From: Naegleria gruberi
Lineage: Eukaryota
Length of the DNA: 13,492 bases
Assembly: GCA_000004985.1 (NCBI GenBank)
Contig: GG738994.1
Reading direction: 5' to 3' (one strand)
Shown here: in pieces, positions 1-13,492 of the stretch
How positions within the stretch are numbered: position 1 is the stretch's first letter
How the letters are laid out: every line of letters starts with the position of its first letter
Position numbers and translations under genes: made by a program
Notes under the pieces: generated by a model
The model's database searches: none
What the model saw: the letters and a program-made list of their open reading frames with translations, nothing else
Told to the model about the DNA's origin: nothing

Positions 1-1
1 C

Positions 2-1762
2 AATGCTCTATATATTGCTAAAACTACATTTATTCGTATGTTTGATCTTACCACTAGAAAAATGTCTTTAATTGCTGGTAGTGAAACAGAGGCTGCTCCG
101 AGTGGAGGCTATAATACTTATGACAGGAACCCAGAGGATGCCAGATTTACTTTTATTAAGGAAGTGAGAGTATTAGATGGAGTAGTGTATTTTCTTAATA
201 ATTGTTATGTGACTGACAGTTGTATCAATTATTTTTCTTTGGGTGATCGTATTTTTAACCTTGACAGGGGTTATACTGAAACTGGTGTGTCTTTTGTTGT
301 CTTCAAGGATAGTGAGGGTGAAGTCAATTCACTCGTAGCTACAGCAGAAAAGTTGGTCTATCATAAGAGGCCACATTATAATAGATTTATTAGGAGAACG
401 GAAGCTGATACCATTATCAAGTTGATTGATAACAAAGCTGGAAAACAGGCCTTGGTAACAACCACCAAAGTTATCGATTTTTCAAATGAAGCTACTCTCT
501 TCACTTTTGATTCACCATTTGCAGCTAGGGATGTGGTAATGATATCAGCAACAGCTATTGTATATTCTAGTAGTAGTGGCTATTACTTGAACAAAGTTGA
601 TGCTAAAGGAGAAACAGTACTTGCAGGTATTGGAAACACTATCCAAATTGGAGATTATGGACCTGGTGAAGAAGCATACGGAACCACTACTAAAGGTGTA
701 GCAGTTGTTGACTCAACTTTATACATTTCAGAATATGATAATATGAGAATAAGAAAAGTCAACATTAATACTGGAATTATTTATCCCCATATTACTTTAA
801 CATGCTACCCTTCAAAACTCAAAATGTCCAAAGACAATAACAAGTTATTTTTCCTATGTAGTGACGGTCCAAGTGTATCTATAATGCAGTACATTTTCAG
901 TACAAATTTAATAACAACTGTAAAGTCAGGTTTTCCAGCTGCCACATTTAAGGGTTTTACCTTTGACGCAATTACTGGAGCACTTTTTTATTCAACTTAT
1001 TCTAATGGTGTTACTCAAATTTGTAGACTTAATCCTAATTCCTGTAAGACAATCACTACACAATTTACTGGTGGTGTTTATGGAGACATTGATGCCTACA
1101 ATGGATACATCTATGTTATCTCAAGTGTTGGTTCCATCTATAAGATAAGATATGATACAATGGACGTACAAGTAATTGGCGCCTTCTATCTTGCTGGCTA
1201 TCCAACAATACACATTACAAAACAAGGTACCATATTAATTGGCTCTCATACAGCTGTTTATAGATTTGAAGGTGCACAGGATGGTTCTTTTTATCCAGTT
1301 TCAACTAATTTTGTAATTGCTGGTGATGCTCTTCCACCAGAGGGTACAACCAGTTTATGGTATAGAGAAATCAGCCAAGTTGCAATGTCTGATGATTATC
1401 AAAGATTATTTATTGCTGATCCACATCACCTTGGTGGTGTTACACAATTGAATGCCAAGACCTCATCCTGTTGGTCCTACAAGTATACTAATACTGCAGG
1501 AAATCTGGTATTACCAACTGGAACTTATTGTTCAATTTCTTGTAATTCTGTTGCTTCTAATAATCCAACCGTTTGTAGTGGTTCTGGTTCTTGTACTGCT
1601 TACTTGGTCAATCCTTCTTACTTGGGAAAACCATTTTGTGATTGTGAATATGGCTATTCTGGTACAACTTGTTCTGATTATACCTGTNTTGGTTACCCAA
1701 AAAATGAAACAACTGGTTGTAAATCTCATGGTACTTGTGTTGGATATAATACTTGTAACTGA
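2..1762 (+). CDS. 5'-truncated ORF of a large extracellular protein. It has NHL-type beta-propeller repeats (about 2-1450) and then six-Cys EGF-like repeats from 1469. It stops at TGA 1760-1762, which sits at a consensus Cys position.
   Basis: The 574-aa ORF in frame 2 stays open upstream of ATG 38 to the window edge (..NALYIAKTTFIR-MFDL..), so the Met at 38 is probably internal. NHL-like motifs include GVAVVDSTLYISEYDNMRIRKVNINTG, FTFDAITGALFYSTYSNG and YNGYIYVISSVGSIYKIRYD. From 1469 the repeats are EGF-like, for example CSGSGSCTAYLVNPSYLGKPFCDCEYGYSGTTC and CKSHGTCVGYNTCN. Position 1688 is an ambiguous base. Confidence 0.85.
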   Translation, partial: NALYIAKTTFIRMFDLTTRKMSLIAGSETEAAPSGGYNTYDRNPEDARFTFIKEVRVLDGVVYFLNNCYVTDSCINYFSLGDRIFNLDRGYTETGVSFVVFKDSEGEVNSLVATAEKLVYHKRPHYNRFIRRTEADTIIKLIDNKAGKQALVTTTKVIDFSNEATLFTFDSPFAARDVVMISATAIVYSSSSGYYLNKVDAKGETVLAGIGNTIQIGDYGPGEEAYGTTTKGVAVVDSTLYISEYDNMRIRKVNINTGIIYPHITLTCYPSKLKMSKDNNKLFFLCSDGPSVSIMQYIFSTNLITTVKSGFPAATFKGFTFDAITGALFYSTYSNGVTQICRLNPNSCKTITTQFTGGVYGDIDAYNGYIYVISSVGSIYKIRYDTMDVQVIGAFYLAGYPTIHITKQGTILIGSHTAVYRFEGAQDGSFYPVSTNFVIAGDALPPEGTTSLWYREISQVAMSDDYQRLFIADPHHLGGVTQLNAKTSSCWSYKYTNTAGNLVLPTGTYCSISCNSVASNNPTVCSGSGSCTAYLVNPSYLGKPFCDCEYGYSGTTCSDYTCXGYPKNETTGCKSHGTCVGYNTCN

Positions 1763-2024
1763 GCGAATGGTTATGGCGGAGCACAATGCCACTTTTTCTT
1801 GCAATGGTACACTTTCTAGTAGCAATCAAGTTTGTGGAGGCAATCGTAAGTGTATTGGTCCAAATACTTGTGAACCAATGTGTTATGGAATTGCTGCAAG
1901 TAAAACTGCCACAGTTTGTTCTGGACAAGGTAATTGTACAAGTGAAAACCATTGCACATGTTCATATGGTAGATATGGTTCAAAGTGTGAATATTCTCTT
2001 CCATGTGAATCGCAATGTAGTTTG
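1763..2024 (+). CDS. Continuation of the same EGF-repeat coding sequence. The frame changes twice: frame 2 runs to about 1795, then frame 0 runs to TGA 2025-2027.
   Basis: Directly after the TGA, frame 2 reads ANGYGGAQCHFF. This completes the motif C-N-[TGA]-A-N-GYGG-x-x-C, which matches CNCNNGYGGKNC further downstream. Frame 0 then reads SCNGTLSSSNQVCGGNRKCIGPNTCEPMCYG...CSGQGNCTSENHCTCSYGRYGSKCEYSLPC, which are perfect six-Cys EGF-like repeats. Removing one T from the T5 run at 1793-1797 joins the two frames. Confidence 0.6.
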
Positions 2025-3009
2025 TGAAAATGGGGGAAATTGTACCTTTAGTAAGGGTGTTGAGGTTTGTTCTTGTCCTCCAGGATTTGCTGGTAAAACA
2101 TGTGATCCAGCATGTTCATCAAATAAGAATTGTACAGACCAATATTTCCCTATTTGTGACGTTTCAGGTGTTTGTACATATGAATGTTTATCAGATGGTG
2201 ATTGTGCTACAGTTGTTGGCAGACCAATGTGCGAAACTGGAAGAAACGAATTCGACATTGGTGGTAAATGTATTGCAGGATGTATAAATGATACATCATG
2301 CATTGCAAAGGGAATGCAATATTGTAATGATGGTGTCTGTAGTAATTATGCTTGTGCAGCAGATGCTGATTGTGTTTCTCGTGGCTATTCCCAATGTGCT
2401 GATTTTGAATGCAGAGATGAATGTCATGTCAATAGTGATTGTTCCGACTTTGGTAAATACTCCATCTGTGGAGCTGATCCATCCAATAATTCTACCTATC
2501 ACAGATGCATTCCAAGATCATGTTTCAATAACAGTGATTGTGCAGATCCAATGACTGGAACTCCAAGATGTGATTTGAGTACTTATTTATGTGCAAAGGC
2601 AGATTGTTCAATCGATTCTGATTGTTACTCTTATGGTTATTCACTTTGTTCCAATAGTTTTTGTAAAATTGAATGTCTTTCTCATACTGATTGCAACAAA
2701 CCTGGTTTGCAAAGATGTGGTTTGAACAATACTGTACCTACGGAATATCGTAGATGTTTGGAATCTTGTGATTCTACTTGTGAAAAATGTTCAGAAAACA
2801 GAATCACATGTTTGCAATGCTCAACTGGATTTGTTGTAGACAATCTTGGTAAATGTGTTATTGATTCCACCAATCCTGTTAACAACTCTACTAATCCTCA
2901 AAACAATACCAATCCAGTCGATCCAGTCAACCCAACTAACGATACTAACCCAATTAAAATACTACTACCCCAAGTAGTAATAATACCACTCCAAGTAATA
3001 ATACCATAA
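2005..3009 (+). CDS. Continuation in frame 1. It contains one EGF-like repeat, seven tandem four-Cys repeats of about 30 aa (CxxxSDC..C..C), laminin/TNFR-like CxxC..GF modules, and an N/T/P-rich stalk rich in N-glycosylation sequons. The stop at 3007-3009 is probably an artefact.
   Basis: Frame 1 resumes the consensus at NVVCENGGNCTFSKGVEVCSCPPGFAGKTC. Repeats follow, such as ECLSDGDCATVVGRPMC, CAADADCVSRGYSQCADFEC, CHVNSDCSDFGKYSIC, CFNNSDCADPMTGTPRC and CSIDSDCYSYGYSLC. The tail reads NPVNNSTNPQNNTNPVDPVNPTNDTNP. From 2958 the +2 frame reads NTTTPSSNNTTPSNNTINTNNGQSTI into the gap. One extra A in the A4 run at 2956-2959 would join it to the upstream frame. Confidence 0.65.
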   Translation: MNRNVVCENGGNCTFSKGVEVCSCPPGFAGKTCDPACSSNKNCTDQYFPICDVSGVCTYECLSDGDCATVVGRPMCETGRNEFDIGGKCIAGCINDTSCIAKGMQYCNDGVCSNYACAADADCVSRGYSQCADFECRDECHVNSDCSDFGKYSICGADPSNNSTYHRCIPRSCFNNSDCADPMTGTPRCDLSTYLCAKADCSIDSDCYSYGYSLCSNSFCKIECLSHTDCNKPGLQRCGLNNTVPTEYRRCLESCDSTCEKCSENRITCLQCSTGFVVDNLGKCVIDSTNPVNNSTNPQNNTNPVDPVNPTNDTNPIKILLPQVVIIPLQVIIP

Positions 3010-3037
3010 ATACCAACAATGGACAATCCACAATAAT

Positions 3038-3634
3038 NNNNNNNNNNNNNNNNNNNNNNNNNNNNNNNNNNNNNNNNNNNNNNNNNNNNNNNNNNNNNNN
3101 NNNNNNNNNNNNNNNNNNNNNNNNNNNNNNNNNNNNNNNNNNNNNNNNNNNNNNNNNNNNNNNNNNNNNNNNNNNNNNNNNNNNNNNNNNNNNNNNNNNN
3201 NNNNNNNNNNNNNNNNNNNNNNNNNNNNNNNNNNNNNNNNNNNNNNNNNNNNNNNNNNNNNNNNNNNNNNNNNNNNNNNNNNNNNNNNNNNNNNNNNNNN
3301 NNNNNNNNNNNNNNNNNNNNNNNNNNNNNNNNNNNNNNNNNNNNNNNNNNNNNNNNNNNNNNNNNNNNNNNNNNNNNNNNNNNNNNNNNNNNNNNNNNNN
3401 NNNNNNNNNNNNNNNNNNNNNNNNNNNNNNNNNNNNNNNNNNNNNNNNNNNNNNNNNNNNNNNNNNNNNNNNNNNNNNNNNNNNNNNNNNNNNNNNNNNN
3501 NNNNNNNNNNNNNNNNNNNNNNNNNNNNNNNNNNNNNNNNNNNNNNNNNNNNNNNNNNNNNNNNNNNNNNNNNNNNNNNNNNNNNNNNNNNNNNNNNNNN
3601 NNNNNNNNNNNNNNNNNNNNNNNNNNNNNNNNNN
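3038..3634. other. Assembly gap: a run of 597 N characters.
   Basis: The gap is seen directly as a run of n. The X-only ORFs on the track across it are artefacts. Confidence 0.99.
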
Positions 3635-3653
3635 TGAACTTCACTTATTGTAA

Positions 3654-4330
3654 TGTACAACTGGTTACATAACTACTGATCTCTCTCAACCATGTTCAAT
3701 GTGTAACTCTACCCTTAAACTAACTCTTGATCAAAATGGAAAATGTGTTTGTGATGCTAGCAATGGATACGTTGTTGGTGCAACAGGAGCTTGTGTCAAG
3801 TACACAGCCAAGTGTCCTATTGCATGTGGTTCCAATGGGGCCTGTCAATTGTTAACTCCAACAACTTCAGGATGTGTGTGTAAGAATGGTTTTATCACAA
3901 CCAATGAAACTAAACCATGTTCATCTTGTCCTCAAGGAAAGATTAATTCTTCCTCTAAATGTGTATGTGATACAGTCAATGGATACACTATAAATGGTAC
4001 TGGTTGTGGCTGTGATGCTTCTCGTGGATATATTGCTGGTTCTGATGGACTTTGTTCTTGCAATGCAAATCTCAATTTGGTTACCTATGGTTCATCATGT
4101 GTCTGTAAGCTTAACTATCATTTAGTTAATGGATCTTGTGTTTTAATTCCTCCAGCTTGTTATGGTAGTTCGAGTTGTGGAATCCATGGACAATGTATGT
4201 ATGAGGATGTAAATAACACTGCCCGTACAATCTGTCAATGTGACACTGGATACACCACTGCCTCTTACAGTACCTCTCTTTGTGTAGACTGTGCTAGAGA
4301 TTATCGTATGGATAAAAATTATATCTGTAA
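3654..4330 (+). other. Cys-rich repeat region with CxCDxxNGYxxxxxGxC modules and CxxC/CxxxxC pairs.
   Basis: Examples are NGKCVCDASNGYVVGATGACV, SSKCVCDTVNGYTINGTGCGCDASRGYIAGSDGLCSC, and a six-Cys unit CYGSSSCGIHGQCMYEDVNNTARTICQCDTGYTT. Confidence 0.6.
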
Positions 4331-7300
4331 AAAGAGCTGTGTGCTCGATGGTTACAATGATGATTGTACTACCTATGTTCCTGCTGATATTTGTGCTTAT
4401 ACAAATCCCCAAACAATTCCATTCTGTGGATTTAATATTTACAGGGTAAGACAAAGAAGATTTTTAAGGCAGAATTATACAGGTGAACTTGTTTATATTG
4501 GAAGGGACATGGTTAAAGATTTGGACAAATCAATGATTTATTATGATACATTGGCTAAAAACAAAACCAGAGATGCCATGCTTGAACTTGCCAAAGCAGG
4601 AGTAGTTTGTGACAGCAAATGTAAAGAACATTTGACTGTCCTGTATTGTAAATCATTGGTACCTATGTGTGATGGAACCGATGCTCCAATAGAAAGAACA
4701 TTTTGTAAGCAAACTTGTATTGACATTTGGTCCCAAAAGTTAAATTACACTGTTAATTTGGAATCAAAGTGTGAAGGATTGTCAGTAGAAGATTCTTGTG
4801 ACTCGCGTCCATATATCAACCCTTCAACTCAATGCTTTGGTGTTCACTATTTAAATTCATCTGTTTGTTCAGGAAGGGGTCAATGCATTCAAAAAGATAC
4901 TTGTAATTGTAATAATGGATATGGAGGAAAAAATTGTGAACAATTCGTTTGTTTTATTTATAAGGATACCGATATACCAGTTTGTAATTATCGTGGAAAG
5001 TGCGTTGGACCACACACTTGTGCCTGTAATGGTCCTTGGACTGGAAGTGATTGTCAGATACCTCTCTGTAATCGTAAAACTGAAAAACAAGGCGGTTGCA
5101 ATTTCAATGGAGTTTGTAAGCTTATTCTTGGAAGTCCATCTTGTATCTGTGCTTCAAGTGGTAATTGGGCTAAATCAGATGTTTCTTGCTCTGTTTGTGC
5201 AACTGGATGGGGAGGACCTGGTTGTAATGTTCCAGTTTGTAATGGGGTTATATCAACAAGTCCAGATGTTTGTGGTGGAAGAGGTGGATGTGATTCGATT
5301 CGTCTTGCACAACCATCTTGTACTTGTTTGAAAGGATATGAAGGAAACAATTGCCAAAACTTTAAGTGTAATGAAATTGATAGAAATAGCACTTCTGTGT
5401 GTTCTGGACGTGGTACTTGTGCTGGCTTAAACACTTGTGTTTGTAAGGGTAATTTCGACCCAGCTAAATTCTGTTCTGAATGTACACCGGCCTATAATGG
5501 AACTGATTGTACTGAAAGAGTTTGTACTGAAGCAGGTACTTGTAATGGTAATGGTATTTGTAATTCAAATGGAAAATGTGACTGTACTGGAAATTGGGTT
5601 GGTCAATTTTGTGACAAATGTTTACCTGGATTTGTTGGTTCTTCATGTAATATTAAATGTGATTGTAATGGAAGAGGAAGTTGTAACAATGATGGATCAT
5701 GTATCTGTTCTGAAAATGCAGAAGGTACCAAATGTGAAACTTGTAAAACAGGATGGTATGGTGATAAGTGTGATTTCTCAATTGATGCTTCTTCATTTGG
5801 ATTTTCATCAAATGGTGACTCCATCTCAGGAACAGTTTATTCTTCTCTCAAGAGAAAGTTTGATTGTTCTGAACTAATTTTGGAATCTTCAAAGCTAGGT
5901 AAAGGAGCAGTGTGCGTTGTTAATAGTGATTCAAACTTGATGACCATTTCTCTTGGAAGAAATGCTTCAATTGTCCTTGATGAGGTTCTTACATTCAAGT
6001 CATACTTTAATTCTTCATCAACTGTTTCTGTAACATTTGCTGAAAGAGATTATATACCAACAAATCCTTCCATCTCTGTCACTACTGATAAGACAACAAT
6101 TTCAAGAGCTTGTGGTTTCGTCTATTTGGATGCCTCTGGCTCCACATCAACAGATCGTAGAACATTGCAATTCTCTTGGAGTGTTCAGTCTGCACCTTCT
6201 CCACTTAATGGTCTTACTTTAACTAGTTTAATTACTAATCAACAAGGGTCTTCAGGAGTCACTATTAATTCAAACAGTCTTGGTGTTGGCAGTTATTCTG
6301 TTACAGCAACCATCACAAGTCCATTTTCTGGTTTAAGTGCTTCTTCAACTGTCTCATTCCTGGTTACTGATTTGACAGCTCCTATCGTTTCAATTAAGGA
6401 GGGCTCTGAAAGTACAATGACTATTGGAAAGATTTATTCAATCAATCCAAAGATTACATTCCCAAGCTGTTATGGTGGAAATGGACCATTTACGTTTACA
6501 TATGCTTTGGATGTTAGAAATGTCATTCCAGTAGTTGTTAAACAAAAGTATAATATTCTCGTCTTCAGTGAAGATTATACCAAGATTACTGAACCAGGCG
6601 ATTATTACTTCACTTTCACTGTTTCTCAAGCTGGAGCATCAAGTGTGACAGTTCCATTTAAGGTAACTGCTAAGGCACTTCCTTTGAGCGTTGGATTCAA
6701 TATTGGTGATAGAACTCAATCTGTGGAAACTGAAGTTTCGTTCACCGTTTCCAAGTCTGACCCAAGTAATCCTTCAGATAATTCTGGAACAGTTGTCTTG
6801 TCATGTTTGGATCTTGACAATAGTGCAGATTGTAGCGGATTTACCTCTGGTGAAGCAAATATTGACCAAACTACTTTGAAATTCTCTAAATTTATGGTTC
6901 CCGGCCCATATCTCTTCACTGCTACATTTACAAAGGGTTCAAGAAGTAGCTCTGCAAGTATTAAAGTGACTGTTATTGATCAACCAAAGGACACTGTCAT
7001 TAGAGTGTCTATTGCTGCTCCTCCAAATACTGACTTGACAGCTGTTGATCCATCTTCTGATTTCATATTACAAGCTTATTCATCAGATGTTCTGTCAACT
7101 GACAGAGTTTACACATGGTCATCACCTGACCTTGATATGTCTGGAATTGTTACCAGTAACAAGTACATTCTTCTTCCAAAGATCTTACTTGTTCCAGGTA
7201 CTTTCCATATTATTAACCTTAATGTAGTAGATGATCAAAGATCTGGTGAAGCAACTATTTCATTTACAATCAACTCTCCACCAACAGTTGGTATTTTGGA

Positions 7301-8816
7301 AGTTTCTCCTGCTACAGGTGTTGCTTTACAAGACGATTTCCAAATCAAGTGTGGTAATGGTTGGTATGATACTCAACTTCCTTTGATGTATGAATTCAAA
7401 TACAGAGTGGTAGGAGATTCAACTTGGAAGGTTTTGTCAGAAATGTCTGAAAAGAAATCAATCACTTCTCAATTACCAGCTGGTAAAATTGAAATCAAGA
7501 CAATTGTTTATGATTCTCTTTCTGCCTCCTCTGAAACTACAACTCTTGTTACTGTTACTGTCCCTTCCCTTAGTGAAGCCATTGCTGCTTTGAATGTTTC
7601 TCAAATGGGTACAGTTTCAGTTGCTTCAGTTTCATCTGCATTGAGTTTAGTAAGTGAAATTACTGTTTCCACTCCAGAACAAAAACAAGCCCTAGCACAA
7701 GCTAATAAGGCTCTTGTAGACAAATTCTTTGAACAACAAGACGTACAATCTCAAATCGTTTCTGAAACTTCTCAATCTGCCAGTTCAAAAGTTTCTGTTA
7801 TTTCTTCCATTAGTAATTGTTTAGGAAACTTCCCAGATGAAACCATTTCCAAGGTTATTGATCAGTTCTCTTCAACTATCTCATCAGCTTCTTCTTCATC
7901 TAATGTTAATATGAAGACAGATGATATTCAAAACTCCAAGGAAGCTGCTTTGAACCTCAAGAGCTATGTTTCAAATGCCATTTCAAAGAGAGCAGTAACT
8001 ACTCTTACTGTCAAGGATTTGGCAAAGATTGATGGCATCTATAGCAATATTGTTAATGTCGAACTTAAGAGTGCAGTTGCTGATATGCCAGCTGTCAGAA
8101 GTACTGGTGTTGATTCATCTATTTATGCCAGACTTGTCAGTATTTCAACCCTTAGTGGTTTGTCTGGTTTTGTTGATGATACAAGCTTTTCTTCATCCTA
8201 TTTTGAAATGAAGAATGTTTTCAGCTCTATGAAGAGATTTGAAAATGTTGACAGTGTTAAAATTGTCACAAAGGTTTACAAGTTGACCAACTCAACATTG
8301 AAAGCAATCAGTAAGGTGATTGACTTTGTCATTACTGAAAATGATAACAACCTTTCCTTTGCATCTGAAAATATCACTCTTGCCACAATCAAGATTGAAA
8401 AAGTCAAAACAGCAAGAACCTCATTCACACAAACACAAATTTCATGTTATTCAGTTCAAAACAATGTCTATTCCATCTCGCCAAATTGTAAAGTTGTTAG
8501 CACCAATAGTGCAACTGCAGATATTTCTGTTACTAACACTGGTTCCTATGTTGTTGCTGAAGTCACTGTGGACAGCCCAATTACTCCAACAAATTCCACG
8601 CCGAAACCAACAGAATCGAATAATAATAACATTGTCACTCCAATTCCTGGTGTTAATCAATCAGACTCCAACTTGTATTACATCATTTTTGTTCTGGCCA
8701 TAATACCTATTGTGTTATTGATAATTGTTGGTATATTGGTTTGTATTTGTTGTATGATCAAGAAGAAGAAGAAAAGACCAAGCCCAGGTCCAAGAGATAT
8801 CGAACTAACTGCTTAA
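3654..8816 (+). CDS. A 5.1 kb intronless exon encoding the C-terminal about 1720 aa of a giant type-I membrane protein. The order is Cys-rich repeats, a Frizzled-like CRD, nine EGF-like repeats, a REJ-like module, a helical Ser-rich region, a GPS-like remnant, a mucin-like stalk, one transmembrane helix and a short Lys-rich tail. The ATG at 3699 is not the true start.
   Basis: The track gives 1705 aa with no stop over 5118 nt of AT-rich DNA. The same frame is open from 3654, right after a TAA at 3651-3653 that abuts the gap. There it reads CTTGYITTDLSQPC, which mirrors CSTGFVVDNLGKC at 2820-2860. There is no signal peptide at MCNSTLKL. The C-terminus is YYIIFVLAIIPIVLLIIVGILVCICCMI followed by KKKKKRPSPGPRDIELTA and TAA at 8814-8816. 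Confidence 0.92.
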   Translation, partial: CTTGYITTDLSQPCSMCNSTLKLTLDQNGKCVCDASNGYVVGATGACVKYTAKCPIACGSNGACQLLTPTTSGCVCKNGFITTNETKPCSSCPQGKINSSSKCVCDTVNGYTINGTGCGCDASRGYIAGSDGLCSCNANLNLVTYGSSCVCKLNYHLVNGSCVLIPPACYGSSSCGIHGQCMYEDVNNTARTICQCDTGYTTASYSTSLCVDCARDYRMDKNYICKKSCVLDGYNDDCTTYVPADICAYTNPQTIPFCGFNIYRVRQRRFLRQNYTGELVYIGRDMVKDLDKSMIYYDTLAKNKTRDAMLELAKAGVVCDSKCKEHLTVLYCKSLVPMCDGTDAPIERTFCKQTCIDIWSQKLNYTVNLESKCEGLSVEDSCDSRPYINPSTQCFGVHYLNSSVCSGRGQCIQKDTCNCNNGYGGKNCEQFVCFIYKDTDIPVCNYRGKCVGPHTCACNGPWTGSDCQIPLCNRKTEKQGGCNFNGVCKLILGSPSCICASSGNWAKSDVSCSVCATGWGGPGCNVPVCNGVISTSPDVCGGRGGCDSIRLAQPSCTCLKGYEGNNCQNFKCNEIDRNSTSVCSGRGTCAGLNTCVCKGNFDPAKFCSECTPAYNGTDCTERVCTEAGTCNGNGICNSNGKCDCTGNWVGQFCDKCLPGFVGSSCNIKCDCNGRGSCNNDGSCICSENAEGTKCETCKTGWYGDKCDFSIDASSFGFSSNGDSISGTVYSSLKRKFDCSELILESSKLGKGAVCVVNSDSNLMTISLGRNASIVLDEVLTFKSYFNSSSTVSVTFAERDYIPTNPSISVTTDKTTISRACGFVYLDASGSTSTDRRTLQFSWSVQSAPSPLNGLTLTSLITNQQGSSGVTINSNSLGVGSYSVTATITSPFSGLSASSTVSFLVTDLTAPIVSIKEGSESTMTIGKIYSINPKITFPSCYGGNGPFTFTYALDVRNVIPVVVKQKYNILVFSEDYTKITEPGDYYFTFTVSQAGASSVTVPFKVTAKALPLSVGFNIGDRTQSVETEVSFTVSKSDPSNPSDNSGTVVLSCLDLDNSADCSGFTSGEANIDQTTLKFSKFMVPGPYLFTATFTKGSRSSSASIKVTVIDQPKDTVIRVSIAAPPNTDLTAVDPSSDFILQAYSSDVLSTDRVYTWSSPDLDMSGIVTSNKYILLPKILLVPGTFHIINLNVVDDQRSGEATISFTINSPPTVGILEVSPATGVALQDDFQIKCGNGWYDTQLPLMYEFKYRVVGDSTWKVLSEMSEKKSITSQLPAGKIEIKTIVYDSLSASSETTTLVTVTVPSLSEAIAALNVSQMGTVSVASVSSALSLVSEITVSTPEQKQALAQANKALVDKFFEQQDVQSQIVSETSQSASSKVSVISSISNCLGNFPDETISKVIDQFSSTISSASSSSNVNMKTDDIQNSKEAALNLKSYVSNAISKRAVTTLTVKDLAKIDGIYSNIVNVELKSAVADMPAVRSTGVDSSIYARLVSISTLSGLSGFVDDTSFSSSYFEMKNVFSSMKRFENVDSVKIVTKVYKLTNSTLKAISKVIDFVITENDNNLSFASENITLATIKIEKVKTARTSFTQTQISCYSVQNNVYSISPNCKVVSTNSATADISVTNTGSYVVAEVTVDSPITPTNSTPKPTESNNNNIVTPIPGVNQSDSNLYYIIFVLAIIPIVLLIIVGILVCICCMIKKKKKRPSPGPRDIELTA
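4392..4799 (+). other. Frizzled-type cysteine-rich domain (FZ-CRD)-like module.
   Basis: There are ten Cys. The core spacing CKEHLTVLYC-KSLVPMC-DGTDAPIERTFC-KQTC gives C-x8-C-x6-C-x11-C-x3-C. This matches the Fz CRD core (..FLCSMYAPVC..PPCRSLC..) as I recall it. A conserved Pro precedes the third Cys, and a Trp (IDIW) follows the CxxxC pair. Confidence 0.4.
4833..5771 (+). other. Array of about nine six-Cys EGF-like repeats of the tenascin / Dictyostelium type.
   Basis: Examples are VCSGRGQCIQKDTCNCNNGYGGKNCEQFVC, VCNYRGKCVGPHTCACNGPWTGSDCQIPLC, CSVCATGWGGPGCNVPVC, CDKCLPGFVGSSCNIKCDCNGRGSCNNDGSCIC and CETCKTGWYGDKCDF. Confidence 0.85.
6100..7570 (+). other. REJ-like module (receptor for egg jelly / polycystin-1 type). 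The core signature lies at 7270-7400.
   Basis: A Cys-poor, Ser/Thr-rich beta-strand region shows the pattern FTINSPPTVGILEVSPATGVALQDDFQIKCGNGWYDTQLPLMYEFKYRV. This fits the REJ signature nAPPsgG..v.P..GvAL...F.i.C.gW.D...PL.Y as I remember it from PKD1 and suREJ. Upstream there are SW/TW-containing repeats (SWSVQSAPSPLNG, TWSSPDLDMSG). Confidence 0.5.
8676..8759 (+). other. A single predicted transmembrane helix. It follows a Ser/Thr/Pro/Asn stalk (8580-8675) and precedes a (AAG)n-encoded KKKKK stop-transfer sequence.
   Basis: The sequence YYIIFVLAIIPIVLLIIVGILVCICCMI is 28 consecutive hydrophobic residues, with a basic cluster immediately after it. Confidence 0.8.
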
Positions 8817-9026
8817 TAAATTATCTTTTTCATTAACCACCCAAGTCTACCAATAATTTACTTGAAATACTTATTTTAGTTAAAAAAGTTATGAAGAATA
8901 GAATCTGCATGGCATAGATTAGAGGTAAGCTCTCGAAGCAGTTTCATAGTACGAGTGATAATACTCTTTTACATTTCGATTTGCATTGTCCTTATGATTT
9001 TGAAATTGAAAATTGATAGAAAAATC

Positions 9027-9914
9027 TCATGTAACTCTGTAAACCTTGATTCTATTATTTCCAGTATCAACAATAAACAAACGAGATGACCCGTAGCAGA
9101 ATGCAATTCCAGAAGGATATTTCAATGAATTTTCATGGTTTCCAAAGCTACCAATGCAAGTAGAACCAGAAAAGGGATTGTTAGGATGAAATTTTGAAAT
9201 TCTATGTGAATCCCACTCTGTAAGAAATATATCACCAGTTGACTTGTCCACAAAAACAGAGTTTGGTGCTTGAAATTCTCCCTTATCATTCCCAATACTT
9301 CCAAAGCTACTAATAAATTCTCCATTAGATTTCAGTATCTGTATGCGATTATTTCCACTGTCAGAAATAATGATATTCCCAGCACTGTCAATGTCAATAT
9401 CTCTTGGGAATGAGAATTGACCATATTCCTTTCCCATAGATCCAATCGATTTCAGTAATTCACCACCTGGAGAAAAAACTACAATTCTATGTTTAAACCA
9501 ATCACAAACATAGATATTTCCCTCATAGTCAACCACAACACCTGTTGGAGAATCCATTACATTCTTTGTTGTAACTCCTCCCCATCTCCATATCTCATTT
9601 CCATTAAAATCATATTTACAAATCAATGAATCTCGAGTGAAACTAATAATTAAAGTGTGATCCCAATGAACTGTCACTGCATTTGGTTTGAATGGTGTCG
9701 TAAACATGTACTTGAATGTCAGAGTTGACTCATCAAAAACCTGAATACGTCTATTATCTGTATCCACAACAAATATTAATTGATTTTTGAAATCAATAGC
9801 CACATCAGATGGATTCTTGAATTGACCATTCTGAGAACCATAACTTCCAATGCATCCAATCAATTCAAACTCGGACTGGCTCGTTTTCATTCCCGAACAA
9901 CCATTCACAGTCAT
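9027..9914 (-). CDS. Six-blade NHL-repeat beta-propeller protein. The ATG is at 9912-9914, and the track's TTG start at 9917 is an alternative-start artefact.
   Basis: Classic NHL repeats are present: PSDVAIDFKNQLIFVVDTDNRRIQVFDES, PTGVVVDYEGNIYVCDWFKHRIVVF, PRDIDIDSAGNIIISDSGNNRIQIL, PNSVFVDKSTGDIFLTEWDSHRISKF and PSGIAFCYGSSRLFIVDTGNNRIKVYRVT. The stop is TGA at 9027-9029. Confidence 0.85.
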   Translation of the reverse strand: MTVNGCSGMKTSQSEFELIGCIGSYGSQNGQFKNPSDVAIDFKNQLIFVVDTDNRRIQVFDESTLTFKYMFTTPFKPNAVTVHWDHTLIISFTRDSLICKYDFNGNEIWRWGGVTTKNVMDSPTGVVVDYEGNIYVCDWFKHRIVVFSPGGELLKSIGSMGKEYGQFSFPRDIDIDSAGNIIISDSGNNRIQILKSNGEFISSFGSIGNDKGEFQAPNSVFVDKSTGDIFLTEWDSHRISKFHPNNPFSGSTCIGSFGNHENSLKYPSGIAFCYGSSRLFIVDTGNNRIKVYRVT

Positions 9915-9917
9915 CAA

Positions 9918-10282
9918 TGTTGATGTTGTTTGATACTGACTATTATGATGACCATTAAAATTATGAAAATAGGACAGTGATGAATTCTTCTTAATTTCAT
10001 ATTGTTATTATTATTATTATCAATCATATAATTGTCATTGTTACTCATCGGAGTAGTTTCTATCAATGTTGTATGATGATCATGATCCATCAGTGCACTA
10101 CTATTAAAATTACTATTATTATTGTTGTTATTGTGATTATGATTGGGTAGAGATGAAGTCATCATCATCAACCTTCCATCAGAATCATAATGATGTGATG
10201 GTTGTGATGTTGGTGGTACCTCCGAAGCACAATCATCAAAGGATCGTTTCATTCGGTTTTTTTGTTTGTTGTATTGATGCAT
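9918..10282 (-). CDS. Possible N-terminal low-complexity, Asn/His-rich extension of the NHL gene. It lies in a different frame and needs a frame shift at about 9915-9990 to join.
   Basis: The 122-aa ORF reads MHQYNKQKNRMKRSFDDCASEVPPTSQPSHHYDSDGRLMMMTSSLPNHNHNNNNNNSNFNSS...DNNNNNN. It has moderate GC and is unlike spacer sequence. Just after the Asn tract it crosses into the NHL frame, which opens immediately after the (TAA)n reading of the same tract. Confidence 0.45.
10001..10018 (-). repeat. (AAT)6 tract encoding poly-Asn. A second imperfect AAT/AAC/CAT tract encoding NHNHNNNNNNSNFNSS lies at about 10100-10146.
   Basis: Seen directly in the sequence. Confidence 0.85.
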
Positions 10283-10411
10283 TTCGAACTTGCTACTTCG
10301 GAACAGATAATCTATTGTAAACTCAAGCCCAATATTTGATCATTACATTCAACATGTTGCAATTGAGCCATATTCTATTGAGCTTGCATTAAAACGTTGA
10401 CACATATTTAT

Positions 10412-11378
10412 TCAATGTTTTCTTCCCTTCTTAGTACTACCTCCCACTTTCTTACTTGTAGTAGAGCCACTAGATGTTTGTGCCTTACTCTTTCCCTCAT
10501 ATACAGCATTCTTGAACTTGTCAAAATACTTAAAATTGGTAACATCTGAGAGAATGGCCTTTGAACGTTGGAGAACATTCTGTCCTTTTGTTGGAGCATA
10601 GTTGCCACCACTACTTGGAGTTGATGCAGAGGAGAGATTATCATGTGAAGATAATAATCTTGTTGGGGATGTTGAATTGTTAACACTTTGTTGCTCAGTA
10701 GAGAATTCTGTACAATTGGTATTAGGAGATCTATTCGAAACACAGGATTCTGTGGAAATGTGTGAATCAGTGCTCTCTGGTGGCTTGTAATAAAGTAGTG
10801 CAAAATAGATTTTCTCCTTCATTATTTTGGAGTCGAATATTGGTTTGACTCGTTGAAGCTTGGAACTAAAATCATCCTCTGCGGAGAAATACTCAAACTC
10901 TTCATTAAGATTATTTTCTTCACTTGAAATAAGGCCATTATCAGCAATACTACCCTTAGACTCGTCACTAGGAGTTTCTTCAGTTGAAGCAACACTACCA
11001 GATTTTCCATTATCCGAAAGCGAATGATCATCAACAGTGCAACATTTTTCTTTTTCATAACTCTTTCTTACTGAAGGAAATTTAGCACATTCTTTTGGTT
11101 CATATTTAGAAAAAGAAAGAGAAGCAATTTTAATTCCTTTCACCCAATAGAACACCAAAACAGATAACAAATATTCGTAGATTAAGGTGCAAATGTAATT
11201 CTCTTCTCTCTTTCTTGTTACTAGCTGTACATGAAGAATAGCAGAACCATCCAGACACCACACTAAAGTGCAATCCCTTATCTTCAGCCATTTCCTTTAA
11301 AATCGGTTTTTTTGGTTCATCATTATCGGTTTCATCGATAATAAGTTCTAGGTTGCATGTAAGAAAGCCATGTTTCAT
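10412..11378 (-). CDS. Hypothetical acidic Ser-rich protein with a frame discontinuity. The N-terminal part (from ATG 11376-11378) is in one frame, and the rest (to TGA 10412-10414) is in another. The join is either a +/-1 frameshift in 11130-11263 or an intron at 11092-11221.
   Basis: ORF A (11130-11378) reads MKHGFLTCNLELIIDETDNDEPKKPILKEMAEDKGLHFSVVSGWFCYSSCTA. ORF B (10412-11263) reads ..KYEPKECAKFPSVRKSYEKEKCCTVDDHSLSDNGKSGSVASTEETPSDES..GSTKKGRKH. The sequence aaaaaaaATG precedes the start. A minus-strand GTAACA donor at 11221 and a ccaaaAG acceptor at 11092 would give an in-phase 130-nt intron. Confidence 0.6.
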
Positions 11379-11534
11379 TTTTTTTGTCTGTTTACCTCAA
11401 TATGAGAAGGATTGAACAAGGAACAAACATTTACTATTCAGTATTGTAGACACTAAGGTTTAGTTTTCATCCAAATTCCACAAAAAATATTGAAATAGTA
11501 ATAATTATGAAACTCTTAATAAAACAGAAGAATG

Positions 11535-11539
11535 AAAAA
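11535..11539 (-). terminator. Pol III T5 terminator immediately 3' of the 5S gene.
   Basis: On the minus strand, ..GTAGTC is followed directly by TTTTT. Confidence 0.7.
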
Positions 11540-11657
11540 GACTACAGCACCACAGGTTCCCAAGTTGTCTCCAATCTCAGTACTGATGTGGCTCGACGAT
11601 GCTTAACTTCTCAAATCGGACGGGATGAGGTGCATGAATCGTGATATGGCCGTAGCC
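11540..11657 (-). rRNA. 5S ribosomal RNA gene, about 118 nt.
   Basis: The minus strand reads GGCTACGGCCATATCACGATTCATGCACCTCATCCCGTCCGATTTGAGAAGTTAAGCATCGTCGAGCCACATCAGTACTGAGATTGGAGACAACTTGGGAACCTGTGGTGCTGTAGTC. This matches the universal 5S blocks GCCATAYCAC, CCCGTCCGAT.TG.GAAGTTAAGC, AGTACT..G.TGGGAGAC and CTGGGAA.ACC.GGTGCTGTAG. The 5' GGCUACGGC pairs with the 3' GCUGUAGUC to form helix I. Confidence 0.9.
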
Positions 11658-12126
11658 ATCAATTACCTTAAAAGTCTAATGATACAGCCAATCTGTCTTT
11701 AACCCGAATGGGCTATGACTAACAATGTCGGACAAATTCATAATGGATTGAAAATGATACCTTACCACAAACAAAGTATTGAATACGGCAATTGTTTCGA
11801 AACTTTGAATTTTGCTGTATTACTCCTCATTCTTCCTCTCAGTAATAAAGGTAGTAAATTGATGCAGCTTTCTTTCATTAAAAGATAAGCCAGGTTTCCT
11901 CAGTCCTCTGCAAGATGATGAGAATTTTACAATTTCCTCAGTAAAACCTACAACCATTATTCTGTCAAACACCCAACGGGTCGCTTTGACACTTGAATAT
12001 CCCCTCACCTACCCTGGATCTCATCCATGTTGGCCTGTTGAGTGCAGATAATCAATCTCGTATACCACTATTTCTTAACTTGAACTCTAACTAAAATTCC
12101 TACAACAGCGTATCAAAAGAATTTAA

Positions 12127-12292
12127 ATACTTACCGAAATTGGGTGGTGTGTAGTTTACAATAAACCTCTAGTGAGTGGGGCACAAGACTTTCCAATTCA
12201 TAAATTGTCTGAGAAATTATTTCAATTGTTAATTTTGGACGGGAAGCCTGCCAGGAATATGGCGACTATCCCGCTACAGTCTTGGACTGTAT
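12127..12292 (+). ncRNA. Candidate U1 snRNA-like gene. The alternative reading is a minus-strand 5' splice site (cgGTAAGTAT).
   Basis: The sequence begins ATACTTACC, which matches the U1 5' end AUACUUACC that pairs with GTAAGT donors. An Sm-like site AATTTTGG lies at 12231-12238. A perfect six-bp hairpin ACAGTCttgGACTGT lies at 12276-12290, where a 3'-terminal stem is expected. The total is about 165 nt, which is U1-sized. I could not identify loop I or loop II motifs. Confidence 0.25.
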
Positions 12293-12666
12293 GAACAGTG
12301 AAGGCAACTAATCTATTGATTGTTGGTTCAGTAAGTTATTGTTTAGAAAAACTTGCAACGTGACCATATATTTATCACATTTGAATTTTATCTACTTAGA
12401 AAGAGAAACTTGTGGTTGATCAATAAACCTTCAAATTTCGAATTTGAGTCTTCAAATATATTGTTTCGTATTGGCAAGTATAAATGTAATTCAAGACAGT
12501 GCAATGAATTTTGTTATAGTGCTTGATCATTAGAATTGTGAATTGGTATAAGGAAAGGTTTGATCGTTTCTCTAGTTAATTTTATTTTCTATTAGTTGAT
12601 AAAAAGAATAAGGTACCAATCTGCATGTTCACAAATCCCCCATTCACAAACCATGGCTGGTAAGGA

Positions 12667-12831
12667 ATGCAGCAATCATCTATGAACGAGGAAACCTACA
12701 ACGAAGCATGTTTCCAGTTCGATATCATGCTCAAGATATGTGACTACAGAGTCTTCATCTTGGTTAACCTCAAAGGTCAGATTGACTCAAAAAAGTCGAG
12801 TTTATGTATTCCTACAGAAAAGATCCTGTAG
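12667..12831 (+). CDS. Small 54-aa ORF, just below the track threshold. Its validity is uncertain.
   Basis: The ORF reads MQQSSMNEETYNEACFQFDIMLKICDYRVFILVNLKGQIDSKKSSLCIPTEKIL and ends at TAG 12829-12831. A TATAAAT motif at 12479-12485 and an ATGGCTGgtaagg (start plus donor-like) at 12653-12665 lie upstream in another frame. Confidence 0.2.
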   Translation: MQQSSMNEETYNEACFQFDIMLKICDYRVFILVNLKGQIDSKKSSLCIPTEKIL

Positions 12832-13492
12832 AAGTACAGTCAATGGTTTTATCAAGTTTCATTTGTGAGGTTTGTGATATTGGTTTTGAATGTGTGAAAA
12901 GTGGAATTAGAAAATTGTGGTACGTTTAATGTGTGAAAAATATATAAATAGGATTCAAGAAAATAATTGCATGAGTTATTTTCTTTAAATCATTGAGGTG
13001 GAAAGAGCATTTTCAATAGTTCCATGATGGCTCTTCTTCAAGATCGTAATACCATGGTTTTTAAGAATTTCCTTCAACTCGGTATTTATATCCACTTGTA
13101 TTTGAGCAAATAATCCAGAACTGTTGTAAATTTTTGTCTTGACAAAGTAAGTTGGAGGCAAACTTCCCTTTTTTCGATTCCTATTTTCTCAAAAGTTTTC
13201 TAATTGGTGTTTATGGAGAAAGAACATGAAGTTGCATCATCATAACCACTGTTTCAAACAAAATCAATCAATTTACTGTAAACTTCAGAGTGCCACTTCC
13301 AGGTGTCTCAAGAAAACATTGAACCTTGTCAAAGCAAACAAAATCTTTCGTTTCCACACACAAAACATGATTTAGTCCATTTTTGCCCATATCGGAATTC
13401 ACAACGTGATTAAAAAAACTTTAAATTCGCAAACACAACTATTTGCCTTCAGATAAAAGAAAAAGAAACCAACAACAATTATTAGAACATTT

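Follow-up and report, generated by a model that had tools for sequence, protein, structure and literature searches.

Two Naegleria gruberi gene models flanking an assembly gap may be the remains of one very large REJ-type surface receptor gene

The scaffold and its public gene models

The window analyzed here (the whole stretch of DNA, 13,492 bp) is an entire Naegleria gruberi scaffold, and both public gene models considered below are located on it:

1975-3009, plus strand: public model NAEGRDRAFT_76452 (EFC35886.1, 344 aa), all in frame 1, 100% identity
3038-3634: assembly gap of 597 N, its size being an estimate
3699-8816, plus strand: public model NAEGRDRAFT_76453 (EFC35887.1, 1,705 aa), N-terminally truncated

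A lone N at position 1688 is separate from the gap, and bases 2-1762 are without any called gene model. In NAEGRDRAFT_76452, about 12 N-terminal residues are a frame 1 reading across EGF coding sequence that is in frame 3, and the 16 C-terminal residues (ILLPQVVIIPLQVIIP, followed by the stop) are a frame 1 reading across an N/T-rich tandem repeat. Elsewhere in the window, a head-to-tail spacer of only ~130 nt is present between ORFs. We found no other copy of the locus: an exact-protein look-up of P0001 and P0002 returned nothing on record, and exact scans of a metagenome collection gave 0 matches to both gap-edge sequences. A literature search on Naegleria combined with REJ or teneurin likewise returned nothing relevant.

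Reading frame upstream of the gap

Once five lesions are repaired (the N at 1688, a TGA at 1760 and frameshifts near 1785, 2010 and 2957), the plus strand from 2 to 3037 encodes a secreted-type protein of ~1,011 aa, which is read in four segments:

2-1759, plus strand: frame 2, open, 586 stop-free codons
~1790-2024, plus strand: coding frame 3
2026-2958, plus strand: coding frame 1
2958-3037, plus strand: coding frame 3, open to the gap edge

Each junction interrupts a recognizable motif, and a point repair makes that motif whole again. The TGA (1760-1762) lies inside CN*ANGYGGAQC, where the stop (asterisk) takes the place of an EGF Cys. The frameshift at ~1783-1787 is found at a T5 run, within HFF/SCNGT (the slash marking the junction), and that at ~2007-2016 within PCESQ/VVCENGGNC, while the last, at an A4 run (2956-2959), falls within NPIK/NT and its repair completes a hexapeptide series (NPQNNT/NPTNDT/NPIKNT). 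Introns were ruled out as the cause of these frame changes because the motifs read straight across each lesion. Lesions are concentrated near the N at 1688 and no more than 16 and 80 nt from the gap edges, with the 5.1 kb downstream being flawless, and they are probably sequencing errors in the draft.

The repaired 1,011-aa product contains 74 Cys and 18 N-glycosylation sequons and has no TM-like segment (maximum KD19 of 1.15). Left unrepaired, frame 1 stops at the TAA at 3007 after a hydrophobic tail, a reading that would imply two genes and that the original prediction missed. The original prediction, made from this DNA without database searches, held that EGF-like coding sequence is continuous from the start of the window to 3037 when the lesions are bridged. 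The continuity is upheld by the repairs, which restore the motifs, but the sequence is not EGF throughout, as the first ~1,500 nt are beta-rich.

Domains of the upstream part

Within the repaired frame, we resolve four regions:

2-1500, plus strand: 5'-truncated beta-rich domain, read as a divergent NHL-like beta-propeller (phmmer, blade profile)
1501-2100, plus strand: about four tenascin/teneurin-type EGF repeats and the lesion cluster, with C.C..G[YF].G..C motifs running through each lesion
2101-2862, plus strand: eight 4-Cys repeats (C-x3-[DS]C-x6-9-C-x4-12-C), then one C.QC.TGF...C module
2863-3037, plus strand: N/T/P/S-rich mucin-like stalk, an imperfect tandem repeat running into the gap

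The scaffold begins within the propeller, such that the true N-terminus and the signal peptide lie off-scaffold. One blade alone (aa 196-262) is clearly NHL-like, scoring 74.5 bits with the blade profile, and weak copies are detected at aa 21-64 and 456-474. When 1.84 billion representatives were searched with the propeller using phmmer, 833 matches were obtained at E<=1e-3. The seven best matches scanned with Pfam (P0010-P0016) are all NHL/TEN_NHL proteins and cover only aa ~165-262, and the best 150 of the propeller's HMMER matches are generic NHL proteins among which EGF, REJ or a high Cys content is absent. The Pfam NHL profile itself has no match in the upstream part even at E 10. The NHL propeller of the original prediction is recovered as a single clearly NHL-like blade and not as a Pfam NHL domain. 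The secondary structure predicted for this region is almost all beta, but its single-sequence AF2 model is unusable (pLDDT 32.7), and a homology search with the upstream 586 aa returned zero matches, self model included.

The upstream EGF repeats share 35-42% identity with the EGF arrays of P0001-P0008 (BLASTP) and match Pfam EGF_2 below threshold. For the 4-Cys region, the homology search returned just the public 344-aa model, and we observe no Pfam family and no PDB relative beyond the leading EGF. The stalk that follows has repeat periods of 18 and 21 at 2929-3003 (TRF) and, in the repaired reading, runs NPVNNST/NPQNNT/NPVDPV/NPTNDT/NPIKNT/TTPSSNN/TTPSNN/TINTNNGQSTI. Comparison of four segments with PDB sequences yielded no informative relatives, and the upstream part has no close relative in any collection searched.

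The REJ protein downstream of the gap

Downstream of the gap, the features are as follows:

3637-4330, plus strand: half-EGF (C.C..G[FY]...C) and CG.HG.C modules, beginning mid-module at the gap edge
4536-4736, plus strand: Frizzled-type cysteine-rich domain, sub-threshold (Pfam Fz PF01392, E 1.6e-5, 25.8 bits)
4833-5800, plus strand: about nine teneurin/tenascin/laminin-type EGF repeats (Pfam EGF_Teneurin E 1.7e-9, EGF_TEN, EGF_laminin, EGF_LMN_ATRN)
5800-7586, plus strand: REJ module of about five beta-sandwich domains (Pfam REJ, AF2, Foldseek)
7569-8567, plus strand: predicted helical bundle, then a small beta region, in a GAIN-like layout, at the site of the GPS motif in relatives
8568-8816, plus strand: T/P/N stalk, single TM helix (~8673-8765), short basic tail (KKKKKRPSPGPRDIELTA) and stop

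As originally predicted, the post-gap ORF lacks a signal peptide, NAEGRDRAFT_76453 having no N-terminal hydrophobic segment. Its annotated Met (3699) sits within a CSMC motif, inside a Cys module. The ORF had also been described as open right up to the gap, but an in-frame TAA is found at 3651-3653, 16 nt from the gap edge; one inserted T at this TAA gives NFTYCNCTTGYITTDLSQPC and restores the C.C..GY motif.

A further argument for a link across the gap was a module said to recur on both sides of it. The quoted pattern is a literal match to neither copy (upstream, a K directly precedes the C, and downstream, CxC is found rather than CxxC), and the two cores, GFVVDNLGK and GYITTDLSQ, are identical at only 2 of 9 positions, which leaves the argument weak. 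We count the generic half-EGF module C.C..G[FY]...C in 4 copies upstream and 6 downstream, and the paralogue described below has 22.

The REJ profile (PF02010) matches aa 1060-1311 of the post-gap protein with 115.8 bits (gathering score 25, E 2.6e-33). The teneurin-type EGF match (PF23106) is likewise above threshold, at 38 bits versus a gathering score of 24.3 (E 1.7e-9), and PF25024 also matches. The Fz match falls short of its gathering score of 32.1 and does no more than suggest a Fz-like CRD. In the AF2 model, the REJ region has a pLDDT of 65-85 over model residues 20-520, and a Foldseek search with the REJ-to-TM model matched only generic tandem Ig/FN3 arrays. The following region (7569-8567) is modeled at a pLDDT below 50, with helices at model residues 524-694 and strands at 795-856. 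Its layout in this model would be GAIN-like, and the GPS motif, for which Pfam gives no match in the window protein, appears to have decayed; in alignment A1, the column of Cys 816 is invariant. Hydropathy peaks at the C-terminal TM only (KD19 of 3.49), where AF2 places a helix at model residues 892-922, and the combination of REJ and a C-terminal TM is therefore as had been predicted. With this one hydrophobic segment, the post-gap protein shows no Pfam match to PLAT/LH2, PKD-channel, YD/RHS or Tox-GHH domains.

Relatives and the closest paralogue

The closest paralogue is NAEGRDRAFT_45249 (P0002, 2,628 aa), with 45% identity over 95% of the downstream protein. It has the same order of features as NAEGRDRAFT_76453, namely Cys modules, EGF array, REJ, decayed GPS region, stalk, TM and a KKKK tail, a comparison that leaves the Fz domain aside as the Fz profile was scored on the window protein only. 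P0002 is complete, with a signal peptide and ~890-950 N-terminal residues of EGF-like/Cys-rich modules before the aligned part. The alignment with NAEGRDRAFT_76453 starts at residue 954 of P0002 by BLAST and at 894 by Smith-Waterman, a register that varies because the modules are repetitive. The N-terminal region of P0002 contains a recent internal duplication of ~290 aa. P0002 has no counterpart of the propeller or of the 4-Cys repeats, and we detect nothing in it that resembles the upstream 4-Cys region.

The REJ profile also matches the relatives P0002, P0003, P0004 and P0008. In P0003 (2,830 aa), one chain carries a signal peptide, a ~480-aa non-EGF N-terminal domain, EGFs, REJ, a GPS-like motif and a TM. 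A GPS motif is detected at 40.6 bits in P0004 (gathering score 22.5) and below threshold in P0003 and P0008. By eye, P0008 starts with a C-type-lectin-looking region, which is followed by EGFs and REJ.

Linkers rich in N/S/T are found internally in P0002 (869-890) and P0004. In local alignment with P0002, the upstream stalk instead matches the juxtamembrane stalk before the TM most strongly (E 1e-5, compositional), with a weaker match to the internal linker (E 0.005), and such stalks directly precede the TM in both P0001 and P0002. Use of the P0002 linker as an argument for collinearity was dropped, as the alignment registers differ and the upstream stalk fits the pre-TM stalk better.

One gene or two

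Whether the two parts belong together depends on how the gap is read. NAEGRDRAFT_76453 is truncated, as shown by a Met within a Cys module, by the lack of a signal peptide and by an alignment to P0002 that begins only at residue ~894-954; this supports a downstream model that is N-terminally incomplete and extends into the gap. As the upstream part is an ectodomain on the same strand that runs into the gap with no TM or credible stop, one gene is the most economical reading, and we consider it somewhat probable that the plus strand from 2 to 8816 holds the remains of one very large surface receptor gene. The combined size of ~3,000 aa is similar to that of the REJ-bearing full-length relatives (2,628 aa for P0002 and 2,830 aa for P0003), and the gap starts inside a tandem repeat. 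Also in favor of one gene are P0003, whose single chain joins a non-EGF N-terminal domain to EGFs, REJ and TM, and the N/S/T-rich linkers internal to P0002 and P0004. Against this reading, the gap is unspanned by any sequence, the closest paralogue (P0002) has neither the propeller nor similarity to the 4-Cys region, homology searches found no contiguous orthologue of a gap-spanning gene, and nothing in the window proves a single gene. The original prediction of the same gene across the gap is partly supported, by the incomplete downstream model and the TM-less, ectodomain-type upstream part. Its alternative of a tandem paralogue is not supported, since the two parts share EGF-type similarity only.

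If there are two adjacent genes, their boundary may lie within the gap, with the upstream gene ending in a TM and short tail and the REJ gene starting with its own promoter, ATG, signal peptide and an N-terminal region far shorter than that of the paralogue. We judge this unlikely, although the N/T/P stalk is the element found just before the TM in P0001 and P0002, its best match in P0002 is the pre-TM stalk, and the upstream part shows only generic EGF similarity to the P0002 N-terminus. Space would allow it, as ~400 nt suffices for a TM, tail, intergenic spacer of ~130 nt and signal peptide in a gap of nominally 597 nt, which counts against a single gene. A long N-terminus also need not be ancestral, given that the ~290-aa duplication in P0002 is recent. 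The entire boundary, however, must fit the ~600-nt gap without a trace on either side, and ~400 nt of unique sequence must have been left unassembled even though the gap has a visible cause in a tandem repeat. The REJ protein would then be only ~1,800 aa, compared to 2,628 and 2,830 aa in its full-length relatives.

The boundary may instead be that of the public annotation, in which the 2957 frameshift is real, the upstream gene has its stop at the TAA at 3007-3009, after the hydrophobic tail ILLPQVVIIPLQVIIP, possibly a GPI-attachment-type signal, and the REJ gene starts in the gap. This removes the constraint of gap size and agrees with frame 1 being unbroken from 2026 to 3007 and with the C-terminus of NAEGRDRAFT_76452, and the 16 C-terminal residues are strongly hydrophobic (mean KD about 2.2, by hand) after a polar small-residue stalk, as in a general GPI layout. 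We nevertheless find it quite unlikely, although it is a live rival to the single gene. The tail consists of N/T codons (AAT/ACT/ACC) read one base off (ATA/CTA/GTA) and is itself a tandem repeat (PQVVII/PLQVII), whereas the repaired frame keeps both series and composition (NPQNNT, NPTNDT, NPIKNT, TTPSSNN, TTPSNN) and is open to the gap edge. Three Pro and two Gln within 16 residues are atypical of a GPI tail. Moreover, the shift falls in an A4 run, 80 nt from the end of a contig with at least four other lesions, and the N-terminus of the same public model is demonstrably out of frame. That the lesions are real is also the premise of a decaying pseudogene or gene fragment in the upstream 3 kb, the REJ gene alone being functional and starting in the gap. 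The upstream 3 kb contains five lesions, versus none in the 5.1-kb downstream ORF proper, bases 2-1762 are without a gene model, and the upstream piece is without relatives. Yet all 74 Cys are intact, as is the spacing of every EGF and 4-Cys repeat, and the lesions cluster at the N and the contig ends rather than being scattered. The downstream gene, which is clearly functional, itself has a lesion of the same kind 16 nt from the gap, and two of the four indels are in clear homopolymer runs (T5, A4), making decay very unlikely in our view.

In the single-gene reading, the product would be a type I single-pass surface glycoprotein of ~3,000 aa or more. The scaffold would start within the gene, cutting off the signal peptide and the beginning of the propeller, and errors in base calling (a single N, a TGT/TGC changed to TGA, and four indels of one base) would have accumulated in a low-quality stretch (1688-2016) and at both gap-flanking contig ends. 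Collapse of the assembly in the tandem-repeat-encoded N/T/P mucin-like linker would have produced the ~600-nt gap, which presumably holds only linker and modules, and automatic annotation would then have given two artificial models (344 and 1,705 aa) with the first 1.7 kb uncalled. The predicted order from the N-terminus is NHL-like propeller, EGFs, 4-Cys repeats, mucin-like linker and half-EGF modules, followed by the Fz-like CRD, teneurin-type EGF array, REJ, helical-plus-beta region (GAIN-like, GPS decayed), stalk, TM and short basic tail. Such a protein, judged by its analogy to suREJ1 and the PKD1 ectodomain, may mediate adhesion or ligand sensing at the amoeba surface and would have a rigid, glycosylated ectodomain.

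The case reflects the ordinary difficulties of draft assembly and annotation, here for a REJ-type receptor. On the single-gene reading, two N. gruberi database entries have artificial ends and are fragments (NAEGRDRAFT_76452 and, at its N-terminus, NAEGRDRAFT_76453), and another 1.7 kb of coding DNA has no annotation. As a result of such fragmentary entries, domain-architecture surveys that use them would miss or misdescribe a giant REJ-type receptor. A free-living excavate lineage thereby gains a well-supported family of REJ-bearing single-pass receptors, with GPS in relatives. The family can help to trace where the ectodomain modules of polycystin and suREJ came from, although the system is not of a new kind. 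We give even weight to the proposal, and to its negation, that an NHL-like propeller, Fz-like CRD, teneurin-type EGFs, REJ and a decayed GPS/GAIN-like region are carried on one single-pass chain of ~3,000 aa or more. If true, this one-chain combination would be one not described in animals, and it would show that ectodomain building blocks of polycystins, adhesion GPCRs and teneurins were already being combined far outside Metazoa.

Comparison with known systems

As described in 1996 (PMC2120838), suREJ1 is a large modular surface glycoprotein with N-terminal ligand-binding modules and EGF followed by the REJ module, and to that extent it resembles the Naegleria protein, in which EGF is likewise followed by REJ in a large modular surface glycoprotein. 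The Naegleria protein differs in having far more EGF/Cys modules, a Fz-like CRD and, if there is one gene, an NHL-like propeller, in lacking C-type lectin domains, and in coming from a heterolobosean amoeba. Reportedly, suREJ1 has a single C-terminal TM. Between the Naegleria REJ and animal REJ modules, identity is at the level of the Pfam profile only.

The likeness to Polycystin-1 and PKDREJ consists of the REJ module followed by a membrane-proximal region with a GPS motif in relatives (P0004). The reading of the REJ region as tandem beta-sandwiches agrees with published modelling of REJ (PMC3677617). In contrast to Polycystin-1, the Naegleria protein has one TM rather than eleven, no PLAT/LH2 or channel-like domains and an undetectable GPS.

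Teneurins are type II proteins with the order TM, EGF, NHL, YD shell and toxin. The likeness to them lies in the teneurin-type EGF repeats and in the one propeller blade that matches Pfam NHL/TEN_NHL proteins. In the Naegleria protein, the TM is C-terminal, the NHL-like region is 5' of the EGFs, and no YD/RHS or Tox-GHH domain was detected. The teneurin resemblance proposed in the original prediction therefore breaks down as an architecture, on domain order, on membrane topology and on the absent YD repeats.

Gene models on the scaffold

The window is a complete small scaffold of the Naegleria gruberi draft genome (13,492 bp, GC content ~35%), on which exact look-up recovers two public models.

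Gap and public gene models
1688: lone N
1975-3009 (+): NAEGRDRAFT_76452 (EFC35886.1), 344 aa
3038-3634: assembly gap, 597 N
3699-8816 (+): NAEGRDRAFT_76453 (EFC35887.1), 1,705-aa 'predicted protein', 100% identity to the downstream ORF

The 574-aa ORF at 38-1759 has no entry in the protein collection by exact look-up, and a homology search with the 2-1759 product gave zero matches; this part is therefore unannotated. As a correction of the draft annotation, the finding is real and useful.

The upstream part

From base 2, frame 2 runs 586 codons without a stop, after which coding shifts to frame 3, frame 1 and frame 3 again. Introns are ruled out as the cause, because the motifs in which all of these changes fall run through them unbroken. 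A one-base repair restores each, and the original prediction that the sequence is continuous once its lesions are bridged is thus correct, except that the first 1.5 kb, taken there for EGF, are not.

Lesions in the upstream reading frame
1760-1762 (+): TGA at a Cys of the EGF signature C.C..GY.G..C (CN*ANGYGGAQC)
~1783-1787 (+): frameshift in a T5 run; HFF joined to SCNGT...VCGG
~2007-2016 (+): frameshift; PCESQ joined to VVCENGGNC, with normal C1-x6-C2 spacing
2956-2959 (+): A missing from an A4 run; NPIK joined to NTTTPSS, completing NPVNNST/NPQNNT/NPVDPV/NPTNDT/NPIKNT/TTPSSNN/TTPSNN

The repaired product (1,011 aa, 74 Cys, 18 sequons) reaches a 19-residue hydropathy of 1.15 at most and so lacks a TM helix.

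A Pfam scan of residues 1-500 gave no match, even at E 10. An exhaustive HMMER search with the propeller region recovered 833 proteins at E<=1e-3, and the best seven were all strong NHL/TEN_NHL proteins when scanned with Pfam. All of the matches are confined to query residues ~165-262; a profile built from this blade scores 74.5 bits at its own site, with no more than marginal scores at residues 21-64 and 456-474. A single-sequence AF2 model consists almost wholly of beta structure but is unusable (pLDDT 32.7). We read these results as suggesting a divergent propeller of NHL-like type in which one blade is canonical. None of the best 150 of the 833 matches contains EGF, REJ or high Cys content; no relative sharing the architecture of the upstream part is thus present among these.

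A separate minus-strand gene, 9027-9917 (-), encodes four canonical NHL repeats (PF01436, E 5e-31) and is weakly similar to the plus-strand propeller (pairwise E 0.001, one blade). Its N-terminal part is an ORF directly upstream in another frame (9914-10282 (-)), with N/H/S homopolymer-like runs; the change of frame points to a further frameshift or to a short intron. Minus-strand ORFs 10412-11263 and 11130-11378 (within 10412-11378 (-)), neither with a Pfam match, are probably parts of a single gene interrupted by a frame change or an intron. Two full-length RNA genes follow on the same strand, ~1 kb apart.

RNA genes
11539-11657 (-): 5S rRNA (Rfam RF00001, 100 bits, E 2.4e-21)
12615-12843 (-): U3 snoRNA (Rfam RF00012, 76.7 bits, E 1.2e-15)

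The downstream protein

The downstream protein begins with half-EGF modules, followed by a sub-threshold Frizzled-type CRD at 4536-4736 (+) (Pfam 25.8 bits vs a gathering score of 32.1), a series of teneurin/laminin-type EGFs and a REJ module (E 2.6e-33), and ends in a T/P/N stalk, one TM helix and the tail KKKKKRPSPGPRDIELTA. By eye, residues ~700-830 of the REJ-bearing relative P0004 have a Cys pattern similar to that of the CRD. In an AF2 model built with a five-sequence alignment (mean pLDDT 57), ~five beta-sandwich domains (pLDDT 65-85) precede a six-helix bundle, after which come a beta region of poor prediction quality and the TM helix; Foldseek with this model returned generic Ig/FN3 arrays only.

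In the metagenome relatives P0003, P0004 and P0008, a GPS motif lies just before the TM helix, significant in P0004 (40.6 bits, HTTDF at the cleavage position) and weak in the other two; the same membrane-proximal comparison did not detect it in the Naegleria downstream protein. At this site (window 8382-8567 (+)), both N. gruberi paralogues retain only 2/4 GPS Cys and have no H-L/T site. In these two the motif has apparently decayed, with autoproteolysis probably lost.

The public 1,705-aa model is incomplete. A hydropathy scan found no N-terminal hydrophobic segment, and the annotated Met lies inside a Cys module (...SQPCSMCNS...). The nearest relative, the paralogue NAEGRDRAFT_45249 (P0002; 2,628 aa; 45% identical across 95% of the query), has a signal peptide, and ~900 residues made up of EGF-like modules lie ahead of the alignment start, which falls at residue 954 (BLAST) or 894 (Smith-Waterman) because the repetitive modules can be aligned in two registers. 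The frame is not literally open up to the gap, as had been claimed, since there is an in-frame TAA at 3651-3653. Restoring one T (AAT-TGT) yields NFTYCNCTTGYITTDLSQPC, a normal C.C..GY module that starts mid-domain at the gap edge, so that continuation of the gene into the gap is certain. P0002 also contains, by eye, a near-identical ~290-aa internal duplication of EGF-like modules (~240-530 vs ~530-820), the result either of recent expansion or of duplication in the assembly.

One gene or two

On balance, we favor a single gene spanning the gap; that it encodes a giant REJ-type receptor is plausible and unproven. Both sides share strand and ectodomain character, the upstream part lacks a TM helix or credible stop, the downstream part lacks a start or signal peptide, and only one TM helix serves >2,700 aa of extracellular-type sequence. 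The gap starts within a tandem repeat, an obvious cause of assembly failure. Together the two sides come to ~3,000 aa, comparable to the full-length REJ relatives P0002 (2,628 aa) and P0003 (2,830 aa), and P0003 unites in one chain a non-EGF N-terminal domain, EGFs, REJ, a GPS-like motif and a TM helix. That N-terminal domain, which matched nothing in Pfam and PDB searches, may on our reading of its sequence be a propeller. The recurring module, claimed to be the same on both sides, is of one general type, but the pattern as written fits neither copy exactly: the cores GFVVDNLGK and GYITTDLSQ agree at 2/9 residues, and the looser C.{1,2}C..G[FY]...C occurs 4 times upstream, 6 downstream and 22 in P0002. 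We take it as a likeness in kind and not as evidence of continuity. Nor do the data support tandem paralogues, as the two parts share just ~40% identity, confined to single EGFs.

Two genes with a TM helix hidden in the gap would be an unlikely arrangement, although one that fits the space: a TM helix and tail (144 nt in P0001, the downstream protein), a ~130-nt spacer (for which the minus-strand ORFs at 10282/10412 give precedent) and a signal peptide with half a module (~130 nt) add up to just ~400 nt. In P0001 and P0002 a stalk of this type immediately precedes the TM helix, and the upstream stalk best matches the pre-TM stalk of P0002 (E 1e-5, largely compositional), the internal linker of P0002 matching less well (E 0.005); P0002 also lacks the propeller and 4-Cys repeats. 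For the single gene, P0002 and P0004 both have internal N/S/T linkers. Somewhat more doubtful still are two genes as annotated, with no frameshift error and NAEGRDRAFT_76452 ending at TAA 3007 after ILLPQVVIIPLQVIIP, the C-terminus of the public model and a possible hydrophobic tail of GPI type. This reading is less likely because the tail is exactly what N/T codons yield one base out of frame, is itself repetitive, interrupts the hexapeptide series and hangs on an A4 run that lies 80 nt from the end of a contig with four other lesions; NAEGRDRAFT_76452 is, moreover, out of frame at its N-terminus. Least probable, in our estimate, is an upstream pseudogene. There are indications that the upstream lesions and the TAA at 3651 may be sequencing errors: they concentrate around an N (1688-2016) and <=80 and <=16 nt from the gap, clear homopolymer runs (T5, A4) occur at 2/4 indels, one lesion belongs to the clearly intact downstream gene, and all Cys and repeat spacings upstream are kept.

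Comparison with known systems

The product of the downstream ORF is a genuine REJ-domain protein. The likeness to teneurin and polycystin/REJ originally proposed holds for the REJ module, the teneurin subtype of EGF and one loosely NHL-like blade, the last two being all that is common with teneurins. Teneurin identity is ruled out by the wrong topology and domain order and the absence of YD repeats, as is membership of the polycystin-1 family by the single TM helix, the lack of a PLAT domain and the absence of a detectable GPS. The closest architecture is that of suREJ1, whose chain is reportedly single-pass. The modules described for suREJ1 are EGF, lectin modules and REJ (PMC2120838).

Follow-up and report, generated by a model that had tools for sequence, protein, structure and literature searches.

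The window analysed here is an entire scaffold of 13,492 bases (13.5 kb) from the draft assembly of Naegleria gruberi NEG-M, in which an internal gap of 597 N leaves 12.9 kb of called sequence. The genome, published in Cell in 2010, was reportedly obtained by Sanger sequencing at ~8x coverage. With a GC content of ~35%, the scaffold agrees with the value of ~35% given for the N. gruberi genome (PMC9928731). On the plus strand, a disrupted coding region (hereafter gene 1) and the gene NAEGRDRAFT_76453 (hereafter gene 2) lie on the two sides of the gap, while the minus strand carries an NHL-repeat beta-propeller gene whose ORF terminates at a TGA (Table 1). Directly upstream of the NHL ORF, an Asn-rich ORF (9914-10282, minus strand) may be its 5' exon, and neither of these two ORFs, as read here, has an exact match among public proteins. 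The minus strand also encodes a full-length 5S rRNA gene (11539-11657; Rfam RF00001, 100 bits, E 2.4e-21) and, ~1 kb from it, a full-length U3 snoRNA gene (12615-12843; Rfam RF00012, 76.7 bits, E 1.2e-15). An exact search of the contig index with the gene 2 protein returned no record, exact look-ups of the other ORFs of the window found no match in the collection, and the gene 1 and gene 2 proteins were found on no other contig in look-ups of the contig and protein collections.

Table 1. Features of gene 1, gene 2 and their surroundings on the 13,492-base scaffold
Feature	Position	Strand	Evidence or remark
Gene 1, disrupted coding region in three frames	2-3009	+	Six-frame translation, tblastn
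Lone N	1688	+	No other isolated N in the window; the TGA begins 72 nt downstream
EGF unit containing the TGA (CKSHGTCVGYNTCN-stop-ANGYGGAQC)	1718-1789	+	Codon view, Pfam PF23106 scoring
TGA at the second Cys of the C-x-C-x2-GYxG-x2-C EGF motif	1760-1762	+	In frame; Cys in 167/170 HSPs
GCG (Ala), codon directly after the TGA	1763-1765	+	Codon usage of neighbouring genes
First +1 frameshift, frame 2 to frame 3, in a T5 run	1793-1797	+	HSP ends and starts
CGT (Arg) where homologous repeats have Gly	1845-1847	+	One base from GGT
EFC35886.1 / NAEGRDRAFT_76452, 344 aa, sole public model on gene 1	1975-3009	+	Frame 1
Second +1 frameshift, frame 3 to frame 1	2007-2022	+	Exact base cannot be fixed
Scaffold gap, 597 N	3038-3634		Hides the gene 1 3' flank and the gene 2 5' end
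Gene 2, EFC35887.1 / NAEGRDRAFT_76453	3699-8816	+	100% identity to the NCBI protein
Intact comparison motif CNCNNGYGGKNC in gene 2 (C-N-C-N-N-G-Y-G-G-K-N-C)	4902-4937	+	
NHL-repeat beta-propeller gene and the Asn-rich ORF upstream of it	9027-10282	-	Pfam NHL, E 5e-31, four repeats

Gene 1 forms one coding region of ~1,000 codons, which is cut off by the 5' end of the scaffold and is read successively in frame 2 (2-1795), frame 3 (1797-2006) and frame 1 (2008-3009). It encodes, in this order, an N-terminal region of ~500 residues with local matches to NHL repeats, a series of teneurin/tenascin-type EGF repeats and a Cys-rich C-terminal region. Since all the tblastn alignments on gene 1 are on the plus strand and follow one another in the frame order 2, 3, 1, we are dealing with one gene containing a damaged segment of ~335 nt and not with two genes. 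When the frames are joined, the Pfam family EGF_TEN matches residues 508-710 of the repaired protein and spans both frameshifts, with a weak E value of 8e-4.

The reference family for these repeats is provided by the teneurin/tenascin-type EGF repeats (PF23106 EGF_Teneurin, PF25024 EGF_TEN and PF07974 EGF_2) of heterolobosean proteins such as NAEGRDRAFT_76453, NAEGRDRAFT_62182 and the Percolomonas protein A0A7S1KM39. Gene 1 and these proteins have in common the pattern C-x3-C-x9-VC-x2-xG-x-C-x5-C-x-C-x2-GYxG-x2-C, which 170 HSPs cover with the other Cys columns matching. What sets gene 1 apart is the junction of such repeats to an N-terminal NHL-like region without close relative. Within the first ~500 residues (2-1500), only a segment of ~55 residues (205-261) shows similarity (~38% identity) to NHL-type repeat proteins, and no Pfam family is detected there at E 0.01. 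A word-indexed search with the repaired protein of 955 residues returned no match at E<=1e-10, Cys-rich proteins having saturated the candidate list. The original prediction had called for a comparison with orthologues; we ran it as an exhaustive HMMER search with the frame 2-1759 against 1.84 billion representatives, which retrieved no orthologue or close paralogue, only local NHL and EGF matches with a best E value of 2.8e-30.

One of the gene 1 repeats (1869-1884, plus strand) is devoid of the C-x-C-x2-GYxG-x2-C half (…CIGPNTC-EPM-C-YG…). Repeats shortened in this way also occur in P0002 (CISYEKCIPKCHG) and P0003 (CLAPDRCVPKDPICYG), both N. gruberi paralogues, and the form is therefore a variant of the family and not a sign of decay.

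Public annotation covers the last third of gene 1 only. For NAEGRDRAFT_76452, the start chosen is an ATG in frame 1, located among the EGF repeats and past both the TGA and the first frameshift, and the first ~11 residues of the model (MVQSVNILFHV) overlap the frame-3 EGF consensus …GRYGSKCEYSLPC (1975-2010). The EGF repeat encoded at this point is in another frame than the ATG, which makes the N-terminus of the model an artefact, and ~650 codons of coding sequence upstream of it have no model. At the other end (2945-3037, plus strand), frame 1 encodes an Asn/Pro/Thr-rich stalk (…NPVDPVNPTNDTNP) followed by an odd hydrophobic tail (IKILLPQVVIIPLQVIIP, then a stop), while in frame 3 a stalk-like sequence (NTTTPSSNNTTPSNNTINTNNGQSTI) continues into the gap. 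This region is of low complexity; a further shift of frame may lie here, close to where the contig ends, and NAEGRDRAFT_76452 would then have a wrong C-terminus in its annotation as well.

Gene 2 is truncated by the gap and otherwise consists of an intact frame of 1705 codons. Its homology to N. lovaniensis and to N. gruberi paralogues extends upstream of the ATG at 3699, as far as 3654 (CTTGYITTDLSQPCSMC), and a TAA follows immediately upstream (3651-3653). Just past the gap, frame 1 reads …NFTYCN, and a single missing base, ~20 nt from the gap, would restore C-N-C-T-T-G-Y. Judging from this homology, gene 2 probably starts elsewhere than at the annotated ATG and an indel probably lies ~20 nt from the gap edge.

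The TGA (1760-1762) directly follows 586 open codons (2-1759) and shares their frame, frame 2. The local reading (1754-1789: TGT AAC TGA GCG AAT GGT TAT GGC GGA GCA CAA TGC) translates as C-N-stop-A-N-G-Y-G-G-A-Q-C. To place the TGA in the repeat, positions 1300-2400 of the window were compared by tblastn with 11 EGF-repeat proteins, comprising N. gruberi gene 2 paralogues, the N. lovaniensis protein, Percolomonas transcripts, NAEGRDRAFT_62182 and environmental sequences. Opposite the TGA codon, 167 of the 170 local alignments crossing it have a cysteine, and the two flanking Cys columns are occupied by cysteine in 173/174 and 164/164 HSPs; in the Cys framework of this unit, all the columns match except the TGA codon itself. 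On the basis of these alignments, the TGA occupies the position of a conserved disulfide cysteine of a teneurin/tenascin-type EGF repeat, a correspondence well above chance. The homology of the unit is founded on the tblastn alignments and not on a Pfam threshold: the unit (1703-1801) stays below the PF23106 gathering cut-off even with the cysteine restored (17.9 versus 24.3 bits), and it has no PF23106 match when X is substituted. The comparison unit of gene 2 reaches 30.5 bits and is thus above the cut-off.

The original prediction that an in-frame stop stands exactly where the EGF consensus requires a cysteine is borne out by these counts, as is its description of the stop as the replacement of a structural disulfide cysteine through a single third-position change (TGT or TGC to TGA). 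The counterpart motif that it designated in gene 2 is real, but its coordinates were 2 nt off (4904-4939 instead of those in Table 1). It had also stated that the sequence downstream of the TGA fits the repeat perfectly. This is true for 9 codons, up to the end of the motif (…AQC), but the frame breaks 11 codons past the TGA and again at the second frameshift.

The TGA is indeed not isolated, five or six anomalies being packed into 335 nt of gene 1. The first of them is the lone N, which, being an uncalled base, is a direct sign of uncertain consensus. The residue opposite its codon, NTT, is Phe in 86 of 176 HSPs, and this codon was probably TTT in view of the alignments. The codon that directly follows the TGA, GCG, is the rarest of gene 1 according to the usage of the neighbouring genes: it accounts for 0 of the 92 Ala codons of gene 2 and the NHL gene (relative adaptiveness 0.01). 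Its presence immediately after the TGA suggests several bad calls in a row.

The first frameshift is located by the alignments themselves, since the frame-2 HSPs end at 1789-1801 (160/179) and the frame-3 HSPs start at 1791-1800 (145/174). Four T instead of five in the run at 1793-1797 would give AQC-HFS-C-NGTLSSSNQ-VC…, with the expected spacing between repeats. Frame 3 then contains ~70 codons of good repeat consensus, in which the CGT codon at 1845-1847 is aligned to Gly in 92% of 168 HSPs. The second frameshift falls where frame-3 HSPs end (1988-2024) and most frame-1 HSPs start (2008); the frame-3 reading terminates at a TGA at 2025-2027, and a rare codon of the frame-1 reading, CGC at 2011, lies inside the interval. 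Apart from the TGA, the shifted frames keep to the family consensus in repeat spacing and Cys positions. Outside the damaged stretch, gene 1 is open over ~2.7 kb (1.7 kb upstream and 1.0 kb downstream).

The explanation that we favour, with a probability of about 0.72, is that the TGA is a base-calling or consensus error within a short and poorly supported stretch (~1688-2022), the real codon being TGT or TGC. According to this explanation, miscalls and indels would have arisen in a low-quality patch of a small draft scaffold, and the true gene 1 would encode an intact extracellular protein made of an NHL-like region and teneurin-type EGF repeats. The grouping of the TGA with the other defects speaks for a consensus of poor local quality more than for one clean nonsense mutation, and it is on this clustering that we base the view that the anomalies are most likely technical rather than mutational. 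The TGA and the two frameshifts span 262 nt of a coding region of 3 kb (P=0.021 under uniform placement), the four lesions including the N would fall within a span of <=334 nt with P=0.005 under the same assumption, and the lone N would lie within 100 nt of the cluster by chance with P=0.036, these statistics having been chosen after the data were seen. The first frameshift amounts to one extra T in a homopolymer run, and the scaffold is small and contains an internal gap, two features that we also count for an error. Moreover, with Cys positions and repeat spacing kept in the shifted frames, the region would not seem to have undergone a long decay. If the loss of frame in gene 2, ~20 nt from the gap edge, is real, the scaffold appears to carry frame errors where support is thin.

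This behaviour resembles that of low-coverage consensus errors in draft whole-genome shotgun assemblies, in which a stop and frameshifts are found within a few hundred bases of a small scaffold with gaps, beside a base left uncalled, with an indel in a run of T and a gene that is otherwise intact. Gene 1 differs from such cases in that the cluster is ~1 kb from the contig end and not at it, which we count against an error, and in that the lesions are here known from the assembled sequence alone. Two other considerations weigh in the same direction: about as many lesions would be expected in a young pseudogene that has diverged by ~1%, and a gene without close homologue would fit a fast-evolving and dispensable family where pseudogenes are common. 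Indels in homopolymers also arise as real mutations. An exact scan of JGI metagenome contigs with the 47-mer upstream of the TGA gave 0 matches. The original prediction had read the site structurally, as we do, and had named both an assembly error and a pseudogene or null allele as outcomes; the cluster of defects, on which our preference is built, had escaped it.

The main alternative, possible although we hold it to be unlikely, is that the lesions are real. Gene 1, as a member of a family of surface proteins specific to its lineage, would then be a recent pseudogene or the null allele of a heterozygous locus, having undergone a true TGY-to-TGA nonsense mutation and two insertions of 1 nt. 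Three independent disabling lesions in a recognisable coding sequence are what this alternative predicts, although sequencing errors lead to the same expectation, and the substitution at the conserved Gly (1845) also counts in its favour. Public databases contain no full-length model but only the 344-aa fragment, and the HMMER search found local repeat matches only; gene 1 belongs to a fast-evolving and lineage-specific class. Like gene 1, unitary or young pseudogenes of expanded surface-protein families in protists have several disabling lesions, recognisable domains and no full-length model. For a null allele, one may add that a passage of PMC9928731, citing Fritz-Laylin 2010, reports the N. 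gruberi strain to be heterozygous. Unlike the lesions of such pseudogenes, however, those of gene 1 are clustered and not spread across 3 kb (P ~0.02), and they adjoin the only lone N of the window (P ~0.036). The remaining 2.7 kb are without stops and the other Cys positions have been kept, while the probable frame error near the gap in gene 2, a gene otherwise intact, points to technical errors on this scaffold.

Readings in which the TGA is genuine and translated are far less probable. Insertion of selenocysteine, or of Cys or Trp by near-cognate readthrough, would have to yield a full-length protein, which we regard as most improbable. We give just as little credence to the variant of this proposal in which the TGA encodes selenocysteine or a near-cognate Cys in an extracellular EGF protein and only the two downstream frameshifts are sequencing errors; if true, it would place selenocysteine at a structural disulfide position of a Naegleria EGF-repeat protein. 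Selenoprotein genes are classically recognised by a TGA that stands opposite cysteine in homologues, and N. gruberi possesses the selenocysteine machinery, including SPS2 fusions, according to a passage of PMC4561486 in which da Silva et al. 2013 is cited. In these two respects gene 1 is like the eukaryotic selenoprotein genes, which combine an in-frame UGA with a SECIS in the 3'-UTR. It is unlike them in that its frame is broken 11 codons after the TGA, and again ~220 nt later, and recoding would therefore yield no full-length product, and in that the site is not a catalytic or redox one but a structural disulfide cysteine of an extracellular EGF repeat. In addition, Rfam detected no SECIS family in the window at E values up to 10, most of the gene 1 3' flank being hidden in the gap, and none of the other 176 Cys codons of the two genes is a TGA.

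A variant genetic code in which TGA means Cys, as in Euplotes, is more improbable still, the coincidence of the TGA with a Cys column being all that speaks for it. TGA represents 1 of the 177 codons at Cys positions, and a count of <=1 would be expected with P=0.001 if TGA gave 5% of the cysteines. Furthermore, the NHL ORF on the minus strand uses TGA as its terminator and the scaffold belongs to Naegleria gruberi. Selenocysteine and a UGA=Cys code are thus effectively excluded.

The other candidates that we considered were rejected. An intron skipping the TGA has no room, as the repeat consensus is encoded right up to the TGA and the frame changes from either side, with <10 nt unaccounted for. 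Misassembly by repeat collapse finds no long nucleotide repeats in the window, where identity between EGF units does not exceed ~82% over 28 nt, and programmed +1 frameshifting would require shifts at stop codons or known slippery motifs, which is not where they are. RNA editing was considered and dropped; A-to-U/C editing of nuclear transcripts is not known from Naegleria.

The TGA is thus an ordinary one, whether it reflects a draft-sequencing error, as we favour, or a broken gene copy, and in either case our knowledge of genetic codes, recoding and EGF domains is unchanged. The main value of this analysis is a correction of the annotation: gene 1 is one region, of which only the last third has been modelled, with a wrong start. 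If the lesions are real, gene 1 would be an ordinary young pseudogene. If they are errors, N. gruberi would gain one more large NHL-like/EGF-repeat protein without close relatives.

Follow-up and report, generated by a model that had tools for sequence, protein, structure and literature searches.

The window analysed here, a stretch of 13,492 nucleotides of Naegleria gruberi DNA (GCA_000004985.1, GG738994.1) read on one strand, carries a large gene for an uncharacterised, predicted cell-surface glycoprotein (Table 1) that adds one more protein to a receptor class already known. Its open reading frame (ORF) runs to a stop codon at 8814-8816, and because sequence of about 36% GC gives a random stop every 15-20 codons, 1720 open codons would lie far beyond chance (about 1e-50). 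The product is 100% identical to an NCBI 'predicted protein' of N. gruberi. The ORF is thus confirmed as real, an earlier note on this DNA having already described an uninterrupted frame of 5.1 kb and the order of the regions along it correctly. The same identity refutes that note's description of an 'amoebozoan-type' receptor, since the gene is that of a heterolobosean (Heterolobosea, Discoba).

Table 1. Features of the N. gruberi locus, with positions counted from the first letter of the window and residues from the first codon of the ORF.
Feature	Position	Strand	Residues and remarks
Assembly gap, run of N	3038..3634	.	the gene's 5' part, with start codon and signal peptide, is lost in it
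Coding-like sequence between gap and ORF	3636..3653	+	+1 frame reads NFTYCN
ORF	3654..8816	+	1720 codons plus stop; model from ATG 3699 = NCBI predicted protein
N-terminal Cys-rich repeats, C-x-C-x2-3-G-Y/F type	3654..4358	+	1-235
Frizzled-type CRD-like module, 11 Cys	4359..4841	+	236-396
About 7 EGF-like modules, teneurin/tenascin/laminin type	4833..5777	+	394-708
Cys-poor, Ser/Thr-rich beta region holding REJ	5778..7586	+	Pfam REJ at 1060-1311
REJ signature segment INSPPTVGILEVSPATGVALQDDFQIKCGNGWYDTQLPLMYEF	7269..7397	+	1206-1248, inside the Pfam REJ stretch
Post-REJ GAIN-like module	7542..8594	+	1297-1647
Degenerate GPS-like motif CYSVQNNVYSISPNCKVVSTNSATADISVTNTGSYVVAEV	8445..8564	+	two Cys vs four; N-T-G-S vs N-H-[TL]-T
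Thr/Pro/Asn-rich juxtamembrane stalk	8595..8672	+	1648-1673
Single transmembrane helix LYYIIFVLAIIPIVLLIIVGILVCICCMI	8673..8759	+	1674-1702
Polybasic Lys-rich cytoplasmic tail KKKKKRPSPGPRDIELTA	8760..8813	+	18 aa

The protein is one of a family of Naegleria paralogs with at least eight members. P0002 aligns with 95% of the query at 45% identity and, signal peptide included, is longer by about 950 residues at its N-terminus; other N. gruberi paralogs are P0011, P0013, P0017, P0023 and P0037, and P0038 is a homolog from N. lovaniensis. The ORF itself is not the complete gene, being truncated at its 5' end by an assembly gap that stops 19 nt upstream. It begins at the codon after a TAA (3651-3653), its product lacks a signal peptide, and its first ATG (3699, giving 1705 aa) is the annotated start of the model. 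The coding pattern of the Cys-rich repeats extends 5' of this ATG and, if a frame slip of 1 nt is allowed, reaches the edge of the gap. Because such a slip would fuse NFTYCN to CTTGYITTD and restore the C-x-C-xx-G-Y repeat motif of the family, the TAA is probably a sequence error or an indel beside the gap. In the overall explanation that we favour, the ORF would represent the 3' five-sixths or so of the gene and the annotated start would be an artefact of the assembly gap. The truncation had been overlooked in the earlier note.

It is possible, if clearly less probable, that the ORF is the C-terminal part of a far longer gene (>2,900 aa) that would include a coding region on the + strand at 2-3037 and would have been broken up by the gap and sequencing errors. 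This region (a beta-rich part, EGFs, Cys-rich repeats and an N/T/P-rich linker) lies on the same strand as the ORF, is open at the start of the scaffold and, in a shifted frame, at the edge of the gap, and its terminal linker resembles those found mid-protein in paralogs P0037 and P0041. The absence of a start and a signal peptide from the ORF also fits a longer gene, as does the way in which the distant relatives P0003 and P0046 join N-terminal propeller-like repeats to EGF, REJ and GAIN. However, the upstream region is interrupted by an in-frame TGA and at least three frame changes, it shows no specific similarity to paralog N-termini other than in its EGF repeats, and P0002, the closest paralog, has only Cys-rich repeats upstream; the linker might equally lead into the transmembrane segment and tail that a separate gene has inside the gap. 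It seems quite improbable that what this unplaced scaffold of 13.5 kb carries is a pseudogene in decay or a redundant haplotig, and not an expressed gene. The scaffold is small and has a gap and an internal N, the frame of the neighbouring coding region is disrupted, an in-frame stop comes 16 nt past the gap, and the protein was not found in the gene-position index. Against these points, 1720 codons stay open in AT-rich DNA, the Cys framework, the REJ signature and the transmembrane segment are all conserved relative to the paralogs, and, with the closest paralog only 45% identical, the copy is no haplotype duplicate of any gene found here.

Most of the cysteines of the protein (92 of 105) fall within residues 1-706. 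For the N-terminal repeats the sole Pfam match was a weak one to DUF5874, below its cut-off. The EGF array is recognised by EGF_Teneurin (E 1.7e-9, in five stretches) and by EGF_laminin at its cut-off, and includes modules of the 8-Cys laminin/tenascin type; the earlier note had been right about the array itself and somewhat high in counting about nine repeats, against about seven here.

Lying between these two regions, residues 236-396 are probably a divergent Frizzled-type cysteine-rich module, judging from profile and spacing comparisons. Fz was the top Pfam family both for the module alone (E 1.2e-5, 26.3 bits) and for a 221-aa segment containing it (E 2.2e-5, 25.4 bits), with a match at residues 295-361 (nt 4536-4736, profile positions 18-91 of 110) that in neither case reached the gathering threshold of 32.1 bits (PF01392), and a Pfam scan of the full-length product did not report Fz at E<=1. 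The cysteine spacing of the query (C238-x8-C247; C323-x8-C332-x6-C339-x11-C351-x3-C355-x17-C373-x8-C382) parallels Fz C1-C2 and C3-C7 in its C-x8-C and C-x8-C-x6-C-x11-C-x3-C segments, the corresponding spacing of FZD2 being C-x8-C-x6-C-x9-C-x3-C-x6-C-x16-C. Nine of the ten positions of the Fz framework can plausibly be assigned; C8 is absent, C258 and C319 are extra, and an insertion of about 60 aa separates C2 from helix 1. The 'Fz-like CRD' of the earlier note thus stands as a consistent signal below threshold, and its ten-Cys module as a Cys-rich module with 11.

These shortcomings could also be read as the mark of a novel helical Cys-rich domain that mimics Fz spacing from outside the Fz/NPC1/folate-receptor CRD superfamily, an alternative that we consider less likely. 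An AF2 model of the module, built from a 2-row MSA, shows three long helices at a pLDDT of 41.4, which makes it unusable, and a Foldseek search with it gave no significant match. A profile of eight family modules searched against the PDB returned only non-significant matches (E 0.06-1.4, none below 0.058), yet 31 of the 33 were Fz-type CRDs from six receptor families, among them those of Frizzled, ROR2, MuSK and sFRP, with C3-x8-C4-x6-C5 aligned. Five of the eight modules matched Pfam Fz at E<=10 (P0011, 7.9e-4; P0017, 1.1e-3), and Fz was the top family for four independent paralog modules. The signal does not arise from Cys spacing alone, since three shuffles of the module that preserved the Cys positions gave no match. 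One module also touched Folate_rec, a family of the same fold superfamily as the Fz CRD. The module thus resembles Frizzled-type CRDs (FZD, sFRP, ROR, MuSK, Smoothened) in its C-x8-C and C-x8-C-x6-C-x(9-11)-C-x3-C spacing and predicted helical core, and departs from them in its setting, placed as it is before the EGFs of a REJ protein and not N-terminal to a 7TM or kinase domain.

The REJ domain is a module common to polycystin-1 and the egg-jelly receptor of sea-urchin sperm. Its presence here is genuine: Pfam REJ (PF02010) matches with E 2.6e-33 and 115.8 bits, where the gathering cut-off is 25 bits, falls into two stretches, the best of them at nt 6831-7586, and covers positions 149-421 of the 452 in the profile. 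The match takes in the segment around 7270-7400 on which the earlier note had staked its REJ assignment, and the signature quoted there lies within it. Relatives and paralogs (P0002, P0003, P0004, P0008) score 122-139 bits against the same family. Residues 709-1296 are 26% Ser plus Thr with only 7 Cys, and the part upstream of REJ probably consists of PKD/Ig-like beta domains, by analogy with relatives.

Polycystin-1-family proteins place GAIN/GPS after REJ, and in the explanation that we favour residues 1297-1647 would be a GAIN-like module that has diverged and whose GPS is dead. An AF2 model of this region (mean pLDDT 51.7, the beta subdomain mostly <50) has about seven helices in a Ser-rich stretch (about 1306-1477) followed by beta strands (about 1491-1640). 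The top five PDB matches in a Foldseek search with this model were all adhesion-GPCR GAIN domains, of BAI3 (4DLO), BAI2 (8OEK), latrophilin-1 (4DLQ) and CELSR1 (8VY2), with E 8e-5 to 1.3e-3 over 300-350 aligned columns and TM-scores of only about 0.27; the five-row alignment behind the model included relatives with a canonical GPS, which may have steered the fold. At the sequence level, Pfam GPS (PF01825) and GAIN found no match in the query at E<=1, nor was a GPS found in paralog P0002. HMMs of the Naegleria subfamily and of the canonical-GPS subfamily detected each other no better than they did reversed-sequence controls, and hhalign gave the post-REJ region a probability of 2-12% (local E 0.02 at probability 2%).

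Such results might be expected if the region were a lineage-specific stalk of helices plus beta strands with no relation to GAIN, its GPS-like string resembling a GPS by chance. We regard this as rather unlikely: a length of about 350 aa, the order of helices and strands and the position between REJ and membrane are the same as in relatives with a Pfam-significant GPS. Three of these (P0010, at 36 bits, P0051 and P0090) match Pfam GPS with 26-36 bits at the equivalent position, and a GPS or GPS-like motif follows REJ in every retrieved REJ-bearing relative that was checked there. In addition, a mixed family profile matches the GPS strands of ADGRL3, ADGRB2 and ADGRF1, the first GPS Cys is invariant across the family alignment, and the C-x13-C spacing fits the canonical C-x11-14-C.

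As modelled, the divergent GAIN-like module shares with adhesion-GPCR GAINs a helical then a beta subdomain and a Cys pair in the penultimate strands just ahead of the membrane; it differs in having no 7TM, only C1598 and C1612 of the four Cys (I/V and V/T take the second-pair positions) and neither the catalytic His, in either plausible register, nor the Leu at -1. Where canonical relatives have C-N-H-T/L-T-x-F the query reads V-T-N-T-G-S-Y-V-V, so the earlier note had rightly seen a GPS-like string without the His-Leu-Thr triad, and S-T-G-x-Y recurs in ten of ten members of the subfamily. GAIN autoproteolysis is abolished by mutation of H, L or T (PMC3321182, PMC4810088), and PC1 is cleaved at an HL/T tripeptide that is needed for its function (PMC4810088). 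The degenerate stalk is probably non-cleaving. Lacking the triad and one of the GPS disulfides, the protein would not be expected to undergo autoproteolysis, to shed an NTF or to work through a tethered agonist, and the module would be expected to stay uncleaved constitutively, as some GAINs, recombinant BAI3 among them, are reported to do (Arac et al. 2012, PMC3321182).

Residues 1674-1702 form the only Kyte-Doolittle peak above 1.8 (maximum 3.49). One C-terminal transmembrane segment with a Lys-rich tail is what the earlier note had described, the tail being 18 and not 14 aa long. The Pfam scan of the ORF product found no match to PLAT, PKD_channel or 7tm families (7tm_2), and this bears out the proposed single-pass architecture of EGF and REJ, similar to that of suREJ1. 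With one hydrophobic segment, the short tail and neither PLAT nor PKD_channel, a PKD1-type polycystin is rejected; an adhesion GPCR is likewise rejected by the single transmembrane segment and the absence of a 7tm_2 match. The protein shares with the polycystin-1 family (PKD1, PKD1L1-3, PKDREJ, suREJ3) a strong Pfam REJ followed by what is probably a juxtamembrane GAIN/GPS-type module, whereas it has one transmembrane segment instead of 11, no PLAT/LH2 or TRP-like channel domain, no PKD repeats at threshold and no equivalent of the HL/T tripeptide cleaved in PC1 (PMC4810088).

The likeness to suREJ1 is that of two large modular surface glycoproteins with EGF-type and REJ modules in the ectodomain and a function in ligand binding by that ectodomain, which on the Naegleria side is proposed. 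suREJ1 is anchored in the membrane once, at its C-terminus, and has a short tail. Its ectodomain carries one EGF module and two of the C-type lectin kind (1996, PMC2120838). The Naegleria ORF product, which has EGF, REJ and a single transmembrane segment, gave no Pfam match to Lectin_C; Cys-rich repeats, about seven EGFs and the Fz-like CRD take the place of the lectin modules, the GPS is degenerate, and the protein belongs to a discoban protist and not to sperm.

Taken as a whole, and with a probability of about 0.6, we propose that the gene encodes a heavily disulfide-bonded type-I surface glycoprotein of the Naegleria paralog family that crosses the membrane once. The membrane-distal Cys-rich repeats, the divergent Frizzled-type CRD and the EGF modules would form its ligand- or adhesion-binding end, REJ and the GAIN-like module with its dead GPS would make a rigid, uncleaved juxtamembrane stalk, and one helix with its polybasic tail would anchor the protein in the membrane. 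Signalling, if any, would require a partner membrane protein. P0017, P0022, P0037, P0038 and P0041 have no tail after their terminal hydrophobic stretch, and some paralogs, to judge from their C-terminal sequences alone, may have GPI-signal-like ends; such a replacement of the transmembrane segment and tail in several paralogs would suggest that it is the ectodomain that carries the function. That function could be adhesion, or the capture of prey, substrate or ligand, and the domain content makes an ectodomain-driven adhesion or ligand-capture receptor the most likely role of this protein in Naegleria.

The window is AT-rich (GC ~36%), and its + strand holds one very long open frame, which runs from after a TAA (3651-3653) to a stop at 8814-8816 and comprises 1720 codons, or 1705 aa from the first ATG at 3699. 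At this composition a stop would be expected every 15-20 codons, so the frame is far longer than chance would produce. Its product follows the layout that an earlier note had read from the sequence, from Cys repeats, a Cys module and an EGF array through a Ser/Thr-rich and a helical region to one TM helix, although we count ~7 EGF modules where about nine had been proposed, and a charged tail of 18 aa instead of 14. Most cysteines (92 of 105) lie in residues 1-706, and the ectodomain contains 20 N-x-S/T sequons.

Features of the ORF product (residues numbered from nt 3654) and of the neighbouring sequence in the window
Feature	Position	Strand	Remark
Upstream coding region	2-3037	+	
N run (scaffolding gap)	3038-3634		597 bases
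Cys-rich repeats	residues 1-235 (3654-4361)	+	weak Pfam DUF5874 match (E 2.2e-5, 25.2 bits, cut-off 27.1)
11-Cys module	residues 236-396	+	
EGF-like array	residues 394-708	+	several modules of 8-Cys type
Cys-poor Ser/Thr-rich region	residues 709-1296	+	
Best REJ stretch	residues 1060-1311 (6831-7586)	+	profile positions 149-421 of 452
Helical Ser-rich region, then beta strands	residues 1297-1647	+	
Thr/Pro/Asn-rich stalk	between post-REJ module and TM helix	+	
Single hydrophobic helix	residues 1674-1702	+	sole Kyte-Doolittle peak
18-aa tail KKKKKRPSPGPRDIELTA	C-terminal	+	
NHL-repeat ORF	9027-9917	-	
Asn-rich ORF	9914-10282		adjoins NHL ORF

The firmest assignment is the REJ domain, for which Pfam REJ (PF02010) scored 115.8 bits (gathering score 25) at E 2.6e-33. 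The significant match covers the 7270-7400 segment flagged previously, and the REJ signature recognized there (7269-7397) falls within it, so the outcome proposed as refuting the REJ claim did not occur. At E<=1 the same full-length scan listed neither PLAT nor PKD_channel, 7tm or C-type lectin, and phmmer, run with the whole protein on the PDB sequences, returned an EGF match only, to SCARF1. A polycystin-1-like protein with 11 TM segments was rejected on the single hydrophobic helix and the lack of a PLAT or PKD_channel match, and an adhesion GPCR on the single TM and the lack of a 7tm match. Unlike polycystin-1 in its membrane part, the protein has the single-pass layout with EGF and REJ that had been likened to sea-urchin suREJ1, which is indeed the closest known architecture. 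suREJ1 combines EGF, two C-type lectin modules and a REJ module of ~700 aa (PMC2120838), whereas the Naegleria protein lacks the lectin modules and carries a larger number of EGFs together with an Fz-like CRD and a seemingly dead GPS. It is an uncharacterised, newly recognised member of a known receptor class.

An NCBI/UniRef entry, "predicted protein [Naegleria gruberi]", from a heterolobosean (Discoba), matches the ORF product at 100% identity; the amoebozoan origin suggested earlier is therefore rejected, and the label "amoebozoan-type" was wrong. Looking up the locus of this exact protein gave no record. The 5.1 kb frame is uninterrupted, as had been described, but that account of the gene was incomplete at the 5' end, which appears to lie in the scaffolding gap. 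This gap separates two + strand coding regions, and the ORF opens 19 nt after it. Because the ORF starts without a signal peptide, because CTTGYITTDLSQPCS, the residues preceding the annotated Met, already fit the family's C-x-C-xx-G-Y repeat, because the 17 nt that separate the gap from the TAA translate as NFTYCN in the +1 frame, where a single-base slip would yield ...YC(N/K)CTTGY..., a perfect repeat unit, and because P0002, the nearest paralog (2628 aa; 45% identical across 95% of the query), joins the alignment only at its residue 954 and carries a signal peptide and ~950 additional N-terminal Cys-rich residues, truncation of the gene by the gap is well supported, as is the view of ATG 3699 as an annotation artefact. 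The public gene model, which starts at this ATG without a signal peptide, is incomplete and unfit for use as the full-length protein.

In the coding region upstream of the gap, a beta-rich part leads into EGF-like repeats, then Cys-rich repeats and finally an N/T/P-rich linker. This region is already open where the scaffold begins, runs open into the gap in a shifted frame and is disrupted several times, with an in-frame TGA at ~1760 at an expected EGF Cys codon (TCN*ANGYGGAQC), changes of frame near 1775, 2020 and 2960, and a lone N at 1688. Sequence of low quality, a pseudogene or an N-terminal portion of the REJ gene could each account for it; in blastx against all retrieved relatives it gave EGF-level similarity only, which speaks neither for nor against membership of the same gene. 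Downstream, the minus-strand ORF codes for a beta-propeller protein with NHL repeats (Pfam NHL, E 5e-31), which has no relation to the REJ gene, and the adjoining Asn-rich ORF may be the N-terminal part of that protein (to ~10282).

The 11-Cys module had been described as Fz-like. Fz is not listed for the query in the full-length Pfam scan; the isolated module has Fz as its top family (E 1.2e-5, 26.3 bits; E 2.2e-5 in a 221-aa context), and isolated modules of the paralogs P0011, P0017 and P0038 match it at E 7.9e-4, 1.1e-3 and 0.33, every one of these matches being below the Pfam gathering score of 32.1 bits. Three shuffles with each Cys kept in place gave zero matches at E<=10. Such modules are also found in P0002, P0011, P0017, P0037 (two copies) and P0038, and at the N-terminus of the more distant P0010. 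An HMM of eight modules, run against every PDB sequence, gave 33 matches at E<=10 (best E 0.058), 31 of them Fz-type CRDs (FZD1, 2, 6, 7, 8, 10, ROR2, MuSK and sFRP3), and aligned the family's C-x8-C-x6-C to Fz C3-C4-C5; a 2-row CRD profile gave ribosomal-protein noise only. The cysteines of the query are spaced C238-x8-C247 ... C323-x8-C332-x6-C339-x11-C351-x3-C355-x17-C373-x8-C382, and those of FZD2 C-x8-C-x6-C-x9-C-x3-C-x6-C-x16-C; relative to the Fz framework, the canonical C8 is absent and C258 and C319 are extra. With a 2-row MSA, AF2 gave a model too poor to use (pLDDT 41.4), for which Foldseek returned nothing. The Fz-like claim is plausible but unproven, and the module is probably a divergent Fz-superfamily CRD below the curated membership threshold. 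In the N. gruberi paralog P0037 the modules are in tandem (residues ~870-1060 and 1060-1230). P0010, a JGI metagenome protein truncated at the N-terminus, begins with a related module (residues ~1-120) and combines it with a Pfam-significant GPS, so the combination of CRD, REJ and GPS is not confined to the non-cleaving subfamily.

Between REJ and the membrane lies a module of ~350 aa, where a GAIN/GPS region had been anticipated. In the distant REJ relatives P0010 (36 bits), P0051 and P0090 a Pfam-significant GPS ends the collinear module, and an HMM built from the module in these relatives aligns with the GAINs of adhesion GPCRs across 190-240 positions. The AF2 model of the query module has ~7 helices followed by beta strands (mean pLDDT 51.7, beta subdomain mostly <50), and its top five Foldseek PDB matches are all GAIN (BAI3 4DLO, BAI2 8OEK, latrophilin 4DLQ, CELSR1 8VY2; E 8e-5 to 1.3e-3, 300-350 aligned columns, TM-scores ~0.27), although its MSA, very shallow like that of the CRD, had 5 rows and included canonical-GPS relatives, which could bias the fold. 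The query's C-x13-C ... I-S-V-T-N-T-G-S-Y-V-V aligns with the canonical C-x(11-14)-C ... C-x-C-N-H-T/L-T-x-F, the first GPS Cys is invariant in the family alignment, and in the PDB a mixed family profile picked out GPS strands in ADGRL3, ADGRB2 and ADGRF1 (E 5e-4 to 2e-2). Neither the HMM of the Naegleria subfamily nor that of the subfamily with canonical GPS detected the other above reversed controls, and hhalign, global and local, gave a weak, non-significant link between the two; we therefore make no claim of GAIN homology at the sequence level for the query. Position and fold matches favour a divergent GAIN, which we regard as the likely identity of the module, but the subfamily HMM comparison does not.

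Whatever its fold, the sequence of this module is not expected to allow cleavage, since the catalytic His and the Leu at -1 are absent and GAIN autoproteolysis is lost on mutation of H, L or T (PMC3321182; PMC4810088). The GPS-like string without a cleavage triad was correctly recognized: it retains two of the four GPS cysteines, and 10/10 subfamily members share both these two cysteines only and the loss of His and Leu.

This close subfamily is a Naegleria expansion (P0001, P0002, P0011, P0013, P0017, P0023 and P0037 in N. gruberi; P0038 in N. lovaniensis), annotated only as predicted or hypothetical proteins, and in the library searched no paper on Naegleria dealt with REJ, polycystin-type or Fz CRD proteins. 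A TM helix followed by a basic tail is seen in four members (the query, P0002, P0013 and P0023), and five (P0017, P0022, P0037, P0038 and P0041) end in a hydrophobic stretch without a tail that looks like a GPI-attachment signal; this variation points to a function centred on the ectodomain rather than on signalling by the cytoplasmic tail. The distant relatives P0051, P0068, P0072, P0089 and P0009, the last from JGI, combine REJ, an EGF insert and GAIN with a canonical or near-canonical GPS (CxCNH[TL]T) and ~5-9 hydrophobic segments after it; a full Pfam scan of P0051 did not find PLAT, PKD_channel or 7tm_2. They may represent a REJ-GAIN-multiTM architecture of interest in its own right.

The query protein is probably a type-I surface glycoprotein in which the distal Cys-rich, CRD and EGF end would bind a ligand or surface, the REJ and GAIN-like unit would serve as an uncleaved, mechanically robust stalk, and any signal would need a co-receptor. 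Speculatively, a CICC motif where the TM helix reaches the cytoplasm, together with the polybasic tail, hints at palmitoylation and interaction with acidic lipids. More broadly, we would give a probability of about 0.3 to a lineage-expanded Naegleria family in which a true Fz-superfamily CRD is fused to a REJ-GAIN stalk, autoproteolysis has been permanently lost, and anchoring is by TM or GPI.

REJ is among the least understood parts of polycystin-1. Many ADPKD missense mutations lie in its REJ-GAIN region (PMC4810088), and the ancient origin of GAIN was already known from its presence in Tetrahymena and Dictyostelium (PMC3321182). Should the assignment as an Fz-type CRD hold, this fold would extend into Discoba in an unusual context. 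The broader reading would imply that Fz-type CRD, REJ and GAIN were present and shuffled before Discoba split from the other supergroups, or were transferred between supergroups, and would make Naegleria a natural, genetically simple system for the role of REJ-GAIN without cleavage or a channel partner. A culturable free-living protist with a family of single-pass or GPI-type proteins, in which a strong REJ stands beside a GAIN-like module seemingly unable to self-cleave, suggests that the unit of REJ plus juxtamembrane module is old and can work in the absence of cleavage, of an 11-TM body and of a channel.

Follow-up and report, generated by a model that had tools for sequence, protein, structure and literature searches.

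The canonical cysteine pattern of the Frizzled (Fz) domain is C*C*CX8CX6C*CX3CX6,7C*C*C (PMC4256011), and the ten cysteines form the disulfides C1-C5, C2-C4, C3-C8, C6-C10, and C7-C9 (PMC4256011, PMC6938638). The origin of Frizzled receptors with an Fz domain is usually placed in the ancestor shared by opisthokonts and amoebozoans, and Fz domains on seven-transmembrane (7TM) receptors are known from fungi and amoebozoans (PMC12716839). Many amoebozoan cysteine-rich domains (CRDs) are so diverged that they score below the Pfam and SMART thresholds (PMC10445921). The passages of PMC4256011 that draw on Pei and Grishin (2012) describe Fz-related CRDs that computational work detected in a wide range of eukaryotes and in differing domain settings. 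As far as these passages go, Mid1/FAM155, RECK, and the wider FZ/NPC1/folate-receptor/glypican CRD superfamily are Fz-related and are recognised mainly by their cysteine pattern. A sequence-only reading of DNA from the heterolobosean Naegleria gruberi had proposed an Fz-like CRD in a receptor of this organism. The comparisons described below suggest that the Frizzled-like identity of this module is partly supported.

The window, i.e. the whole stretch of 13,492 bases that was analysed, is one entire N. gruberi scaffold. The module is encoded by an ORF of 1705 amino acids at 3699-8816 (+), whose product is 100% identical to an entry named "predicted protein [Naegleria gruberi]". An exact look-up of this product gave no entry. 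No signal peptide was seen at the start of this ORF, an in-frame stop codon is located upstream at 3651-3653, and a run of N at 3038-3634 (no strand), which represents an assembly gap, adjoins immediately upstream. For these three reasons, the 5' end of the gene model is probably missing or incomplete. The apparent GC content of 15-19% around 3038-3634 is an artefact of the run of N. A dictyostelid origin, to which the low GC content had pointed, was rejected on these grounds and because the organism is N. gruberi. An upstream gene (38-3018, +) extends into the same gap and is apparently broken into two frames, namely ORFs 38-1762 and 1786-3009, and contains one ambiguous base (1688). The first ORF gave no Pfam match and the second is Cys-rich with an EGF-like match. 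Downstream, the ORF at 9027-9917 (-) codes for NHL repeats (E 5.2e-31), and the nearby minus-strand ORFs 9914-10282 and 10412-11263 are without Pfam match.

In the host protein, the ten-cysteine module (aa 232-367; 4392-4799, +) is flanked by EGF-type modules and followed by an array of teneurin/laminin-type EGF repeats (aa 379-700; 4833-5798, +) assigned by means of Pfam. An REJ domain (PF02010) was identified with E 2.9e-34 and 118.9 bits, compared to a cut-off of 25, its best-matching stretch being aa 1045-1296 (6831-7586, +). The sequence contains a single hydrophobic transmembrane stretch at aa 1660-1687 (8676-8759, +), after which only a basic tail of 18 residues remains. A 7TM Frizzled domain is absent downstream of the module, as the Pfam scan yielded exclusively EGF and REJ matches and the hydrophobic stretch is the only one. 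Likewise, Pfam detected neither PLAT nor a multi-pass, channel-like region. The proposed non-7TM, non-metazoan host was thus correctly recognised: it is an N. gruberi protein with one transmembrane stretch. By eye only, a degenerate-looking GPS-like motif (C-x13-C ... TGSYVV) can be made out next to the membrane at aa 1580-1625 (8436-8573, +); Pfam HMMs for GPS or GAIN gave no match anywhere in the host protein, this motif included. A relative, P0003, retains four cysteines at the GPS-like motif (CSQYNRTSGMWHQTNC...VVCSCYTSGLTKV). The host protein has the REJ domain in common with polycystin-1 and the sperm receptor for egg jelly, and by eye also a GPS-like motif beside the membrane. Unlike the polycystin-1-type REJ proteins, it has one transmembrane stretch, lacks the PLAT and channel-like part, and shows no GPS or GAIN by HMM.

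The interval 4392-4799 is in frame 0 of the ORF, and the first and the last residue that it encodes are cysteines. The module contains exactly ten cysteines (positions 232, 243, 304, 308, 317, 324, 336, 340, 358, and 367), which are separated by gaps of x10, x60, x3, x8, x6, x11, x3, x17, and x8. These ten form a self-contained unit, because the cysteines on either side belong to the flanking EGF modules. The run C-x8-C-x6-C-x11-C-x3-C on which the proposal was based corresponds to C308-C317-C324-C336-C340 (4620-4718, +) and agrees with the Fz signature CX8CX6C*CX3C (PMC4256011). The other details that had been put forward were also found: Pro322 lies two residues before C324 in LYCKSLVPMC, the aromatic residue is Trp344, four residues past the pair C336/C340, and the cysteine-free segment FNIYRV...AKAG occupies aa 245-301. 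C232-x10-C243 (4392-4427, +) contains the candidates for C1 and C2; both are kept in the paralog, but on its own this part is not recognised by the Fz profile. C304 and C308 belong to a CDSKC motif (4608-4622, +), in which C304 is an extra, non-canonical cysteine. The motif is conserved as CDSxC in the paralog P0002.

P0002 is an N. gruberi protein of 2628 amino acids that is 45% identical to the host protein overall. Its module (aa about 1150-1290) is only 26% identical to aa 232-367, and all ten cysteines are kept, those of CDSxC included. The two modules are related past their cysteines, as their comparison yielded 20.2 bits and only 1 of 1000 shuffles was as good. The retention of all ten cysteines at 26% compared to 45% identity argues for a conserved disulfide framework in a module whose sequence changes more quickly than the remainder of the protein. 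In this pair of paralogs, the surface of the module is accordingly the fast-evolving part and the disulfide frame the fixed one.

The five-cysteine pattern is more than a chance arrangement. Shuffling of aa 225-376 reproduced it in 0.03% of cases, and shuffling of the Cys-rich first 700 amino acids in 0.7%. No second site exists in P0001, P0002, and P0004, and none was found in the EGF-rich relatives P0003 and P0005-P0009. The pattern is shared by each of the 36 bona fide Fz domains in P0010, P0011, P0013, and P0014. A pattern of this kind is nonetheless compatible with two origins, namely remote homology to Fz domains, or convergence or chance in a lineage-specific, Cys-rich helical spacer that is unrelated to Frizzled. 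The outcome of the similarity searches has to be weighed with regard to both.

The search with Pfam Fz (PF01392) that had been recommended yielded this family as the top match, with E 7.1e-6 and 27.0 bits for aa 230-376 and with E 1.9e-5 and 25.6 bits for aa 202-394. Neither of these values reaches the Pfam gathering score of 32.1, and the module of P0002 gave no Pfam Fz match at E <= 10. The family is thus the best match but its curated threshold was not reached, which speaks for an unrelated spacer. As the public record of the 1705-amino-acid protein contains no Fz domain, curated thresholds evidently miss such modules. Among PDB sequences, the best match to the module is the Frizzled-10 CRD, with E 0.06.

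When 1.84 billion representative proteins were searched exhaustively with phmmer, seven were identified at E <= 0.001, including the query itself. Four of the others are animal proteins with 5-13 Fz domains each, of which the best reached E 4.5e-13; three of these four were traced to a shrimp, a fish, and an acorn worm. The two remaining proteins are Sel1-repeat kinases. For the C3-C10 part of the module, animal multi-Fz proteins were the only matches besides the query. This restriction to true Fz domains speaks against a spacer that resembles Fz by accident. An animal Fz profile was built from 22 Fz domains of the matched multi-Fz proteins and was compared with a background of 22,399 residues of Cys-rich heterolobosean ectodomains, which come from relatives of the host protein. 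The module ranked first with 21.6 bits and the paralogous module second with 8.0 bits; all other scores were negative. That the profile picks just these two modules from such a background again speaks against an unrelated spacer. The profile aligns aa 281-367 with its positions 21-112 of 114, and the corresponding interval 4539-4799 (+) was the sole positive Fz-like match in a six-frame scan of the whole window.

In order to separate the contribution of the cysteines from that of the other residues, the non-Cys residues were shuffled with the Cys positions fixed. The whole module scored 28.0 bits with the Fz profile compared to 1.6 +/- 3.1 bits for these Cys-preserving shuffles, and none of 2000 reached the real score. 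With curated Pfam, none of 10 such shuffles matched Fz. The C3-C10 part alone (aa 306-370) reached 18.9 bits, and again 0 of 2000 shuffles were as good. For C3-C10 of the paralog, which provides independent evidence, the score was 14.3 bits and 4 of 2000 shuffles were as good (p about 0.002). The residues ahead of C3 (aa 230-303) scored -1.2 bits, a value that 543 of 2000 shuffles equalled or exceeded, and so carry no signal of Fz. The similarity to Fz therefore extends well past the cysteine spacing, and the signal sits in C3-C10. This argues against convergence.

Several other observations favour the unrelated spacer. Profile-profile comparison by means of hhalign was weak, both for the paralog pair (P 9e-4, probability 22%) and for a Cys-anchored version with four sequences (P 4e-4, probability 14%) against the Fz alignment. 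A profile of the paralog pair identified no Fz CRD in the PDB and gave only ribosomal protein noise. Further homologs with which the profile could have been deepened were not found: word-indexed searches with the module alone or with the four-sequence alignment gave no match and also missed its own protein, and a metagenome scan with an alignment of CRD and EGF matched 74 patterns, of which 0 were confirmed as homologs. The empty word-indexed result is read as a limit of the tool and does not count as evidence that homologs are absent. The AlphaFold models are of low confidence, with a pLDDT of 41.4 for the two paralogs as input and of 48.5 after addition of ten animal Fz domains. In favour of Fz homology, both nevertheless place predicted helices where H2 and H3 of an Fz domain would lie (aa 306-325 and 330-348 in the first model, aa 306-320 and 330-347 in the second). 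Helices were also predicted between C2 and C3.

The Cys-rich module of P0004 also has to be considered. P0004 (L001, JAESGV010000475.1) is an EGF and REJ protein related to the host protein, and its module at aa about 708-832 displays the exact canonical Fz spacing (C-x7-C-x44-C-x8-C-x6-C-x20-C-x3-C-x6-C-x10-C-x7-C). It had no Pfam Fz match, scored 0.1 bits with the Fz profile (856 of 2000 Cys-preserving shuffles as good), and showed no similarity past the cysteines to the N. gruberi modules. Spacing alone can thus exist without detectable homology, which is in line with a spacer that merely looks like Fz. The idea that this module is a "canonical ancestor" linking the N. gruberi modules to Fz was dropped, because its resemblance to either of them ends with the cysteines. 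Taken together, an origin of the Fz likeness by convergence or chance appears unlikely to us, and remote homology of the C3-C10 part is the preferred explanation.

The module departs from the canonical framework in several respects. The core spacing CX8CX6C...CX3C is present, and is the same in the paralog. The full ten-cysteine pattern is not: 6-7 residues past C340 there is no cysteine, and Lys347 is found there instead. The register around C336/C340 is ambiguous. In the alignment with Frizzled-10 these residues are C6/C7, whereas in the animal Fz profile and with MAFFT they are C7/C8, which entails a deletion of three residues and the lack of C6. Both registers account for nine canonical positions and leave one vacant, namely C8 in the first and C6 in the second. 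The tenth cysteine of the module is C304, which precedes C3 by three residues. As nine canonical positions are filled and C304 is the one left over, it is probably the partner of the orphaned cysteine; which pair would be rewired depends on the register. The claim of a ten-cysteine Fz CRD is hence correct with respect to the number of cysteines and the core spacing but not with respect to their identity, since C304 is an additional cysteine and a canonical one is lacking. Due to the incomplete pattern and the score below the Pfam cut-off, the module was not filed as a canonical Fz member.

A further departure concerns the segment between C2 and C3. This gap comprises 60-64 residues compared to about 36 in animal Fz domains, and is thus about 25 residues longer. 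The sequence-only reading had likened this helical-looking segment to the N-terminal helices of the CRD. This part of the proposal does not hold: besides its extra length, the segment carries no Fz signal and resembles a Sel1 repeat. Specifically, the cysteine-free stretch aa 249-299 (4443-4595, +), for which AlphaFold predicts helices, matches the Sel1 repeats of two Tritrichomonas musculus kinases among the 1.84 billion proteins (E 2.2e-5 and 3.7e-4). When compared with the repeats of P0012, it scored 20.1 bits, and shuffles gave -4.8 +/- 4.3 bits (0 of 1000 reached the real score). Moreover, the Sel1-repeat protein 6ork was the second-best PDB match to the module (E 0.44).

Helicobacter cysteine-rich Sel1-like repeat (SLR) proteins contain disulfide-stapled Sel1-like repeat units. 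The above matches would agree with the module being a unit of this type whose Fz-like score is secondary; this is very unlikely, because Pfam Sel1 (PF08238) gave no match at E <= 10 for either module fragment, aa 249-299 is one repeat-length unit only whereas SLR proteins are tandem arrays, the equivalent segment of the paralog has no Sel1 signal, and the Sel1-like stretch is cysteine-free and lies outside C3-C10, where the Fz signal sits. Compared to SLR proteins, the stretch therefore corresponds to Sel1 units residue for residue, and differs by being a single unit that Pfam does not recognise and that is not kept in the paralog. Rather than a member of the Sel1 family, it may best be regarded as a helical segment of Sel1-like character that, in this copy, was either inserted or took the place of another.

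From these results we conclude that aa 232-367 are probably a disulfide-rich, mostly helical extracellular module whose C-terminal two thirds, the C3-C10 part (aa about 304-367), are a remote and divergent homolog of the FZ-CRD. On this reading of remote homology, divergence would have displaced one canonical cysteine and introduced a new one three residues before C3. It would further have produced a C2-C3 segment that exceeds its animal counterparts by about 25 residues and that, in this copy, resembles one helical hairpin of the Sel1 type. The module is carried on an EGF stalk as part of the ectodomain of a single-pass REJ membrane protein with a cytoplasmic tail of 18 residues. By analogy with other FZ-CRDs, such a disulfide-stapled helical domain may be the head with which a surface adhesion or sensor protein binds a ligand or partner. 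Given a tail as short as this, the host protein would have to signal via partners, or act in adhesion. A lipid-binding groove, as had been suggested, is possible. Wnt proteins are known only from animals, and for this reason Wnt drops out as a ligand. Most likely, the module would bind either a small hydrophobic molecule or a partner protein.

A more far-reaching version of the homology hypothesis can be formulated. The module would then represent a structurally new Discoba subtype of the Fz-CRD, in which the C3-C8 (or C6-C10) disulfide is rewired via the new cysteine by C3, and in which the C1-C2/H1 lobe is rebuilt around a Sel1-type hairpin with a different binding surface, the whole being mounted on a polycystin-like, REJ/GPS-like single-pass protein. 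We regard this as rather improbable. If true, Fz-type CRDs in combination with REJ-type ectodomains would have served as surface sensors well outside Amorphea.

The module is a divergent, unannotated example of a mobile domain type that has already been reported outside animals. With its statistically supported likeness to Fz, it adds a heterolobosean data point outside Amorphea, and the order EGF-CRD-EGF-REJ-TM is a new domain context for such a module. Provided that the fold can be confirmed, the shift of this one cysteine would constitute a natural test of how far the disulfide framework of the CRD can be rewired. The findings have no bearing on Wnt signalling itself.

A comparison with the known Fz-type systems leads to the following picture. 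The CRDs of Mid1/FAM155, RECK, and the NPC1/folate-receptor/glypican group gave no Pfam match from the module, and its nearest sequence match is classical Fz. The amoebozoan Frizzled/Smoothened-like (Fsl) CRDs are located on 7TM receptors of Amorphea, whereas the N. gruberi module is located on a single-pass EGF/REJ protein of Heterolobosea (Discoba). In contrast to the animal FZ-CRDs, the module has lost one canonical cysteine and gained one three residues before C3, has no Fz signal ahead of C3, and scores below the Pfam cut-off; its host protein has neither the 7TM nor the kinase part of the animal proteins. With the CRDs of animal Frizzled, SFRP, ROR, MuSK, and multi-Fz proteins, it shares the CX8CX6C...CX3C core, the Pro two residues before C5, and the C9-x8-C10 tail. 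The profile similarity to animal FZ-CRDs is significant over C3-C10, and like them, the module is an extracellular, mobile unit among other modules.

Follow-up and report, generated by a model that had tools for sequence, protein, structure and literature searches.

The minus strand of the window, the 13,492-nt stretch of DNA analysed here, carries a genuine and complete 5S rRNA gene at positions 11539–11657, and this gene is an ordinary, already catalogued member of the known dispersed 5S family of Naegleria gruberi. Very probably it is one of the ~279 chromosomal 5S genes of this species, solitary, dispersed among protein-coding genes and self-contained as an RNA polymerase III unit.

The identity of the gene was established with an Rfam cmscan of the window, in which the 119-nt segment matched RF00001 at full length (model positions 1–120 of 120), not truncated, with a score of 100.0 bits relative to a gathering threshold of 38 (E = 2.4e-21). 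The initial annotation had described a canonical 5S sequence and proposed RF00001 as the check, and this result supports the description, the copy being far above threshold. Helix I, which had also been noted, was present on the minus strand as 9 bp formed by GGCUACGGC with GCUGUAGUC, including two G-U pairs. Likewise, a T5 run, a putative RNA polymerase III terminator read from the sequence, was found at the 3' end as claimed (11535..11539, minus strand), with its first T being the last nucleotide of the 5S gene. The extent of 11535–11657 given earlier was correct at 11657; position 11535 is the end of the terminator, and the gene boundary is 11539. No strand had been given, and the earlier description fits the minus strand only. 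Neither a permissive search (E ≤ 1) nor blastn-short found a second 5S copy or fragment in the window, and the Rfam scan detected no 18S, 5.8S or 28S sequence anywhere within it. Thus, the 5S gene lies outside any rDNA unit, in agreement with what had been proposed. The same copy has been published as R9397, scaffold_158 11537–11655 (Table S1, PMC3369914), within 2 nt of the gene mapped here, and the agreement of these coordinates identifies the window as scaffold_158.

A total of 279 putative 5S genes were reported in the JGI assembly of N. gruberi, away from the rDNA units (PMC3369914, PLoS One 2012;7:e36878). The 5.8S, 18S and 28S genes are present as one copy each on a 14-kb extrachromosomal circle, of which there are thousands, and the circle encodes these three rRNAs only (PMC5805870). 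Spacing within the 5S family was analysed by transcribing all 279 rows of Table S1 (PMC3369914). The 279 hits were distributed over 117 scaffolds, 57 of which had a single copy, and the median distance between neighbours on the same scaffold was 33.9 kb, with one distance below 1 kb and nine below 2 kb. The N. gruberi 5S family is scattered, with some loose clusters. With copies on 117 scaffolds and neighbours a median of 34 kb apart, finding a 5S gene among protein-coding genes is the usual situation in this genome. The 'tandem' scoring in Table 1 of PMC3369914 is at odds with the coordinates in its own Table S1. The initial annotation had put forward a lineage with dispersed 5S genes and proposed a genome-wide count of copies; the 279 putative copies of the published table, separate from rDNA in N. 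gruberi (PMC3369914), bear out the former and provide the latter.

Related copies were found in environmental sequence data. A metagenome scan using a pattern derived from the 5S gene recovered a contig (L001) with a near-identical 5S beside a hydrolase gene, the best named relatives of which were from Willaertia magna and Naegleria lovaniensis, and this locus recurred in a second, independent metagenome (L006). A spurious ORF of 45 aa crosses the 5S gene in antisense. Used as a further query, it identified seven more such ORFs; five of the seven were traced to contigs, all five of which carried a 5S scoring 92–105 bits. A 5S gene of 119–121 nt was present at five separate metagenome loci, represented by six contigs, of which two cover a single locus. 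Every related copy was solitary, with unrelated flanks and a T4–T6 run at its end (at the place equivalent to the T5 run in 7 of 7 copies). Three identical copies occurred within one sample in three different gene contexts, and one related copy was located among tRNA genes. Scans of sequence collections did not find the 5S core in bacterial or archaeal genomes or in viral contigs. On the Naegleria-like metagenome contig L010, positions 1–1354 form a dense cluster of RNA polymerase III genes, with two tRNA-Glu genes, one tRNA-Met gene, a partial tRNA, a 5S and the 70-nt element described below. The 5S of this contig scored 92.3 bits, with one pair broken and 2 nt inserted in loop C, and the contig also carries a 39-nt direct repeat.

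The canonical 5S structure was counted on five distinct sequences, consisting of this copy and copies from Naegleria-like metagenome contigs. Standard pairing was observed in 98.9% of cells, and the copy in the window formed 34 of the 35 canonical pairs, with U21–C57 as the sole broken pair. Four compensatory double changes were present (C3–G116 to U–A, A19–U59 to G–C, C68–G107 to U–A and A69–U106 to G–C). When partners were slid by 1–3 columns as a control, 29–50% of cells were paired and there were zero compensatory pairs. The five distinct sequences are genes under selection for the 5S fold.

Putative promoter elements were located within and upstream of the gene. Box A of the internal control region (AGTTAAGCATCGTCG, +50 to +64, 11594..11608, minus strand) matched the pattern of PMC3369914 exactly, and a box C-like segment (GAGATTGGAGACAACTTG, +80 to +97, 11561..11578, minus strand) had 2 mismatches to the box C pattern; in this sequence-only test both were at their classical positions. 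Among related copies, only position 83 of the box C-like segment varied (A, G or C), and since the box C pattern does not specify this position, the 2 mismatches are common to all copies. Upstream, a weak TATA-like motif, ATTAGA, was found at −23 to −18 (11675..11680, minus strand), and similar A/T-rich ATTA(N)AGA motifs were present at −23 to −17 in L001 and L010. An intermediate element of the internal promoter was also considered and rejected, as the published pattern was too degenerate and there was no match at +67–72. N. gruberi 5S genes were reported to have an internal control region together with an upstream TATA box, and TFIIIA was not detected in this organism (PMC3369914), so the role of the internal boxes in N. 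gruberi is uncertain. We infer a promoter function for box A, the box C-like segment and the TATA-like motif from sequence. The copy is most likely a self-contained RNA polymerase III unit, in which a type-1 internal promoter (box A at +50–64, box C-like segment at +80–97) would direct initiation at the first G, possibly assisted by the TATA-like element near −20. The T5 run would then end the 119-nt transcript, which would fold into a three-way junction and join the large ribosomal subunit. For this particular copy, promoter use, transcription and incorporation into ribosomes are presumed.

Compared to the closest sequence, that of L001, this copy differed at 4 of 119 positions (G21U, A22C, A24U and G83A), and we asked how these changes bear on its being intact. 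We lean towards a tolerated, expressed variant. The main rival, which is possible and which we nonetheless consider rather unlikely, is a young, slightly decaying 5S copy, that is, an incipient pseudogene that is maybe transcribed, has a poorer fold and contributes little to ribosomes. Decay is argued for by G21U and A22C, neither of which occurs in the nearest relatives available for comparison, all metagenome-derived. G21U, one of two broken cells overall, disrupts G21–C57, the closing pair of helix II, which is intact in every other distinct sequence, and loop B reads UCAUG here versus the widespread GAAAG. The predicted folding was also the weakest of the set and ~7 kcal/mol weaker than in the closest relatives. 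For this copy, the centroid was canonical but the minimum-energy fold was not, at an ensemble energy of −35.1 kcal/mol (z = −0.79), whereas its relatives folded canonically, with ensemble energies of −38 to −43 kcal/mol (z = −2.0 to −2.7). Reversion of G21 alone was predicted to regain the canonical minimum-energy fold. The Rfam score of 100.0 was lower than those of intact relatives (103.6–106.3). Table S1 gives the copy a score of 89/121 and a length of 119 nt, shared by only four hits in total versus 235 of 117 nt, a minority hit class that suggests that it is not of the majority N. gruberi sequence type. Furthermore, relics are known in large dispersed 5S families, such as the eight in Yarrowia (PMC2566860). 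Against decay, just 1 of 35 pairs is broken and the centroid remains the canonical Y, the sequence is free of indels and truncation, boxes A and C as well as the terminator are intact, and the score of 100 bits is well over the family threshold. Positions 24 and 83 also vary among other, otherwise intact-looking copies, and in-silico folding is a weak guide for a protein-bound RNA. The pseudogene alternative raised by the initial annotation therefore keeps one broken pair and a changed loop B in its favour and has the full-length, indel-free sequence against it.

Beyond the 3' end of the 5S gene, the next ORF on the same strand (11130–11378, 82 aa) begins 160 nt away with an ATG at 11376..11378 (minus strand). 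The protein-coding start that had been placed at this distance does open an ATG-initiated ORF, which makes it a putative gene start. ORF 10412–11263 overlaps this ORF in another frame, and the overlap suggests an intron. No match to a Pfam domain was found in ORF 11130–11378, and no tRNA gene was found within the window. Elsewhere in the window, a 1705-aa ORF (3699–8816) encodes a REJ domain and EGF repeats, a 597-N assembly gap (3038–3634) divides what appears to be a single gene region with EGF repeats, and position 1688 is a lone N.

In the other direction, a U3 snoRNA gene is located 958 nt upstream of the 5S gene on the shared strand (12615–12843, minus; Rfam RF00012, full model, 76.7 bits relative to a threshold of 34). 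Its 5' end is closely similar to the box A'/A region of yeast U3, and the position of box D is occupied by CAGA, not CUGA. An internal T6 run (CGACUUUUUUGAGUC) in the gene speaks against RNA polymerase III as the transcribing enzyme and predicts RNA polymerase II instead. The surroundings of the 5S copies at related loci yielded no U3. A 15-nt direct repeat, TTTTCACACATT(C/A)AA, occurs at 12886–12900 and 12925–12939 on the minus strand, −43 and −82 relative to the start of U3, and farther upstream is a TATTTATATATTT stretch. The repeat is a candidate U3 promoter element; its two matches were not much above chance, being reached by 16 of 200 shuffles, and neither the rest of the window nor the related loci that were retrieved contained it. 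No promoter motif common to the 5S and U3 genes was found.

Between the 5S and U3 genes lies a 70-nt element (12227–12294, plus strand). Further copies were identified in L010 (1080–1148, minus strand), 92% identical to that in the window, and in L013 (1245–1314 and 2619–2688, plus strand), 77–80% identical. The element was predicted to form two hairpins, in which three pairs had changed on both sides and were still paired, and it has a conserved loop, AGGAAUAU, with GUA directly following the core in 4 of 4 copies. It matched no Rfam family and is not a tRNA. A model built from the element scored 83–93 bits on its four copies and detected nothing convincing in ~60 kb from N. lovaniensis, Willaertia and other relatives. 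All copies were on contigs with 5S or tRNA genes, contigs that had been chosen for 5S. Candidate identities are a small RNA gene and a short dispersed repeat. A small protein exon was rejected, as substitutions were mostly non-synonymous and the stems co-varied; a spliced-leader-like reading, suggested by GUA after the core, was without support, and a search for literature on Naegleria spliced leaders found none. In L013, a sequence at ~1565–1600 (minus strand), between the 70-nt element and a polyubiquitin gene, matched the 3' half (T arm and acceptor) of the L010 tRNA-Met and had no recognisable 5' half; neither ARAGORN nor Rfam gave a call for this tRNA-like sequence.

A further reading, which we regard as improbable, is that the copy is a deliberately maintained minority 5S variant with condition-specific expression (e.g., during the amoeba-to-flagellate switch). 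It would then belong to a small non-coding RNA cluster together with U3 and the structured 70-nt RNA, which recurs close to 5S and tRNA genes in Naegleria-like genomes. The altered end of helix II and loop B would, in that case, parallel the oocyte and somatic 5S types on which the reading is modelled.

The positions of 5S genes were compared across species at the hydrolase locus. In L001 and L006, which represent one Naegleria-like species, the 5S is 165 nt upstream of the hydrolase gene in divergent orientation. Neither 5S nor U3 was present at the hydrolase orthologues of N. lovaniensis, Willaertia magna and two other contigs, within ≤10 kb on each side or up to the contig end. The comparison leaves out a closer relative, L008, the flank of which was too short. 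The hydrolase loci without 5S in N. lovaniensis and another relative were otherwise microsyntenic with L001/L006. Thus, 5S positions are not conserved and turn over between species.

RNA polymerase III genes act as chromatin boundaries in yeasts. By analogy, the 5S gene could additionally serve as a boundary or insulator between its neighbours. It is located between co-oriented genes, adjoining other non-coding RNA genes. A position-specific role of this kind is argued against by the lack of conservation described above, given that the orthologues of the hydrolase gene that adjoins the L001/L006 5S have no 5S beside them, and we consider it very improbable.

A retro-copy, or a 5S-derived SINE inserted among genes, would likewise be solitary amid protein-coding genes. 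This arrangement is the rule for the whole family of ~279, and none of the hallmarks of such an insertion was seen at the locus itself, where the 5S gene is neither truncated nor fused to an unrelated body and has no A-rich tail or target-site duplications. The copy is full length from position 1, its 3' end is a T-run and not an A-rich tail, no direct repeats bracket it, and its upstream A/T-rich element resembles that of other copies. The retro-copy alternative in the initial annotation finds no support at this locus, which has no A-tail, flanking duplications or truncation, and we judge its chances to be very slim.

The D. discoideum 5S gene sits on the extrachromosomal rDNA palindrome. An amoebozoan, dictyostelid-like genome with a chromosomal 5S that departs from this arrangement, as the initial annotation had supposed, might be suggested by the low G+C content (35.7%) and by N-rich, EGF-rich ORFs with a superficial likeness to genes of social amoebae, and is next to impossible given that ORF 9027–9917 (NHL-repeat) has a counterpart of 100% identity at NCBI, 'predicted protein [Naegleria gruberi]', that the 5S coordinates agree with N. 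gruberi scaffold_158 (PMC3369914), and that a taxonomy look-up places Naegleria in Discoba/Heterolobosea. After N. gruberi, protein matches were at 33–43% identity; the NHL-repeat ORF has no close homologue beyond N. gruberi, its next match being 33% identical. Since Naegleria is outside Amoebozoa, the Dictyostelium comparison on which that argument was based is inapplicable.

As a discovery, the gene has little value, because a 2012 publication already reported the gene, how many copies exist and their separation from rDNA, with this exact copy in a supplementary table (PMC3369914). The re-examination corrects the organism to which this 5S gene had been assigned, and the published coordinates reveal that the N. 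gruberi 5S family is scattered and not tandem. Environmental Naegleria-like genomes have equally solitary, non-syntenic 5S genes that are uniform within a genome. Two small leads emerge: helix II is weakened in this copy, and a structured 70-nt repeat of no assigned class lies close by.

Relative to the published N. gruberi 5S family (PMC3369914), this copy shares its scaffold and coordinates with an entry in Table S1, is unlinked to rDNA, and has the internal control boxes and the upstream A/T-rich element. It differs in belonging to the minority class of 119-nt hits and in carrying G21U and A22C relative to its nearest relatives. As in N. gruberi, the 5S genes of Yarrowia (PMC2566860) are outside the rDNA unit, in the form of about a hundred or more scattered RNA polymerase III copies, some of which are relics. 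In contrast, half of the 5S genes in Yarrowia are joined to the 3' side of a tRNA gene, whereas the N. gruberi window has no tRNA. As the two lineages are unrelated, the scattered arrangement arose independently in Yarrowia and Naegleria. Dictyostelium discoideum and Naegleria both have large rRNA genes on extrachromosomal elements; however, the organisms are unrelated, the Naegleria element carries 5.8S, 18S and 28S only (PMC5805870), and the Naegleria 5S genes are chromosomal and dispersed. Finally, the order of box A (+50–64), box C-like segment (+80–97) and T-run is that of the Xenopus-type (type 1) 5S promoter. Unlike that promoter, box C has 2 mismatches in all Naegleria-like copies and TFIIIA was not detected in N. 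gruberi (PMC3369914). The upstream TATA-like element may be more important.
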